A DNA stretch of 64,000 nucleotides from Alphaproteobacteria bacterium. GTDB lineage: Bacteria; Pseudomonadota; Alphaproteobacteria; MPNO01. Below the pieces are notes generated by a model. It was not told where the DNA came from. It saw only the letters and a list, made by a program, of their open reading frames with translations, and made no database searches. The DNA is taken from contig OZ219865.1 of the NCBI GenBank assembly GCA_964291675.2, forward strand, positions 800,001 to 864,000. The letters run 5' to 3'. Position numbers and translations under genes: made by a program. Every line of letters starts with the position of its first letter. Within the stretch, counting starts at the first letter, position 1. Shown here piece after piece: positions 1-64,000 of the stretch.

Positions 1-123
1 CGGGGGCTGCACGACGAGGGGGCGGAGCTGCTCCGGGAACGGCTCGCGGAATCGGTCGACATCGATGCCGACACCGCCCGCCGGCTGTTCACCCTGGTCT
101 GCGTCCTGCATGTCAGGGGCTGA
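1..123 (+). CDS. UPF0262 family protein, 3' part only (cut by window edge)
   Basis: Frame 1 reads [40 protein letters not shown], typical UPF0262 C-terminus; usual position upstream of LMW phosphatase/maf in Alphaproteobacteria. Confidence 0.8.
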
Positions 124-152
124 GAGATGCGCCCGCGACCCGTCCCGGGACC

Positions 153-587
153 ATGATCGGCAGCGTGCTGTTCGCGTGCAGCGAGAACGCGCTGCGCTCG
201 CCCATGGCCGAGGCCATCGCAAAACATCATTTCGGCTCCCGGATCTACGTCGATTCGGTGGGCGTGCGCGAGGGCGAGATCGACCCCTTCGCGGTCGAGG
301 TGCTGGCGGAGATCGGGATCGACGCCTCGCGCCATGTCGCCAAGCGCATGGACGACCTCCTGGACACCTCGTTCGACCTGATCGTCTCGCTGTCGCCCGA
401 GGCGCATCACCGCTCCATCGAGCTCACCCGGACCTCGGCCGCCGAGGTTGAGTACTGGAACACCGTCGACCCCTCGCTGGTCGACGGCAACCGGGAGACG
501 CGTCTGGACGCCTATCGCGCGCTCCGCGACTGGCTGACCCGACGGATCCGCGAACGGCTCGCGCGCGACGACGATCCGTTGCCCTGA
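153..587 (+). CDS. Low-molecular-weight phosphatase / ArsC-like protein
   Basis: VLFACSENALRSPMAEA P-loop (Cx5RS) and C-terminal DP motif. Confidence 0.85.
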   Translation: MIGSVLFACSENALRSPMAEAIAKHHFGSRIYVDSVGVREGEIDPFAVEVLAEIGIDASRHVAKRMDDLLDTSFDLIVSLSPEAHHRSIELTRTSAAEVEYWNTVDPSLVDGNRETRLDAYRALRDWLTRRIRERLARDDDPLP

Positions 588-643
588 CCGCGCACGGGCA
601 TTTTGCTTGACCCCCGCACGGCCAGCCCGCATGACGGTCGCCG

Positions 644-1237
644 ATGGCCGGCATCGAACCGAAGTTGATCCTCGCCTCCGCCTCGCCGCGGCGTCTCGCG
701 CTTCTGCGCCAGGCGGGGTACGAGCCGGACTCGGTGCTGGCGGCCGAGATCGACGAGACGGCGCGGCCGGGCGAGCTGCCGCGCGCCCTGGCGGCGCGGC
801 TGGCGGCGGAAAAGGCGCGCGCCGTGGCGCGGCGCCGCCCGGACGCATGGGTTCTCGCGGCCGACACCGTCGTCGCCTGCGGCCGCCGCATCCTGCCCAA
901 GCCGGCGACCGAGGACGAATCCCGGGACTGCCTCGCCCTCCTGTCGGGGCGCCGCCACAAGGTGTTCGGCGGCGTCCACGTCATCGACCCGGCGGGGCGC
1001 GAGCGCACGCGGAGCGTCGTGACCACGGTCGCCTTCAAGCGCCTCGCGGCCGGCGAGATCGCGGCCTATGCGGCGGGCGGGGAGTGGCGGGACAAGGCCG
1101 GCGGCTATGCCATCCAGGGACGGGCCGGCGCCTTCGTGCGATCCCTGAACGGTTCCTATTTCAATGTCGTCGGCCTACCCTTGTACGAGACGGCGAGCCT
1201 GCTGGAAGGGCTCGGGCTGCGCCGTCCGGAGGGGTGA
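644..1237 (+). CDS. maf: Maf family nucleoside triphosphate pyrophosphatase
   Basis: LILASASPRR, ADTVV, DKAGGYAIQG, NVVGLP motifs. Confidence 0.95.
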   Translation: MAGIEPKLILASASPRRLALLRQAGYEPDSVLAAEIDETARPGELPRALAARLAAEKARAVARRRPDAWVLAADTVVACGRRILPKPATEDESRDCLALLSGRRHKVFGGVHVIDPAGRERTRSVVTTVAFKRLAAGEIAAYAAGGEWRDKAGGYAIQGRAGAFVRSLNGSYFNVVGLPLYETASLLEGLGLRRPEG

Positions 1238-1241
1238 CGCG

Positions 1242-2687
1242 TTGGGCGAGAGGCTGCTGATCGACGCGATGCCGGGCGAGATCCGCGCCGCCCTGGTGGC
1301 GGACGGGCGCGTCGTCGAGCTGTTCGTCGAACGGCGCGGCCGGGAGAGCCTGGTCGGCAACCTCTATCTTGGCCGGGTCGAGCGCATCCTCGACGGCATG
1401 GACGCCGCCTTCGTCGATATCGGGATCGGGCGGTCCGGCTTTCTCGGTCTCGACGGCGCGCGCACCGGCGAGCGCGGAGATGCGGACAGGATCGGCGACT
1501 TCCTGGTCGAGGGCGAAGCCATCGCGGTGCAGGTGGACCGCGACGCGGTCGGCCGCAAGGGGGTGCAGCTCAGCCGCCGGATCTCGCTCGCCGGGCGCTA
1601 CTTGGTGCACACGCCCGGCCGCTCCCGGATCGCGGTGTCGCGACAGATTGCCGACGAGGAGGAGCGCGCCCGCCTCGAAGCGCTCGCGGGCTCGGCCGCC
1701 GACGCAGGCGGCGGCTTCATCGTCCGCACCGCGGCGGACGGCGCGGGTGCGGAAGAGATCGGCGCCGACGCGGGCTATCTCCAGCGGCTGCGGTCGGATA
1801 TCGATGCCCGGCGGGCCGGCGCGTCGCCGCCGGCCCTGCTGCACGAGGAGCCGCCGCCCTTGCTCAGGCTGTTCCGCGACCGGGTGAGGGAGACGACCGA
1901 CGAGATCGTCATCGACTCGCCGGGCGGGTTCGCCGCGGCGCGCGACTACTGCAGGCGTTTTCTGCCGGCGCTGGAGGAGCGCCTCCGCCTCCAGGCCGGG
2001 CCGGAGCACGTGTTCGATGCGGACGAGGTGGACGCGGAGATCGAGCGCGCCCTCGCCCCCCGCTTCCCCCTGCCCTCGGGCGGCGAGCTGGTGATCGAGT
2101 CGACCGAGGCGCTGACCGCGATCGACGTCAACTCGGGACGCTTCACCGGCGGCGGGCGGCTGGAGGAGACGGCGTTCCGCACCAATCTGGAGGCCGCCGA
2201 AGAGGCGCCGCGCCAGCTCCGGCTGCGCAATATCGGCGGGCTGATCCTGATCGACTTCATCCACATGCGCGACGAGAGCCATTGGGGCCGCGTCCTCGAC
2301 GCGCTGGGCGGCGGCCTGGCCGGGGACCGCGCCAATGTGCGGCTGATCGGGCGCACCGGGGCGGGGCTGGTCGAGATCACCCGCCGGCGGCAGCGGGACT
2401 CGCTCGAACGCGCGCTCACCGGGCCCTGCGCCGAGTGCGGCGGCAACGGCAGGAGGGTAACCGCCGAGACCGCGGCGCTCCGCGTCATGCGCGCGCTCAA
2501 GCGCGAGGCGCGGAAGGCGGGGCCGGGCGTGCTCACGGTCGCCGCGCCGAGCGACGTGGTGGACGTCCTGCAAGACTCGGCCGCGCCGGCGATGTCCGAG
2601 CTCGCCGCCGTGCTGGGCCGGCGGATCGCGCTCGAGCGCCAACCGGCTTACGGGCGCGAGACCTTCGACATCGTGGCCGGCGGATGA
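1242..2687 (+). CDS. rng: Ribonuclease G/E family
   Basis: S1 domain GNLYLGRV..AAFVDIG, EALTAIDVNSG, LRLRNIGGLILIDFI, CxxC; TTG start at 1242 with GGAGGGG SD chosen over the ORF-track start. Confidence 0.9.
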   Translation: MGERLLIDAMPGEIRAALVADGRVVELFVERRGRESLVGNLYLGRVERILDGMDAAFVDIGIGRSGFLGLDGARTGERGDADRIGDFLVEGEAIAVQVDRDAVGRKGVQLSRRISLAGRYLVHTPGRSRIAVSRQIADEEERARLEALAGSAADAGGGFIVRTAADGAGAEEIGADAGYLQRLRSDIDARRAGASPPALLHEEPPPLLRLFRDRVRETTDEIVIDSPGGFAAARDYCRRFLPALEERLRLQAGPEHVFDADEVDAEIERALAPRFPLPSGGELVIESTEALTAIDVNSGRFTGGGRLEETAFRTNLEAAEEAPRQLRLRNIGGLILIDFIHMRDESHWGRVLDALGGGLAGDRANVRLIGRTGAGLVEITRRRQRDSLERALTGPCAECGGNGRRVTAETAALRVMRALKREARKAGPGVLTVAAPSDVVDVLQDSAAPAMSELAAVLGRRIALERQPAYGRETFDIVAGG

Positions 2688-2860
2688 CCGGCCGACCGGA
2701 CACCTGCCCGATCTGCGGCCGGCCCGGCGATGCCCGCCACCTTCCGTTCTGCTCGCCCCGCTGCCGGAAAATCGACCTCGGCCGCTGGTTCTCCGGCGCC
2801 TACGCGGTGCCCGCGGTCGAGCCGCCGGACGATTTCGACGAGGACGGGTTCGACGGCTGA
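2684..2860 (+). CDS. yacG: DNA gyrase inhibitor YacG
   Basis: CPICG..PFCSPRCRKIDLGRW zinc-finger motif; ATGA overlap with rng stop. Confidence 0.92.
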   Translation: MTGRPDTCPICGRPGDARHLPFCSPRCRKIDLGRWFSGAYAVPAVEPPDDFDEDGFDG

Positions 2861-2868
2861 ACGCCGTC

Positions 2869-2898
2869 TGGACAGGCCGCTTCCTTCTCCTCTATAAG
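2869..2898 (+). promoter_or_regulatory. Putative sigma70 promoter of tRNA-Phe
   Basis: TGGACA (2869-2874) and TATAAG (2893-2898) just upstream of the tRNA. Confidence 0.5.
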
Positions 2899-2912
2899 CG
2901 TGCCCCTCAGGT

Positions 2913-2988
2913 GCCCAGGTAGCTCAGTTGGTAGAGCACATGACTGAAAATCATGGTGTCGGTAGTTCGATTCTACCCCTGGGCACCA
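2913..2988 (+). tRNA. tRNA-Phe (GAA)
   Basis: 76 nt; GCCCAGG/CCTGGGC acceptor stem, D loop AGTTGGTA, anticodon loop CTGAAAA, GTTCGA T loop, encoded CCA. Confidence 0.97.
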
Positions 2989-3191
2989 TTCATCGTACCA
3001 ACCTGTCGAAACCGAAGGATTGCCCCTGGGCCTAGGGCGACGACCCTGCGCTCAATCCCGCCGTGTCCCGTGACGCCTCGGCGACGGCGAGGGCTCGCCC
3101 CGGCTCGGCTTTCCCGTCGCGCGTCGCGGCGAACAGGGTTGCTGCGCGCGCGCCGCAGGGACAAGCTCGGTCGACAAGACGGGAGATCGGC

Positions 3192-4646
3192 TTGGCGAAC
3201 CGCGAGAGCATTTTGGTCCGGGACGCGATGGTGCTGTCGCTCGACCGCGACGATGCCGTTCACGAGCGCGCCAACGTCGTCGTATCCGGCGGTGAAATCC
3301 TCGCGGTCGGCCCGGATGCCGGCGCCGGGGAAGAGCGCTTCGATCGCGTGATAGAAGGACGCGGACGCCTGCTCGCGCCCGGCTTCGTGAACGCGCACAC
3401 CCATTCCCCGGCCAATCTGATCCAGGGGACCGGCGACCGCCTCAGCCACCCCGCATTCATGTGGATGAACCAGGCCTACACCGCGCACCGGACGCCTCGC
3501 GAGGTGTATGTCAGCGCGATGCTCGGCTGCATCCAGATGCTGTCGAGCGGGACCACCGCCGTGCTCGATCACTTCCCGGGTCAGGCCTGCACGATGGCGG
3601 ACGTGGATGCGGCGATGGAGGCCTACCGCGACTCCGGCATGCGGGCGGTGCTGGGGCTGAGGTTCTACGATGCGGCCTTCGCGGACATCCTCCCCGAGGA
3701 CGGCGCGATACCGCGCGAGGTGGCGGCGGAGATCGACGCGCTGGACCCCCTGAAGCCGGTACCGCTCGAAGAGATGCGCGCGCTCACGGTCGAGGCGGTG
3801 CAACGCTGGCACGGCTTCGACGGCAGGCTTGCCGTGTTTCCCGCCCCGTCGAACCCGGAGCGCTGCTCCGATGCGGCGCTGGTCATGTGCGGAGAGCTGG
3901 CGCACCGCTACGATCTCGGGATCCACACCCACCTTCTGGAATCGCGTGTCCAGGCGGAGATCGCGCAGAGGAAATACGGATGCACGATGGTCGAGCACCT
4001 GGCCCGGCTCGGCCTGCTCGACCGCAGGCTCTCCCTCGCCCATTCGATCTGGCTGGACGATGACGACATCGGCCGTCTCGCGGATGGCGGGTCGGTGGTC
4101 GTGCACAACCCGGAGAGCAACCTGAAGATCGGGGCGGGAACGGCGCCGATCCCCGAGATGATGGCGCAAGGCGTGAAGATCGCGCTGGGCACCGACGGTG
4201 CGGGGACCAACGACAACCTGATCATGCACGAGGCGCTGCGCCTCGCGGCCGTCCTGCACCGCCCGGCGCTCGCCGAACGCGGGCGCTGGCCGGGGGCGAA
4301 GGATGTCCTGCGCATGGCGACCGAAGGGGGCGCGGCGGCGATCCTGCGATCGGGGACCATCGGCTCGATAGAAGTCGGCAGGCGGGCCGACCTCGTCCTC
4401 TACCGGCTGGACGCGCCGTGGTGGGTACCGGTCAACGACCCGTCGAGCCAGCTTGTGTTCGCCGAGAACGGGAGCTCCGTGGAAACCGTGCTGGTGGACG
4501 GGCGGGTGGTGGTGGAGGACGGCCGGATCGTCGCCTTCGATGCCGAATCCATCCTGCGCGAGGCCGCGCCGATGATGTCGCGGATCCTCGAGCGCAACCG
4601 CAGGCTTTACGCGCTGGCCAGCCGCATGGCCGAGCTGTTCCCCTGA
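3192..4646 (+). CDS. Metal-dependent amidohydrolase (MTA/SAH deaminase, AtzA-like family)
   Basis: PGFVNAHTH, IHTHLLES, AHSIW, HNPESN, GTDG motifs; TTG start after GGGAG SD. Confidence 0.88.
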   Translation: MANRESILVRDAMVLSLDRDDAVHERANVVVSGGEILAVGPDAGAGEERFDRVIEGRGRLLAPGFVNAHTHSPANLIQGTGDRLSHPAFMWMNQAYTAHRTPREVYVSAMLGCIQMLSSGTTAVLDHFPGQACTMADVDAAMEAYRDSGMRAVLGLRFYDAAFADILPEDGAIPREVAAEIDALDPLKPVPLEEMRALTVEAVQRWHGFDGRLAVFPAPSNPERCSDAALVMCGELAHRYDLGIHTHLLESRVQAEIAQRKYGCTMVEHLARLGLLDRRLSLAHSIWLDDDDIGRLADGGSVVVHNPESNLKIGAGTAPIPEMMAQGVKIALGTDGAGTNDNLIMHEALRLAAVLHRPALAERGRWPGAKDVLRMATEGGAAAILRSGTIGSIEVGRRADLVLYRLDAPWWVPVNDPSSQLVFAENGSSVETVLVDGRVVVEDGRIVAFDAESILREAAPMMSRILERNRRLYALASRMAELFP

Positions 4647-4794
4647 GCCCGGTCGACCGGGCGAAGGGACTGCTCTACTATTCGCGCGATGCAATCGTGG
4701 CCGGCAGCCCGTCCCCACCGACCGTCGCGGCGGGCTGCCGATTTCGGCCGAGCGGGGTCGGACCGTCGATTTCCCCAGACAGGAGGGTGTGGCC

Positions 4795-5856
4795 ATGCGT
4801 AAGACACTCATCGCGCTGTCCGCAGCGCTTGCTCTCGCCATGGCGGCGGATGCGGCCGCCCAGGCCAAGTTTCAGTTCAAGATGACCAGCTTCGTGCCCG
4901 AGGGCACCGTTACCTGGAAGCTCTATCCGCAAGCCTTCGCCGAGAAGGTCAGGATCGCCACCGACGGCGCCGTCGCGGTCAAGCCGTACGGCGCCTTCGT
5001 TCTGGCCAGCATCTTCGAGGCGCACAGGGCGGTGAAGGACCGCCGGGCCGACATGGCCTATCATTACCCCGGTTTCGAGATCAACGAGCTGCCCGCCTCG
5101 GCGTTCATCGGCGACATTCCGGGCGGGATGGGGCCGCACGCCAAGCTGCTCTGGGTGCTGGGCGGCGGCGGCGAGCAATTGTGGACCGACTATCGCCACA
5201 GCCTCGGCTATCACGGGATGTTCTGCGGCATCATCGGCTCGGAGCTGTTCGCGAACTCCCACAAGAAGGTGCAGACTCTCGCCGACCTCAAGGGGTTCCG
5301 CTACCGCACCGCGGGGGCGAACACGTTCGTCATGCGCAAGCTGGGCGCCGCGCCGACGCTGGTGCCCGGGCCCGAGGTCTTCACCATGCTCGAACGCAAG
5401 GCCGTGGACGGCGCCGAATATCTCGATCCCTACGGAAACTACTCCCTCGGCTTTCAGAAGGTCGCCAAATACGTCATCTATCCCGGCATTCACGCGCCGG
5501 GCGGCCTTTACGAAGTCCTGATGCGAAAGGAGAGCTGGGATGCGCTGCCGAGGGATATCCAGGCCAAGATGCAGATGGTCTGCGATTCCGTGATGATCCG
5601 CTCCTATGCGACGCTCAACGTCAACAACGCCAGGGCGATGAGCGAGATGGATGCCTCGCCGGCCAACGAACTGGTCGAATTGTCGCCCGAGTTCATCGAC
5701 GCGGTACGCAAGGCCGGACGGGAATGGGCCGACGCCAAGGTCGAGGAGCAGAACGCCAAGGGAAATCCGTGGATGGAGAAGTTTGCCAAGAGCTTCTACG
5801 CCTTCCAGGAGTCCTGGTCGAAGAACTCCAAGTATCTCGTGATCGACCGGCAATAG
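4795..5856 (+). CDS. dctP: TRAP transporter substrate-binding protein
   Basis: Signal peptide, DLKGFRYR, LGAAP, ERKAVDGAE; followed by small and large TRAP subunits. Confidence 0.9.
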   Translation: MRKTLIALSAALALAMAADAAAQAKFQFKMTSFVPEGTVTWKLYPQAFAEKVRIATDGAVAVKPYGAFVLASIFEAHRAVKDRRADMAYHYPGFEINELPASAFIGDIPGGMGPHAKLLWVLGGGGEQLWTDYRHSLGYHGMFCGIIGSELFANSHKKVQTLADLKGFRYRTAGANTFVMRKLGAAPTLVPGPEVFTMLERKAVDGAEYLDPYGNYSLGFQKVAKYVIYPGIHAPGGLYEVLMRKESWDALPRDIQAKMQMVCDSVMIRSYATLNVNNARAMSEMDASPANELVELSPEFIDAVRKAGREWADAKVEEQNAKGNPWMEKFAKSFYAFQESWSKNSKYLVIDRQ

Positions 5857-5895
5857 CCGCCGGGCCGCGCTCGGGCGGGTGAGGCGCCGGCCCCG

Positions 5896-6438
5896 GTGCG
5901 ATCCATGCGGGTTCTCCCTTCGCTCGACAGGTGGGCCGATGCCCCGGCGCGCCTCGTTTGCTATGCCGGGTTCGCTCTGTTCCCGGCGCTCATCCTCGTC
6001 GGGCTCTACGAGGTGGTCGCCCGCTACGCGTTCAATGCCCCCACGATCTGGGCCTTCGACATCACCTTCATGGTGCACGGGGCCCTGTTCATGCTGACCG
6101 GCGCCTACGGGCTGCTGAAGAACGTGCATGTCCGCATCGATGTGCTTTCGAGCCGCCTGCCGCTGGCGGTGCAGCACATCGCCAATATCCTGTCCTATGT
6201 CTTCCTGTTCATTCCGGCGATGTGGATCGTCGGCGACGCGGCGTTGCGGCGGAGCTATTCGGCGTTCGTCACCGACGAGGTGGAGCTGGTGAGCGCGTGG
6301 GCGCCGATCGTCTGGCCGTTCTATACCGCGCTTGCCGTCGGCCTGCTGGCGCTCTGGCTGCAGGCCTGCGTGGAGACCGTGCGGCACGGGGCCGGCGTCC
6401 TCGCGGCCCGCCGCGGCGCGACCGGCGGCGGGGCATAG
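5896..6438 (+). CDS. dctQ: TRAP transporter small permease
   Basis: EVVARYAFNAPTIWA, HVRIDV; 4 TM segments. Confidence 0.9.
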   Translation: MRSMRVLPSLDRWADAPARLVCYAGFALFPALILVGLYEVVARYAFNAPTIWAFDITFMVHGALFMLTGAYGLLKNVHVRIDVLSSRLPLAVQHIANILSYVFLFIPAMWIVGDAALRRSYSAFVTDEVELVSAWAPIVWPFYTALAVGLLALWLQACVETVRHGAGVLAARRGATGGGA

Positions 6439-6458
6439 GGGCCGGCCCGGGCGCGGTC

Positions 6459-7778
6459 ATGCTGGAAATCCCCGCGATCTGGATGTTCCCGGCGCTTTTC
6501 GTCCTCGTGTTCATGGGCATACCGGTGGCGTTCGCCATGATCGGGCTGTCCTTCGCGTTCGGGTACTGGTTCTTCGGCGACACGCTGGGCCCGCAGATGT
6601 TCAGCCGGCTGAAGGACGTGTCGTCCAACTACGTGCTGACGGCGCTGCCCCTGTTCATCTTCATGGGCAGCGCGCTGGAGCGCTCGGGCATCGCCGACCG
6701 GCTGTTCCGGGCGATCCAGCTCTGGATCGGCAGGCTCCGCGGCGGGCTGGCGCTCACGTCGATTTCGATGTGCAGCATCTTCGCCGCCTGCTCCGGCGTC
6801 GTCGGCGCGGTCGAGACGGTCGTCGGCATGATGGCCATCCCGCCGATGGTCAAGCAGCGCTACAAGCACGACCTCATATCGGGGACGATCTGCGCCGGCG
6901 GCTCGCTCGGCACCATCATCCCGCCGACGGTCGTGGTGGTGGTCTACGGCTCGGTGGTGGAGGAATCGATCGGCGACCTGTTCGCCGGCGTGGTGGTTCC
7001 CGGCCTGCTGATGACCCTTCTGTTCATCGTCTATATCGCGCTGCGCTGCCATCTCAGGCCCGAGGACGGGCCGGCGCTCGAGGCCGACGAGATGCGCGTG
7101 CCGACGATCGAGAAGCTGCGCATCACCGCGGTCGCGCTGGTCCCCGCGATCGTCCTGATCGTTGCCGTCCTCGGATCCATTCTCGCCGGCATCGCCTCGC
7201 CCACCGAGGCCGCGGCCGTCGGAGCGTTCGGCGCGGTCGCGCTCATCGTCGCCTATGGGCGGATGTCCTGGGACATCGCCATGCAGGTCGTCGAGCGCGC
7301 CATCCGGGTGAACGTGATGGTCATGTTCACCGTGCTCGGGGGCGTGATGTTCTCCGCGATCTTCATGGTCAATGGCGGCAACGACCTCATCCGCGTGTTT
7401 CTCGATACCTTCGAGCCGGGCCCTGTCGAGCTGACGATCCTGATGCTCGCGGTGTTCTTCGTGCTGGGGTTCATTCTCGACTGGGTGTCGATCGTGCTGA
7501 TCTGCATGCCGATCTTCACGCCGCTGATCAGGAGCGTGGGCATCGACCCGATATGGTTCGGGATCATGGTCTGCATCGTCATCCAGACCTCTTACCTCAC
7601 GCCGCCGGTGGCGCCGTCCATCTACTATCTGCGGGCGATCGCGCCGCCGGAAATCACCTATGGGGAGATGTTCCGCGGGGTCGTGCCCTTCGTGATCTGC
7701 CAGCTCATCGTGCTCGCGGTCGTCGCGTTCTATCCGCCCACCGCGCTCTACTTGCCGTCGCTGCTGTTCGGCGGTTGA
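6459..7778 (+). CDS. dctM: TRAP transporter large permease
   Basis: GIPVAFA, ALPLFIFMG, GGSLGTIIPP, SPTEAAA, SYLTPP. Confidence 0.92.
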   Translation: MLEIPAIWMFPALFVLVFMGIPVAFAMIGLSFAFGYWFFGDTLGPQMFSRLKDVSSNYVLTALPLFIFMGSALERSGIADRLFRAIQLWIGRLRGGLALTSISMCSIFAACSGVVGAVETVVGMMAIPPMVKQRYKHDLISGTICAGGSLGTIIPPTVVVVVYGSVVEESIGDLFAGVVVPGLLMTLLFIVYIALRCHLRPEDGPALEADEMRVPTIEKLRITAVALVPAIVLIVAVLGSILAGIASPTEAAAVGAFGAVALIVAYGRMSWDIAMQVVERAIRVNVMVMFTVLGGVMFSAIFMVNGGNDLIRVFLDTFEPGPVELTILMLAVFFVLGFILDWVSIVLICMPIFTPLIRSVGIDPIWFGIMVCIVIQTSYLTPPVAPSIYYLRAIAPPEITYGEMFRGVVPFVICQLIVLAVVAFYPPTALYLPSLLFGG

Positions 7779-7794
7779 AGCGCCGGACCAGCCG

Positions 7795-8817
7795 TCAGTC
7801 GCCGAGCTCCTCGCGCAGGAAGTTGAACAGGCGAAGCACCTCGCGGTCGGTGTAGACGAACAGGCGGGCCACGTCGCTGGCGGCGACGTGCGAGATCCAG
7901 TTCCAGTGCGGCAGGGTGAAGACGTCGCGCTCCGCCCACTCGACGGTCTCCCCGCCGACGGTGGAGCGGCCCTCGCCTTCGACCACCGTCACGATGGCGT
8001 TGGCCGTGGTGCGCACCGGCCGGGTCTCACGACCCCTCGCGAGCTCCCAGGCGTAGCAGTCCATGCTGCGGATCACCGGCCCGCCGTCGACCGGGTTGGT
8101 GTAGCGGACCCGCCTCGCGCCGTCGGGCGCCGCCGGGGCCGCCTCCAGCGCCGCCAGGGTGCGGCTCCAGGGGTAGCGGAACATCGGCGAGTATGGCGTC
8201 GCGGGCGCGTCGGTGTCGGGCATGTACCCGGCGACGGCGAAGGCCCGGTCGGGAATGGCGGACAAGTCCGGTTCCCGCGCGTTCCCGCCGCCGTGCTCCA
8301 TGAACATCGGCCCGAGATTCTGCGCCAGCGGGATGTCGAGCGCATCCAGCCAGACCGACCGCCGGTCGGTCGGGTTGCTGTGCTCGTGCCACGCCCAGTT
8401 CGGCGTCAGGATCAGGTCGCCCGGCTCCATCGGGCAGGGCTCGCCGTTGACCGAGGTGATGCCGCCCCCCTCGATGACGAAGCGCATCGCGGACGGGGTG
8501 TGGCGATGCGAGACCGCGGACTCGCCGGGCTCGAGGATCTGGATGCCGGCGAACAAATTGGTCGTGGTGAAGCTCCTGCCGCCGAAATCGGGGTTGACCA
8601 GCATCAGCGCGCGGCGCTCGGCGTTCTCCATCGGCACCTCGCGGCCGGCGCGGTCGACGAAGGGGGCGAGGTCCTTCCAGCGCCAGATCCGCGCCGTGTC
8701 GGGCGCGCGCGGCTCGGACAGCATGACCTCGTCGCAGACCTCCCAGAACGGCCAGACCGCGGACTCGCGCAAAGTTCGGTGGAAGTCGGAAAGGGTATTT
8801 GTTGCCGCCTCGGCCAT
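7795..8817 (-). CDS. Gentisate 1,2-dioxygenase-like bicupin ring-cleavage dioxygenase
   Basis: AERRALMLVNP, HRHTPSAMRF, GDLILTPNWAWHEH, WLDALDIP, NPVDGGPV. Confidence 0.85.
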   Translation of the reverse strand: MAEAATNTLSDFHRTLRESAVWPFWEVCDEVMLSEPRAPDTARIWRWKDLAPFVDRAGREVPMENAERRALMLVNPDFGGRSFTTTNLFAGIQILEPGESAVSHRHTPSAMRFVIEGGGITSVNGEPCPMEPGDLILTPNWAWHEHSNPTDRRSVWLDALDIPLAQNLGPMFMEHGGGNAREPDLSAIPDRAFAVAGYMPDTDAPATPYSPMFRYPWSRTLAALEAAPAAPDGARRVRYTNPVDGGPVIRSMDCYAWELARGRETRPVRTTANAIVTVVEGEGRSTVGGETVEWAERDVFTLPHWNWISHVAASDVARLFVYTDREVLRLFNFLREELGD

Positions 8818-8891
8818 GCCCCATCTCCCCAATGTCCGGTAGGCCGCCGGCTCGGATGTTAGTCCATGCCCGGCCTATGCGCCAAACCGCG

Positions 8892-10496
8892 CTAGATCGG
8901 CTCCAGCCGGGGCGGGGCGGCGCGGGTGCCGGAGCCGCGCGTCGGCACCATCGGGACGGCGAAGCCCTGCTGGTGGCAGGCGCGGGTGATCACGGCGAAC
9001 TTCCACAGCGCGCCGCCGGCGACGGCAAGCACGCCGCCGAGCCCGATCGCCCAGGCCGATAGCGGGAAGGCGATCGCCAGCCCGACCAGGCAGAGAATGG
9101 CCGGGGCGGCATGGCCGAAGGCGGTCACGACGGGCGCCACGGCGTCGAGCTCGGCACGGGCGAGCGGCCCGATCCCCCGCGTCGCGGCGGTCCTGCGGTA
9201 AAGCTGCCAGAGCGCGCCGGTGGCGAGCGACAGCGCGACGATCGCCCAGGCTGCACCCGCGACCGCCCCTTCGCCCGTGACCTTCATCAGGAAGGCGAGC
9301 AGCCCGGCCCCTTCGAGCAGGCCGGAGAGCGCGATCAGCCAAGGGACCAGCGGCGCCCGCCAGGCGGGTATCCCCTTGCCGGCGAACAGGATCCGCGCCT
9401 GGCAGTAGAGGAAGGTTGCGCCGGCGAGCGCCACGGCGGCGTGGAGCGCGGGGTGCGGCCAGACCGCGTCGAGGGCGAGCGCCGGGTAGAGCACGGCCAC
9501 CGCATAGGTCTCGCGCGTCATCCACGAGCTCTGCGGGCGCTTGAGCACGTAGAGGAATCGCAGCTTGCGGCCGATCTCGAGAAAGACGAAGAACAGCCCC
9601 GCCGCCATCAGCGCGGCGGCGACGAGGTAGACTTTTAGCAGCGCCTCGGCCCCCAGCATGCCGAACAGCGCCGCGAGGCCGGCGACCGCCATGGCGCCGC
9701 CCGACAGCCCGCCAAGGACAAAGTTCATCGCCGCGCGCGCGTCCCAGAAGGTCTGGCGCTCGCCGACCAGCGGGTTTTCCGCATCGCTCATCGCCGCATC
9801 GCCGGTATCCGCTTCCTCGGCCGGCCGCCCCGGCGTCGCGTTGGGCACGTCGTAGAGGTAGCGGATCTGCGGGTCGGTGCCGAGCTCGGCATGCATCTGG
9901 AAGCTCGCATTGTCGCTGGCGAGCCGGGACACGTTGCTGTCGGGGTCGGCGAAATCGCCGAAATGGAGCGCCTGGGCGATGCAGGAGGCGGCGCAGGCCG
10001 GGGTGTATTCGAGATCGACGCCCGGGACGAGCCCGAGCGCCGCCGCCTCGTCCACCCGCTCGACGCAGAAGGTGCACTTGTTGGCCACGCCCACCCGCTC
10101 GTCATGCGCGACCCGCGCCTCCTGCGCCGTCGGCTCGCCGTAATACCAGCCCGCCTCGTGGGCGATGGTGCGTGCCTGGTAGGGGCAGGCGACCGCGCAG
10201 TAGCCGCAGCCGATGCAGGTGTCGTAGTCCATCGTCACCAGCCCGTCGGCGCGCTGGCGGGTCGCGCCGGTCGGGCAGACCGGGACGCAGGGCGGCTCGG
10301 CGCAATGCTGGCAGCCGGTGACCAGGAACAGCCGCTCGACATCGGGGTAGGTGCCGCGCTCGACATCGAGCACGCGGCGCCACTGCACCCCGGGCGGGGT
10401 GTCGTTGGCGTGCTTGCAGGCGATCGCGCAGGTCTGGCAGCCGACGCAGCGGTTGAGGTCGACCACCATGCCGTAGCGCGGCGGGGATTCGGTCAC
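8892..10496 (-). CDS. Fused 4Fe-4S subunit (PadC/DmsB-like) + membrane anchor (PadD/DmsC-like)
   Basis: CVGCQTC, CQHCAEPPC, CIGCGYC, KCTFC, then without a stop WDARAA..EIGRKLR..SSWMTRE and several TM helices. Confidence 0.85.
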   Translation of the reverse strand: MTESPPRYGMVVDLNRCVGCQTCAIACKHANDTPPGVQWRRVLDVERGTYPDVERLFLVTGCQHCAEPPCVPVCPTGATRQRADGLVTMDYDTCIGCGYCAVACPYQARTIAHEAGWYYGEPTAQEARVAHDERVGVANKCTFCVERVDEAAALGLVPGVDLEYTPACAASCIAQALHFGDFADPDSNVSRLASDNASFQMHAELGTDPQIRYLYDVPNATPGRPAEEADTGDAAMSDAENPLVGERQTFWDARAAMNFVLGGLSGGAMAVAGLAALFGMLGAEALLKVYLVAAALMAAGLFFVFLEIGRKLRFLYVLKRPQSSWMTRETYAVAVLYPALALDAVWPHPALHAAVALAGATFLYCQARILFAGKGIPAWRAPLVPWLIALSGLLEGAGLLAFLMKVTGEGAVAGAAWAIVALSLATGALWQLYRRTAATRGIGPLARAELDAVAPVVTAFGHAAPAILCLVGLAIAFPLSAWAIGLGGVLAVAGGALWKFAVITRACHQQGFAVPMVPTRGSGTRAAPPRLEPI

Positions 10497-10506
10497 GGCG
10501 GCGCCC

Positions 10507-13251
10507 TCAGCCGGCATCGCGGCTGAGCCTGACCCGGGCGAGGTCGGCGCCGCTCCCGGTCGCGTCGGTCAGGCTGAGCGAGAGCGCGGTCAGCGAATTC
10601 AGGCTGGCGAGCCCGAGATCCTTGGCGTAAGGCGTCGCCCAGTGGTCGAACTGGCCGATCATCAGCACGGTGTCCGGGCGGATGCCCTCGCGCAGCACGG
10701 CGCGGCCGCGAGTGACGCCGGTGGGCGATTCGATCGCCACGGGGTCGCCGTCCGCGATACCGAGCTTGCGAGCCGTGGCGCGGTTGACGATCACCCCCTT
10801 GTGGCCGGAGATGTTGCTGGCGACCTCGTTGATCAGCGGGATACCCACGTTGGCGCCCCAGGAATACTGCATCGAGCGCGCCGTCAGCGCCCAGAGCGGA
10901 AACGCCTCCGGGTCTTCCCCGACCTCTTTCGCGTGGTTCGCCCAGATATCGGGGAAGGGTTTGTAGCCCGGCAGCGGCTCGTATTCCTCGAGCTGGCGGT
11001 CCCACCAGTTGACGCCGATCTCGTGCAGCCGCTCGGCGAGCTCGGCGCCGTGGCGCATCAACCGCTCCTGGTAGGGCAGCTCGAAGCGCAGCCCCTGCTC
11101 CTTGAGCGTCGGGTACAGGTACCAGTCGAGCTGCGGGAAGGGGCGCAGCATGAAGCCGTTCTCGCGGAACCACTCGATGCCGTGCACTTCGGCGCCGCCG
11201 GAAAGATCGTGGCTCGCCGCCTTCGCCACCGCGTCCCAGATTTCTTCGACCGGGTGCGGTTCGCTCGGCTCCAGCGCGTAGTCGTAGCCCGCCTTCTGGT
11301 CGGCGAGCCTGGCGCCGGCGGCCCCCCGGTTGATCGCCGCGTTGTAGCCTTCGAGGATGCCGACCCGCCGGGCGAGCTCGGTGGCGATCCAGGTGATGTC
11401 CCGGCAGTCGACCACCGGGTCGGCGACCGGCTGGCGCACCGCCCAGCCCTGGTGCTTCCAGAACTGCTCGGTGAACTTGGTCGAGCCGATCTGGATCAGC
11501 TGCAGGCTCTCGAGATCGGTCGCCTCGGGCAACAGGATGTCGGCCATGTGGTTGGTCTCGTCCCGCGTGTAGGCGAAGGAGACGGTGAAGGGGAATTCGG
11601 CGATCCGCTCGGCGACCTCGGGCGCGTTCCAGGACGAGATCGCCGGGTTGGTGCGGTAGTTGATCCACATCTCGGGCTTGGCCTGCTCGGGCCAGGACTC
11701 GGGCAGCTTCTTCTGGAACAGCCAGGGCAGGTGTGCCGGGCCGAGCGCCGGCGACCAGGCCGAGTCGGCGGCGAGCGGCACCAGCGTCCGGTAGGCGTTG
11801 CGGATATGCGGCTTGGCGGACCAGTCCTCGCGCGTCGTCGGGTTGAACGGGTAGTCCATGATCCCGTCGCCCTGCGACCGCACCGTGAGGTGGCGGTTAT
11901 AGGCCGGCCGGTTGAGTTTGACCGCGGTCCCGAGCGTGCCGCCCGGCACTTCGAGCGCGCCCACCAGCGCCGCCAGCAGGGTGCGCGCCCAGCAGGTCTG
12001 GTAGCCGCCCCAGCCGTTGTTCACCCCCTTGCCCAGCATCACCGCGACCGGGCGGAAGGGGAGCGTCCGGCCCTCGATCTCGATGGTCTCGCCGACCAGG
12101 GCGTGCGCCAGGTACTCGTCGGCGACCAGGCGGATGCGCTCGGCCGGCACGTCGCACTCGGCTTCCGCCCATTCCGGGGTGAAGCCGCGCACATGGTCGA
12201 GCAGAAGCTGGAAGGCGGGCCTCGCCTCGGCGTCGTCATGCGTCCAGACGGTGCCGTCCGGGCCCCGCTCGATGCCCGACGCGCGATACGCGCCCTCCAG
12301 CGCGGGCTCGGCGATGTCGCCGTCGAAGGGTTTGTCGCGGCCGTCGGCGAGATCCCGGATCAGCGGCTTCCCGGTCCCGGGGTCGCGCAGATAGTACCCG
12401 TTGGGGCCGACGAGATAGGGCGACGTCGTGTCGTTCGAGATGAAGTCGAAATCGCACAGCTCGCGCCAGTCGCGCTCGATCAGGATGCGGTGGATCAGGG
12501 CGAACAGGAAGGCCGCGTCGGTCTTCGGCTTGATCGGCAGCCATTCCGCCGACAGCGCGCCGGTGATCGAGAGATGCGGCTCGACCTGGACCCGCTTGAG
12601 GCCGCGCACCCTCGCATCGGCCTGGCGCCACACCCCGGCCACCCCGCCGGAGGCCTCGACATTGTTGCCGCAGTTGATGACGTAGTTGGTATAGGGCGTG
12701 TCGGGCGAGACGATGAAGGCGCGGTGCCAGAGCTCGCCATAGAGATGCTCCGAGTGGTAGCACTTCACCCCCTGCCCGCCGCCGAAACCCTGGTCGATCG
12801 GCCCCCAGGCCGACATGAAGGCGGGAAACGTCCCCATGTACTGGGTCGGCGTGCCGCCGCCGCCGAAGCTCGTGGCGAGCCGGGGCAGCCCCTGCTCGTC
12901 GACCACGCCGCGGTCGCGGATCCCGCGCATCCTGGCGGCGACGATGTCGAGCGCCTCGTCCCAGGATATCGGCACGAAGCCCGGGTCCTCGCCCCGCCCC
13001 TTCTTCGGGTTGGTGCGCTTCATCGGCTGGGCGACGCGGTTCGGGTTGTAGGTCTTCTGGATCAGCCCGTAGGCCTTGACGCAGACCCGCCCGCCGCCGG
13101 GGTGGCGGTCGGCGATGTCGTAGTTCGACTCGATCCGCGTGGCGATGCCGTCCTCGACCTCGACCTTGAGCAGATCCGGCCCTGCCACGCATTGATAGCA
13201 ATAGACCGGGACCTTCTTCCGGTCCGCGATCTTCGGCGCCTTGCTCGCCAT
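10507..13251 (-). CDS. padB: DMSO-reductase-family molybdoenzyme, phenylacetyl-CoA:acceptor oxidoreductase PadB-like
   Basis: YCYQCVAGPDLL..HPGGGRVCVKAYGLIQKTYNPNR..MKRTNPKKGRGEDPGFVPISWDEALD matches PadB-type N-termini as I recall them; no Tat signal. Confidence 0.75.
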   Translation of the reverse strand: MASKAPKIADRKKVPVYCYQCVAGPDLLKVEVEDGIATRIESNYDIADRHPGGGRVCVKAYGLIQKTYNPNRVAQPMKRTNPKKGRGEDPGFVPISWDEALDIVAARMRGIRDRGVVDEQGLPRLATSFGGGGTPTQYMGTFPAFMSAWGPIDQGFGGGQGVKCYHSEHLYGELWHRAFIVSPDTPYTNYVINCGNNVEASGGVAGVWRQADARVRGLKRVQVEPHLSITGALSAEWLPIKPKTDAAFLFALIHRILIERDWRELCDFDFISNDTTSPYLVGPNGYYLRDPGTGKPLIRDLADGRDKPFDGDIAEPALEGAYRASGIERGPDGTVWTHDDAEARPAFQLLLDHVRGFTPEWAEAECDVPAERIRLVADEYLAHALVGETIEIEGRTLPFRPVAVMLGKGVNNGWGGYQTCWARTLLAALVGALEVPGGTLGTAVKLNRPAYNRHLTVRSQGDGIMDYPFNPTTREDWSAKPHIRNAYRTLVPLAADSAWSPALGPAHLPWLFQKKLPESWPEQAKPEMWINYRTNPAISSWNAPEVAERIAEFPFTVSFAYTRDETNHMADILLPEATDLESLQLIQIGSTKFTEQFWKHQGWAVRQPVADPVVDCRDITWIATELARRVGILEGYNAAINRGAAGARLADQKAGYDYALEPSEPHPVEEIWDAVAKAASHDLSGGAEVHGIEWFRENGFMLRPFPQLDWYLYPTLKEQGLRFELPYQERLMRHGAELAERLHEIGVNWWDRQLEEYEPLPGYKPFPDIWANHAKEVGEDPEAFPLWALTARSMQYSWGANVGIPLINEVASNISGHKGVIVNRATARKLGIADGDPVAIESPTGVTRGRAVLREGIRPDTVLMIGQFDHWATPYAKDLGLASLNSLTALSLSLTDATGSGADLARVRLSRDAG

Positions 13252-13279
13252 CTCGTACTCCGTTGCGGGTTCCCGCGCC

Positions 13280-14095
13280 TCAGAGGAAGGTGAGCCCGCC
13301 GTCCGGCTGCAGGTTCTGGCCGGAGATGTAGCTCGCCTCCTCCGAGCACAGGAACAGCATCGCCTTGGCGAGGTCGTGGATCGTCCCCTGGCGCTTGATC
13401 GACTGGCGCTCGGTGTATTCCTTGAACCGCTCGCGCGGCACCGACGGGCGCTCGACCTCGGTCTGCATGACGCCGGGCCAGAAGGTGTTGACGGTGATGT
13501 TCCACGGCCCCAGCTCGCGCGCCATCGAGCGGGTCATGCCGACCACCGCCGACTTGGTGGTGATGTAGTGCAGGTAGTTGGGCAGCCCCATCACGAAGGT
13601 CGCGGACGACACGTTGACGATGCGCCCCCACTTCGCCTCCTGCATCGCCGGCACCACGGCGCGGGCGCAGAAGAACGAGCCGGTGACGTTGACGTCGACC
13701 GCGCTCTTCCACTCGTCGACCGGCAGCTCCCAGAACGGCGCCATGGTGATCCGCGAGAACACGGCTGCGTTGTTGATCAGGCAGTCGATGCGGCCGTACT
13801 CGGCCAGCGTCTTCTCGGCCATCTCGGTGGCCGAATCGAGATCGGCGACGTCGGTCTGGATGGCGAGCGCCCTGCCCTGCTTGGCGCGCACCTCGTCGGC
13901 CACCCGCTCGCCGGCCTCGCCGTTGAGCTCGGCGATGACCGGGATCGCGCCCTGGGCGGCGAAGTAATGCGCGTAGCCCCGGCCGATGCCCTGGCCGCCG
14001 CCGGTGACGATCACCACGCGGTCCTTGAGGCTGTCATAGGTCGCGCTCTTGTCGACCTCGATTTCGTCGTAGCTGACATGCCCGATCTCGGTCAT
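13280..14095 (-). CDS. SDR family oxidoreductase
   Basis: TGGGQGIG, NNAA, YITTK catalytic motif, DGG C-terminus. Confidence 0.92.
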   Translation of the reverse strand: MTEIGHVSYDEIEVDKSATYDSLKDRVVIVTGGGQGIGRGYAHYFAAQGAIPVIAELNGEAGERVADEVRAKQGRALAIQTDVADLDSATEMAEKTLAEYGRIDCLINNAAVFSRITMAPFWELPVDEWKSAVDVNVTGSFFCARAVVPAMQEAKWGRIVNVSSATFVMGLPNYLHYITTKSAVVGMTRSMARELGPWNITVNTFWPGVMQTEVERPSVPRERFKEYTERQSIKRQGTIHDLAKAMLFLCSEEASYISGQNLQPDGGLTFL

Positions 14096-14270
14096 CCGTC
14101 CCTCTCCTTGTGGCGCAGGCGACTATCGCGCAATGCGCCGCCTCGCGCCATGCCGTTTGCGCCGTCCTTCGATAGGGGCTTATCCAGATTACTTGACGAG
14201 CTGTCGGATGGCGCGGATCGACGAGGGGACCGCCGCCGGTCGTGGTCGACGCCCTACCTGCCCTCATGTC

Positions 14271-14517
14271 GTCATGCCCGGACTTGATCCGGGCATCCAT
14301 GGGCGGTGCATGGCGAGCCGGGTGCGGACCGCCCCATCGGCATCCTTCCAGCCGGACCGCCGTGCGCGCGGATGCCGCATGGATGGCCGGATCAAGTCCG
14401 GCCATGACGGGGTGGTGGCGGTGGAGGAGCAAGCAGAGCCGGGTGCGGCCCGCGTCGAAAATCCAGACCGGACAGCAGTGGATCACCCCCGGACTTGATC
14501 CGGGGGCCGGCCATGAC
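14271..14517. repeat. REP-like palindrome cluster, family A
   Basis: GTCATGCCCGGACTTGATCCGGGCATCCAT (14271-14300), inverted copy 14379-14408, nested variant 14479-14517. Confidence 0.9.
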
Positions 14518-14562
14518 GTGGAGGGAGCGGTGGAAGGGGATGGGATTCTTGGATACGGCGCG

Positions 14563-15795
14563 CTAGCCGACAACGCCGGCGGCGCGCAGCTCCGCGATCT
14601 CGGCGTCGTCGCAGCCCAAGAGCTCGCTCAGCACCTCCTCGCTGTGCTCGCCGAGCAGCGGCGGCGGCAGGCGGATCCCGGCGGGCGTGGCCGACAGCCG
14701 GAGCGGGCTCGCGATCAGCCTGGCCGGCGCGCCGCCGGATGCCTTGTGCTCCACCTCGGCCACCATGCCGCGCGCCTGAACGTGCGGATCGTCGAACACC
14801 TGGTCGAGCCGGTTGATCGGCCCGCAGCCGATCCCCGCCTCCTCCAGCGCGGCCAGCCAGTCGGCGCTCGCCCTGGCGGCGAAGACCGGGCGCAGCTCGG
14901 CGATGCACGCCTCGCGGTTGCGCACCCTGGCGTCGTTGGTGGCGAAGCGCGCGTCGCCGGCGAGGTCCTCCCTGTCCACCATGCCGCAGAACCGGCGGAA
15001 CTGCCCGTCATTGCCGATCGCCACCACGATATAGCCATCGGCGGTGGCGAAGACCTGGTAGGGCACGATATTGGGATGCGCGTTGCCCAGCCGGCCGAGA
15101 TCGCCCGAATAGAGGTAGTTCATGCCGGCATTGACCAGCCAGGCGACCTGGGTGTCCAGCATGCCGATGTCGATGTACTGGCCCTCGCCGGTCAGCGCGG
15201 CGTGGCGCAGCGCGGCGTTCACGGCAACGGCGGCGAACATGCCCGACATGATGTCGGCGATCGGCACGCCCACCTTCTGCGGCTCGCCGTCGGGCTCGCC
15301 GGTGATCGACATGATTCCGCCCATCGCCTGGACCAGGAAATCGTAGCCCGGCCGCTCGGCATAGGGGCCGGTCTGCCCGAACCCGGTGATCGAGCAATAG
15401 ACCAGGCGCGGGTTGGCGTCCCGCAGGTCCTCGTAGCCGAGCCCGTAGCGCGCGAGATTGCCGGTCTTGAAGTTCTCGACCAGCGCGTCCGCCCCGGCGG
15501 CCAGCCGGCGCAGGATGGCCTGACCCTCGGGCTTCGAGACGTCGAGCGCCAGCGAGCGCTTGTTGCGGTTGGCGCTCATGAAATAGGCGCTCTCCGCGGT
15601 GTCGTGGCCGTCCGCGTCCTTCAGGAAGGGCGGCGCGAATTTGCGCGTGTCGTCGCCCGAGCCCGGGCGTTCGATCTTGATCACGTCCGCGCCCAGATCG
15701 CCGAGGATCTGCGTGCAATAGGGCCCGGCGAGCACGCGGGTGAGGTCGACCACCCGCACCCCGGCCAGCGGGCCTCCGTTCCGGCTCATCGGCAC
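14563..15795 (-). CDS. CaiB/BaiF family III CoA transferase
   Basis: [43 protein letters not shown]. Confidence 0.93.
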
Positions 15796-15849
15796 CTCCC
15801 GAAGCTGGCGTCTATCTAGAGCATATGGGGTGCGGGCGGAACCGTCGGC

Positions 15850-16150
15850 CGTCCTTCGATACGCGCCCTGCGGGCGCTACTCAGGATGAGGGTGGGGGTG
15901 TGCACGGCCAACAACCCTCCTCATCCTGAGTAGGCGCGAAGCGCCGTATCGAAGGACGCCCCCTGCGGGCGCTGCTCAGGATGAGGGTGGGGGTGTGCAC
16001 GGCCAACAACCCTCCTCATCCTGAGTAGGCGCGAAGCGCCGTATCGAAGGACGCCCCCCTGCGGGCGCTACTCAGGATGAGGGTTGGCGGTGGGCAGCCC
16101 AAGACCTTCCCCTCATCCTGAGTAGCGGCGAAGCCGCGTATCGAGGGACG
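15850..16150. repeat. Tandem BIME-like array of family B palindromes (three ~95-bp units)
   Basis: Repeated CTACTCAGGATGAGG / CCTCATCCTGAGTAG..GTATCGAAGGACG units; first two spacers identical. Confidence 0.9.
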
Positions 16151-16152
16151 GC

Positions 16153-17061
16153 TCAATCGCTGTCGAAATCGCTGGCGAAGGTGGCGGCGAGGCGGTCGGC
16201 GAAGCGGGCGGCGGCGACCGGGAGGACGCGGCCGCGCAGCTGGCCCATGAACAGCAGGCTGGGCGGGATGTCGCGCGGGTCGACCGGCGGGCTCGCGAGG
16301 TCGGGCCGCGCGGCCGCCCCGGGGATGCCGACCGGGATCTGGAACGAGACCATGTCACCCGAGGCGGCGTAGCCGAGCAGGAACTCGTAGCTGTCCGACT
16401 CGACCGCCGGCACGAGCTGGGCGCCGGTCGTCGAGGCGACGCTCTCCAGCAGGAAGCGCAGCCCGTCGGGCGCGGCCGGCAGGGCGAGCGGGTAGCTGAG
16501 GCATTCGCCGAGCCGGACGGTCTCGCGCTCTGCCAGCGGATGGTCCCGCGCCATCACGCAATGGACCGGCTGGCGGATCGTGGTGACGGTATGGAAGTCG
16601 GCGAGGCGCGGCGGCTCGAAGATCAGCGCGATGTCGGCGGCGTATTCGGCCAGCGCCCGTTCCGCCGATTCGCGGTCGCGCACCAGGGCGTTGAAGGTGA
16701 CCGCCGGATGCTCGGCGCGGTAGGCCTCGATCTCGCGCGGCAGGAAATGCGGCATCAGGGCCTGGGCACAGGCGATCGCGACATGGCCCCGCCGCACCCC
16801 GGAGATGTCGGCGATCTGCGAGCGCACCCGCGCCATGTCGGACATCTGGTTGCGGATGTGGTGCAGCAGGATCTCGCCGGCGGTGTTGAGCCGGACGCCG
16901 CGCGGCAGGCGTTCGAAGATCGGCACGCCGAGCTCGTCCTCCAGCGAGAGGATGCGGCGGTTGAGCGCCGAGGCGGTGATCGACAGCACGTCCGCGGCGC
17001 GGCGGATCGAGCCCGCCCTGGCGACTTCCTCGACATAGCGGAGCGGTGTCAGGTGTCGCAT
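16153..17061 (-). CDS. LysR family transcriptional regulator
   Basis: GSIRRAADVLSITASALNRRILSLEDELGVPIFER..LNTAGE HTH; start trimmed to MRHLTPLRY. Confidence 0.93.
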   Translation of the reverse strand: MRHLTPLRYVEEVARAGSIRRAADVLSITASALNRRILSLEDELGVPIFERLPRGVRLNTAGEILLHHIRNQMSDMARVRSQIADISGVRRGHVAIACAQALMPHFLPREIEAYRAEHPAVTFNALVRDRESAERALAEYAADIALIFEPPRLADFHTVTTIRQPVHCVMARDHPLAERETVRLGECLSYPLALPAAPDGLRFLLESVASTTGAQLVPAVESDSYEFLLGYAASGDMVSFQIPVGIPGAAARPDLASPPVDPRDIPPSLLFMGQLRGRVLPVAAARFADRLAATFASDFDSD

Positions 17062-17172
17062 CGTCGCATCCCCGAACGTTCGAATTATTGCACCGGTCTG
17101 TTGAGAAACTAGCAGCGGATCGCGACAGTTGGCAAAGCTAGATTGCGCTGGCGTCGGCCTGCGCATCGACGA

Positions 17173-17325
17173 GGAAGCGGAGAGTTTGGGGCTCGACCGG
17201 GTCGAGCTCGGCATCGCGGCCCAAGCCGAGCCCGGACAGGGCTCGCAAACGATCCGAGAGATCCCGCGGGCACTCGGCCGTCCGGCCCCGCTGCCAGTCG
17301 TGCGGTGGCCGGGCGGCCTTTTTTT
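17173..17325 (+). ncRNA. Candidate structured small RNA divergent from LysR
   Basis: Several stacked helices, no credible ORF, ends in an intrinsic terminator; family not recognised. Confidence 0.4.
17276..17325 (+). terminator. Rho-independent terminator
   Basis: GGCCGTCCGGCC-CCGC..GCGG-T-GGCCGGGCGGCC followed by T7. Confidence 0.8.
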
Positions 17326-17336
17326 CGCGGGATCGC

Positions 17337-17428
17337 CGTCCCTCGATACGGCGCTTCGCGCCTACTCGGGATGGGATTTCTTCATTTTCCTCATCCTGAG
17401 TAGCGGCGAAGCCGCGTATCGAAGGACG
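17337..17428. repeat. Family B palindrome pair
   Basis: CGTCCCTCGATACG..CTACTCGGGATG / CCTCATCCTGAGTAG..GTATCGAAGGACG. Confidence 0.88.
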
Positions 17429-17429
17429 C

Positions 17430-18308
17430 CTACGCCGCGGCGTCGAGGAAGCCGGCCGCGATGTCCTGGAACACGCCACAGCCGTAGGCGTAGCAGGCGG
17501 TGCCGACCTGGACCCCGGCGGCGCCGGCGGCGAGGTAGTCGGTCACGTCCGCGCCGGCGAACACGCCGCCCACCCCGACCACCGAGACGCAAGACGGGAG
17601 CAGGGAGCGAAGCTGCACCACATGGCCGAGCGCCACCGGCTTCAGGGGACGCCCGCCCAGCCCGGCGAGCCCGTTGCCGCCCATCGCCTGTCGCCCGCCC
17701 TCCCAGGCGAAGGCATTGGGAAGCGTGTTGACCGCGACCACCTCGCCGATCCGCCCGTTCGCGGCGACGATCCCGGCGAGGCGCTTGAGCAGCAGCGGGT
17801 CGGACGGCGCGAGCTTGACCGAGAGCGCGATACGCGCTGGCGCGAGCTCTCCGGCGATCCGGCAGATCGTCTCCGTCAGCTCGGGATCGAGCGCGAAGAC
17901 CGGCTTCTGGTCGGCCCCGTCCCAGACATTGGGGCAGCTCAGATTGATCTCGATGCAGTCGATGTCGAACTCGGCGAGTCCGGCGACGAGCGCGCGGTAG
18001 TCGTCGACCGAGAACCCGGCGACGCTGACCCGGAGCCGCTTGCCGGAGGCGTGCACGCGCTCGGCGATCCCCTTCATCTGCGCGCGGTACCAGGCGAGCC
18101 CCGCGTTGGGCAGGCCCAGCGCGTTGAGCGAGGCGCCGCTCGCATCGTCGATCCAGAACGTGGTGCCGGAATTGCCTTCGCGCCGCAGCGCCGTGACGGA
18201 GCCGAGATTGACCTCGGTGACGGGCGCGGCGCGGAACCGCTCGACATCGTCGAGCGTCTTGCACATCCCGGCCGCGTTCATGAATGTCAGCTCGTCCACG
18301 GCGGACAC
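17430..18308 (-). CDS. pyrD: Dihydroorotate dehydrogenase, family 1 (soluble) type
   Basis: FMNAAG, REGN, LNALGLPN, EINLSCPN (catalytic Cys), VKLAP, VNT, GLGG, GVGGV, VQVGT. Confidence 0.85.
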   Translation of the reverse strand: MSAVDELTFMNAAGMCKTLDDVERFRAAPVTEVNLGSVTALRREGNSGTTFWIDDASGASLNALGLPNAGLAWYRAQMKGIAERVHASGKRLRVSVAGFSVDDYRALVAGLAEFDIDCIEINLSCPNVWDGADQKPVFALDPELTETICRIAGELAPARIALSVKLAPSDPLLLKRLAGIVAANGRIGEVVAVNTLPNAFAWEGGRQAMGGNGLAGLGGRPLKPVALGHVVQLRSLLPSCVSVVGVGGVFAGADVTDYLAAGAAGVQVGTACYAYGCGVFQDIAAGFLDAAA

Positions 18309-19316
18309 TCAGGCATAGGCGCGCTCCCGGCTGCGCAGCCCCGGGGCGACGATGGGCTCGAGCACGCCGAACACCCAGAGCAGGATCGCCATGCGGACGA
18401 ACAGCCCGTTGCGCGCCTGCTCGAAGTAGCGCGCCTGGGGCAGCCGGTCGATCGCCTCGGGAAGCTCCCGGTTGCGCGGCAGCGGGTGCAGCACGACGGC
18501 ATCGCCGCGGAGCGAGGCGGCCAGCCGTTCGGTGAGCGCGTAGGCTTCGCCGCCGCAAGCGACCTCGTGGCGTTCGCTCTGGGTGCGGGTCATGTAGATC
18601 ACGTCGGAGGCGGCGACCAGCGCCGGCGTCAGCGCGTCGTGCATCGCCACCGGCAGCCCGCAATCGCGCACCAGCCCTTCGATCGGGCGGGGGATCTGCA
18701 TCGCGTCGGGGGCGACGAAGTCGACCGCGCCGGCAAACCCCGCCGGGCTGCCCTCCAGCATCGCCGCCAGATAGGCCAGCGAATGCACCGTCCGCCCCTT
18801 GAGCAGGTCGCCGACGAAGGTGACGCGGAGGTCGCGCCGTCCGGGGAACCGTTCGGCGATGGTGAACAGGTCGAGCAGCGCCTGGGTCGGGTGCTCACCG
18901 TCGCCGTCGCCGGCGTTGATCACCGGCACGTCGCTCACCGCCGCGGCGCGCGCCGCCGCCCCCTTCTCCTTGTGGCGCAGCACGATCACGTCGCCGTAGC
19001 CGCTCTCGATGCGGATCGTGTCTTCCAGCGACTCGCCCTTGATCGCCGACGAGAACTCGGCCGCGTTTTCCGTAGTGATCACCTTGCCGCCGAGCCGCGC
19101 CATCGCCGCCTCGAAGGAATGCCGCGTGCGGGTCGAGGCCTCGTAGAACAGCGAGACCATCACATGGTCGCGCAACGCGTTCCAGTGCGGCGACCAGCGT
19201 ACCCTCGCGCCCCGGCCGCGGCCGGCATGCTGGCGTTTGGAAGCGGCGGCGGATTGGAATACGGATTCGAGAAAGCCCGGGGTGAAGTCGCGTACGGTGA
19301 CGACGTGGCGCAGCAT
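18309..19316 (-). CDS. pyrB: Aspartate carbamoyltransferase catalytic subunit
   Basis: FYEASTRTRHSF, KGESLEDT, INAGDG..HPTQALLD, GDL..GRTVHS, HPLPR, YFEQARNG. Confidence 0.92.
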   Translation of the reverse strand: MLRHVVTVRDFTPGFLESVFQSAAASKRQHAGRGRGARVRWSPHWNALRDHVMVSLFYEASTRTRHSFEAAMARLGGKVITTENAAEFSSAIKGESLEDTIRIESGYGDVIVLRHKEKGAAARAAAVSDVPVINAGDGDGEHPTQALLDLFTIAERFPGRRDLRVTFVGDLLKGRTVHSLAYLAAMLEGSPAGFAGAVDFVAPDAMQIPRPIEGLVRDCGLPVAMHDALTPALVAASDVIYMTRTQSERHEVACGGEAYALTERLAASLRGDAVVLHPLPRNRELPEAIDRLPQARYFEQARNGLFVRMAILLWVFGVLEPIVAPGLRSRERAYA

Positions 19317-19489
19317 CTCGATCCGGTGCGATCCGTCGGTTTGCGCCCTAGAATGTAGGATCGGCTGGCCGAATCGCCAAGATTTAGTGGGGAGTATACC
19401 GGCTGCCACAACATGCCGAGTCGACGAAGGAGGCAAACCGGGCGCGCGTTTCTGCTAACCTCTCCGCAGCTTCGCCTTGGAGGAAACCC

Positions 19490-21637
19490 ATGCCGGTTCC
19501 GACCACCTGCTGGGAGTGCAGCACGCGCTGCGGCGCGCTGGTCACGCTGGAGGGCGGCGCGGTCGCCAAGGTCGGGCCAAACGCCGACCACCCGGGCTCG
19601 AAGGGCGCGTTCTGCGTCAAGGGCATCCGCGGCATGCGCGAGCTGACCGACCACCCGGACCGGCTGGTCCGCCCGATGCGGCGGCGCGGGGAGCGCGGCG
19701 CCGGCGAGTGGGAGGAGATCGGCTGGGACACGGCGCTGGAGACCGTCGCCGACCGGCTGCTCGCGGTGCGCGCGGAGCACGGGCCGCTCGCGCTGATCGG
19801 CGCGGTGTCGTCGGCCTTCTTCAGCCGGGGCGCCATGGTGGCGCTGCTGATGCGCGCGCTGGGCTCGCCCAACTGGATGATGAACCAGGATCTGTGCGGC
19901 GGCTGCCGGGCGTTGAGCGACAAGCTGACCGGTCTCGCCGCGATCGGCGGCGAGGACATCGAGAACACGCGCTGCGCGCTGATCGTCGGGCGCAACCCGT
20001 CGGCCGCAGATGCCGCGCAGTGGCAGGCGCTCAAGCGGGCCAAGGCGAACGGCGCGCGGACGGTGGTGATCGACCCCGCGCGCACCCCGGCTGCGAAGGG
20101 CGCCGATCTCTGGCTCCGCCCCCGCCCCGGCACCGACGCGGCGGTCGCGCTCGGCATGATCAACGCGACCATCGCCCGGAAACTGTACGACGCCGAATTC
20201 GTCGAGCGCTGGTGCCACGGCTTCGACGCGCTGAAGGCGCGCGCCGCGCGCTACACGCCGGACGAGGCGGCGAGGCTCTCCGGCGTCCCGGCGGACGACA
20301 TCGTGAGCGCCGCCCGCCTCTACGCCGACGGGCCGTCCACCTTCGTCAGCGGGCACGGCATCGACGCCTTCTCCGGCGGCGTCCAGACCTTCCGCGCCTT
20401 CCACGCGCTGGTCGCGATCAGCGGCAATCTCGACCGGCGGGGCGGCAATATCCGGGTCAAGCGGCCGGCCGGGTTCCGCAACTATATCGAGCTCTTGCAC
20501 GACCCCGCCTTCCGCCTGCCGCCCGAGGTGGAGGCCGAGACCATCGGGCGCGAACGGTTCCCGCTCTGGGCCGGGCCGGAGGGCTGGCAGACCGCCTGCC
20601 ACAACCCGACGGCGATCGAGGCGATGCTGACCGGCCAACCCTACCCGGTGCGCGCGATGTATCTCAGCGGCGTCAACATCGCCGTCACCTACCCCGATAC
20701 GCGAAGGACCGTCGAGGCGCTGCGCTCGCTCGACTTCCTCTGCGTCGTCAGCCACTCGATGACCCCGACGGCGGCGCTCGCCGACATCGTGCTGCCCAAG
20801 ACCACCGGGCTGGAGGAGGAGGAGATCTCGCTCGACATGTCGGGGCCCTGCGTGAGCTACACGAGGCCGGTGACGCCGGCGCGCGGCGAGGCGCGGTCGG
20901 ATTTCGAGATCGCCACGGCGCTCGCCGACCTTCTGGAGGCGCGCGGCATCGCGGCGCGCAAATTCCTGCCCTGGCAGAGCAAGCGCGCGTTCAACGCCTT
21001 CCTGCTGGGCGACAACGGCATCTCCTTCGAGGAGCTGGAACGGAAGGGTTTTGCGCATTTCCCCCATGAGCTGGGGAATTTCGAGCAGGCCGGGTTCCGC
21101 ACGCCGACCGGCAGGATCGAGCTTTTCTCCGAGACGCTGGCCCGGCTCGGCCTCGACCCGCTGCCCGATTTCGTGCCGCCGAGGGCGGAGCGCGTCGCCC
21201 CGGCGGTGCGCGCGGACTACCCGCTGATCCTGCTCACCGGCGCGCGCGAAAAGGCCTACCACCACTCGCGCTACCGCGACCATGCGTGGGCGCGCAAGGT
21301 CTCGCCCTACCCGCGGCTGCAGATCCACCCCGACACCGCTGCGGCGCTGGCGCTGGCGGCCGACGACTGGGTCGAGGTGGAGACGCCGGACGCCGGCGGC
21401 GCGTGCGCCCTCCGCGTCTCGGTGACCGAGGACACCGCGCCCGGCGTGGTGCGCACCGGCATGGGCTGGTGGCTGCCGGAGGCGCCGGGGCCGGATTTCG
21501 GCGCGTTCTCGGTCAACATCAACGCCGCCATGTCCTATGGCGGGCCGTGGGACCCGGTGACCGGCTCGGCGGATACGCGCGGCCTGCTCTGCCGCATCCG
21601 CCCGCTGCCCGACGGCGCGGCGCCGCCGATCGCATGA
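19490..21637 (+). CDS. Molybdopterin/tungsten oxidoreductase, acetylene-hydratase-like clade
   Basis: CWECSTRC..C 4Fe-4S motif, LGSPNW..C, PGTDAA, PYPVRA, MTPTAALADIVLP, TPTGRIE, WWLPE; no Tat signal. Confidence 0.85.
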   Translation: MPVPTTCWECSTRCGALVTLEGGAVAKVGPNADHPGSKGAFCVKGIRGMRELTDHPDRLVRPMRRRGERGAGEWEEIGWDTALETVADRLLAVRAEHGPLALIGAVSSAFFSRGAMVALLMRALGSPNWMMNQDLCGGCRALSDKLTGLAAIGGEDIENTRCALIVGRNPSAADAAQWQALKRAKANGARTVVIDPARTPAAKGADLWLRPRPGTDAAVALGMINATIARKLYDAEFVERWCHGFDALKARAARYTPDEAARLSGVPADDIVSAARLYADGPSTFVSGHGIDAFSGGVQTFRAFHALVAISGNLDRRGGNIRVKRPAGFRNYIELLHDPAFRLPPEVEAETIGRERFPLWAGPEGWQTACHNPTAIEAMLTGQPYPVRAMYLSGVNIAVTYPDTRRTVEALRSLDFLCVVSHSMTPTAALADIVLPKTTGLEEEEISLDMSGPCVSYTRPVTPARGEARSDFEIATALADLLEARGIAARKFLPWQSKRAFNAFLLGDNGISFEELERKGFAHFPHELGNFEQAGFRTPTGRIELFSETLARLGLDPLPDFVPPRAERVAPAVRADYPLILLTGAREKAYHHSRYRDHAWARKVSPYPRLQIHPDTAAALALAADDWVEVETPDAGGACALRVSVTEDTAPGVVRTGMGWWLPEAPGPDFGAFSVNINAAMSYGGPWDPVTGSADTRGLLCRIRPLPDGAAPPIA

Positions 21638-22095
21638 CCGGGCGCATCGAGGCGCGGCTCGCCGAGCTCGGACTCGACCTGCCCGAGCCCTTCGCCTACC
21701 CGTCCGCCAACCGCACCGGCTGCGTCGAGGCGGGCAGTCTGCTGTTCGTCTCCGGCCACCCGCCGCCGGCCAGCCTCGGCGCGGCGATGCGCGGCAAGGT
21801 GGACGCCGAAATCTCCGAGGCGGAGGCCTACGACGCGGCGAAGAAGACGGCGCTCAACATCCTCGCCTCGGTCGCGCGCCATCTCGGCTCGCTCGACCGG
21901 GTCCGCCGGGTGGTCAAGCTCAACGGCTACGTCAACTCGTCCGCCGGCTTCGAGCGCCAGTTCGCGGTGATCGACGGCGCGTCGGACCTGCTCTACGCCC
22001 TGTTCCCCGAGCCGCATGCGCGCACCGCAATCGGCGTCGCCGAGCTGCCGCGCGGCTTCCCCATCGAGATCGAGGCGGTGTTCGAGATCGCGTAG
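21634..22095 (+). CDS. RidA/YjgF family protein (possible 2-aminomuconate deaminase)
   Basis: LFVSG, GASDLL, HARTAIGVAELP, IEIEA with conserved Arg; ATGA-coupled to the upstream gene. Confidence 0.85.
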   Translation: MTGRIEARLAELGLDLPEPFAYPSANRTGCVEAGSLLFVSGHPPPASLGAAMRGKVDAEISEAEAYDAAKKTALNILASVARHLGSLDRVRRVVKLNGYVNSSAGFERQFAVIDGASDLLYALFPEPHARTAIGVAELPRGFPIEIEAVFEIA

Positions 22096-22163
22096 CCGGC
22101 CGGGCGGTTTCCGGCCCGCGCGGTTCCGACTATTCTGCGGCGCGGCATCGGGGGAGGATCGCG

Positions 22164-23633
22164 GTGGCCGAGGGCAATCTGCGCGAGCTCAGGAATTTCG
22201 TCGGCGGCGCGTTCGTCGCGTCGGGCAGCACGTTCGAGAACGTCACCCCGGTCGACAACACGCTGATCGCGCTGGTGCACGAGGCCGACCGGGCGATCGT
22301 CGACCGCGCCGTCGACGCCGCGCGGGACGCCTATTACGGCGCATGGGGCGGGCTGACGACGGAACAGCGCTGCAACCTGCTCTATGCTGTGGCAGACGGG
22401 ATCGAGTCCCGCTTCGACGAGTTCGTCGACGCCGAGTGCGCCGACACGGGCAAGCCCAAATCCCTCGCCAGCCATCTCGACATCCCGCGCGGGGCGGCCA
22501 ATTTCCGCATCTTCGCCGACCTCATCAAGTCGGTCGGCACCGAGGCCTATATGCAGGAGACGCCGGACGGGCGGGGCGCGGTGAACTACTCGGTGCGCCA
22601 GCCGCACGGGGTGGTGGGCGTCATCTCGCCCTGGAACCTGCCGCTGCTCTTGTCGACCTGGAAGCTGGCGCCTGCGATGGCGTCGGGCAACGCGGTCATC
22701 CTGAAGCCGTCCGAGGAGACGCCGACGACCGCGACGCTGCTGGCCGAGGTGATGCAGCAGGCGGGGATTCCCAACGGCGCGTTCAACGTCGTGCACGGCT
22801 TCGGTCCCGATTCGGCGGGCGAGCTGATCACCCGGCATCCGGGCATCCACGCCATCACCTTCACCGGCGAGACCGCGACCGGGCGCGAGATCATGAAAGC
22901 CGCATCCGGCAACATCAAGGCGCTCTCCTTCGAGCTCGGCGGCAAGAACCCGGCCATCGTGTTCGCCGACGCCGATTTCGACGCGGCGATCGACGGCACC
23001 GCGCGCTCGGTATTCGCCAATACCGGCCAGGTCTGCCTGAGCTCCGAGCGGGTCTATGTCGAACGGCCGATCTACGACCGCTTCGTCGATGCGCTGAAGG
23101 CGCGCGGCGAGGCCATGGTCATCGGCCGGCCGGAGGACCCGGCGACCCAGATGGGCTCGCTGATCTCCCGCGAGCATCGCGACAAGGTGACGTCCTACTA
23201 CGCGCTGGCCCAAGACCTCGGCGCGGAAACGGTGACCGGCGGCGGCATCCCCACTTTCGGCGACGAGCGCGACGCCGGCGCCTTCGTCCAGCCCACCATC
23301 TTCACCGGGCTCGCCGAGGACTCGCGGGTGCAGAAGGAGGAGATCTTCGGTCCGGTCTGCCACGTCACGCCGTTCGACGACGAGGACGAGGCCGTCGCCA
23401 TGGCGAACGACACCGAGTACGGGCTCGCCTCGGTGGTCTGGACCACCGACCTGTCGCGCGGCCACCGGGTGAGCCAGGCGATGGAGGCTGGGATCAACTG
23501 GGTCAATTGCTGGTTCCTGCGCGACCTGCGCACGCCGTTCGGCGGCATGGGGCTGAGCGGCATCGGCCGCGAGGGCGGCCAGCACGCGCTCAACTTCTAC
23601 TCCGAGCAGAAGAACATCTGCGTCAAGCTGTAG
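22164..23633 (+). CDS. dmpC: 2-hydroxy/2-aminomuconic semialdehyde dehydrogenase
   Basis: DIPRGAANF, SPWNLPLLL, KPSEETP, FTGET, ELGGKNP, EEIFGP, WFLRDLRTPFGG, KNICVKL end. Confidence 0.9.
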   Translation: MAEGNLRELRNFVGGAFVASGSTFENVTPVDNTLIALVHEADRAIVDRAVDAARDAYYGAWGGLTTEQRCNLLYAVADGIESRFDEFVDAECADTGKPKSLASHLDIPRGAANFRIFADLIKSVGTEAYMQETPDGRGAVNYSVRQPHGVVGVISPWNLPLLLSTWKLAPAMASGNAVILKPSEETPTTATLLAEVMQQAGIPNGAFNVVHGFGPDSAGELITRHPGIHAITFTGETATGREIMKAASGNIKALSFELGGKNPAIVFADADFDAAIDGTARSVFANTGQVCLSSERVYVERPIYDRFVDALKARGEAMVIGRPEDPATQMGSLISREHRDKVTSYYALAQDLGAETVTGGGIPTFGDERDAGAFVQPTIFTGLAEDSRVQKEEIFGPVCHVTPFDDEDEAVAMANDTEYGLASVVWTTDLSRGHRVSQAMEAGINWVNCWFLRDLRTPFGGMGLSGIGREGGQHALNFYSEQKNICVKL

Positions 23634-23637
23634 GGGG
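23609..23637 (+). repeat. Left 29-bp direct repeat (dmpC 3' end)
   Basis: GAAGAACATCTGCGTCAAGCTGTAGGGGG; 27/29 identical to 25030-25058. Confidence 0.9.
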
Positions 23638-23756
23638 AGGCGGGCGCCTGAGGCGTCCAACCGCTTCACCGAGCGGGAGCGGCCGTTTGCGAGGTGCGGC
23701 AAGCCGTCCGATCGCCATGGCGCAGGCGGGGCGCGGCAATGACAGTCCGCATTCCG

Positions 23757-24038
23757 TCAGGGATTGGCAAGAACCCTGTCGTGATCCCCAACGTTGCGCA
23801 GAATGCAGGTTCCGTCATCCGTGACTTCAAATGTCATCCGAATGGCCTCGGTAACGCGAATGGCCCAAACCTTCTTCTGTGCCTGGACTCTCTTGGGATT
23901 ACGGCTGGCAGGAAGAGTCCCGGTGTTCGTCAGTTGACGGAGGGCGTCATCGACTGCGGTCCGATGTCGGTGGGATAGCTTTCGATAGGCTTTCCTGAAA
24001 CGCGCAAGGCGCTTGAACCTCTTGATACCCAGAGCCAC
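23757..24038 (-). CDS. RelE/ParE superfamily toxin (putative mRNA interferase)
   Basis: 93 aa basic protein; RFRKAYRKL, VWAIRV..IRMTF, LRNVGDHD pattern. Confidence 0.7.
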   Translation of the reverse strand: MALGIKRFKRLARFRKAYRKLSHRHRTAVDDALRQLTNTGTLPASRNPKRVQAQKKVWAIRVTEAIRMTFEVTDDGTCILRNVGDHDRVLANP

Positions 24039-24041
24039 GCC

Positions 24042-24554
24042 CTAGTTGCTCTTCAGGTCGGCAATCAAGTCCTCGACGTCCTCGAATACCCTGTTCTCCG
24101 GCTGTTCAAGGTCCGCGTCATGCTCCATGACGGCCCAGCGTAGATCCACCATTGCGTCGTGCAGTTTCTGGAACGCATGGATGGCGGCTTCGCTGCTGCC
24201 ACACATTGCCTCGACATGGTCATCGGCAATGGCGGGCGTTTTCAACGTCTCGACGATTTCATGCAGAGTAGAGATCGAGTGCTTTACGACACCTTCGGCG
24301 GAGCCGGCTCGTGACGCAAGGTCGCCCGTCGGATCGATTGGCTCCTCGAATCCGTCATTCTCGGATAGCCAAGCCAGAACTTGCCTGATTGCCAGCTCCG
24401 CGGTCTCCGCGTTGTTGCGCATATTGGTAGATACATCGACGAAGGCGTCCACCACGCGCAGTATCCGCAAATAGTGAATTGAGAACCGCGAGTCGGCTAC
24501 CACCTTTTCATAAATGATGTCCAGGCGAGGGATAGAACGCTGAATGCCGGGCAT
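24042..24554 (-). CDS. Putative antitoxin / hypothetical helical protein
   Basis: Acidic, 3 nt upstream of the toxin, ends FEDVEDLIADLK like many antitoxin tails; start uncertain. Confidence 0.55.
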   Translation of the reverse strand: MPGIQRSIPRLDIIYEKVVADSRFSIHYLRILRVVDAFVDVSTNMRNNAETAELAIRQVLAWLSENDGFEEPIDPTGDLASRAGSAEGVVKHSISTLHEIVETLKTPAIADDHVEAMCGSSEAAIHAFQKLHDAMVDLRWAVMEHDADLEQPENRVFEDVEDLIADLKSN

Positions 24555-25029
24555 GAGATTGTCCAACTTATGGTCTCGCCATTCTATGGTTCGGCTGCGT
24601 CGTGCGGTGGCCGCCCCTCCCTGCCATCGCAGGCGGCGATCCGCGCCAAGGGCTCGGGCGTGGTGTCGATGCTCAACATCGCCTGAGACATCGCGTCCCC
24701 TTTGGGCAGGCGGAAGCATCGCCGATCGCGCCTGCCCGTGCAACCACGGAGCGATACCGTGTCGCATGGGCAGGCACGGCCACACGCACAAGTCTCGCCA
24801 CGCGTCCAACTCTTCCGTTGCTTGCTCCAGGCAGGGATCGCTGCGACCGGATCTGGCCCGGAAACCGGAACCTCCCCATCCCCTGTTGTGCTGTTCCGCC
24901 GGACCCTATACAGAGGGTGCGGCAGTTACCGCGCGAAATCGCGGGTGGCAACATGCGGGAAACAGCCCGAGGCGGATGGGGAATGCCGAGTAAAATCAAG
25001 AGGCTAGCGCCTGTCTGCCGATCAAGGCG

Positions 25030-25058
25030 GAAGAACGTCGGCGTCAAGCTGTAGGGGG
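25030..25058 (+). repeat. Right 29-bp direct repeat
   Basis: GAAGAACGTCGGCGTCAAGCTGTAGGGGG, still reads KNVGVKL*. Confidence 0.9.
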
Positions 25059-25064
25059 CGGGGC

Positions 25065-25850
25065 ATGAGCGAAGAGGCGATCACCAGGGCGGCCGCCGAC
25101 ATCCGCAGGGCGTGGGAGGACGGGGCGCCCATCGAGCCGGTGCGCGACGCGCTGCCCGACGGCGACGTGGACGCCGCCTATCGGGTGCAGCAGACCAATA
25201 CCGGGCATTGGGTGAAGCAGGGAAGGCGCATCGTCGGGCGCAAGATCGGGCTCACCGCCAAGGCGGTGCAGCTTCAGCTCGGCGTCGACCAGCCGGATTA
25301 CGGCATGCTGTTCGCCGACATGTGCATCGTCGACGGCGAGGAGATCGAACCCGGCCGCGTGCTCCAGCCGCGCTGCGAGGCAGAGGTGGCGCTCATTCTG
25401 CATTCGGCGCTCGACCGCGAGCAGCTTACGCTCGTCGATGTGATCGACTCGGTGGCCTACGCGCTGCCGGCGATCGAGGTGGTGGGCTCGCGCATCGCCG
25501 GCTGGAACATAAACATCGTCGACACCGTCGCCGACAACGCCTCGTCGGGCCTGTTCGTGCTCGGCACCCGGCCGGTCATGCTCGACGACCTCGATTTGCG
25601 CGAGTGCGGCATGGTGATGGAGAACAAGGGCGACCAGGTCTCGATCGGCGCCGGCGTCGCCTGCCTCGGCAACCCGCTGAACGCCGCGCTCTGGCTCGCC
25701 CGCAAGATGGTCGAGGTGGGCACGCCGCTCCAGGTGGGCGACGTGATCATGACCGGCGCGCTCGGGCCCATGGCGCCGGTCGCGGCGGGCGACGTGATGG
25801 AGGCCAGGATCGAGGGGCTGGGCTCGGTCAGGGCCGCCTTCGCCGGCTGA
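25065..25850 (+). CDS. mhpD: 2-keto-4-pentenoate hydratase
   Basis: [41 protein letters not shown]. Confidence 0.9.
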
Positions 25851-25861
25851 GGAGAGGGAGC

Positions 25862-26785
25862 ATGAAGACAAGGGTTGCGATCGTCGGTTCCGGCAATATC
25901 GGCACCGATCTGATGATCAAGATCCTCGAGACCTCGGACGCCCTGGAGATGGGCGCGCTGGTCGGCATCGACCCCGACTCGGACGGCCTCGCCCGCGCCC
26001 GCTCGAAGGGCGTCGCCACCACCCACGAGGGGCTGGAAGGGCTAACGCGGATGGCCGAATGGGCCGGTATCGAGATCGTCTTCGATGCCACCTCGGCGGG
26101 CGCGCACGCGGCCAACGCGAAGATCTGCCTGGAGCACGGCAAGACCGTAATCGACCTCACCCCCGCCGCCATCGGCCCCTATGTCGTGCCGGTGGTCAAC
26201 ATGGACGAGCATCTCGATGCGCCCAACATCAACATGGTCTCCTGCGGCGGCCAGGCGACCATCCCCATCGTGCACGCGGTCGACCGCGTGGCCCGGGTGC
26301 ATTACGGCGAGATCGTGGCCTCCATCGCCTCCAAATCGGCCGGGCCCGGCACGCGCGCCAATATCGACGAGTTCACCGAGACCACGTCGAAGGGGATCGA
26401 GGCGGTGGGCGGCGCCGAGCGCGGCAAGGCGATCATCGTGCTCAACCCGGCCGAGCCGCCGCTGCTGATGCGCGACACCATCTACATCCTGAGCGAGGAC
26501 GGCGACACCGACGCAATCGTGAAATCGATCGGGGACATGGTGGCCGAGGTGCAGGCCTATGTGCCGGGCTACCGGCTCAAGCAGGACGTGCAGTTCGAGC
26601 GCTTCGGCTCCAACAACCCGCTGCGCATCCCCGGGCTCGGCGAGTTCACCGGCATCAAGTCCTCGGTGTTCCTCGAGGTCGAGGGCGCCGGCCACTATCT
26701 GCCGACCTATGCCGGCAATCTCGACATCATGACCTCGGCCGCGCTCAAGACCGCCGAACGGCTGGTCGAGCGCCGCGCGGGCTGA
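25862..26785 (+). CDS. mhpF: Acetaldehyde dehydrogenase (acylating)
   Basis: [57 protein letters not shown]. Confidence 0.96.
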
Positions 26786-26802
26786 TGTCCCGGTTGCGCA
26801 GC

Positions 26803-26928
26803 GTGGATGCCCGGATCACCCCCGGACTCGTTCCGGGGGCCAGCCATGACGGAGAGGAGACGTCGGTGTGGAAAGGCCCGCCCTCGCTCCCCTCCCTCGT
26901 CATGCCCGGACTTGATCCGGGCACCCAT
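26803..26928. repeat. Family A palindromes (nested + simple) inside the operon
   Basis: GGATGCCCGGATCA-CCCCCGGACTCGTTCCGGGGG-CCAGCCATGAC and GTCATGCCCGGACTTGATCCGGGCAC. Confidence 0.88.
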
Positions 26929-27021
26929 GCAGCCTCCGCCCGCACGACCGCCGGACGGGAGAGGTGGCGGCGCCAGTGGGTGCACGCCGAACTCTGAAAC
27001 ACGACGCTGAGGAGACCCGCC

Positions 27022-28065
27022 ATGGCCCTCGACCCGGAGAAGAAGATCTACATCCAGGACGTGACGCTGCGCGACGGCATGCACGCGATCCGCCACCAAT
27101 ACGGCCTGCACCACGTGACGGCGATCTGCAAGGCGCTCGACGACGCCAGGGTCGACGCCATCGAGGTGAGCCACGGCGACGGGCTCGCCGGGATGTCGTT
27201 CAACTACGGCTTCGCCGCCCATTCCGACATCGAGTATATCGAGGTCGCCGCCGATGCCGTCGAGCACGCGAAGATCGCGACGCTCCTGATCCCCGGCATC
27301 GGCACCGTCACCGACCTCAAGGACGCCTTCGATGCCGGCGCGCGGTCGGTCCGCATCGCCACCCACTGCACGGAGGCCGACATCGCCAGGCAGCACATCG
27401 AGTACGCCCGCGAAATCGGCATGGACGTGGCCGGCTTCCTGATGATGGCGCACATGATCCCGGCCGGCGAGCTGGTCGAGCAGGCGAAGCTGATGGAGGC
27501 CTATGGCGCGCACTGCGTCTACGTCACCGATTCGGGCGGCGCGCTGCTGATGGGCGACACCGCCGACCGCTTCGCCGCCTTCCGCGACGGGCTCAGGCCC
27601 GAGACCCAGCTCGGCATCCACGCCCACCACAATCTCAGCCTCGGCGTCGCCAACACCATCATCGCGCTGGAATACGGCGTGACCCGGGTCGACGCCTCGC
27701 TCGCCGGCATGGGGGCGGGCGCCGGCAACACCCCGCTCGAGGTCTTCATCGCCGTCGCCGACCGCGCCGGGCTCAACCACGGCTGCGATCTGTGGGCGCT
27801 GATGGACGCGGCGGAAGAGCTGGTCCGCCCGCTGCAGGACCGCCCGGTCCGGGTCGACCGCGAGACGCTGGCGCTCGGCTATACCGGCTCCTATTCGAGC
27901 TTCCTGCGCCACGCCGAGACCGCGTCGCAGACCTACGGCATCGACACGAGAGACATCCTGGTCGAGCTTGGCCGGAGGCGCATGGTGGGCGGCCAGGAGG
28001 ACATGATCGTCGACGTGGCGCTCGACCTCGCCAACGCCCGCGACGCCGCCCGCAAGGAGGCCTGA
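27022..28065 (+). CDS. mhpE: 4-hydroxy-2-oxovalerate aldolase
   Basis: [45 protein letters not shown]. Confidence 0.96.
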
Positions 28066-28068
28066 GCC

Positions 28069-28842
28069 ATGACCGATGTGGCAATCGCGCCGCTCGCCGA
28101 AGCCGTCGACACCGCCGCGATGAACGCCGAGGCGATCCCGCAGATCTCCGAGACCGTCGAGATCACGCCCGAGCAGGGCTACGACATCCAGGCCGCCTCG
28201 ATCCTGCGCCGCGTCGAGCGCGGGGAGCGGCGCATCGGCGTCAAGATGGGCTTCACCAGCCGCGCCAAGATGGTCCAGATGGGCATCTCGGACATGATCT
28301 GGGGCCGGCTGACGAACGGGATGATCGTGGAGGACGGCGATTCGATCTCGATGGCGGATTACGTCCACCCCAGGGCCGAGCCCGAGATCGCCTTCCTGCT
28401 GAACCGGCCGCTCGAAGCCCCGGTCACCGCGGCCGAGGCGATGGCCGCCGTCGAGGCGGTGGCGCCGGCGATCGAGATCATCGATTCGCGCTACCGCGAC
28501 TTCAAGTTCTCGCTCGCCGACGTGGTGGCCGACAACTGCTCGTCGTCCGGCATCGTGGTCGGCGCCTGGCAGTCGGTCGACGCCGACCTCACCAATCTCG
28601 GCATGATCCTGGAGATCGACGGCAGGCCGCGCCAGATCGGCTCGTCCGCCGCCATCCTGGGCAACCCGGCACGCTCGCTGGTCGCCGCCGCGCGCCTGTC
28701 CACCGCCGCCGGCGAGCCCCTGGAGCCCGGCTGGATCGTCATGGCCGGCGGCGCCACCGCCGCCGAGGCGCTGTCGGTCGGCGACTACGTGCGCAACACC
28801 GTGCAGCGGCTGGGCGCGGTCGGGTTCTCCGTCACCGCGTGA
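28069..28842 (+). CDS. dmpH: 4-oxalocrotonate decarboxylase
   Basis: GVKMGFTSRAKMVQMG, HPRAEPEIAF, IIDSRY, VADNCSS, AILGNP. Confidence 0.9.
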   Translation: MTDVAIAPLAEAVDTAAMNAEAIPQISETVEITPEQGYDIQAASILRRVERGERRIGVKMGFTSRAKMVQMGISDMIWGRLTNGMIVEDGDSISMADYVHPRAEPEIAFLLNRPLEAPVTAAEAMAAVEAVAPAIEIIDSRYRDFKFSLADVVADNCSSSGIVVGAWQSVDADLTNLGMILEIDGRPRQIGSSAAILGNPARSLVAAARLSTAAGEPLEPGWIVMAGGATAAEALSVGDYVRNTVQRLGAVGFSVTA

Positions 28843-28878
28843 GGGGCGCGATTCCGCCTTTCCGCCACGCCCTCCCCC

Positions 28879-29110
28879 GTCATGGCCCGGCCCCCGGATC
28901 AAGTCCGGGGGTGATCCGGGCATCCACTGGCGCCGCCGCTCCTTCCGACGGGGCGTTGTACCGGTGGCGCCAGTGGTTGCGCGGATCAAGTCCGCGCATG
29001 GGTGGCCGGATCAAGTCCGGCCATGACGAGGTGGTGGTCGCGGTGGAGGAGTACGGGAGCCGGGTGCGGCCCGCCCTGCCCGTGGGTGCCCGGAACGAGG
29101 CCGGGGTGAC
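28879..29110. repeat. Family A palindrome cluster left of the IS
   Basis: Nested unit 28879-28926, GGATCAAGTCCG units to 29027, variant 29071-29110 matching the reverse complement of 57029-57070. Confidence 0.85.
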
Positions 29111-29330
29111 AACGGAGGGGCAGGGACGGCAAGTGCGGGCGTGCGGCGATCCGTGTCCCGATCCGGCGGATGCGCCGATATCCCGCCCGGAACAAGGCTT
29201 TGCGCCCCGTCCAGCGCATCTAAACCGTCATGGTCTCGGCGGTGCTGAGCCACCCCGTGGCATGAAACTCGGGGCGTTCGGCTGAGGGTTTGCCGATCGT
29301 CGCGCGGGTCTGCCGTGGCAGGATGGGAAT

Positions 29331-29514
29331 GGTGGAGGCGGCGACGCGTGAGCGTTCCGTTTATCGGTGATGTGGTTCCCGAGATATAAACTGCTTCCGG
29401 CGGTCGGCTCCGCACCCCGTACTGTGCCCGGCCCGCGGCCGTGGACGCGCGGCAAATCGAACCGCACCCGCTCGACGGGTGCGTGTCCTTCCGACCGCTG
29501 TCCCCGCCTCCACC
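29331..29514 (+). ncRNA. Candidate IS110 bridge RNA in the left non-coding end
   Basis: 11-bp closing helix 29331-29341/29504-29514, inner helices 29400-29407/29491-29498 and 29463-29470/29476-29483; ~184 nt, upstream of the recombinase. Confidence 0.6.
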
Positions 29515-29575
29515 GTGGCGATGCCACGGCGCGATCCTACGCCGCCGTGGCGAGAGCGCAACGAGGAGGACAGCG

Positions 29576-30826
29576 ATGAAGACGGAAGGCTTGCACGTCG
29601 TGCGGCCGCGCGCGGCGGGTCTGGACGTGCACAAGATGGAGATCACCGCGACGGTTCGCCTGTGCGAGGGCGAGGGCGAGCCGGTGGTGGAGACGCGCTG
29701 CTTCAGCTCGCTTCCGAGCGGTCTGGCGGAGATGGTCGCCTGGCTGACCGGTCGCCGCGTCGAGGCCGCTGTCATGGAAGGGACCGGGATCTACTGGCAG
29801 GCGCCCTTCGCGGCGGTGGAGGCGGCGGGGATCGAAGCGATCCTGGTGCACGCGCGTCAGGTCAAGCAGTTGAAGGGGCGCAAGACCGATGTCGCCGACA
29901 GCGTGTGGCTGGCCTGCGTGTGCCAGTTCGGGCTCTGCACGCCTTCCCATGTTCCCCCCGAGCCGTTCCGGGAGCTGCGCTCGCTGAGCCGCCAGCGGCG
30001 TACCCTGGTCAGGCAGCGCTCGACCGTGCGCAACCGGGTGCAGAAGATCGTCGACCGCGCCGGCCTGCGCATCGGCGGCATCCTCTCCGACGTCTTCGGC
30101 GTCAACGGCCGCAAGATCCTCGACGGGCTGGCGCAAGCCACGCCGCGCGCGGTCATCCTCGCCTCGCTCACCGGCCACGTCGCCAACAAGCTGGAGGGGC
30201 TCGGCGAGGCGCTCTCCCTGAGCCTGGGCGACAACGACCGCTTCATGCTCGGCGATCTGCTGGACGAGCATGACGCGCTCGAGGCGCGCATCGCGTCCTA
30301 CGGCGAGAAGATCGACCGGCAGATGACGCCGTGGCAGGAACAGCTCCGCCTGCTGACCACCATCCCCGGCATCGACCGCATCGCCGCCTCGACCATCCTG
30401 ATCGAGATCGGCCCGGATATCGAGGCGTTCGCCTCCAAGCAGCACTTCGCCGCCTGGGCCGGGCTCTGCCCCGGCAACAACGAAAGCGGCGGAAAGCGCC
30501 GCAACGCGCGCACCCGAAGGGGCTCCAAGACGCTGCGCGCCAGCCTCGTCGAATGTGCCCACGGCGCGGCCCGAACCAAGGGGTGCCAGTTCGAGGCCCA
30601 CCACCGCGCGCTCGCCGCCCGGCGCGGATACAAGCGCGCCATCGTGGCCAGCGCACACAAGATGCTGCGCATCGTTTATGTCGTGCTCAAGACCGGCAGG
30701 CCCTACTACGACCGCACCGCCGACTACGACGCGCTGATGGTCAAGCGCAACGCCCCGCGCTGGATCCGAATGCTCCGCCGCTACGGCTACATCCAACCCC
30801 GGCGCGCCGAACCCAAGGCCACCTGA
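29576..30826 (+). CDS. IS110 family DEDD recombinase/transposase
   Basis: GLDVHK, MEGTG, KTDVAD (DEDD), TIPGI, GLCPGNNESGGK (catalytic Ser), KRAIVASAHK; GAGGAGG SD. Confidence 0.96.
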   Translation: MKTEGLHVVRPRAAGLDVHKMEITATVRLCEGEGEPVVETRCFSSLPSGLAEMVAWLTGRRVEAAVMEGTGIYWQAPFAAVEAAGIEAILVHARQVKQLKGRKTDVADSVWLACVCQFGLCTPSHVPPEPFRELRSLSRQRRTLVRQRSTVRNRVQKIVDRAGLRIGGILSDVFGVNGRKILDGLAQATPRAVILASLTGHVANKLEGLGEALSLSLGDNDRFMLGDLLDEHDALEARIASYGEKIDRQMTPWQEQLRLLTTIPGIDRIAASTILIEIGPDIEAFASKQHFAAWAGLCPGNNESGGKRRNARTRRGSKTLRASLVECAHGAARTKGCQFEAHHRALAARRGYKRAIVASAHKMLRIVYVVLKTGRPYYDRTADYDALMVKRNAPRWIRMLRRYGYIQPRRAEPKAT

Positions 30827-30996
30827 CCGGCCCGCATAACGCCGGACCGCCGCGCGGGACCGCTTCGGGCCACATCGGGGAAGTCCACCGCTCGTCTCGC
30901 CGCCCCCTTCCGGCGATCTCAGCCAACTCCCTCCCGGCGTTGGATGGGGCCCTCGCGCGCCCCCACCGAAACTGTTTCACGGCAACCGGACAGCAG

Positions 30997-31220
30997 TGGA
31001 TCGAGTCCGGGCATGACGATGGGGGGAGGCATGGCGCTGGGGCGGGCCGCGCCCGGCTCTCCATGCTCCTGCTCCTCCACCGCCACCACCACCCCGTCAT
31101 GGCCGGACTTGATCCGGCCATCCATGCGGCGTCTTCGCCTGCGAGGCGGCCGGGCGGGAGGGGCGGCGCCAGTGGGTGCCCGGATCACCCCCGGACTTGA
31201 TCCGGGGGCCGGGGCATGAC
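30997..31220. repeat. Family A palindrome cluster right of the IS
   Basis: Units at 30997-31017, 31096-31125 and nested 31173-31220. Confidence 0.88.
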
Positions 31221-31243
31221 GGTATGGTGGGCTGGCCGAAGCC

Positions 31244-31346
31244 CGTCCCTCCATACGGCCCTTCGGGCCTGCTCGGGATGAGGTGTTTTCGTGAAGGGCG
31301 CTCAACTCCTCCTGGGTAGCGCCCACAGGGCGCGTATCGAAGGACG
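31244..31346. repeat. Degenerate family B palindrome pair
   Basis: CGTCCCTCCATACG..CTCGGGATGAGG / CTCCTGGGTAG..GTATCGAAGGACG. Confidence 0.8.
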
Positions 31347-31414
31347 CCGCGCTTCCATCCCGAACCGACACGCCCTAGACTCCGCCGCCCGAGCGACATC
31401 CCGGAGGCGGAGCC

Positions 31415-32476
31415 ATGACGTCGCATGTGCTGGGCGGTGCGTTCGTTCCCCATGCGCCGCAGTTCTTCACCATGCCGGAGACCGAGGACCCCGACACGGT
31501 GGCGCGGGTGCGCGAGGTCGCCGGGCGGATCGGCGCGGCGCTGGCAGCGCTCAGGCCGGATGTCTGGATCGTGATCGCCAACGACCACGTCAACCAGTTC
31601 TTCCTGCACTGCACGCCGGCCTTCGCGCTGCACACCGGCGCCGAGGTCAGGGGCTCGTTCGCCGGGCGCGAGTTCCGCTACGAGGTGGCGAGCGCCACCG
31701 CGCACGGGCTGATCCGCCACCTCCAGTCCGAGGGGTTCGACCCCGCCTTCACCTCGACCGCCGAGATCGACTACGCCTTCGGCATCCCGCTCGCCCATCT
31801 CGGCGTCGACGCGCCGATCGTGCCGCTCTACGTCAACGCCTATGTGCCGCCGCAGCCCTCGATGGAGCGCTGCTACGGCTTCGGCCAGGCGCTGGCCCGG
31901 GCGCTGGCGGCGATCGACGTGCGCGCGGTGGTGATCGCGAGCGGCGGCATGTCGCATTTCCCGGGCACCGAGCGCTACTCCGAGCCCGACCTCGAATTCG
32001 ACAAGGCGCTGCTGGAGCCGCTCGGCCGCGGCCAGCTCCGCGCCCTGCTCTCCTTCGACGAGACGCGGCTCGATGCGACCGGCAATGTCGAGCTGCGCTG
32101 CTGGGCGATCGGCGCCGGGGCGCTCGGCGAGCGGGTGCCGGACGTGGTCCAGCTCGACCCGAGCTGGCACCACATCTACGGCTCGCTCGGCTTTCTCACA
32201 CCGCGCGCCGAACCCGCCGGCACGCCGCACTACCCGCCGGTCCATGCCGAGCGGGTCGAGCTCACCCGCATCCTGCATCTGCTCTCGAACAGCGCCAGCG
32301 AGCGGGCGCGCTATGTCGGCGACCCCGCGGGCTATGCCGCCGCGGCCGGGCTCGGCGCCGACGAGACCGAGGCGCTTGCCGAACTCGACATGGAGCGCAT
32401 GCGCGCGCTCGGCGTCCACCCGATGGTGCCCTTCCTGACCCGGCTGCAGATCGACCACGAACGGGCGGGCCGATGA
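31415..32476 (+). CDS. Class III extradiol dioxygenase, LigB domain fused to C-terminal LigA-like domain
   Basis: PHAP, NDH, SGGMSH, GNVELRCW; tail ERARYVGDPAGYAAAAGL..LGVHP is LigA-like. Confidence 0.82.
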   Translation: MTSHVLGGAFVPHAPQFFTMPETEDPDTVARVREVAGRIGAALAALRPDVWIVIANDHVNQFFLHCTPAFALHTGAEVRGSFAGREFRYEVASATAHGLIRHLQSEGFDPAFTSTAEIDYAFGIPLAHLGVDAPIVPLYVNAYVPPQPSMERCYGFGQALARALAAIDVRAVVIASGGMSHFPGTERYSEPDLEFDKALLEPLGRGQLRALLSFDETRLDATGNVELRCWAIGAGALGERVPDVVQLDPSWHHIYGSLGFLTPRAEPAGTPHYPPVHAERVELTRILHLLSNSASERARYVGDPAGYAAAAGLGADETEALAELDMERMRALGVHPMVPFLTRLQIDHERAGR

Positions 32477-32503
32477 TCCATACCGGCCTGGCGGCGGGTC
32501 GAG

Positions 32504-32590
32504 TGGATGGCCGGAACACCCCCGGACTCGTTGCGGGGGCCGGCTCTCCATGCGCCGCCCGTGGATGGCCGGATCGAGCCCGGCCATGAC
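32504..32590. repeat. Family A palindromes
   Basis: Nested variant plus GGATGGCCGGATCGAGCCCGGCCATGAC. Confidence 0.8.
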
Positions 32591-32635
32591 GTGCGGGGGC
32601 CGCGTCGAAGGACCGCCCGCGAGGGGTCCGCGGCG

Positions 32636-33802
32636 ATGATCTGGACCGGCCTCGCGGCCGCCGCGCTGGCCGCCTGGCTGGGGCTGCTGGCCGGGCGGGG
32701 CGGGTTCTGGCGCGCGACCCCGCGGCTCGACGGGGCGGGCGACGCCCCTCCCCCGCCCGCTTCCTGGCCGGCGGTCGCCGCCGTGGTGCCGGCGCGGGAC
32801 GAGGCGGAGACGGTCGGCGCGGCGGTGGCGTCGCTGGCGGCGCAGGACTACCCGGGCGCGTTCTCGGTCGTGGTGGTGGACGACGGCAGCGGCGACGGAA
32901 CGGCGGAGATCGCGCGCGCCGCCGGGGCGGGCGCCGATGTCGCGGTTCTGCCCGCGGGCGCGCTGGCCGAGGGCTGGAAGGGCAAGGTCTGGGCGCTCGC
33001 GCGCGGCCTCGCCCATGTCGCGGAGACCCGGCCGGATGTCCGCTTTCTGTGGCTGACCGATGCCGACATCGTGCACCAGCCGGACATGCTGCGCGCGCTG
33101 GTCGCGGACTCCGAGGCGCGCCGGCTCGACCTCCTCTCGCTGATGGTGCGGCTGCGCGCAAAATCGTTCTGGGAGCGGCTGCTGATCCCGCCCTTCGTGC
33201 TGTTCTTCCGCAAGCTCTACCCCTTCGCCTGGGTCAACGACCCGAGGCGGCGGACCGCCGCGGCGGCGGGCGGCTGCGTGCTGCTCAGACGCGGCGCGCT
33301 GGAGCGGATCGGCGGGATCGGGGCGATCCGCGACGCGCTGATCGACGACATCGCGCTGGCCAGCGCGGTGAAGCCGGGCGGGCCGATCCGCATCGCGCTC
33401 ACCGCGGGCTCGCGCTCGATCCGGCGCTACCCCGGGCTCGGGCCGATCTGGTCGATGGTGGCGCGCTCGGCCTTCGACCAGCTCGGCCATTCCGCGCTCG
33501 CGCTGGCGCTCACCGTGCTCGGCATGGCGTTCGCCTATCTCCTGCCGCCGGCCGCCGTGATCGCGCTGCCGCTGCACGGCGAGCCTCTGGCCGCCGGGCT
33601 CGGCGCCGCCGCCTGGTTCGCGATCGCGTTCGCCGCCGCGCCCACCTGCCGCCTCTACGGCCGGAACCCGCTCGCCGGGTTCGCCCTGCCGGTTGCGGCG
33701 GCGCTGTTCACCGCCATGACCGTCGATTCGGCGCGCCGGCACTGGACCTGCGGCAGCGTCTGGAAGTCGCGCGTCTACGCCGCCGGGCGGGGCGATGGCT
33801 GA
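32636..33802 (+). CDS. hpnB: Hopene-associated glycosyltransferase
   Basis: VVPARDEA, VDDGSGDGT, WKGKVWA, TDADI, AAAGGC, LIDD, WSMVARSA; adjacent to hpnC. Confidence 0.88.
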   Translation: MIWTGLAAAALAAWLGLLAGRGGFWRATPRLDGAGDAPPPPASWPAVAAVVPARDEAETVGAAVASLAAQDYPGAFSVVVVDDGSGDGTAEIARAAGAGADVAVLPAGALAEGWKGKVWALARGLAHVAETRPDVRFLWLTDADIVHQPDMLRALVADSEARRLDLLSLMVRLRAKSFWERLLIPPFVLFFRKLYPFAWVNDPRRRTAAAAGGCVLLRRGALERIGGIGAIRDALIDDIALASAVKPGGPIRIALTAGSRSIRRYPGLGPIWSMVARSAFDQLGHSALALALTVLGMAFAYLLPPAAVIALPLHGEPLAAGLGAAAWFAIAFAAAPTCRLYGRNPLAGFALPVAAALFTAMTVDSARRHWTCGSVWKSRVYAAGRGDG

Positions 33803-34658
33803 GCGCGCCGCCGCGGACGCCCTGGAAGCGCCTTCCGGCAAGTGGTCGGGCGACGAGAACTTTCCGGTCGGCTCGTGGCTGCTGCCGGCCCGGCTGCGCC
33901 CGCACATCGCGGCCTACTACGCCATCGCGCGGACCACCGACGACATCGCCGACGACCCGGACCTGCTGCCGGAGGAGAAGATTCGACGGCTGGACGTCTT
34001 CGCCGCCGCGGTCGTCGGGGAGGCGGCGCCCGGGCCGGTCCCGGCGAGCGCGGCGCGCATGCGGGACAGCCTGGCCGCCACCGGGCTCGGGCCGCGCCAC
34101 GTGCTCGACATCATCGCCGCCTTCAGGCAGGACGCGACCAAGCGGCGCTACGCCTCGTGGGACGAGCTGATGGGCTATTGCAACCTGTCGGCGGCGCCGG
34201 TCGGGCGCTACGTCCTGGACCTGCACGGCGAGGACCGCGCCACCTGGGCCGTATCCGACCCGCTCTGCAACGCGCTCCAGGTGCTCAACCATCTGCAGGA
34301 TTGCCGCGACGACTACCTTGCGCTCGGCCGGGTCTATCTGCCCGAGCCCTGGCTGGCGGCGGCGGGGATCGGCGCCGACGCGCTGGCCGCCGAGCGTGCC
34401 GGCGCGGGCTTGCGCGCGGTGCTCGACCGCATGCTCGACGGCGTCGACGGGCTGATGGCAGAGGCCCGCCTGCTGCCGGGCGCGGTGCGCAGCCGGCGGC
34501 TCGCGATGGAGACCGCGGTCATCGTCCGCCTCGCCGGGCGCCTCACGGCGCTGCTGCGCGACGGCGACCCTCTCGCCCGCCGTGTCGCGCTCACCCGCCG
34601 GGACTTCGCCCGCGCCACCCTCGCCGGCGCCATCGGCGGCCTGGTGCTGCGCCGCTGA
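33795..34658 (+). CDS. hpnC: Squalene synthase HpnC
   Basis: ENFPVGS, DDIAD, AFRQD, SAAPVGR, LQVLNHLQD, RVYLP. Confidence 0.93.
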   Translation: MAERAAADALEAPSGKWSGDENFPVGSWLLPARLRPHIAAYYAIARTTDDIADDPDLLPEEKIRRLDVFAAAVVGEAAPGPVPASAARMRDSLAATGLGPRHVLDIIAAFRQDATKRRYASWDELMGYCNLSAAPVGRYVLDLHGEDRATWAVSDPLCNALQVLNHLQDCRDDYLALGRVYLPEPWLAAAGIGADALAAERAGAGLRAVLDRMLDGVDGLMAEARLLPGAVRSRRLAMETAVIVRLAGRLTALLRDGDPLARRVALTRRDFARATLAGAIGGLVLRR

Positions 34659-35037
34659 CTGAATTCGTTCGCAAAGATATTCCTGCAAATCATTGCTTAT
34701 AGGGAATTTCATGGTTTTGACCGGTGCCTGGCGATCGGCCGCCATGGACCGGTGACCGCGGAGCGGGCAAGGCGCATCGCCCACGAGACGCCGGGCAAGG
34801 TCGCCGCCGGGGAGGATCCGGCGGAGGGCCGCGCCCGGTCGCCCAGTGGCGCGCGACGCCGCCCTCGTTCATGAGATCGACGGCTTCGACCGGCGGGCAG
34901 ACGCTCCTGACTTTCGACTTCCGGGGTTCTCAGGGTAGAGTCAGCGAGTTCTTGCTCTTTTGAACGCCGGCGTTAGTCTATATTACGTTGGACGGTCGAA
35001 AGGCCTAACACTTTGTGGAAACTGGAGGCTCACCATT

Positions 35038-35268
35038 ATGTCAGCTACAGAAGACCGTGTCAGAGAACTGTTCCGCCAACATTTGGACGCCGATCGCGAT
35101 CCGGATTTTAGTGTCGGATTGGGCGATTCGGGGATCTCGTCGATGGACGCGGTCAAATTCGTCAAGGAGGTCGGAGACGCGTTCAACGTGGAGATGCGCG
35201 CCGAGGACGTTTCGGAATTCCAGACCCTGGGGGACGTCGTCAGATATCTGGATACCCACGCCAGTTGA
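35038..35268 (+). CDS. Free-standing acyl carrier protein (SupB-like)
   Basis: 76 aa acidic; DSGISSMDAV Ppant helix, FQTLGDVV; GGAGG SD. Confidence 0.82.
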   Translation: MSATEDRVRELFRQHLDADRDPDFSVGLGDSGISSMDAVKFVKEVGDAFNVEMRAEDVSEFQTLGDVVRYLDTHAS

Positions 35269-35678
35269 TCGTCCCGGGTTAGGATATAGCCTGGGGGAAT
35301 CCATACCGGTGAAGCCGAGCACCCCGTTTTCCGGGGTGCTCGGCGCGTTGGGGGCAGGGACGCCCGGAGATGGCGGGTGTCGCAGAGGCGCCGAACGCTT
35401 CCGGTAGACCGGCACGTCACAGCGGTTCCGGCGCGCTGTCGTCTGTTCCTTGACGACGCGAAAGCCCTCTCCCTCTTTGCCGATCCCGAGTTGCAAGGAT
35501 CTTGGGGGACCGAAGCTCCGGATTGGCTCGAACATCCGGAGCATGCACGCTTGCGGGGCTTCCGGCATCCGCGGCTGAGGCACGGCTTTCCCGCTCTGCC
35601 GCGCGGCATTGGCCCGCTTCGGTTTCGTCGAGTCTTCCGCCCGGACGGTGAAGCCGAGGATCCCATGAAAGGACAACC

Positions 35679-36578
35679 GTGACTTCGGAGACGGTCTGGG
35701 AAATCCCCCAGCCGAATTCCGTGTGCGAGGTACACCTCCACGACGGATCGGTCACCACCGTGCGTCGTCACGGAAACCCATCCGGCCCCCGGCTGGTTCT
35801 AAGCCACGGCAACGGTCTTGCGATCGATCTCTACTATCCCTTCTGGTCATTGCTCGCCGACGATTTCGATGTGGTGGTCTACGACCTGCGAAACCACGGG
35901 TGGAACTCCGTTGGCGTTCGGCAAAACCACAATATTCCCATTCTGATGCATGACCACGATCTCGTTCTCGAAGCCGTGTTCCGTCGATACGGGGAACGGA
36001 CCACCGTCGGCGTGTTCCACTCGGTATCCGCTCTGATTTCGCTTCTGTCGTTTTCCAGGCGCTTCTCGGCGCAAATTCTCTTCGATCCTCCGCTGTGCAA
36101 GCCGACCGCGAACGAAGCGGAGTTCGATGCGGCCGTCGAGCGGCAGGCGGCACTGGTCCAACGGCGCGAATACCGGTTCCGGACGGAGGGGGAGTTCGCC
36201 GACTTCCTGGCGTACATGCGGGGCTTCAGGCGCGTGGTACCCGGGGTGCGCGAGCTCGTGGCCAGCACCACGCTTCGCCGATCCCCGGACGGGGAGGGTT
36301 TCGAGCTCCGATGTCCTCGGGAGTACGAAGCGCAGATCATGGAATACGTCAGGAGCTTCTCGCCGCTCATGGATCTGGAGGAGCTCTCCTGCCCGACCAA
36401 GGTCATCGGGGCCGACCCCACGCTGCCCAGCACGTACCTGCCGGCGTTCGACCTGAGCAAGATGCTGACCGTGGACTACGATTTCCTGCCCGAGTCGACC
36501 CACTTGCTCCAACTCGAGCAGCCGGCAAGATGCGCCGTGCTGCTCAAGGAGTTTCTCGCGAGCAATCGGATCGCCTAG
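35679..36578 (+). CDS. Alpha/beta hydrolase (possible PKS release enzyme)
   Basis: SHGNG oxyanion, YDLRNHG, FHSVS nucleophile elbow, THLLQLEQP His. Confidence 0.85.
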   Translation: MTSETVWEIPQPNSVCEVHLHDGSVTTVRRHGNPSGPRLVLSHGNGLAIDLYYPFWSLLADDFDVVVYDLRNHGWNSVGVRQNHNIPILMHDHDLVLEAVFRRYGERTTVGVFHSVSALISLLSFSRRFSAQILFDPPLCKPTANEAEFDAAVERQAALVQRREYRFRTEGEFADFLAYMRGFRRVVPGVRELVASTTLRRSPDGEGFELRCPREYEAQIMEYVRSFSPLMDLEELSCPTKVIGADPTLPSTYLPAFDLSKMLTVDYDFLPESTHLLQLEQPARCAVLLKEFLASNRIA

Positions 36579-36617
36579 GGCGGCGCCCGCCAGCGCGTAT
36601 GGTTGGCGGGCGAGAGA

Positions 36618-39600
36618 CTACGTCTTCGGCGCATCGACCCAATGGCGCCGGCGCTCGAACGGATAGCCCGGCACCGGGATGCGGCGCCGCGTCTCTCCCG
36701 CGAAGAGCCCGGCGAACGCGATCGGGAGCCCCGCCTCGTAGGCGCGGGCCACCGCCTGCACGAACCCGGCATCGACCTCCGGCGCAGCTCCCGGACCCGT
36801 CAGCACGACCGGCCCGCCAGCGCCATTCCCCGCCGCTACCGCGGCGCCCGCGGAGTCCGGCCAGTGAGAGGCGATCATCGGGCCGATCGACCCGCGAGGA
36901 CCGATCTCCACAACCGCCCCCACCCCCCGCTCCGCCAGCGTCCGGATGCATTGCCCGTGCGCGGCGGGCTCGCGCGGGTGTCGCAGTCCGAACGCCGTTT
37001 CAAGCATCTCTTCGGACCCCGTCACCCGGCCCGTGACGCCGCTCACCAGCGCGATGGTCGGTGGCCTGGGCACAAGTCCCGCGAGTGCCGCGTCGATACC
37101 GTCTGCCGCGCCGGCGGTTTTCGCCGTCTCCCGCGCCACGGCCAGCAGGAGCCCTTCTTCGAGGCCCAGCGCCCCAGCCGCATGTGCCGCCGCCAGCTCG
37201 CCCACGCCGAAACCGACAACCGCGCTCGGCCGGACTCCCACGCTCGACCACAGCGCGGTGAGCGCACACTGAAACGCATAGAGCGCCGGGTCGTCGAGCG
37301 TTCGCTCCGGGCCGGATTCGCCGGACAGCCAGTCGAGCAGCGACGCGCCGCGTTGCTCGCGAAGGACCGCCTCGCAGCGGTCGAAGAGCGCCCTCGCGAC
37401 CGGCTCGCCGCGATAGAGCGCTTGCGCCGCGGCAGCCGCATCGTCGCCCTCGCCGGGGTACGCGAACGCCGTCTTCGCCGGCTCGCAACCGTCTGGCCCG
37501 TTCGACCTGTCCGCGATCGCGCTCAAGCTCGCGTGGAGCGACGCCGCATCGTGAAAGACGACGCCGGCGCGGTGAGGGAAGTGGCTGCGGCCGATTCCGG
37601 CCGTCCACGCCATGTCGGCGAGCAACGACTCCGACGCGGACGGGAGGTTCGCCGCCGCCCCGTTGCGCTCGTCGAGCCAGGAGAGATACCGCCCGGCAAG
37701 CGTTCGCAAGGCGCCGTCCGACTTCCCCGAAAGCGGCAGGAGCCGAACCGCGCGCAAGCCGTCCGATTCCGTTACCGGCGCGTGGTCCCGGCCGGGATCG
37801 GGGAGAGAAATCGCGACCGTGCCCGGAGCCCCTTGCGGAGACGCCGCATCGACGGATCCATCGGTTCCGTTCGTCGCCCCGTATCCTTCCACCACGAGGT
37901 GCGCGTTCGAGCCGGAGATCCCGAAAGCGCTCACCGCCGCTCGGGGTGGCCGGCTACCGTCGAGGGGCCAGCCCGTCGGTTCCGAAGTCACCCGAACGGG
38001 AAGCCGGTCCCAGTCCAAATGCGGATTCGGCGCCTCGAAGTGCAGGTGTTTCGGGATCACGCCGCGGCGCATCGCGAGGACGACCTTGATGATCCCCGCG
38101 ACGCCCGCCGCCGCCTCGAGATGACCGATGTTGGTCTTGACCGTTCCCATCAACAGCGGGCGGGCGGGGTCTCGCCCCTCGCCGTAGACCGCCGCCGCCG
38201 CCTGCACCTCGATGGGATCCCCGAGCGCCGAGGCGGTGCCGTGCGCCTCGAGGTAATCCACCTCCGCAGGGGCGATCCCGGCCCGGGACAGGGCGTCCTC
38301 GATCACCGCCTCCTGGGCCGGCCCGTTCGGAACCGTCAGGCCTGCGCTCGCACCGTTGTGGTTCACGGCCGTTCCGCGAACGACCGCCCAAATGGGGTCG
38401 CCATCCGCCTCGGCGTCGGCGAGACGCTTGAGGACGACAATTCCGCAGCCCTCGCCGCGCACGTAACCGTCCGCGGCCGCATCGAAGGCTCTGCATTGTC
38501 CGGTCGAAGACAGCATGCCGACTTCGACGAAGAATTTGGTGATCGCGGAGGACAGGATCGCGTTGACTCCGCCTGCGAGTGCGAGGTTCACCTCGCCTCG
38601 ATGCAACGCCGAGACGGCCTCGTGCACCGCGGCGAGCGACGATGCGCAGGTCATGTCGAAGGGGATCGCCGGACCCATGAGCCCCAGCGCGAAGGCGACC
38701 CGCCCGGCGGCCACGCTCCCCGCTGTCTCGAGAACCGCGATATCCCTTCCGCTCCTGGCGATCACCTCCCGATACTCGGAGCCGCTGATCCCGACATACA
38801 CACCGGTGCGGCTGCCTTCCAGCCCGCCGGCGTCGATTCCCGCGTCCTCGAGCGCCTGCCAGCTCGTTTCGAGCAGCATCCGTTGCTGAGGGTCCACGGT
38901 CCGCGCCTCGATCGGCCGCATCCCGAAGAACCGTGCATCGAACTCGTCGATACCCGCGACAAATCCTCCGTACCGGAACGCCGCATTGTCGAAACCGGGG
39001 TCTTCGCCGGGAACCGGCTGAACAGCGGAGTCGGGCCGTCGGTCGGCGACCGCGTCGATGCCCGCCTCGAGTTGATTCCAGAACTCGGTGAGACCGCTGG
39101 CGCCGGGGAACCGGCAAGCCATGCCGACGATCGCGATCCCGTCGCGTTCGGCGGCGCGATTGTCGGCATGGGTTGGCGGCGGCCGCCGGTCGGGCCTTCG
39201 GCGGCGCGGCCGCTCAACCGGTCGCGCAGCCGTCTCGGCTGCGCCGCCCGCGCCGAGCTCTCCCAGCTCGCCTGCCAGGAATTGCGCGAGGGCGGCCGTG
39301 TGGGGATAGTCGAACATCACCGTGTTCGATGCGGTATAGACCCCGGCCAATCCCCGGTTCAGGCGGTTGCGCAGCTCCACCGCCATCAGCGAATCCATCC
39401 CGAGATCGAAGAATCTCGCGGTCGGGGACGGCGGCGACGATAGACGCAGCACCGCCTGCAACTCCTCCCGGAGGAAGGAGGCCAGCACGTCTTCCCGTTC
39501 CCCGGCGGGCACCGCCCGGAGCCGGGACAGGAGATCGTTCTCCGGAGCGGCCGCCGCGGGCTCGGCCTCGGCCGGAGTCCGGGTCATGAGATCTTCCAGG

Positions 39601-42600
39601 AGCGCCGGGCTCGCGCCGAAGCTCTCGGCATAGACCGACCAGTCGACGGCGGTCACCGCCCCGGCCGCGAGATCCTGCGACACGAGTTGATCGAAGGCCC
39701 GCAAGCCCTGCTGCGGCGTGACCCAGCGCACACCGCGGGCCGCAAGATGCTCCTCGATCCGGTCTCGTTGCTCCTCCGCCTCGCCGACCCCCGACCACGC
39801 GCCCCAGGCGATGGCCTGACCCGGCAGCCCCCGGGCGCGTCGGTGGGCAGCGAGCCGGTCGAGATAAGCATTGGCGGAGGCATGGTTCGCCTGACCCGCC
39901 GATCCGAGGATCCCCACCACGCTGGAAAAGAGGATGAAGAGATCCAGGTCGCGGTCCTCGGTCGCCCGGTGCAGGTACCAGGCGCCCAGAACCTTCGGCC
40001 ACAGGACCTGTTCGAACCGCTCCCAGCTCTGGTTCCCGAGCGCGCCGTCCGACAGCACGCCCACGCTGTGGATCACCCCGGCGAGCGGCGGAAGCTCGGC
40101 ATCCATCCGCGCGAGCATCGCATCCACAGCCGCACCGTCCGTCATGTCGGCAAGCTCCACGCGAACAGTGACGCCGCGCGCTTCGAGCGCGCGCATCGCG
40201 TCCTCGGCCGCGGGGTCCGGGGGGCGCCGCCCGTTCAGCACGATCGTCTTCGCGCCCCGGTCCGCGAGCTGGCCGGCCACCGCGCAGCCGATCCCGCCGA
40301 GGCCCCCGGTGACGAGATAGGTCCGGTCCTCCCGCAGCCGGCCCCGGGTGAGCGGCGGCATGGTGAGGACGATCTTTCCGATATGCCGGGCCGAGCGCAT
40401 GAACGCCATCGCCGGCGCCGCCTCGGCGAGCGGCCAGCGGCTGTGGGGCAGCGGGGTCAGCTCTCCCGACTCCAGCCGGTCCATCACGCCCCGCAGGGCC
40501 GCGCCCGGCCGGGCGGGATCGGATTCCTTGAGAACGTCCAGCCGCAACACCGAGTAGGCCACGTCCGGACGGGCCGCCGACATCGCCGCCTCGCTCCAGA
40601 TGTCCCGCGCGCCGAGCTCGACGAATCGGCCGGCGGGCGCGAGACATTCGAGGCTCGCCTCGATGAAGCCCGGCCCGGTGAGGCTGTTCAGCACGACGTC
40701 GACGCCCCGGCCGGCCGTCGCATCGAGGATCTCCTTGCCGAAGGCGGTCTGCCGGCTGTCGAACACCCGCGAAACGCCGAGCGAGCGGAGATAGTCCTGC
40801 TTGGATGCGCTCGCCGTCGCGATCGCTTCCGCACCGGCTGCATGGGCAAGCTGGATCGCCGCCAGCCCGACACCGCCGGCCCCGGCGTGGATCAGCACCC
40901 GCTCGCCGGCCTTCAGCCCGGCCAGATCGAACGCGAGCGCCGCGGTGGCGAAGGCTACCGGAACGGTCGCCAGCGCCGCCGCCGGCATCCGCTCCGGCGC
41001 CGGCGCCACGAGCTCGCCCCGGGTCACGACTTCCGGCCCGAACGCGCCGAACGCAAGGCCCACCACGCGGTCGCCGACGGCAACGCCCGCGACCTCCGGT
41101 CCCGCCTCGACGACCCGGCCGCACATCTCGCGGCCGAGCAATCCGGTATCGAGGGCTCCGGTCGCCCGCAGCACGTCCCGGAAGTTGAGACCCGCCGCCT
41201 CGACCGCCACCCGAACCTCTCCGGGCTCAAGCCCGTTCGATGGCGCCGTCTCCACCCGCAGGCCGTCCAGGGATCCGCCCTCGTCGGGCGCAAGCCGCCA
41301 GCCGGACTCCTCGGGGAGCGCGATCCGCGGCGTTGCGGACCCGGTCCGGACGAGGCGCGCAACATGTCGCCTGCCGCGCCGGAAGGCGATGTGGTTCTCC
41401 GAGCCGGGGAACAGCAGCTCCTCGGCAAGCTCCGACCGCTGCACGGGCTCTTCGGGGTCGAGATCGATCATCCGCGCCCCGAGCTGCAGCGCTTCTCTGG
41501 CCACCGCCTTGCCGAAGCCCCACAGCGCGGCCCCGGCAATCTCGCCATCGCGTTCGCGCTCCAGCGACTGGGCGCCCCGGGTGACGAGCCACAGGCCCTT
41601 TGCGGGCGCGGCGCCCGCGTCCAGAACCCCCTGCACGAGCGAAAGGGCGCTCGTGACCGCCTTTCTCACGTCGTGCGCGACCTGTTCTGTCGTGGCCGCC
41701 GCGCCATGTCCGTCGAGCGCCGCGAGATGGACGATGCCGTGGAGGGGCGCGTCCCCGGGCAGCCCCTCGACGAGCGAACGCCAGGACTCCCGGCGTTCCG
41801 CCTGGACGAACGCCCTGAAGACGCCGGCCCCCGTGACCGGCGCCGCGTCTGCCGCCTCGTCCTCTCCCGCGATCACCACAGTCTGATTCCGGGCTGCAAG
41901 CGCCGCAGCGAGCGCCTCGCCGGCACCGTCGCGGTCCGGCGCCACGATCCAGACTCCGCGCGGCAGCGCGACCTCCTCCGGGCCGCGCGCCACGATGATG
42001 CCCGGACCGAGCGGCCGCCCGTCGTCGAAGGTGTCGACCCCCAGCACCTCCGTCTCCGCGAAACCCGCATCCGAGAACGCCCGGCGCCATGTCTCGGGAG
42101 CCGCGAGCGCATGGTCCGGCCGGTAGCTGTCGGCGAAGCGCCACCAGCCGTCCAGCATCCCGAAGGTGAGATCCTGGAGGTGCCGGCCGCGTATGAGTTC
42201 GAGGGCCAGGAGCTGGCCCCGGGGCGCGAGCAGCGACCGGCAGTGGGCCAGCGTCTCCCCGAGATCCCGGGTGGTGTGAAGCACGTTCGCCGCGACGACC
42301 AGGTCGTAGCCATGAGGATCGAAACCCTGCGCCGCGGGATCCGTCTCGATGTCGAGCGCGCGATACTCGATCGGCGCTCCGCTCGCCGCGAAGCGTGACT
42401 CCGCCTCGGCGAAGAATCCCGCCGAGATGTCGGTGAACATGTAGTCGAAACGCCCTTCCGGAAGCTCCGACAGGATCGGCTCGGTCGCCGATCCGGTGCC
42501 CGCGCCGACCTCCAGCACCCGCAGGCGCCGGCCTTCCGGCAGGTTTTCGACGGCGGCCCGGACCGCATCGGCCAGCATCCTGTTCGCTGCGCGGGCGGCA

Positions 42601-45600
42601 GGCGCGGTGCGATACAAGTCTGCCGCGCTCGTGCCGTGGGTGCCGAAGAGCAGCGAAAGCGGATCCGTGCGGCCCTGCAGCACCTCCGCGAGGGCGCCGC
42701 CGCATTGTTCGAGGAGTCCGAGCTCGTTCGAGCCATGCGGGTGACGGGCACGCAACTGTTCCGCCAGGCGCTGCGGATCGCCGAGGCTCGCGTCCGGCAG
42801 CGCGTCCCCGGATCCGACGACCACGGCGAACCCGCCATCCGCTGCGCGCTCCAGTATCCCCGCGCCGGCCAGAATTCCGAGCAGCCGGCCGAACAGCCGC
42901 CGGTGCGGCGCCACGACACCCAACGCGCCGCGGAGGGCCTCCGCGTCGACGGCCGCGCCCGCGCTGCGCCGCCAGCCCAGCCGGTCGAGCGCCGCGAGCA
43001 CATAGGCGCCGCCAAGCCGGTCCAGGTCCCCGAGCAGGGCGGCCCGCTCTTCGGGCCGGACACCCTCGGCCGCGAGATAGTCGGGGAACGATCCGGTCCG
43101 GGCGCCGATCGATTCCGGGCCTTCGAGGAATTGTGCCGACCGAAGCCCTCCGGACAGGGGCTGTTCCCGCCAGACGACTTCGTACAGGAGATCCTTGAGC
43201 GCGTTCGACGCCGAGAGCATGGCGGTGCGCGTCGCCCGCTTCATCGTGAACCCGTCCACGCCGCCGATCGGCGCGCCGGCCGGATCGAACAGGCTCAGAT
43301 CGGCCTTGACGATTTCCGGAGAATCGTCCGCCTGCGCCTCGGAATGGCCCGTTCGGGCGGCCTCGCGCATGCGGACGTGGCAATAGATCCGTTCGGGCGG
43401 TGGCCCCGCCAGCCACAGCCGATCCCATCCGAACGGCATGTAGGTGGACTTCCCGGCGACGCGGGCCTGGTCGCGCGCCGCGAGCACGGTCTGAAAGCAG
43501 CCGTCGAGCAGGATCGGATGCAGGTCGAGGCCGCCGCCGTCCAGGCAGTCCGGGAGCGCCACCTCGCCGACCGCCTCGCCGGGGCCGGACCACACGGTCT
43601 GGAGGGGGCGAAACGCGGGCCCGAGCACCACCCTGGTGCTGACCTTGTTGCGGTAGAGCGCTGCGACGTCTCCCGGCGTCAACGCCGCCTTGAGGCCTTC
43701 GAGGTCGATCCGTTCCCCGCCTTCCGGCCGGCCGCTGCCCGGCGACATCCGGCCTTCGAGATGCAGGGTCCAGCCGTCCTCGCCGCCGCGGCTGAACACC
43801 TCGAAGCGGCGCGGCGACGCGGCGTCGGCGCCATCGAACACGATCTGGAGCTTCCGGCCGCTCTCTGCCGTCTCGTCCTGCGCATCCTCCTGCGGAAGAA
43901 TCATCGGGCTGTGCAGCTGGCAATCCTCCAGGACCACCGAACGGGCGCGCTCGCCCCACAGCACCGTGGCCGCCATGGTGGCGAACATCGCGCCCGGCAC
44001 CACGACCTGGCCGAACACCAGGTGATCCTTCACCCATGCCGGGTCCGAGGCGAATATCTCCGTCTCGAACGCGGCCTCCCCTCGCGGCGATTCGTGCCGC
44101 ACGCCCAGCAGGGGATGGCCCGTGTTCTGGCGACGCCGCCTGGGCGGCTCGATCCAATGGCGCTGGCGCTGGAACGGATAGCCCGGCAACTGGATGCGGC
44201 GGCGTTCCTCGCCGGCGAACAGGCCTTCGAAGGCGATCGGAAAGCCCGCCCCGTAGGCGCCGGCGACCGCTGCCACGAAGGCGTCGCCCCCGGCCGGCTC
44301 CGGCGAGGTCTCGGACGGCCGGCGAAGACTGGCCAGCGCTGTCGGCCCCCCGGCCTCGCCGCGCGCCGATTCCGGCCAGCTCAGCGTAGCCATCGGACCG
44401 AGCACCGCGTGCGGACCGATCTCGACGAGCGCATCGACGCCGATCTCCGCCAGCGTCTCCACGCAGGCCCGGAACGCGACCGGTTCGCGGGCCTGGCGCC
44501 GCCAGTATGCGGCGTCGAGCGTCTGCCCCGGTTCGATCGCACGGCCGGTCAGGTTGCTCACGAAAGGCAGCGACGGCGGCGAGAAGGACATCGTCGACAG
44601 CACCGCTTCCAGATCGTCCAGCGCGGGCTCGACCATGGCGCTGTGGTATGCGGGGCTCTTGCGCAGCCGCGCGACCCGGATGTCCTGCGCTTCGAAGCGC
44701 TCGAGGACTGCCGCGATCTCCGCCGCCGGCCCGCTGATCACCTGATGCGCGCCGTTATCCGCGGCGATGCACACGCCGATCCCCTTCCCGGACGCGTTGT
44801 GCCGCTCCAGGGCGTCCGCCACGCCGGCGGCCGGGGCGAACACGGCTGCCATCGCTCCCTCGCCCGGCAAGGCGCCGATCAGTGCGCCCCGCGCCGCGGC
44901 GAATCGCAGACCGTCCTCCAGGCTGAACACACCGGCGGCGTGCGCGGCGGCAATCTCTCCGAGGCTGTGCCCGAACACCGCGTCCGGCCGCACGCCGATG
45001 CCGGACCACAGCGCCGTCAGCGCGCATTCGAGCGCGTAGATCGCGGGCTGTTTCCACTGCGGATCGTCCAGGTCTCCCGTGGCGCCGGGCCTGCCGAACA
45101 TCGCGTCGAGCAGCGAGCCGTTCCGCTCTTTCCCGAGCAGGGCGTCGCAACGGTCGAGAACGGCGCGCACCGCGGGCTCGGTCTCGTAGAGATCGGCGCC
45201 CATGCCGACCCACTGGCTCGCCTGGCCGGTATAGGCGAACGCGACCTTCGCAGGCGCCGTCGCGGCAGGCCTCTCGCCGCCCTCGGCGCAGCTCCGCAAG
45301 CCGGCGCGCAGGTCCTCGGCGTCGCGAAACGTCACGGCGCAGCGATGGCTGAAATGGCTGCGCCCGACACCTGCGGTCCACGCCATGTCGGCGAGCGGGG
45401 AGCCGTTCCCATCCGCTTGGTCGAGCCACGAGAGATACCGGCCCGTGAGCTCCCTGAGGGCTGCGTCGGACTTCCCGGAAAGCGGCAAGATTCGAAGCTC
45501 GCGCGGAGAGAGCCCGGCGATCGACGGAATGTTCTCGAACGGACCGGGCAGGGAAACGGACACCGGGGTCGGCGCGCCGGCCGGCCACGGCCTCGCGCCG

Positions 45601-47006
45601 TTCGCGGCCGCGTCTGCGCCGTCTCCGTACCCTTCCACGATGACGTGGGAGTTGGTTCCGGAGAAGCCGAACGAGCTGACGCCGGCCAGCGGCCCGCGGC
45701 CGGACGCGGCCGGCCAGTCGGTCTCCGCCGCGGTGACCTGTACCGGAAAGCTGTCCCAGTCGATCTGCGGGTTGGGTGTGCGGAAGTTGAGATGCCTCGG
45801 GATCGTGCCCCGGCGCATCGAGAGCAGGACCTTGATGAGACCCGCGGCCCCCGCCGCGGCCGCCAGATGACCGATATTGGTCTTCACCGAGCCGACAAGC
45901 AGCGGACTGTCCGCCGCCCGTCCCCTGCCGTAGACCGATCCCGCCGCGGCCAGCTCCGTCGGGTCGCCCAGCTTGGTCCCGGTCCCGTGCGCTTCCAGGT
46001 AGTCCACCTGCGCGGGCGGAATGCCGGCCCGCGCCAACGCCGCCTCGATCACATGCGCCTGGGTCAGGGCCCGCGGGGCGGGCAGTCCCGGGCGTTCCCC
46101 GTCCTGGTTTATGGCCGAGCCGCGGATCACCCCCCAGATCCGGTCGCCGGCCGCCTCCGCCTCGCTCAGGCGCTTGAGAACCAGCATGCCGCAGCCTTCG
46201 CTGCGCACGAACCCGTCCGCGCGTTCGTCGAAGGTCCAGCACTGGCCGGTGGGCGACAGCATGCCGGCGTTCGCGAAGGCTTCCGTGGTCGTGGGCGACA
46301 GGATCACGCAAACCCCGCCGGTCAGCGCAATATCCGCCTCGCCGCGCTGGAGGCCCGCCACGGCCTGATGGACGGCGACCAGCGCCGAAGAGCAGGCGGT
46401 GTCCACGGCGATCGACGGGCCCTCGAGGCCCAGCGCGAAGGAAACGCGCCCGGTTGCGGTGCTGAAGCGGTTGCCCGTCACCAGATAGAGCGGCGTGTCG
46501 GGCCCGACCGAGCCGCCTTCGTCGCGGACGATTTCCTGATATTCGTAACTGCCGATACCGGCATAGACTCCGGTGCGGCTGCCGACCAGCCGGTCCGGGC
46601 CGATGCCCGCGTCCTCCAGAGCCTCCCAGCTCAATTCCAACAGCAGCCGCTGCTGCGGGTCGAGCGACTGCGCCTCCAGCGGCGAGATGCGGAAGAACGC
46701 CTCGTCGAACCGGTCGATGTCGGAAAGGAAGGCGCCGTAGCGACTGGCGTCGTGCACGGTCACGTCGTCGGGAAACATCTCGTTCACCCGTCCGTCGCCC
46801 GGACCGGGCGAGCCGTGGGTCACGGCGTTGCCGCCCGACGCCAGCAGCTTCCAGAAGGCGTCCAGATTCTCGGCGCCGGGAAACCGGCACGCCATACCCA
46901 CCACGGCGATCGGATCGTCGCCCGTCCTGGCGGATTCCGGGGCCGGGAGGTCGGCGCCTCCGGTATGCGCTTCGTCGTGAGGTTGAGATTGTGCCCGTTC
47001 CGCCAT
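36618..47006 (-). CDS. supA: Type I PKS KS-AT-DH-MT-ER-KR-ACP-KS-AT* (SupA-type)
   Basis: KS DTACSS/HGTGT/NIGH; AT GHSLG..YHS; DH HLVFGQVVVP; MT LEVGAGTG; ER LIHAGAGGVG; KR GGLGGIG; ACP GMDSL; KS2 DMTCASS; truncated AT GFGVG. Confidence 0.88.
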   Translation of the reverse strand: MAERAQSQPHDEAHTGGADLPAPESARTGDDPIAVVGMACRFPGAENLDAFWKLLASGGNAVTHGSPGPGDGRVNEMFPDDVTVHDASRYGAFLSDIDRFDEAFFRISPLEAQSLDPQQRLLLELSWEALEDAGIGPDRLVGSRTGVYAGIGSYEYQEIVRDEGGSVGPDTPLYLVTGNRFSTATGRVSFALGLEGPSIAVDTACSSALVAVHQAVAGLQRGEADIALTGGVCVILSPTTTEAFANAGMLSPTGQCWTFDERADGFVRSEGCGMLVLKRLSEAEAAGDRIWGVIRGSAINQDGERPGLPAPRALTQAHVIEAALARAGIPPAQVDYLEAHGTGTKLGDPTELAAAGSVYGRGRAADSPLLVGSVKTNIGHLAAAAGAAGLIKVLLSMRRGTIPRHLNFRTPNPQIDWDSFPVQVTAAETDWPAASGRGPLAGVSSFGFSGTNSHVIVEGYGDGADAAANGARPWPAGAPTPVSVSLPGPFENIPSIAGLSPRELRILPLSGKSDAALRELTGRYLSWLDQADGNGSPLADMAWTAGVGRSHFSHRCAVTFRDAEDLRAGLRSCAEGGERPAATAPAKVAFAYTGQASQWVGMGADLYETEPAVRAVLDRCDALLGKERNGSLLDAMFGRPGATGDLDDPQWKQPAIYALECALTALWSGIGVRPDAVFGHSLGEIAAAHAAGVFSLEDGLRFAAARGALIGALPGEGAMAAVFAPAAGVADALERHNASGKGIGVCIAADNGAHQVISGPAAEIAAVLERFEAQDIRVARLRKSPAYHSAMVEPALDDLEAVLSTMSFSPPSLPFVSNLTGRAIEPGQTLDAAYWRRQAREPVAFRACVETLAEIGVDALVEIGPHAVLGPMATLSWPESARGEAGGPTALASLRRPSETSPEPAGGDAFVAAVAGAYGAGFPIAFEGLFAGEERRRIQLPGYPFQRQRHWIEPPRRRRQNTGHPLLGVRHESPRGEAAFETEIFASDPAWVKDHLVFGQVVVPGAMFATMAATVLWGERARSVVLEDCQLHSPMILPQEDAQDETAESGRKLQIVFDGADAASPRRFEVFSRGGEDGWTLHLEGRMSPGSGRPEGGERIDLEGLKAALTPGDVAALYRNKVSTRVVLGPAFRPLQTVWSGPGEAVGEVALPDCLDGGGLDLHPILLDGCFQTVLAARDQARVAGKSTYMPFGWDRLWLAGPPPERIYCHVRMREAARTGHSEAQADDSPEIVKADLSLFDPAGAPIGGVDGFTMKRATRTAMLSASNALKDLLYEVVWREQPLSGGLRSAQFLEGPESIGARTGSFPDYLAAEGVRPEERAALLGDLDRLGGAYVLAALDRLGWRRSAGAAVDAEALRGALGVVAPHRRLFGRLLGILAGAGILERAADGGFAVVVGSGDALPDASLGDPQRLAEQLRARHPHGSNELGLLEQCGGALAEVLQGRTDPLSLLFGTHGTSAADLYRTAPAARAANRMLADAVRAAVENLPEGRRLRVLEVGAGTGSATEPILSELPEGRFDYMFTDISAGFFAEAESRFAASGAPIEYRALDIETDPAAQGFDPHGYDLVVAANVLHTTRDLGETLAHCRSLLAPRGQLLALELIRGRHLQDLTFGMLDGWWRFADSYRPDHALAAPETWRRAFSDAGFAETEVLGVDTFDDGRPLGPGIIVARGPEEVALPRGVWIVAPDRDGAGEALAAALAARNQTVVIAGEDEAADAAPVTGAGVFRAFVQAERRESWRSLVEGLPGDAPLHGIVHLAALDGHGAAATTEQVAHDVRKAVTSALSLVQGVLDAGAAPAKGLWLVTRGAQSLERERDGEIAGAALWGFGKAVAREALQLGARMIDLDPEEPVQRSELAEELLFPGSENHIAFRRGRRHVARLVRTGSATPRIALPEESGWRLAPDEGGSLDGLRVETAPSNGLEPGEVRVAVEAAGLNFRDVLRATGALDTGLLGREMCGRVVEAGPEVAGVAVGDRVVGLAFGAFGPEVVTRGELVAPAPERMPAAALATVPVAFATAALAFDLAGLKAGERVLIHAGAGGVGLAAIQLAHAAGAEAIATASASKQDYLRSLGVSRVFDSRQTAFGKEILDATAGRGVDVVLNSLTGPGFIEASLECLAPAGRFVELGARDIWSEAAMSAARPDVAYSVLRLDVLKESDPARPGAALRGVMDRLESGELTPLPHSRWPLAEAAPAMAFMRSARHIGKIVLTMPPLTRGRLREDRTYLVTGGLGGIGCAVAGQLADRGAKTIVLNGRRPPDPAAEDAMRALEARGVTVRVELADMTDGAAVDAMLARMDAELPPLAGVIHSVGVLSDGALGNQSWERFEQVLWPKVLGAWYLHRATEDRDLDLFILFSSVVGILGSAGQANHASANAYLDRLAAHRRARGLPGQAIAWGAWSGVGEAEEQRDRIEEHLAARGVRWVTPQQGLRAFDQLVSQDLAAGAVTAVDWSVYAESFGASPALLEDLMTRTPAEAEPAAAAPENDLLSRLRAVPAGEREDVLASFLREELQAVLRLSSPPSPTARFFDLGMDSLMAVELRNRLNRGLAGVYTASNTVMFDYPHTAALAQFLAGELGELGAGGAAETAARPVERPRRRRPDRRPPPTHADNRAAERDGIAIVGMACRFPGASGLTEFWNQLEAGIDAVADRRPDSAVQPVPGEDPGFDNAAFRYGGFVAGIDEFDARFFGMRPIEARTVDPQQRMLLETSWQALEDAGIDAGGLEGSRTGVYVGISGSEYREVIARSGRDIAVLETAGSVAAGRVAFALGLMGPAIPFDMTCASSLAAVHEAVSALHRGEVNLALAGGVNAILSSAITKFFVEVGMLSSTGQCRAFDAAADGYVRGEGCGIVVLKRLADAEADGDPIWAVVRGTAVNHNGASAGLTVPNGPAQEAVIEDALSRAGIAPAEVDYLEAHGTASALGDPIEVQAAAAVYGEGRDPARPLLMGTVKTNIGHLEAAAGVAGIIKVVLAMRRGVIPKHLHFEAPNPHLDWDRLPVRVTSEPTGWPLDGSRPPRAAVSAFGISGSNAHLVVEGYGATNGTDGSVDAASPQGAPGTVAISLPDPGRDHAPVTESDGLRAVRLLPLSGKSDGALRTLAGRYLSWLDERNGAAANLPSASESLLADMAWTAGIGRSHFPHRAGVVFHDAASLHASLSAIADRSNGPDGCEPAKTAFAYPGEGDDAAAAAQALYRGEPVARALFDRCEAVLREQRGASLLDWLSGESGPERTLDDPALYAFQCALTALWSSVGVRPSAVVGFGVGELAAAHAAGALGLEEGLLLAVARETAKTAGAADGIDAALAGLVPRPPTIALVSGVTGRVTGSEEMLETAFGLRHPREPAAHGQCIRTLAERGVGAVVEIGPRGSIGPMIASHWPDSAGAAVAAGNGAGGPVVLTGPGAAPEVDAGFVQAVARAYEAGLPIAFAGLFAGETRRRIPVPGYPFERRRHWVDAPKT

Positions 47007-47147
47007 CGAAGACCCCTGTCGCGAGTTCAGCAAGGTTCCAGCCCGTCTCCCATCTTCTCTCACCCAGGCCCGCTTTTCCATCCGTCAGCGGTCAGGGAAC
47101 GAATCGGGAGGCAACGCGACGGGAAGGGCGTCCCGCACGCGCGCCCA

Positions 47148-48911
47148 CTACGCCCGCCCGGTCGCCGCCGGGAGGTTGACCCGGACGGTGACGATATCCA
47201 GGTCATGGTATTGCTGATGGCGCACGGACGATGCGAGGTGCCGGAGAAGCCGCAGCGGGACCTCCTGCTCGATCTGCGTCTCGTCGCCGTGATCCCCGAG
47301 CAGAGCGAGTCTGTCCTCGATGTTCTCCCCTTGCGGAGCGACCGCGAGCTCCAGAACCACGTCGTCCTCGACCCGGGCGGCGACCAGCCGCAGGCGGCGC
47401 TGGCGACCGGATTCCGCGGCGCCGTCCTGCGGCCGGGCAAGGCTCGACAGAGCCTCCTCGCCGACCGCGTCGAGACGGTCCGCCATGCCGGCGTCCAGGC
47501 CGTGGCGCGCGGCGAATGCGCGAAGGAACTCCCTGATCCTTGCGAGCGCGGCCGGATCGAGCGCCACCTCCATCCGGCTGCGGCGCGGCCCGGTCAGGTC
47601 CGTCAACATCGTCATGACGATGGCCGCGAGCCCGCCGGAGACCACGCCGTTGGCGAACAGGCCGCCGGCGAATTGCGACACCTGCGCCGGGAATATCATG
47701 CCGCTCTGGAAGCCGACCCCGGTCCAGAAGGCGAGGCCGGCGATCAGCCCCTTGCGGTAATCGAGGCCGTTCTGAACCAGGACCTTGATTCCGACCAGGA
47801 AGAGCAGCGCCAGCAACACCGTGAGAAACGCGCCGCTGACCGCGCCGGGGATCGCCAGGACGGCGGCGAGCGCCTTGGGCAGGAATGCGAGGATGACGAA
47901 GAGCGCCCCGGCCGCGATCCCGATGCCGCGGGCCGCGACGCCGGTAAGCTCGGTGAGCGACGCGCCGACGGAATTGGCATTGTTGGGCACGGTTCCGGCG
48001 AGACCGCTGAGAAGGTTGCTCAGCCCGTCGACGTTCACCGCGCCCTGCACCGCCCGGTAATCCACGGCGCGCCGCTGGCGCCACGATACCGCTTGCACGG
48101 CAACGCAACTGCCGATCGTGCGCAGCGTCACGATCGGGGTCAACAACAGGAATACCGGAAGCAGCGACCAGAAAGCGGGGCCGAAGTCGAGATCAAAGCC
48201 CGGCCACTCGATGCCGGGAACGCCGATCCACGGGGCGTCGACGACGCGGCCCACGTCGTAGAGACCGACGATGCCCGCCACCGCCGAGCCGACAAGGACC
48301 CCGATGACCGGCGCCCAGAGGCGCGGGCTCCGCGTCGACTTGAGCGCGATGCCGGCGATGACGACAACCGTGACGGCGGCGCATAGCGGCGCGGCGTAGG
48401 CGGGCGTTCCCTCCGGCGCGCGGGTCAGCAAGCCGAAGACGGCGGGCGTTGCGCTGACCGGCACCAGCATCAGCACGGTGCCCGAAACGGTCGGCGTCAG
48501 GATGCGGCGAAACCAGACGATCCGCGCCGACAGCACGAATTGCAGCAGCGCCGAGACGACGACCAGGGTCGCGAGCAATGCACCGCCGCCGCGTTCGACC
48601 GCCGCGATGCAGGGCGCGATGAAGGCGGTCGAGCTGTTCAGCACCAGCACGTGGCCCGAGCCGATTCGGCCGTAACGGATCGCCTGCAGCGCCGTGGCCA
48701 CGCCGCACACCGCTATGGAGGCGAACACCGCCCAGGACAGGTAGGCGTCGCTCGCGCCGGCGGCCCGCATGATCACCGTCGGAATCAGTATCGAGGCCGC
48801 GACGATCAGAACCGCGAGCTGCGCGCCGAGGCCGATGGCGAGCGCGGGAGGAATCCTGTCGTCGGCCTGGTAGCGGAGCGCCGGTCCGCGCGGCGAAGGA
48901 TCTCCGGTCAT
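47148..48911 (-). CDS. NCS2 xanthine/uracil-permease-like protein with C-terminal soluble domain
   Basis: GAQL, GVATALQ, TPTVSGTV, LTGVAAR, PK..AIPGAV; extra ~130 aa tail with a HATPase/RsbW-like pattern. Confidence 0.78.
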   Translation of the reverse strand: MTGDPSPRGPALRYQADDRIPPALAIGLGAQLAVLIVAASILIPTVIMRAAGASDAYLSWAVFASIAVCGVATALQAIRYGRIGSGHVLVLNSSTAFIAPCIAAVERGGGALLATLVVVSALLQFVLSARIVWFRRILTPTVSGTVLMLVPVSATPAVFGLLTRAPEGTPAYAAPLCAAVTVVVIAGIALKSTRSPRLWAPVIGVLVGSAVAGIVGLYDVGRVVDAPWIGVPGIEWPGFDLDFGPAFWSLLPVFLLLTPIVTLRTIGSCVAVQAVSWRQRRAVDYRAVQGAVNVDGLSNLLSGLAGTVPNNANSVGASLTELTGVAARGIGIAAGALFVILAFLPKALAAVLAIPGAVSGAFLTVLLALLFLVGIKVLVQNGLDYRKGLIAGLAFWTGVGFQSGMIFPAQVSQFAGGLFANGVVSGGLAAIVMTMLTDLTGPRRSRMEVALDPAALARIREFLRAFAARHGLDAGMADRLDAVGEEALSSLARPQDGAAESGRQRRLRLVAARVEDDVVLELAVAPQGENIEDRLALLGDHGDETQIEQEVPLRLLRHLASSVRHQQYHDLDIVTVRVNLPAATGRA

Positions 48912-49260
48912 GCCGTGCGCGCTCCCCTGCGCGGCTCAGCGTCGCGCCGGCTCGACGGGCCGGCCGGTCACGCGCTCTCGGCGCTTCACCGGGAAATCCC
49001 CGAGATACACCTCACGGTCCTTCCCTGGAACTCTGATTGGCGGGCGGTTGGCACAGTATTGTACGGTCGAATGTTCGTCGACGGGCGATTGGCGCCATCG
49101 ACGGACGGCCCTGCGAACCGGGCGGCCGATTCCCCGCACCGCAGCGGGAGAGCGTCCTCCTCGGTGGAATGGACACTCCGAAGGTCCCGGCGCCGGTCGG
49201 AACCGCGGCGGCGCCACGATGGCAGCGTCGACCGGCGCACTCTCCTCGCCGGCGCGCCGC

Positions 49261-49446
49261 GAGGTCGAGAGTGTCGATGAGAAGCCGGGAACCGTCCGTC
49301 CGAAGGACGCAAGGGGCGATCTCGTCGACTGGAAGCCGGTCCGCATCGCGGCCGCCAAGGGCGGTCTCGAGGTCTACCGGAGCGAGACGACGGAGTCGCG
49401 CGCCGGCGACCGGCTGCGGTTCACCCGCAACGACCCGGCCCGGGGC
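49261..49446 (+). pseudogene. Fragment of conjugative relaxase-helicase TrwC/TraI
   Basis: VDWKP..GGLEVYRSETTESRAGDRLRFTRND resembles the TrwC/TraI helicase-region motif (EL)RAGDRIRWTRND. Confidence 0.6.
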
Positions 49447-49708
49447 TCGCCAACGGGCAGCTCGCGAGACCCGACGGGCTGGAATCGGCACGGTCCGGCG
49501 GATTACTTGCATTTTACGTCGGCAACCCGGGAATACCGGGTCCACGGCCAGAGCGACTTGTCGGGATAGTGTCGATACTTGACTTGAGAGCATCCTGCGG
49601 CTCGGAAATGAAAGGCCAAGAGAGGTTGAAGACATGGAGCTCTCGGGCTCTGTTCGGCCCCAGCCAGATCGATTGGTCCCAGATCGATTCAATGTGAAAC
49701 ATTAGGGC

Positions 49709-50368
49709 CTACTCTCCCGCCTCCGCCGCCAGCCCGGCCGCGGTCTCGCCGATCCGACGGACCAGCGAGTCCACCCCCTCCCGGCGCAGGATCGCCGCGT
49801 ACTCGGACCGCTTGGTCGCCACCTCGCTGATCGTGCCCTTGAGGTAGACATCGACCGCGTGCCAGCCGTCTCGCAGGCGGCGCAGCACGTAGTTGAGCCG
49901 GATCGGCGCCTTGCCCGGCGCGACCACCTCGGTCTTGACCAGCACGGCGTTGGGGCGCAGCTCGGACGCGCCCAGGGTCCGAAAGCTCTGGCCGGACCAG
50001 CCGTCGAAGCGATGCGCGTAGGTGGCGGCGACGAGGCCGGAGAAGGCCTCGACGAAGCGATTCCTCTGGGTCTTGGAGAACCCCTTCCAGTGGCGCCGCC
50101 CGGCCACCATGCGGCTCATCAGGCGGAGATGGAAGGTCTTGCCGATGGCCGGCGCGATCAGGCGGTGCCGCCCGGCATAGCCGAGCGCCTCGGCGTTCTT
50201 CATCGCCTCGAGCAGGGTCGCGTGGAACCCCTCGACGAGCTTGACCGGGTCGGACCGGTCGGCCGCCGCCGGCGCGGCGAGGAAGACGGCTATGACGCCC
50301 GGGGCGAGCGCCCGGGCGGCGGACCGGATAGCCGGGGTCAATCGCGCCTCCACTCCTGGCGCCCTCAT
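49709..50368 (-). CDS. hpnM: HpnM / MlaC-family periplasmic lipid-binding protein
   Basis: Signal peptide, FHATLLEAMK, ATYAHRFDGWSG, DVYLKGTISEVATKRSEY; next to hpnH. Confidence 0.78.
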   Translation of the reverse strand: MRAPGVEARLTPAIRSAARALAPGVIAVFLAAPAAADRSDPVKLVEGFHATLLEAMKNAEALGYAGRHRLIAPAIGKTFHLRLMSRMVAGRRHWKGFSKTQRNRFVEAFSGLVAATYAHRFDGWSGQSFRTLGASELRPNAVLVKTEVVAPGKAPIRLNYVLRRLRDGWHAVDVYLKGTISEVATKRSEYAAILRREGVDSLVRRIGETAAGLAAEAGE

Positions 50369-50451
50369 CCTAGCGCCTCGCGCGGGCCCGCGACATTGGA
50401 CATCGACGCCGCATCGCCGGATAATCCGGCCCCGGTGGACAAGGGTCTCGC

Positions 50452-51591
50452 ATGGGCGTTCAGCTCTCGCAACAGCTCCGCATCGGCGCCTATATCCTGA
50501 AGCAGCGGCTCTCGGGGGTCAGGCGCTACCCGCTGGTCCTCATGCTGGAGCCGCTGTTCCGCTGCAACCTCGCCTGCGCCGGCTGCGGCAAGATCGACTA
50601 CCCCGACTCGATCCTCGACCGGCGGATGAGCGTCGCCGAGGCGATCGGCGCGGTCGAGGAATGCGGCGCCCCGGTGGTCTCGATCGCCGGCGGCGAGCCG
50701 CTGATCCACCGCGAGATCGACCGCATCGTCGAGGCCGTCGTGGCGCGCCGGCGCTACGTCTATCTCTGCACCAACGCGCTCTTGCTGGAGAAGAAGCTCG
50801 ACCTGTTCGAGCCGGGACCGTTCTTCTCGTTCTCCATCCATCTCGACGGTCCCCGCGCGGTGCACGACCGCTCGGTGTGCCGGGACGGGGTCTACGACGT
50901 AGCCCTCGGCGCGCTCGCCGCCGCACGGGCGCGCGGCTTCCGGGTGTCGGTCAACTGCACCCTGTTCGACGGCGTGGACGCCGGCGAGGTCGCCGGGTTC
51001 TTCGATACCGTCACCGGGCTCGGGGTCGACGGGATCACGGTCTCGCCAGGCTACGCCTATGAGCGGGCGCCGGACCAGCAGCACTTCCTCAACCGGCACA
51101 AGACAAGGGCGCTGTTCCGCGCCGTCTTCGCCCGCGCGAGCGGACGCCGATGGCCGCTCAGCCACTCGGCGCTCTATCTCGACTTCCTGGCCGGCAACCG
51201 GAGCTATCGCTGCACGCCGTGGGGCAACCCGACGCGCAACGTGTTCGGCTGGCAGCGCCCCTGCTACCTGCTCGGCGAGGGCTACGCGCCCAGCTTCCGC
51301 GCGCTGATGGAGGAGACCGACTGGGACTCCTACGGCACCGGCAACTACCAGAAATGCGCCGACTGCATGGCCCATTGCGGCTACGAGGCGACGGCGGTGG
51401 CGGACCTCGCCGCGCATCCCTGGAAGGCGCTCCCGATCGCGCTGTCGGGCATCCGCACCGAGGGGGAGATGGCGCCCGACATCCCGCTCGCCGGCGCCCG
51501 CCCGGCGGAGTACGTGTTCGCCGGGCTGGTCGAGGAACGCGCCGGGGCTCAACCCCCGGCGGGCGCGAGGGCGAACCCGTCGGGGCAGTAG
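50452..51591 (+). CDS. hpnH: Adenosyl-hopene transferase (radical SAM)
   Basis: YPLVLMLEPLFRCNLACAGCGKIDY, GGEP, CTPWGNP, KCADCMAHCGYE. Confidence 0.96.
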   Translation: MGVQLSQQLRIGAYILKQRLSGVRRYPLVLMLEPLFRCNLACAGCGKIDYPDSILDRRMSVAEAIGAVEECGAPVVSIAGGEPLIHREIDRIVEAVVARRRYVYLCTNALLLEKKLDLFEPGPFFSFSIHLDGPRAVHDRSVCRDGVYDVALGALAAARARGFRVSVNCTLFDGVDAGEVAGFFDTVTGLGVDGITVSPGYAYERAPDQQHFLNRHKTRALFRAVFARASGRRWPLSHSALYLDFLAGNRSYRCTPWGNPTRNVFGWQRPCYLLGEGYAPSFRALMEETDWDSYGTGNYQKCADCMAHCGYEATAVADLAAHPWKALPIALSGIRTEGEMAPDIPLAGARPAEYVFAGLVEERAGAQPPAGARANPSGQ

Positions 51592-51797
51592 GCGTCGCCG
51601 TTGGCGCGCCACAGGATTTCGGTCTTGCGCTCGGCGGCGAAGAGCGTTTCCGAATCGCCGGTGCAGACGCAGTCCATAGTCTGACAGGCGAGCGCGAGGT
51701 CGGGCGCCTCGCGGTCGGGCCCGTCCCCGCCGCAGGCGGCGAGCGCAAGGACGAGCGCGGCGGCGAGCGAAATCGCGGCTGCACGCTTCGAGGTCAT
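51549..51797 (-). CDS. Small lipoprotein, hypothetical
   Basis: Lipobox LAAC, four further Cys; ATGA-coupled to the upstream SBP. Confidence 0.65.
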   Translation of the reverse strand: MTSKRAAAISLAAALVLALAACGGDGPDREAPDLALACQTMDCVCTGDSETLFAAERKTEILWRANGDAYCPDGFALAPAGG

Positions 51798-52777
51798 CGC
51801 CGCATGCCCATCCCGTGCCCCTTGTTGACGAAGCCGAGGTCGAAGGCGGCCATGTGGTCCATCGCCGCCTTGTACACCCCGGCGCGCACCATCGCATCGA
51901 AGAACGCCGCGAGCCGGGCCTCGGTCATGGCGCCGATGCCGAGCTTCAGCGCATCGCCCGAATCGACGATGCCGTGCTCCTTCATCTTGGCGATCCCGTA
52001 GTCGATCAGGGCGTCGGGCATATCAGGATTAGTTTTTTTTATCAACAGGTTGCCCGGGGTCGGATCGCCGTAGAGATAGCTGTACCAGCCCTCGATCGAG
52101 GCATCGACAAAGCGCTGCACGACGTGCGGGCGCGTTGCCGCGAGCGCCTTGGAGACCGTCACCAGCGTGGAATAGGCCGGCCAGCCCGTCTCGGCGATCA
52201 GGAAGACCTTCGGCCGGACGCCGGCGTTCAGCGCCATGAAGGGCTCGGAGGTGACGTAGCCCTGCTGGATCGCGTCGGGGTTCACCAGGAACGGCGCGAG
52301 GTTGAAGGTGTAGCGCCGGATCTGGCTCTCGTCGAAGCCGAAGCGCAGCTCGAAATAGCGCCACCAGGTGTCGCGCGCATCGGCCGAGATCATGATCGGC
52401 CTTCCCTTCATCCCGGCGATCGAGCGGATCGGCGAGCCGGGATGGGTCAACAGCACCTGCGGGTCCTTCTGGAAGAACGCGGCCACGGTGACCATGGGAA
52501 TGCCGTGTTTGAGGAAGTTGAGCGCCTCGGCGTTGTTGCTGATCATCGCCGCATCGAGCACGCCCGCGGCGAGCAGCTGGTTGTGGTTCACCTGCGGCCC
52601 GCCCTCGCGGATCGTCACCTCCAGCCCGTGGCGCAAATAGCGGCCCTCGGCGAGCGCCTGGTAGAACCCGCCATGCTCCGCCTCGGCCTTCCAGTTGGTG
52701 CCGAACACGAATCTGTCCGCCGCCCCGGCCGGCAGCGCGAGCCAGAGCGCGGCGAGAAGCGCGATCGCCCGGGTCAT
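51794..52777 (-). CDS. NMT1/THI5-like ABC substrate-binding protein
   Basis: Signal peptide, TNWKAEAEHGGFYQA, GGPQVN, QKDPQ, QGYVTSEP. Confidence 0.88.
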   Translation of the reverse strand: MTRAIALLAALWLALPAGAADRFVFGTNWKAEAEHGGFYQALAEGRYLRHGLEVTIREGGPQVNHNQLLAAGVLDAAMISNNAEALNFLKHGIPMVTVAAFFQKDPQVLLTHPGSPIRSIAGMKGRPIMISADARDTWWRYFELRFGFDESQIRRYTFNLAPFLVNPDAIQQGYVTSEPFMALNAGVRPKVFLIAETGWPAYSTLVTVSKALAATRPHVVQRFVDASIEGWYSYLYGDPTPGNLLIKKTNPDMPDALIDYGIAKMKEHGIVDSGDALKLGIGAMTEARLAAFFDAMVRAGVYKAAMDHMAAFDLGFVNKGHGMGMRR

Positions 52778-52787
52778 CGGCGGTCCC

Positions 52788-53966
52788 TCACAGCCGCGGG
52801 TCGACCGACGGCAGGCCGAAGCGGATGCGCCCGGCATTGGTCGCCTGCATGTCCCAAGCCTGGGTGATCTGCTGCCCCACGGCATGCACGTCGCGCCAGG
52901 CGCGCATGAACGGATTGGCCGCATCCAGCCCGCGCGCGCCCAAGAGCGGATAGAGCCGCTCGACCGCGCGGATCGAGAGCTGGGTCGCGTAGGCGTTGTT
53001 GAGCCGCCAGCGGGCGCGCTGTTCGAGCTCGGGGTGGATGTCGCGCTCGGCGAACTCGTTCGCCTCGGCGCTGACCTGGAGAAGCAGCGCCAGCGCCGCG
53101 TCGATCTCGGCATTGGCCTCGGCGACCCGGGCCTGGGCGGTCGGCAGCTCGGCGAGCTTGACGCCGACGACGCCCACCCGGTCGCGGAATTCGTGCTCGA
53201 CATAGTCGAGCGCGCCGCGCGCGATGCCGACCGCCGGGGCGGGGAAGATCTGGGTGCCCGACGACCAGATGGAGATCTGGTAGAGCGGCGCCGAGTTGAT
53301 GTGCCGGCTGAGCCCCCTGCCGCCGGACAGCACGCCGGCGGCGACGGTCCGGTAGTTCGGCACGAACACCTCCTTCAGCCGCACCGACTTGCTGCCGGTC
53401 GCCAGCAGCCCGGTCGCGTTCCAGTCGTCGACGATCTCGAACGAGCCCTTGGGCACCAGCGCGAAGCGCGGCTCGGGCGGGCCGTCCTCCTGCGGCACGA
53501 AGACCTGGAGGTGGAGATAGTCGGCGAAGTCGACGCCGCTGGAAAAGCTCCACAGCCCGTCGAGCAGCACGCCGTCGTCCACCGGCGTCGCGGTCGCGCC
53601 GGAGACCGAGAGGCCGGAGGCGATCAGCGCCTCCGGGTTGTCGCCCCAGACGTCGTCCTGGGCCTCGACGCAGTTCATCGACAGCACCAGGCTGTGCGCC
53701 ACCAGGTTGGTGAACACCCAGGCGCTCGACCCGCAGCCGCGGCCGAGCTGGACGGCGATGTCGATGATCGTCCGGTTCTCGCATTCCAGCCCGCCATAGC
53801 GCCTCGGCTGGAAGATCCGGTAGAACCCGGCGTCGAGGAAATCCCGATGGGTCGAATCGGGCATCCGGCGCAGCGCGTCCGCCTCCTTCTGGCGTTCCAG
53901 CAGCACCGGCACCATCGCCGCCGCCTTCCCGGTCAGCGACTCGCGCAGGCTTCCATCCGCGGCCAT
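52788..53966 (-). CDS. Flavin-dependent monooxygenase oxygenase subunit (HsaA/C2 acyl-CoA-DH fold)
   Basis: QPRRYGG, GCGSSAW, WSFSSG, DDWNATGLLATGS, WRDVH. Confidence 0.88.
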   Translation of the reverse strand: MAADGSLRESLTGKAAAMVPVLLERQKEADALRRMPDSTHRDFLDAGFYRIFQPRRYGGLECENRTIIDIAVQLGRGCGSSAWVFTNLVAHSLVLSMNCVEAQDDVWGDNPEALIASGLSVSGATATPVDDGVLLDGLWSFSSGVDFADYLHLQVFVPQEDGPPEPRFALVPKGSFEIVDDWNATGLLATGSKSVRLKEVFVPNYRTVAAGVLSGGRGLSRHINSAPLYQISIWSSGTQIFPAPAVGIARGALDYVEHEFRDRVGVVGVKLAELPTAQARVAEANAEIDAALALLLQVSAEANEFAERDIHPELEQRARWRLNNAYATQLSIRAVERLYPLLGARGLDAANPFMRAWRDVHAVGQQITQAWDMQATNAGRIRFGLPSVDPRL

Positions 53967-54043
53967 TGGGTTCTCTCCGCCTCTAGGGTTTTGGTTGCGC
54001 AGTTTCGTGTCTTGCCATGCCCTGTCACTTCACCCGTCTTGCC

Positions 54044-54155
54044 CGTCCTTCGATACGCCCGCCTCCGGCGGGCTACTCAGGATGAGGAGGGGTTGGTTGG
54101 CCGCAAGAGAAATCTCCTCATCCCGAGTAGCCCCGCAGGGGCGTATCGAGGGACG
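54044..54155. repeat. Family B palindrome pair
   Basis: CGTCCTTCGATACG..CTACTCAGGATGAGG / CCTCATCCCGAGTAG..GTATCGAGGGACG. Confidence 0.88.
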
Positions 54156-54187
54156 CCTCAGCGCATCGCTCCCTGCCGAAACGGGCA

Positions 54188-55822
54188 CTACCCCTCCCCC
54201 TCCACGTCGCGCACCGAGGTCTCGGGCACCAGACCGGGGCGCTGGCGTTGCAGGGTGCGCCGTCCGTTCTCCAGATAATGCCCGCCCGCCGCGCGGCGCG
54301 CCGCCTGCTCCCAATCGTCCGACCAGTCGCCGAGCGAGTAGCCGTGCCACGGCGATTCGGGCTTGAGCTTCGGCAGGCCGAGCCGGTCCCAGAGCGCCTT
54401 CGCGCCCTCCATGTAGTCGCGCCCGGGCAGCGCGAGCGGCGGCATGGGCGACTTCATCGTCGCGTCGATCAGCAGCGTCGAGTCCTCCTCGCCCGCATGC
54501 TCGCGCTTGGGCCCGTGGCCCTGCCCGCGATGCGGCAGGGCGACCACGTCCTCGACCGGGTTGTGGCGGTAGGCCATCGCCCACAGCAGCGCGTCCGCGT
54601 TGTCGGGGTCGATGTCGTCGTTGACCGCGATGCAGATCTTGCCGCAATCGCCCTTGAAGCTCGCGGCGCCGTAGAGCGCGCGCCATACCTCGGTGCGCGG
54701 CGCGCCGCGTTCCAGGGTGACGATCGTCACCCGGAGCAGCCCGGTCAGCTTCTCGTGCAGCGCCACCCCGGTGACCGCCTTGACGCCGAGCGCGTCCCGC
54801 AAATGGCCGAGGAACAGCGGCTCGTAGGCGACCCGCTTGATGACGCTCGATTCCGACGGCGCGACCTGGCTGATATAGGACGGGATGACCGGGCTCGCCT
54901 TGCGGGTGATCGCGGTGATGCGCATCGGCATGTTGAACTCTTCGAGCGCGACATGGCCGTGGCTCTCGCCGAACGGCCCCTCGGGCTCCAGCAAGTGGGT
55001 GTCGATCTCGCCCTCGATCACCAGCTCGGCCTCGGCCGGGACCAGCAGGTCCACCGTCTTCGCGCGCACCACGTTGATCGGCTCGCCGGCGAGCCCGCCC
55101 GCGATGTCGAGCTCGTCCACGTCCAGCCCGAGCTTCTGCGGCCCCATGAAGGCCACATAGGGCGGGCAGCCGAGCACGATGGCGCAGGGCAGGGTCTCGC
55201 CCTTCGCCTTGTGCTTCTTCCAGTGGACGTAGCCGCCGGCGCCGCCCACCCGGGTCGCCATGCGGACGACCAGCCGGTCCGGCGCCTTGAGCGCGGCGCG
55301 GTAGGTGCCCATATTCTGCACCCCGGTCTCGGGATCGCGGGTGATCACGTTGGTCGCCGCCAGCGTCGGCGCGCTGTCGAAGCCCGGCGTCGAGATCGGG
55401 ATCGGCAGGGCGTCGAGCCCGTTGCCCTCGCCGGCAAGCGCCTCGCCCGCGACCACCACCTCCTGGCAGGGTGCGGCATTGACCCGGCGCGGCGGCACCG
55501 GCCGGGCGATGGCGCGGTCCCAGCGCGCCGGGATGTCGGCGATCCCGGCCCGCATGCCGACGCCGTAGACCGCCCGGTTGGCGGCCAGCGCGCCGATCAC
55601 CACGGGGATGTCGTAGCGCCGGTCCAGGCTGTCGGTCACGTTGCGGAACAGGAAGGCGCGGCGCTCTTCCTCGTCGAGCCCGCCGCGGAACTGCCAGCGC
55701 ACCAGGGGCACCATCTCGGTGTCCTTGTTGACCGGCTCGTCGACGGTCAGCAGCAGCCCGGCCGCATCGAGCGCGGCCAGATGGTCCTGCAAATCGGCAT
55801 AGCCGCGGTTGGCGCCCGCCAT
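54188..55822 (-). CDS. UbiD family prFMN-dependent (de)carboxylase
   Basis: AFLFRNV, NMGTYR, VPAEAELVIEG, EGPFGE, DDIDP, IDAT. Confidence 0.9.
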   Translation of the reverse strand: MAGANRGYADLQDHLAALDAAGLLLTVDEPVNKDTEMVPLVRWQFRGGLDEEERRAFLFRNVTDSLDRRYDIPVVIGALAANRAVYGVGMRAGIADIPARWDRAIARPVPPRRVNAAPCQEVVVAGEALAGEGNGLDALPIPISTPGFDSAPTLAATNVITRDPETGVQNMGTYRAALKAPDRLVVRMATRVGGAGGYVHWKKHKAKGETLPCAIVLGCPPYVAFMGPQKLGLDVDELDIAGGLAGEPINVVRAKTVDLLVPAEAELVIEGEIDTHLLEPEGPFGESHGHVALEEFNMPMRITAITRKASPVIPSYISQVAPSESSVIKRVAYEPLFLGHLRDALGVKAVTGVALHEKLTGLLRVTIVTLERGAPRTEVWRALYGAASFKGDCGKICIAVNDDIDPDNADALLWAMAYRHNPVEDVVALPHRGQGHGPKREHAGEEDSTLLIDATMKSPMPPLALPGRDYMEGAKALWDRLGLPKLKPESPWHGYSLGDWSDDWEQAARRAAGGHYLENGRRTLQRQRPGLVPETSVRDVEGEG

Positions 55823-55918
55823 CAGCACTTCTCCCCCACAGCGGCGGACCGCGCCGCGCCGGCATGATGCCACCGCGCGCCCGGCGGGCCAATGCCGGGG
55901 GCGTCCTTCGCCCAGCCC

Positions 55919-55954
55919 GTCATGCCCGGCCCCTGGAACAAGTCCGGCCATGAC
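55919..55954. repeat. Family A palindrome variant
   Basis: GTCATGCCCGG..AAGTCCGGCCATGAC. Confidence 0.75.
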
Positions 55955-55962
55955 GCGGGAGG

Positions 55963-56400
55963 CTACCCCGGCGCGTCGACCAGCACGGCGGCGAAGCGGC
56001 AGGGGCGGTCGCCGGTGTTGCGCCAGGCGTGGTTGGTGCCGCGCTGCACCAGGCAGTCGCCGGGCCGCAGCGGGACCTCGCTGTCGTCCAGCACCAGGTT
56101 CATCTCGCCCTCGATCATCACCACGTAGTCGATGGTCGCGGTGCGGTGCATCTCCAGCTCCTGGTCGGGCTGGAGCTCGAGCACCCGGAAGATGGTGCCG
56201 CCGCCCGGCGGCGGGCGGCCGACCTCGCGCGCGCCGGCGTCCTCGTTCCCCCGATTGGGCGGAGTCTCGCCGTCGGTGGTCCAGATCAGCCGCGAATCGT
56301 GGCCCGGCCGCCGCGACGTCGCATTGGCCGCGAAGTCGTCGACGATCGCCACCGACCTGCCGGCCTCGTCGTGACCGGTGACCACCCGCCTCACCTTCAT
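55963..56400 (-). CDS. Cupin domain protein
   Basis: RRVVTGHD, MHRTATIDY, GDCLVQRGTNHAWRN. Confidence 0.88.
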   Translation of the reverse strand: MKVRRVVTGHDEAGRSVAIVDDFAANATSRRPGHDSRLIWTTDGETPPNRGNEDAGAREVGRPPPGGGTIFRVLELQPDQELEMHRTATIDYVVMIEGEMNLVLDDSEVPLRPGDCLVQRGTNHAWRNTGDRPCRFAAVLVDAPG

Positions 56401-56464
56401 CGCTCGCCTCCCCTGCCGCCCCGGATATAATGCGCGCCGTTTCCAATCGCCCGGAGACCGGACC

Positions 56465-56968
56465 ATGACCTACACGCTCGAACGGCTTGCCGCAGACTGC
56501 CACGCGGCGATCGCTGCCGACAACGGGCCGGACGGCCGCGAGAGGGTGCGCAGGCATGTCGAGACGGCGCTCGGGGACGCGGCGTTCGTCGCCGCCCATC
56601 TCGGCCCCGACAACGATTCGCCGCGCAAGATCCTGTACGAGGACCCCGATCACGGGTTCTGCATCCTCGCCCATGTCTACGAGGGGGCGAAGGGCAGCAC
56701 GCCGCACGACCACGGCCCGTCCTGGGCGATCTACGGCCAGGCCGAGGGGGTGACCGAGATGACCGAATGGCGCAAGCTCAAGGCGCCCGAGGGCGACGCG
56801 CCCGGCGTGGTCGAGCCGGTCCGGGTCTACGACCTCGAGCCCGGCATGGCGGCCTGCTACAACGAGGGCGACCTGCACTCGCCGAGGCGCGAGGACACCA
56901 CGCGGCTGATCCGCATCGAAGGCACCAATCTCGAAGGTATGAAGCGCGACCGCTACGTCCCGGCGTGA
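56465..56968 (+). CDS. Cysteine-dioxygenase-like cupin
   Basis: LYEDPDHGFCILAH, PHDHGPSWAIYGQ, GDLHSP. Confidence 0.75.
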   Translation: MTYTLERLAADCHAAIAADNGPDGRERVRRHVETALGDAAFVAAHLGPDNDSPRKILYEDPDHGFCILAHVYEGAKGSTPHDHGPSWAIYGQAEGVTEMTEWRKLKAPEGDAPGVVEPVRVYDLEPGMAACYNEGDLHSPRREDTTRLIRIEGTNLEGMKRDRYVPA

Positions 56969-57028
56969 GGGTGCGGATCGGCAACGGCAGCGCCGCGCCG
57001 ATACGCGGGACCGTCTGCGGCCCCCTTT

Positions 57029-57256
57029 GTCACCCCGGACTCGTTACCGGGCGCCCATGGGCAGGGCGGGGTGGACCGGGTGCAGCCCGCGTCGTCGTCA
57101 CACCTCCACCCCTCGTCATGCCCGGCCCCCGGAACGAGTCCGGGGGCGATCCGGGCACCCACTGCCGCCGCCGCCCCTCTCGCCCGGCCGCCGTGCGCGG
57201 AGGGGCCGCATGGATGGCCGGAACCCCCCGGACTCGTTCCGGGGGCCGGCCATGAC
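57029..57256. repeat. Family A palindrome cluster with two nested units
   Basis: Inner CCCCCGGAACGAGTCCGGGGG (57126-57146) and its inverse (57225-57245). Confidence 0.88.
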
Positions 57257-57440
57257 GAATGAAAGGACGGCAAGAATAACCGGTGCGCGCAGGGTCCTGC
57301 CGGTCGGGAGCGTCGGCCTGTCCGACCGCGAAACGGTCTTTCGCACGCTGGCCGGCACGGTCGGCGAGCTCGCCCCGTGCCTGCCGGACGGCGAATGCGG
57401 CGAGCGGACCAGCTGGATCGGCGGCGTCGCGGGGGCGTAG
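57252..57440 (+). pseudogene. Truncated N-terminal fragment of a MetE-like/hypothetical protein
   Basis: VGSVGL..ETVFR..PDGECGERTSWI resembles the N-terminus of a longer family (HLVGS..PDGETGER..W); stops after 62 codons. Confidence 0.45.
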
Positions 57441-57510
57441 CTGCGGCTCGTCCGGGCGACGAAGCTCGGCGCCGAGGCGAGCTTCATCGTCGTCTCTCCC
57501 ACGGGAGCCG

Positions 57511-58278
57511 TCACGCGTCCCCCGTGCCGTCCGGCGCGACATCGAATATCTCGACGGCGAGCGAGCGGTTCTCGGGGCCGCTCGACCCTCCCGGGCAGGC
57601 CGAGACCGCCGCCAGGCAGTCGATCTCGGCGATCAGCTCGACATGGTCGCCCTTGCGGGCATCGGACGGCAGGTAGAACGGCCGGCCGTCGGCGTTGAGC
57701 CCGGTGGTCATGAAGATGTTGAACGGATCGGGGACGTGCTCGGGGCCGAGGCCGAACGGCGCGATGGCGGCGGCCAGATTGTCCTGGCAGTTGGGCTGGC
57801 CGATGCGGCCGTGCACCAGCTCGTAGAGCCGCGCGTCGCAGCGGCAGAACAGGAGGTCGTGCGAGCGCGCCCCGTCCGGCAGGTCCAGATGCGCGACCGT
57901 GTCGGCGATCAGCGTCATCATCGGACGCGTCCTCGGCGGCGTGCTCCACAGCCGGTCGCCGACATCGAGGTGGCCGCCATGGACCACCCGCGTCCGCGCC
58001 GACCAGAACCGCTCGCTCGGATCGTCGGCCGAGAAGACGATGAAATCGGCCACCTGCGGGCCCTCGGGGCAGCCGATCCTGAGCACCTGGCCGGCGGCGA
58101 CGGCAAATCCCCGCCCCTCGCGCGCCGGGACCTCGAAGCGCTCGACGAGGGTGGCTGCGATCTCGCGCCGGGCGATCCGGGCGTAGCGGGCGCTCAGCGC
58201 GGCGTCTGGGCCGAACGCCGCGTAGCCCTCCGTGCCGGCCATCGAAAGGGTCGCCCGTCCGGCTTCGGCATCGGCCAT
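57511..58278 (-). CDS. Urea carboxylase-associated / DUF1989 family protein
   Basis: VPAREG, GPQVAD, SHDLLFCRC, NCQDNL, FNIFM, SACP. Confidence 0.85.
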   Translation of the reverse strand: MADAEAGRATLSMAGTEGYAAFGPDAALSARYARIARREIAATLVERFEVPAREGRGFAVAAGQVLRIGCPEGPQVADFIVFSADDPSERFWSARTRVVHGGHLDVGDRLWSTPPRTRPMMTLIADTVAHLDLPDGARSHDLLFCRCDARLYELVHGRIGQPNCQDNLAAAIAPFGLGPEHVPDPFNIFMTTGLNADGRPFYLPSDARKGDHVELIAEIDCLAAVSACPGGSSGPENRSLAVEIFDVAPDGTGDA

Positions 58279-58299
58279 GTCCCGTCTCCCCGCTCGGGT

Positions 58300-59640
58300 T
58301 CACTCCAGCATCGTGTTGGGCAGGATGAGCGATAGCTGCGGGAACGCGACCAGGATCGCCAGGCACACCATCATCGCCGCCCAGAACGGCAGGATGCCGA
58401 CATATATGTCCCGCATCGGCACGTCGCGCGCCACCCCCTTGACCACGAAGACGTTCATGCCGACCGGCGGGCTGATCAGCGCCATCTCCAGGATGATCAC
58501 CATCAGGACCCCGAACCAGATGCGCAGATCGCTGGACTCGGGCCGCATGCCGAGGAATTCCGGGATCTGCGACTGCTCCACGATCGGCAGCACGATCGGC
58601 AGCACCAGGACCATCATCGCGAACCCGTCGAGGAAGGTGCCGAGCGCGATGAAGGCGAGCAGGATGATCGCCAGCAACTCGATCGGCCCCAGATCGAGCG
58701 CGGTCAACGCGCCCGCCAGGTTCTCGGGGATCTGGGTCAGCGCCAGGAACGGCGAGAACACCGCCGCGCCGATGATGATGAAATAGATCATGACCGTCGT
58801 CGAGACGGTGTTCAGCAGCACCGAGCGGACGGCCGATGGCGGGAGGCGCCGGCGGAGGGCGGCGAACAACACCGCCAGCACCGCGCCCACCGCCGCCGCC
58901 TCCACCGGGGTGAAGACGCCGCCATAGATGCCGCCGATGGAGACCGCGATGATGAAGACGATCGACAGCCCGCGCGCCAGCGTGCGGCGCTTCTCGCGCC
59001 AGTCGTAGCGGCGGGCGGCGGGGCCGATGCCCGGGCGGATGGCGATCTGGATGAAGATCGTGACCAGGAAGATCGAGGCCAGCAGGATGCCGGGAATCAC
59101 GCCGGCGAGGAACAGCCGGCCGATCGACTCCTCGGTCAGGATGGCGTAAATCACGAACCCGGCCGAGGGCGGGATCAGGATGCCGAGCGTGCCGCCGGCG
59201 GCGACCGCCCCGGCGGCGAGCTTGCGGTCGTAGCCGAAGCGCGCCATCTCCGGCAGGGCGACCCGCCCGATGGTGAGCGCGGACGCCACCGACGAGCCCG
59301 ACAGCGCGGCGAAGCCGGTGCAGCCCAGCACCGTGCCGTGCGCCAGCCCGCCGCGCATCCAGCCGACCCATGCGTTCGCCGCGTCGTACAGGTCGCGGCT
59401 CATGCCGCACGCCCCGGCGACGTTGCCCATCAGGACGAAGAACGGGATCACGATCAGCTCGTAGAAGATCGCCGTCGACCAGGTCTCGGTGACCAGCGTC
59501 GCCAGCGCGGCGGGCCAGCTATTGAGGATCCAGAGCCCGGCGAACCCGACCGCGATCATGGCGATGGCGACCGGGACGCGCTGGCTCATCAGCACCAGGA
59601 TCGACGCCAGGCCGATTATGCCGAGCAGCGTGGGGTCCAT
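58300..59640 (-). CDS. dctM: TRAP transporter large permease
   Basis: IPFFVLMG, SGSSVA, AGGTLGILIPPS, FTPVEAA, SPPVGMN. Confidence 0.93.
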   Translation of the reverse strand: MDPTLLGIIGLASILVLMSQRVPVAIAMIAVGFAGLWILNSWPAALATLVTETWSTAIFYELIVIPFFVLMGNVAGACGMSRDLYDAANAWVGWMRGGLAHGTVLGCTGFAALSGSSVASALTIGRVALPEMARFGYDRKLAAGAVAAGGTLGILIPPSAGFVIYAILTEESIGRLFLAGVIPGILLASIFLVTIFIQIAIRPGIGPAARRYDWREKRRTLARGLSIVFIIAVSIGGIYGGVFTPVEAAAVGAVLAVLFAALRRRLPPSAVRSVLLNTVSTTVMIYFIIIGAAVFSPFLALTQIPENLAGALTALDLGPIELLAIILLAFIALGTFLDGFAMMVLVLPIVLPIVEQSQIPEFLGMRPESSDLRIWFGVLMVIILEMALISPPVGMNVFVVKGVARDVPMRDIYVGILPFWAAMMVCLAILVAFPQLSLILPNTMLE

Positions 59641-59654
59641 CGCCGGGGCCGCGA

Positions 59655-60179
59655 TCAGTCGGCGGGCGCGGCGGCGTGGCCCTGCGCGGCCCAGGCCAGG
59701 GTGAGGCCGATGCTCCGTCCGGCGGCGAGGCGCGCGCACTCCACGGCGAGCACCAGGCTCTGGAACCCGGCCGCCGCCGCCAGCACCCAGTAGAACGGCT
59801 GGAACGGGATCTCGATCATGTTGGTCGCGCGGTTGAACAGCTCCGCGTCGTCACCCTCGATCCAGCCCCGCCAGGCCAGCAGGACGAAGATCGCGATGCC
59901 GATCGACCGCACCGCGAGATCGCGCGCCGCCGTCAGCGCCCGCGCGCCGTAGTCGGGGATGAGATCGACCACGATGTGGCCGCCGACGCGCCAGGTGAAG
60001 GGGAAGGCCAGCGAGATCACCAGCACCATCCCCATCTCCAGCAAATCCTTGCCGCCGAGGATCGGCGCATCGAACAGGTAGCGCAGAATCACGTCGACGA
60101 AGGTGAGCCCGATCAGCCCGAGCAGGGCCGCGCCGGCGGCCAGCGCGAGAGCCGCGCAGAGGATGTCGAGCGCTCTCAC
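59655..60179 (-). CDS. dctQ: TRAP transporter small permease
   Basis: DVILRYLFDAPILG, GHIVVD. Confidence 0.9.
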   Translation of the reverse strand: MRALDILCAALALAAGAALLGLIGLTFVDVILRYLFDAPILGGKDLLEMGMVLVISLAFPFTWRVGGHIVVDLIPDYGARALTAARDLAVRSIGIAIFVLLAWRGWIEGDDAELFNRATNMIEIPFQPFYWVLAAAAGFQSLVLAVECARLAAGRSIGLTLAWAAQGHAAAPAD

Positions 60180-60206
60180 CGCCGCGCGGCTCGCGCCCGG
60201 GCGCGG

Positions 60207-61208
60207 TCAGTTCTTCATCGCCTCGACCACCCGGCTCGCCGGCAGCCCCCTGCCGTCGAGTTCCTTGAGCACCCCGGCGACGGCGGCGGCGGCGCGCGCA
60301 TCGAACGCCTTGCGCGCCTCCGGCGTCAGCTCGATCACGGTCTTGCCGGGCGCCGCGCGGAACTTGGTCAGCGCGATGTCGCCGAACTTGGCAAGCAGCG
60401 CGGCCGAGCGCAGGCTGATGCCGAGGCCGGTGAGCTTGTCGAGCGCCGCCCGGTGGCCGGCCGGGAGCTCGTTATAGGCATCCTCGTTCATCACCATGAA
60501 GATCGTCGTCGGCATCTCGGGCAGGCCGATGGTGACGTATTTGGAGGTCTCGATCAGCTTGAAGATCAGCAGCGAGTCCACGCCCATCAGCGCGCCGTCG
60601 ACCACGCCGGTGCTCATCGACGTATAGACCTTGGTCGCCGGCATCGGCACCGGCGTCGCGCCGTAGGCGGCGACCACGGAAGCCGCCGACCTGGAGGCGA
60701 CGCGCAGCTTCATCCCCTTGAGATCGGCGAGCGTCCGCACCGGCTTGTCGCGCATCATGAACACCGCGGGCGGGGTGACGAACAGGGCCAGCGGGACGGT
60801 GCGCTTGAACTCGTCGCGCAAATGGGCGTCCATCGTCTTCCACAGCTTGCGCGTCGCATCCTCGGACCCGGCGGTGACGCCGGGGAGCTCGATCAGCAGC
60901 GTCTTGGGGAAGGCCGAGGAGGTATAGCCCGGCAGGCCGTAGGAGATCTCGGCGATGCGCCGCACCGCGCGCTGGTATTGCTCGACCGGACCCTTGCCGA
61001 GGGCGCCCGCGGCGTAGACCTTCATCTTGACCGCGCCGCCGGTCGCCGCTGCGAGATCGTCGCCGAGCTTGAGAAACACCGGCTTGTGCAGGATGTACTG
61101 CGTCGGCACGAAGCTCGCGAATTTGAGCACCGTCTCGGCCGCCGCCGGCGCGTGCAGCCAGGCCAGCGTCAAGAGCAGAGCTGTTGCGCCAAAGGCCGAT
61201 TTTCTCAT
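60207..61208 (-). CDS. dctP: TRAP transporter substrate-binding protein
   Basis: Signal peptide, DLKGMKLR, YGATPV, GVVDG. Confidence 0.9.
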   Translation of the reverse strand: MRKSAFGATALLLTLAWLHAPAAAETVLKFASFVPTQYILHKPVFLKLGDDLAAATGGAVKMKVYAAGALGKGPVEQYQRAVRRIAEISYGLPGYTSSAFPKTLLIELPGVTAGSEDATRKLWKTMDAHLRDEFKRTVPLALFVTPPAVFMMRDKPVRTLADLKGMKLRVASRSAASVVAAYGATPVPMPATKVYTSMSTGVVDGALMGVDSLLIFKLIETSKYVTIGLPEMPTTIFMVMNEDAYNELPAGHRAALDKLTGLGISLRSAALLAKFGDIALTKFRAAPGKTVIELTPEARKAFDARAAAAVAGVLKELDGRGLPASRVVEAMKN

Positions 61209-61314
61209 CGTCTCTTCTCCTTCAACTCCGACTCCAAGGGGATTCGATTCGAACCGTATCCGATCGGCCGGCGGGTGTCGAACGACGCGGCGGATGCCCC
61301 AGGCTCGCTCTCGG

Positions 61315-62502
61315 CTACGCGGCCGAGCCCGGCCACAAGCGCTGCGTGGCGATCCGCGCGCCCTCCGCCAGGGCCTCGAACTTGGCCCAGACGACCGAGG
61401 TGGCGACCTGCGGCTCGGCGGCGGCGAAGGTGCCGAAGCCGCAATCGGCGCCGGCGATCACCCGCTCGCGTCCTACGATGCCGGCGTAGCGGCACAGCCG
61501 CTGGGCGATCAGCCGGGGGTGCTCGACGAAATTCGACGTGGAATCGATCACGCCCGGGATCAGCACCTTGTCGGCGGGGATGTCGCCGCGGGCGAGGTCC
61601 TCCCATTCGTGCTCGTGGCGCGGGTTGGCGCCCTCGAACAGGAAGCCGGCCGGGCGCGCCTTCATGCAGATCGGCAGCACGCTCGCCAGCGCCACGTCAT
61701 GGGTGTGCGGGCCCTCGTAATTGCCCCAGCAGATATGCAGCCGCATGCGGTCGGCGGGGATGCCGGCGGTGGCGTGGTTGACCGCCTCGACATTGCGCTC
61801 GGCGATCCTGAGGAACGCCCTCTCGTCGAGATGCTGGTACTGGTTGTGCCGCGCCGAGCCGAGATCGGGGCAATCGATCTGCAACAGAAACCCGGCGTCC
61901 ACGATCGCCTCGTACTCGGTCTTCATCGCATCGGCGAGCGCCGCCACGTAGGCGTCCTCGCTGGGGTAGTGGGCGTTGGGCACGAACTTGGTCAAAACGC
62001 CCGGCGAGGCCGCGTTCATGAACGCCTCGGTCGGCGCGGCGGCGGCGACCGCCTCGCCGAGATTGGCCAGGTCGCGCTCCAGCGGACCGCGATCGGCATA
62101 GGCGACCGGCCCGATGCAGCAGGGGCGCTCGAACGCCCCGATCCATTGCCCCTGCGAGGCGCGCACCCGGTCGTGAAAATCGGGATGGTCCAGCAGGTCG
62201 CGGCCCGGCAGCGCGCCGGTGCCGCGATCGATTTCGGGTCCGGCGGCGCCGATGCCGTCCAGCCGGTGCTTGACGTAGAAGGTGTAGGCGATCTTGCTCA
62301 TCTCGCCGTCGCTGACGATGTCGATCCCGGCATCGACCTGCCGCGCGACCGCTGCCGCGACCGCGGCCCGCGCCGCCGCCTCGAGCTCGGCCGCATCGTG
62401 CTCCAGGCCCCGCTCCTCGTCCTCCAGCAGCGCCAGCAGGCCGTCCGGCCTCGGCAGGCTGCCGACATGGGTGGTCAGGATGCGATCGGTGCCGAGCTTC
62501 AA
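61315..62502 (-). CDS. Cobalamin-independent methionine synthase II-like (single-domain MetE / thiol transferase family)
   Basis: TTHVGSLPRP, SDGE, HICWGNYEGPH, DCGF zinc ligands. Confidence 0.88.
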   Translation of the reverse strand: MKLGTDRILTTHVGSLPRPDGLLALLEDEERGLEHDAAELEAAARAAVAAAVARQVDAGIDIVSDGEMSKIAYTFYVKHRLDGIGAAGPEIDRGTGALPGRDLLDHPDFHDRVRASQGQWIGAFERPCCIGPVAYADRGPLERDLANLGEAVAAAAPTEAFMNAASPGVLTKFVPNAHYPSEDAYVAALADAMKTEYEAIVDAGFLLQIDCPDLGSARHNQYQHLDERAFLRIAERNVEAVNHATAGIPADRMRLHICWGNYEGPHTHDVALASVLPICMKARPAGFLFEGANPRHEHEWEDLARGDIPADKVLIPGVIDSTSNFVEHPRLIAQRLCRYAGIVGRERVIAGADCGFGTFAAAEPQVATSVVWAKFEALAEGARIATQRLWPGSAA

Positions 62503-62576
62503 TTTCGCGCCCTCCTGCGTCCCGGGCGAAAACAGACCGACGACCTTTCGAGATCGCCGCTAGCCCGGAACGGCCG

Positions 62577-63101
62577 TCAATCGGCGTGGCTTCGCGCCGG
62601 GTTCACGTGGCCGCAGTCCGGGCAGGTCCGCAGCGCCGGATCGGCGGCATATTCCTCCAGCACGCCGTTGACGCCCTGCTCCAGCCCGGCCACCTGGATC
62701 TCCCGCCGGTGCACCCGGGCGTCGCATTTCTCGCAGAACCATTCGAAGGCGTCGATGACGCCGGGCGCGCGGGTGCGCTCCACGATCAGCCCGATCGTGT
62801 CGGCGCCGCGCTGCGGGGAATGCAGCACGTGCGGCGGAAGCAGGAAGATCTCGCCCTCCCGGATCGGGATGTCCCGGCGCGCGCCGTCGTCGATCACCCT
62901 GAGCGTCATGTCGCCTCTGAGCTGGAAGAACAGCTCCTCGAGCGGGTCGTCGTGATAGTCGGGCCGTTGGTTCGGGCCGCCGACGACGGTCACGATGAAA
63001 TCCGCATCGGCCCAGATCGTCCGCCCGCCCGCGGGCGGCTTGAGCTCGTCCCGGTGCTCCTCGATCCATCCGGCCAGGTTGAGCGGCATCGCCAGGGCCA
63101 T
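62577..63101 (-). CDS. nbaC: 3-hydroxyanthranilate 3,4-dioxygenase
   Basis: LKPP, VGGPNQRPDYH..EELFFQ, HSPQR, two CxxC rubredoxin motifs. Confidence 0.9.
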   Translation of the reverse strand: MALAMPLNLAGWIEEHRDELKPPAGGRTIWADADFIVTVVGGPNQRPDYHDDPLEELFFQLRGDMTLRVIDDGARRDIPIREGEIFLLPPHVLHSPQRGADTIGLIVERTRAPGVIDAFEWFCEKCDARVHRREIQVAGLEQGVNGVLEEYAADPALRTCPDCGHVNPARSHAD

Positions 63102-63204
63102 CGATCTTCTCCCGAACGAATCGGCGGACCAGGACACTATGCCGGGTCTTCCGGGGAGTCCAACCGCGCCGATCCGTTCGACGGCCGCGCGCCGGCGGTC
63201 CGCC

Positions 63205-64000
63205 TTACCCGGCGGCCAGCCTGACCAGGGTCTCGGCCAGCACCCTGGCGCCATCGGCGAGGTCGGAGGGGGATGCGTTCTCGGCTTCGTTGTGGCTGAT
63301 CCCCTTCTCGCAAGGGACGAAGATCATGCCGGTCGGGCAGACATGGCTGAGCTGGCGCGCATCGTGCCCGGCCCCGGAGAAGATGCGCATGTGGCCGAGC
63401 CCGAGATCTTCGGCCGCCGCTTCGACGGTGTCGACCACCCTGTCGTCGAAGCGGATCGAGGGCGCCTCGGCGATGGTCCAGCTCTCGAAGCCGCAGGCAA
63501 GCGACGCGCCGCGGCAGATCTTCGCGACCCCGGCTTCGAGCGCCGCGAGCGTTTCGCTGTCGGGGTGGCGGATGTCGATCGAGAACAGCACGTCCGCGGC
63601 GACCACCGAGGGCACGTTGGGCCGGATCTCCATCATGCCGACGGTGAAGCGGTGCTCTTCGGTGCGATGCATGTTGCGCTGCAGCGCATCGATCATCCGC
63701 GCCGCCTCCCACAGCGCGTCGCGGCGCGCCGACAGGGGCGTGGTGCCGGCATGCGCCTCCTCGCCCGTCACCCGGACGCGCATGCGCCGCACCCCCTGGA
63801 TCCCGGTCACCACGCCGATGGGCAGCCCGGCGCGTTCGAGCGCCGGACCCTGCTCGATATGCGCCTCGACGAAGGCGGCGACGGGAAACCCGATCCCGCG
63901 CGGTTCCGCGCCCGGCGTGGCGGCGAGCGCGCGCGGCAGCTCGTCGGCGACGCTCACCCCCGCGCGGTCGGTTACCGCGAGGATGTCGTCGAGCGGGCGC
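63205..64000 (-). CDS. M20 Zn hydrolase (N-carbamoylase/allantoate amidohydrolase family), 5' end outside window
   Basis: EAHIEQGP, HAGTTP, SGAGHDA, MIFVP, SHNEAE. Confidence 0.9.
   Translation of the reverse strand, partial: RPLDDILAVTDRAGVSVADELPRALAATPGAEPRGIGFPVAAFVEAHIEQGPALERAGLPIGVVTGIQGVRRMRVRVTGEEAHAGTTPLSARRDALWEAARMIDALQRNMHRTEEHRFTVGMMEIRPNVPSVVAADVLFSIDIRHPDSETLAALEAGVAKICRGASLACGFESWTIAEAPSIRFDDRVVDTVEAAAEDLGLGHMRIFSGAGHDARQLSHVCPTGMIFVPCEKGISHNEAENASPSDLADGARVLAETLVRLAAG

What the first reader, a model, noticed from the sequence alone, without database searches (positions are those of the whole stretch)
29331..29514. IS110 bridge-RNA candidate whose putative guides spell the end of a resident genomic repeat
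Seen: the ~350-nt left end holds an ~184-nt folded domain. One hairpin (CGCACCCG/CGGGTGCG) is flanked 5' by CAAATCGAA (29453-29461) and 3' by TGTCCTT (29484-29490). Read as left guide (same sense) and right guide (reverse complement) around an AA core, they give ATCG-AA-GGAC(A). This matches the family-B repeat end CGTATCGAAGGACG (four + strand copies: 15946, 16041, 17416, 31334), allowing one G-U wobble and two distal mismatches. Nearby GCGCGGCAA (29447-29455) and GACGGGT (29474-29480) resemble the predicted circle junction TCACGGC-AA-CCGTC, but they overlap the first fold. Known: IS110 elements encode bridge RNAs in non-coding ends, and IS621 targets REPs. Inference: a repeat-targeting programmable recombinase with an AA core and a multi-branch RNA fold unlike IS621. 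Caveat: this copy's own site (GCATCTAAA|CCGGAC) fits those guides only imperfectly.
Basis: partly seen in the sequence, partly recalled or inferred. Interest (0 to 1): 0.8.

Follow-up and report, generated by a model that had tools for sequence, protein, structure and literature searches.

The report
IS110 bridge RNA, guides relocated

Summary
Window 29224-30985 is one of 8 copies of an IS110-family insertion sequence. The 184-nt domain 29331-29514 is a conserved, covariation-supported RNA that behaves like a bridge RNA.

- The left-target guide is AUAU-AA(-AC) at 29384-29391. It tracks the left flank in 21 guide variants (z 10.7).
- A right-target guide, UCCGUUU at 29356-29362, lies on the other side of the same internal loop (z 5.1; 3.3 at clade level).
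- CGGCAAAUCG at 29450-29459 copies the right end of the element, so it is the donor guide.
Its "right guide" TGTCCTT relates to no flank.

Family-B repeats (266 in the genome) carry no copy. All 8 copies sit at ATAT/ACAT/ATCT-AA|(A)CCGGAC of another, REP-like repeat. All 5 perfect sites are occupied (Fisher p 3.5e-7).

The AA core and the multi-branch fold hold. The order of the two target guides mirrors what is printed for IS621. No right-donor guide was found, and no transcript is shown.

The parts
29224..30985 (+). IS110-family insertion sequence, 1762 nt, counting one copy of the AA core at its right end. A second core copy lies at 29222-29223.
   Evidence: Eight full copies in the genome share exactly this stretch, and their flanks diverge or belong to repeats.
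29218..29223 (+). Left target: ATCT plus core AA. In this copy there is one mismatch to the guide AUAU.
   Evidence: Five other copies have ATAT-AA and two have ACAT-AA.
29224..29575 (+). Non-coding left end. It starts ACCGTCATGG, the right-donor flank (RD).
   Evidence: AAAC-NNN-CATGG and CCACCCCG..CATGAAA are conserved among relatives.
29331..29514 (+). Bridge-RNA domain, closed by P1 (29331-29344 with 29501-29514).
   Evidence: The covariance model finds it in 102 places. 92.3% of cells are paired, and 30 of 50 pairs change on both sides.
29350..29396 (+). Target-binding arm. P2 is 29350-54 with 29392-96. P3 is a hairpin, 29365-70 with 29377-81. An internal loop lies between them.
   Evidence: The pair at alignment columns 22:76 shows UA 18, GC 14, AU 4, CG 1.
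29356..29362 (+). Right-target guide UCCGUUU, on the 5' side of the loop. It pairs with the top strand AAACCGGA in 6 of 7 positions.
   Evidence: Permutation z 5.1 and 3.3 at clade level. Antiparallel diagonal. The columns are hypervariable.
29384..29391 (+). Left-target guide AUAU plus core AA, then AC, on the 3' side of the loop. It has the same sense as the top strand.
   Evidence: LT positions -1 to -4 are identical in 0.97, 0.94, 0.93 and 0.73 of 21 guide variants, against 0.27-0.39 shuffled. z 10.7.
29398..29500 (+). Donor-binding arm, a three-way junction. P4 is 29398-29407 with 29491-29500. P5 is 29424-29446. P6 is 29463-29483.
   Evidence: In P4, 8 of 10 pairs change on both sides; in P6, 6 of 8. 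P5 is nearly invariant.
29450..29459 (+). Left-donor guide CGGC-AA-AUCG. It has the same sense as the right end plus the left-end start, CGGC-AA-ACCG (one U-G).
   Evidence: the 4 nt before the core are identical in 17 of 18 distinct guide-donor pairs, CAGC with CAGC 4 times and CGGC with CGGC 13 times. z 4.4.
29484..29490 (+). It is variable and its role is unknown.
   Evidence: no relation to any flank.
29576..30826 (+). Transposase or recombinase gene, 416 aa, preceded by GAGGAGGA at 29563-29570.
   Evidence: PF01548 at 2.3e-22, PF02371 at 3.6e-23. (IS621 and ISCro4 chains, E about 1e-14).
30827..30985 (+). Right end. It finishes TTTCACGGC (left-donor flank) plus core AA at 30984-30985.
30986..31010 (+). 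Right target, CCGGACAGCAGTGG... It is the 5' arm of a CCGGAC-N13-GTCCGG palindrome of the REP-like repeat.

Best explanation
The window holds one of eight copies of an IS110-family insertion sequence (29224-30985). Its 352-nt left end encodes a bridge RNA at 29331-29514, which tells the DEDD/serine recombinase (29576-30826) where to insert.

**Fold.** An outer helix P1 closes two arms.
- Arm 1 (P2, internal loop, P3) is the target-binding loop.
  - Two further letters, AC at 29390-29391, equal the first two letters of the element's own left end.
- Arm 2 (P4, P5, P6) is the donor-binding junction. [quoted passage not shown]

**Preferred target.** The target is ATAT-AA-(A)CCGGA. It lies just 5' of the stem of a REP-like repeat.

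**What is shown.** The copies and their boundaries, the RNA structure, and the co-variation of three guide segments with the left target flank, the right target flank and the left donor flank.

**What is inferred from IS621.** That the stretch acts as RNA bound to the recombinase, that the element moves through a circle, and how the strands are exchanged.
For: **The element.** Pfam finds both IS110 domains. The catalytic motifs align with ISCro4 and IS621 chains. There are eight copies with identical ends, and the junctions share AA(A)C.

**The structure.**
- On 18 relatives, 90.5% of cells are paired against 84.0% shuffled. The covariation score is 0.231 against 0.126 (0 of 500 shuffles) and 0.04-0.09 when the partners are slid.
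- On 39 distinct RNAs, 92.3% are paired and 30 of 50 pairs change on both sides.

**Left-target guide.**
- There are 21 variants.
- 47 of 80 non-tandem copies match it perfectly over LT4 plus core. 27 have one mismatch and 6 have more.
- z is 10.7 and 6.2 with one entry per clade.

**Right-target guide.** z is 5.1 and 3.3. The same-sense control is flat.

**Donor guide.** 17 of 18 distinct pairs agree. The G/A switch follows the right end.

**Own genome.** Among 116 sites that hold the right half of the repeat, sites with ATAT-AA are 5 occupied and 0 empty. Sites with one mismatch are 3 occupied and 24 empty. The rest are 0 occupied and 84 empty. Fisher p is 3.5e-7.

**Variability.** The guide columns are hypervariable and lie between invariant ones.
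Against: - No transcript, RNA end or RNP is shown. RNA-library contigs that carry relatives may be DNA carry-over and give no ends.
- No sigma-70-like promoter was found.
- No guide for the right donor flank was found.
- In this element's own RNA the right-target pairing is imperfect: 6 of 7, with an internal U-C.
- The 99% relative L031 has one more change there, which fits the shared repeat worse.
- One type (L114/L116) has 2 mismatches in LT4.
- The types are related, so the permutation figures overstate independence. The clade-level test has only 12-13 entries.
- Alignment A3 was fitted to the model's structure.
- Rfam gives no match.
Confidence: 0.8

Rival explanations
1. The segments flanking the CGCACCCG hairpin (CAAATCGAA and TGTCCTT) are the left and right target guides, and the element is aimed at the end of the family-B repeat (ATCG-AA-GGAC).
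For: The letters exist and resemble the family-B end if a wobble and two mismatches are allowed. TGTCCTT is variable among relatives.
Against: - None of the 266 family-B motifs in the genome carries a copy. All 8 left ends and all 9 right ends abut the other repeat.
- Across about 32 RNA types the 3' flank shows no relation to the right target (z -0.3), the left target, or either donor flank.
- CAAATCGAA overlaps CGGCAAA, which copies the element's right end in 17 of 18 pairs.
- Family B differs from the real left guide at the two positions next to the core.
Confidence: 0.03
2. The matching segments act as DNA, not RNA. In this reading they are internal copies of target and end sequences, read by the recombinase or used in DNA-DNA pairing, and the conserved fold is a by-product or a leader of the transposase mRNA.
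For: No transcript is demonstrated, and no promoter was found.
Against: - The segments lie in single-stranded loops of helices that keep pairing through compensatory changes. That is selection on an RNA fold.
- The layout (target loop, donor loop, shared core) is that of bridge RNAs shown to be RNA in IS621 and ISEc21 (passages of PMC11208160; abstract of PMC11187229).
Confidence: 0.07
3. The domain is only a regulatory 5' leader of the transposase gene (translation or stability control). Target choice would then come from protein recognition of the REP-like hairpin.
For: The target lies next to a palindrome. 72 other ATATAA sites in the genome are empty, so more than the left guide matters.
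Against: The left-flank letters change in step with the loop letters in 21 variants, including near-identical RNAs with different targets. A protein-only model does not predict that.
Confidence: 0.05

Closest known systems
IS621 / ISEc21 / ISPpu10 bridge RNA (seekRNA) systems of the IS110 group
   Same: - DEDD plus Ser recombinase.
- The RNA is encoded in the longer left end, upstream of the gene.
- One loop reads both strands of the target around a shared dinucleotide, and another reads the joined ends.
- The target is a REP-like repeat next to a stem.
(Passages of PMC11208160; passages of the ISPpu10 preprint 10.64898/2026.03.19.712850.)
   Different: - The protein is 416 aa and only distantly alike (E about 1e-14 to the IS621 chain).
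- The core is AA, not CT.
- An outer helix closes both arms.
- The donor arm is a three-way junction.
- In the target loop the bottom-strand (left) guide is on the 3' side and the top-strand (right) guide on the 5' side. This is the reverse of what the IS621 paper states.
- Only 4 left-flank letters are read.
- The two letters beyond the core on the left guide follow the donor.
IS1111-group seekRNAs (ISEc11, ISPa11, ISKpn4)
   Same: The order of the two target matches: the top-strand complement comes first, then the bottom-strand complement (abstract and passages of PMC11187229). Donor-binding letters lie in a multi-loop (passage of PMC11208160).
   Different: In the IS1111 group the RNA lies downstream of the gene in a long right end, and the elements have 7-17-bp subterminal inverted repeats. 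Here the long non-coding end is the left one (352 against 159 nt). The longest inverted match between the ends is 5 nt, no better than shuffles.
IS110 / IS900-like elements of actinomycetes (about 400-aa transposases)
   Same: The closest annotated relatives in the plasmid collection are 'IS110 family transposase' genes of Alicyclobacillus, Streptomyces, Rhodococcus and Burkholderiales, at 36-43% identity over more than 88% of the length.
   Different: No named IS is closer than 43%. The link to IS110 and IS900 themselves is recalled, not tested here.

Membership tests
IS110-family insertion sequence | Transposase with DEDD_Tnp_IS110 (RuvC-like) and Transposase_20 domains | tested here: met
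   PF01548 at 2.3e-22 (residues 14-161) and PF02371 at 3.6e-23 (residues 258-342).
IS110-family insertion sequence | Catalytic D, E, D, D and Ser | tested here: met
   alignments: GLDVHK with GIDVSK, MEGTG with MEATS, KTDVADS with KTDAVDA, and NESGG with YESGS. D17, E68, D105 and D108 are invariant and S304 nearly so in 13 relatives. The IS621 residue numbers come from a passage of PMC11208158.
IS110-family insertion sequence | Site-specific insertion, no terminal inverted repeats, and a short core shared by target and joined ends | tested here: met
   All eight copies lie at one kind of site, and AA is shared at both junctions. There is no inverted repeat beyond chance.
Bridge RNA (IS110 group) | Encoded in the longer non-coding end upstream of the recombinase gene | tested here: met
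   The left end is 352 nt and the right end 159 nt.
Bridge RNA (IS110 group) | Conserved secondary structure with two binding loops | tested here: met
   The arms are P2/P3 and P4/P5/P6.
Bridge RNA (IS110 group) | Loop letters co-vary with the left and right target flanks on opposite strands | tested here: met
   Left guide z 10.7 and 6.2; right guide z 5.1 and 3.3. The strand controls are flat.
Bridge RNA (IS110 group) | Loop letters match the left donor flank plus core | tested here: met
   17 of 18 pairs; z 4.4.
Bridge RNA (IS110 group) | A guide for the right donor flank | tested here: inconclusive
   Searches found none. RD is nearly invariant except for 3 letters, so co-variation has little power.
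Bridge RNA (IS110 group) | [quoted passage not shown] | tested here: not met
   In the target loop the order is reversed. The IS621 statement was read as a passage.
Bridge RNA (IS110 group) | Expressed as RNA and bound by the recombinase | not testable with these tools
   Only contigs of RNA libraries that carry relatives were available. These are not proof.
IS1111 group | RNA in a long right end, and subterminal inverted repeats of 7-17 bp | tested here: not met

The most novel reading that the evidence does not exclude
This clade would be a third layout of IS110-family guide RNAs. It is encoded upstream, like IS621, but its target loop has the IS1111-type order. Its long guide reads the bottom strand through the core and two letters into the donor, a 'handshake' on the opposite guide and strand from IS621. 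If so, the target sits in the synaptic complex turned by 180 degrees relative to the donor, or the bottom strand is exchanged first. The clade could then be a link between the IS110 and IS1111 groups.
Probability: 0.3. Interest if true: 0.6.

Novelty: new variant of a known kind. Interest (0 to 1): 0.42.

Why it matters
It turns a plausible but wrong guide assignment into a tested one, so the element's target can now be predicted: N4-AA-N5, here ATAT-AA-ACCGGA.

It shows natural reprogramming. Near-identical RNAs with different loop letters sit at different sites.

The mirrored target loop, the AA core and the short guides (about 4 + 2 + 5 letters) add to the known range of bridge-RNA designs. 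That range bears on how the IS110 and IS1111 layouts are related, and on the choice of scaffolds for programmable recombinases.

Bridge RNAs in IS110 elements, and REP targeting, are already established. The gain is therefore one of detail, not of principle.

Tried and rejected
- **Rfam** (E up to 10): seven weak matches to unrelated families, all far below their gathering scores.
- **Promoter scan**: no sigma-70-like site. The one terminator-like site in the domain is the P6 hairpin read on the - strand.
- **Nested model.** I first read the RNA with the left guide lying between P1 and P4. I dropped this when RNAalifold and the pair counts showed P2.
- **GACGG (29474-78) as right-donor guide.** Rejected. 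Relatives with RD ACAGTC keep GGCGG there.
- **Alternative pairing of CGCACCCC (29413-20) with the P6 3' strand.** It is not kept in the L081 and L087 clades (by eye).
- **Right-donor guide.** I searched by longest match and column by column. Only scattered clade-level hits came back.
- **Subterminal inverted repeats:** none.
- **Class-wide protein search**: 0 of 400 other genomes at E <= 1e-80, so it added no relatives.
- **Metagenome scan**: only 15 loci.
- **Sequencing runs**:
  - Contigs of three RNA libraries from two studies carry relatives of the left end and the gene.
  - They show neither ends nor strand, and DNA carry-over is not excluded, so I do not count them as evidence of transcription.
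  - Parts without cover mean nothing.
- **Papers.**
  - I saw no figures or supplementary files. The published surveys (six structures in PMC11208160; 86 models in preprint 10.64898/2026.10.21.760802, section 8 read) may already hold this RNA or its mirrored loop.
  - My two full-text searches and the passages I read do not mention it.

Full report
**What is there.** The ORF at 29576-30826 (416 aa, with GAGGAGGA six bases upstream) carries both IS110 domains. It aligns with the solved ISCro4 and IS621 recombinases at E about 1e-14, and the D, E, D, D and Ser motifs lie in register.

A search of the window's own genome (4.8 Mb, 2 contigs) with 29150-31050 finds eight full copies at 99-100% identity. 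Dozens of separate matches hit the first 78 and the last 65 bases of the query, which means the flanks are themselves dispersed repeats.

Aligning the copies fixes the ends. On the left they read ...CAT(A/C)T-AA|ACCGTCATGG. On the right they read TTTCACGGC-AA|(A)CCGGACAGCAGTGGA. The element is therefore 29224-30985. The shared core is AA, the left end is 352 nt and the right end 159 nt. There are no subterminal inverted repeats beyond chance.

**The observation.** The 184-nt domain folds better than any of 200 shuffles, z -3.44. The family-B motif is real and strongly over-represented: 10 matches with up to 1 mismatch in the window against 0.03 expected, and 266 in the genome.

**Relatives.** A scan of one genome per species gave 106 relatives, of which 79 loci were kept, at 59-99% protein identity. 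They come from MAGs of Alphaproteobacteria, Vicinamibacterales, Pseudomonadales and others. A metagenome scan added 15 loci. A sample of 400 other genomes of the same class had none at E <= 1e-80.

Read side by side, the left ends are strikingly alike from GGYGGAGGCGG to CCGCCTYCRCC.

**Structure.** I propose six helices.
- P1 closes the domain.
- P2 and P3 form one arm with an internal loop.
- P4, P5 and P6 form a three-way junction.

| Alignment | Cells paired | Shuffled | Covariation score | Shuffled | Slid controls |
|---|---|---|---|---|---|
| 18 types | 90.5% | 84.0% | 0.231 | 0.126 (0 of 500) | 0.04-0.09 |
| 39 distinct RNAs | 92.3% | 82.3% | 0.301 | 0.136 (0 of 500) | 0.04-0.08 |

A covariance model built from the 18-type alignment finds the RNA in 102 places in 100 sources. 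The 39-RNA alignment made from those hits is fitted to the model. On it, 30 of 50 pairs change on both sides, and one P2 pair shows all four Watson-Crick types. P5 is almost invariant, so it says nothing either way.

**Guides.** The 3' side of the arm-1 loop (29382-29391, AGAUAUAAAC) ends in an invariant AAAC, or AATC in one type. Four hypervariable letters precede it. These four letters equal the four letters left of the core in the flank.
- Identity by position, -1 to -4, is 0.97, 0.94, 0.93 and 0.73 over 21 guide variants, against 0.27-0.39 for shuffled pairings. Position -5 shows none.
- Of 80 copies with a readable, non-tandem left junction, 47 match LT4 plus core perfectly. 27 have one mismatch and 6 have more.
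- Fifteen tandem or self-junction copies were set aside before counting.

The 5' side of the same loop (29355-29364) is complementary to the right flank. Clear cases are CCGCAU with A|TGCGG, GAAGGU with A|CCTTC, GUCUU with AAGAC, and GCGGU with ACCGC. One search shows an antiparallel diagonal running from guide positions 3-8 to RT +1 to +5.

Permutation of cognate against non-cognate pairings gives these figures:

| Comparison | z | Shuffles as high |
|---|---|---|
| Left guide vs left flank, same sense | 10.7 | 0 of 1000 |
| 5' side vs right flank, antisense | 5.1 | 0 of 1000 |
| Donor segment vs right end, same sense | 4.4 | 0 of 1000 |
| Left guide, one entry per 88%-identity RNA cluster (13 usable clusters) | 6.2 | 0 of 2000 |
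| 5' side, one entry per cluster (12 usable clusters) | 3.3 | 0 of 2000 |

The strand controls for these three pairings lie between -1.5 and +0.2. There are 17 clusters in all. Related types are still not fully independent.

The donor segment CGGCAAAUCG (29450-29459) equals the right end plus the left-end start, CGGC-AA-ACCG with one U-G. Its G/A switch follows the right end: CAGC with CAGC 4 times, CGGC with CGGC 13 times, and one mismatch, over 18 distinct pairs.

CAAATCGAA overlaps the tail of this donor segment. TGTCCTT is the junction strand between P6 and P4. It varies among relatives but shows no relation to any of the four flanks in either sense, z between -0.9 and 1.1. The hairpin between them is P6, the distal hairpin of the donor arm.

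**The target in this genome.** None of the 266 family-B motifs carries a copy. There are 116 sites with the right half of the other repeat (CCGGACAGCAGTGGA, up to 2 mismatches). Eight of these follow a right end of the IS, and the other 108 are empty.

| Left letters at the site | Occupied | Empty |
|---|---|---|
| Equal to the guide (ATAT-AA) | 5 | 0 |
| One mismatch | 3 (including the window's copy, ATCT) | 24 |
| Two or more mismatches, or no AA | 0 | 84 |

Fisher p is 3.5e-7. The element has therefore filled every perfect site.

Of the 87 ATATAA sites in the genome, 72 lie outside this repeat and are empty, so the right side matters too. That right side is the 5' arm of a CCGGAC-N13-GTCCGG palindrome, as with the REP targets of IS621 and ISPpu10 (passages read).

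An empty paralogue, GCGCATCTAA-CCGGACAG, has two A's. This explains why three copies have GGCAA|CCGG and five have GGCAA|ACCGG, and it fixes the core as AA with RD beginning AC.

**Pairing model for the commonest target, CTCATAT-AA-ACCGGACAG.** A84-C91 pairs with the bottom strand over 8 contiguous positions. U56-U62 pairs with the top strand AAACCGGA in 6 of 7 positions, with an internal U-C.

[quoted passage not shown] Here the target loop is the mirror image.

The seekRNA paper reports that IS1111-type RNAs have the top-strand complement first, and the IS110-type ISEc21 the reverse (abstract and passages). This element has the IS110-type place for its RNA but the IS1111-type order.

In IS621 the handshake letters lie 3' of the top-strand guides and pair with the non-cognate DNA (passages). 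Here the two letters after the core on the bottom-strand guide equal the first two letters of the donor's left end in 75 of 75 copies. They equal those of the target in only 18 of 75. Only one type (TC in place of AC) shows a change, so this is co-conservation with a single co-variation.

Multi-loop donor binding is described for IS1111 elements (passage). A 2026 preprint reports 86 bridge-RNA models, many unlike IS621 (section 8). I could see no figures or supplements, so this layout may already be on record.

**What is missing.**
- A guide for the right donor flank.
- A promoter. A conserved -10-like box (CAGGAT, GAGAAT or CACAAT) lies 5-8 nt before P1, but this was not tested.
- Any proof of transcription. 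Contigs of three RNA libraries from two studies carry relatives of the left end and gene, but DNA carry-over is not excluded.

**Verdict.** The element is a genuine bridge-RNA-bearing IS110-family element. Its guide positions and its proposed target are wrong. The element is a structural variant of a known kind of system and of moderate interest.

Noticed in passing
G000:C2:1939756-1939964 (locus L006/L009): One genomic copy is followed by a second, partial right end that starts at the letters of window 30840. This fits an insertion into a target-like site, GCATAA|CGCCGGACC, inside another copy's right end, followed by collapse of the two copies.
   Followed up: partly
L008 (G000:C1, right end): There is a 15-nt tandem duplication, AAACTGTTTCACGGC, at the very end of one copy.
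   Followed up: no
L037-L079, L097, L109 (one MAG, 91% relative): This MAG has about 40 copies with one guide, GACA-AA. Their right flanks are nearly random, with A or G as the first base. At least 8 are head-to-tail IS-IS junctions, CACGGCAAA(A)CAGTCATGG. This points to low right-side specificity and tandem insertion next to an existing copy.
   Followed up: partly
window 29150-29223 and 30986-31050; 116 sites genome-wide: The target repeat is modular. A constant right half with the CCGGAC-N13-GTCCGG palindrome is joined to several different left halves (GAAGGCTAAA 29 times, AAAATCTAAA 11 times, CTCATCCAAA 7 times, and others). Only the ATAT-like left halves carry the IS.
   Followed up: partly
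window 29224-29330: The first 100 nt of the left end keep AAAC-NNN-CATGG, CCACCCCG-N3-6-CATGAAA and a -10-like box just before P1 in all relatives. This could be a promoter, a 5' stem-loop or a protein site.
   Followed up: no
window 29515-29562: A hairpin-rich spacer of 32-48 nt lies between P1 and the ribosome-binding site. It is absent in several relatives (L034 and the L081 clade) and in an RNA-library contig (joint 29512 to 29545).
   Followed up: no
window 14163-17428, 31333, 54044-54155: The family-B repeat motif CGTATCGAAGGACG occurs 10 times in the window and 266 times in the genome, on both strands. Its nature was not studied.
   Followed up: no
L005 (G000:C1 copy): One own-genome copy differs in the junction strand, TGTCTTT in place of TGTCCTT. 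It is the only RNA difference among the 8 copies.
   Followed up: no
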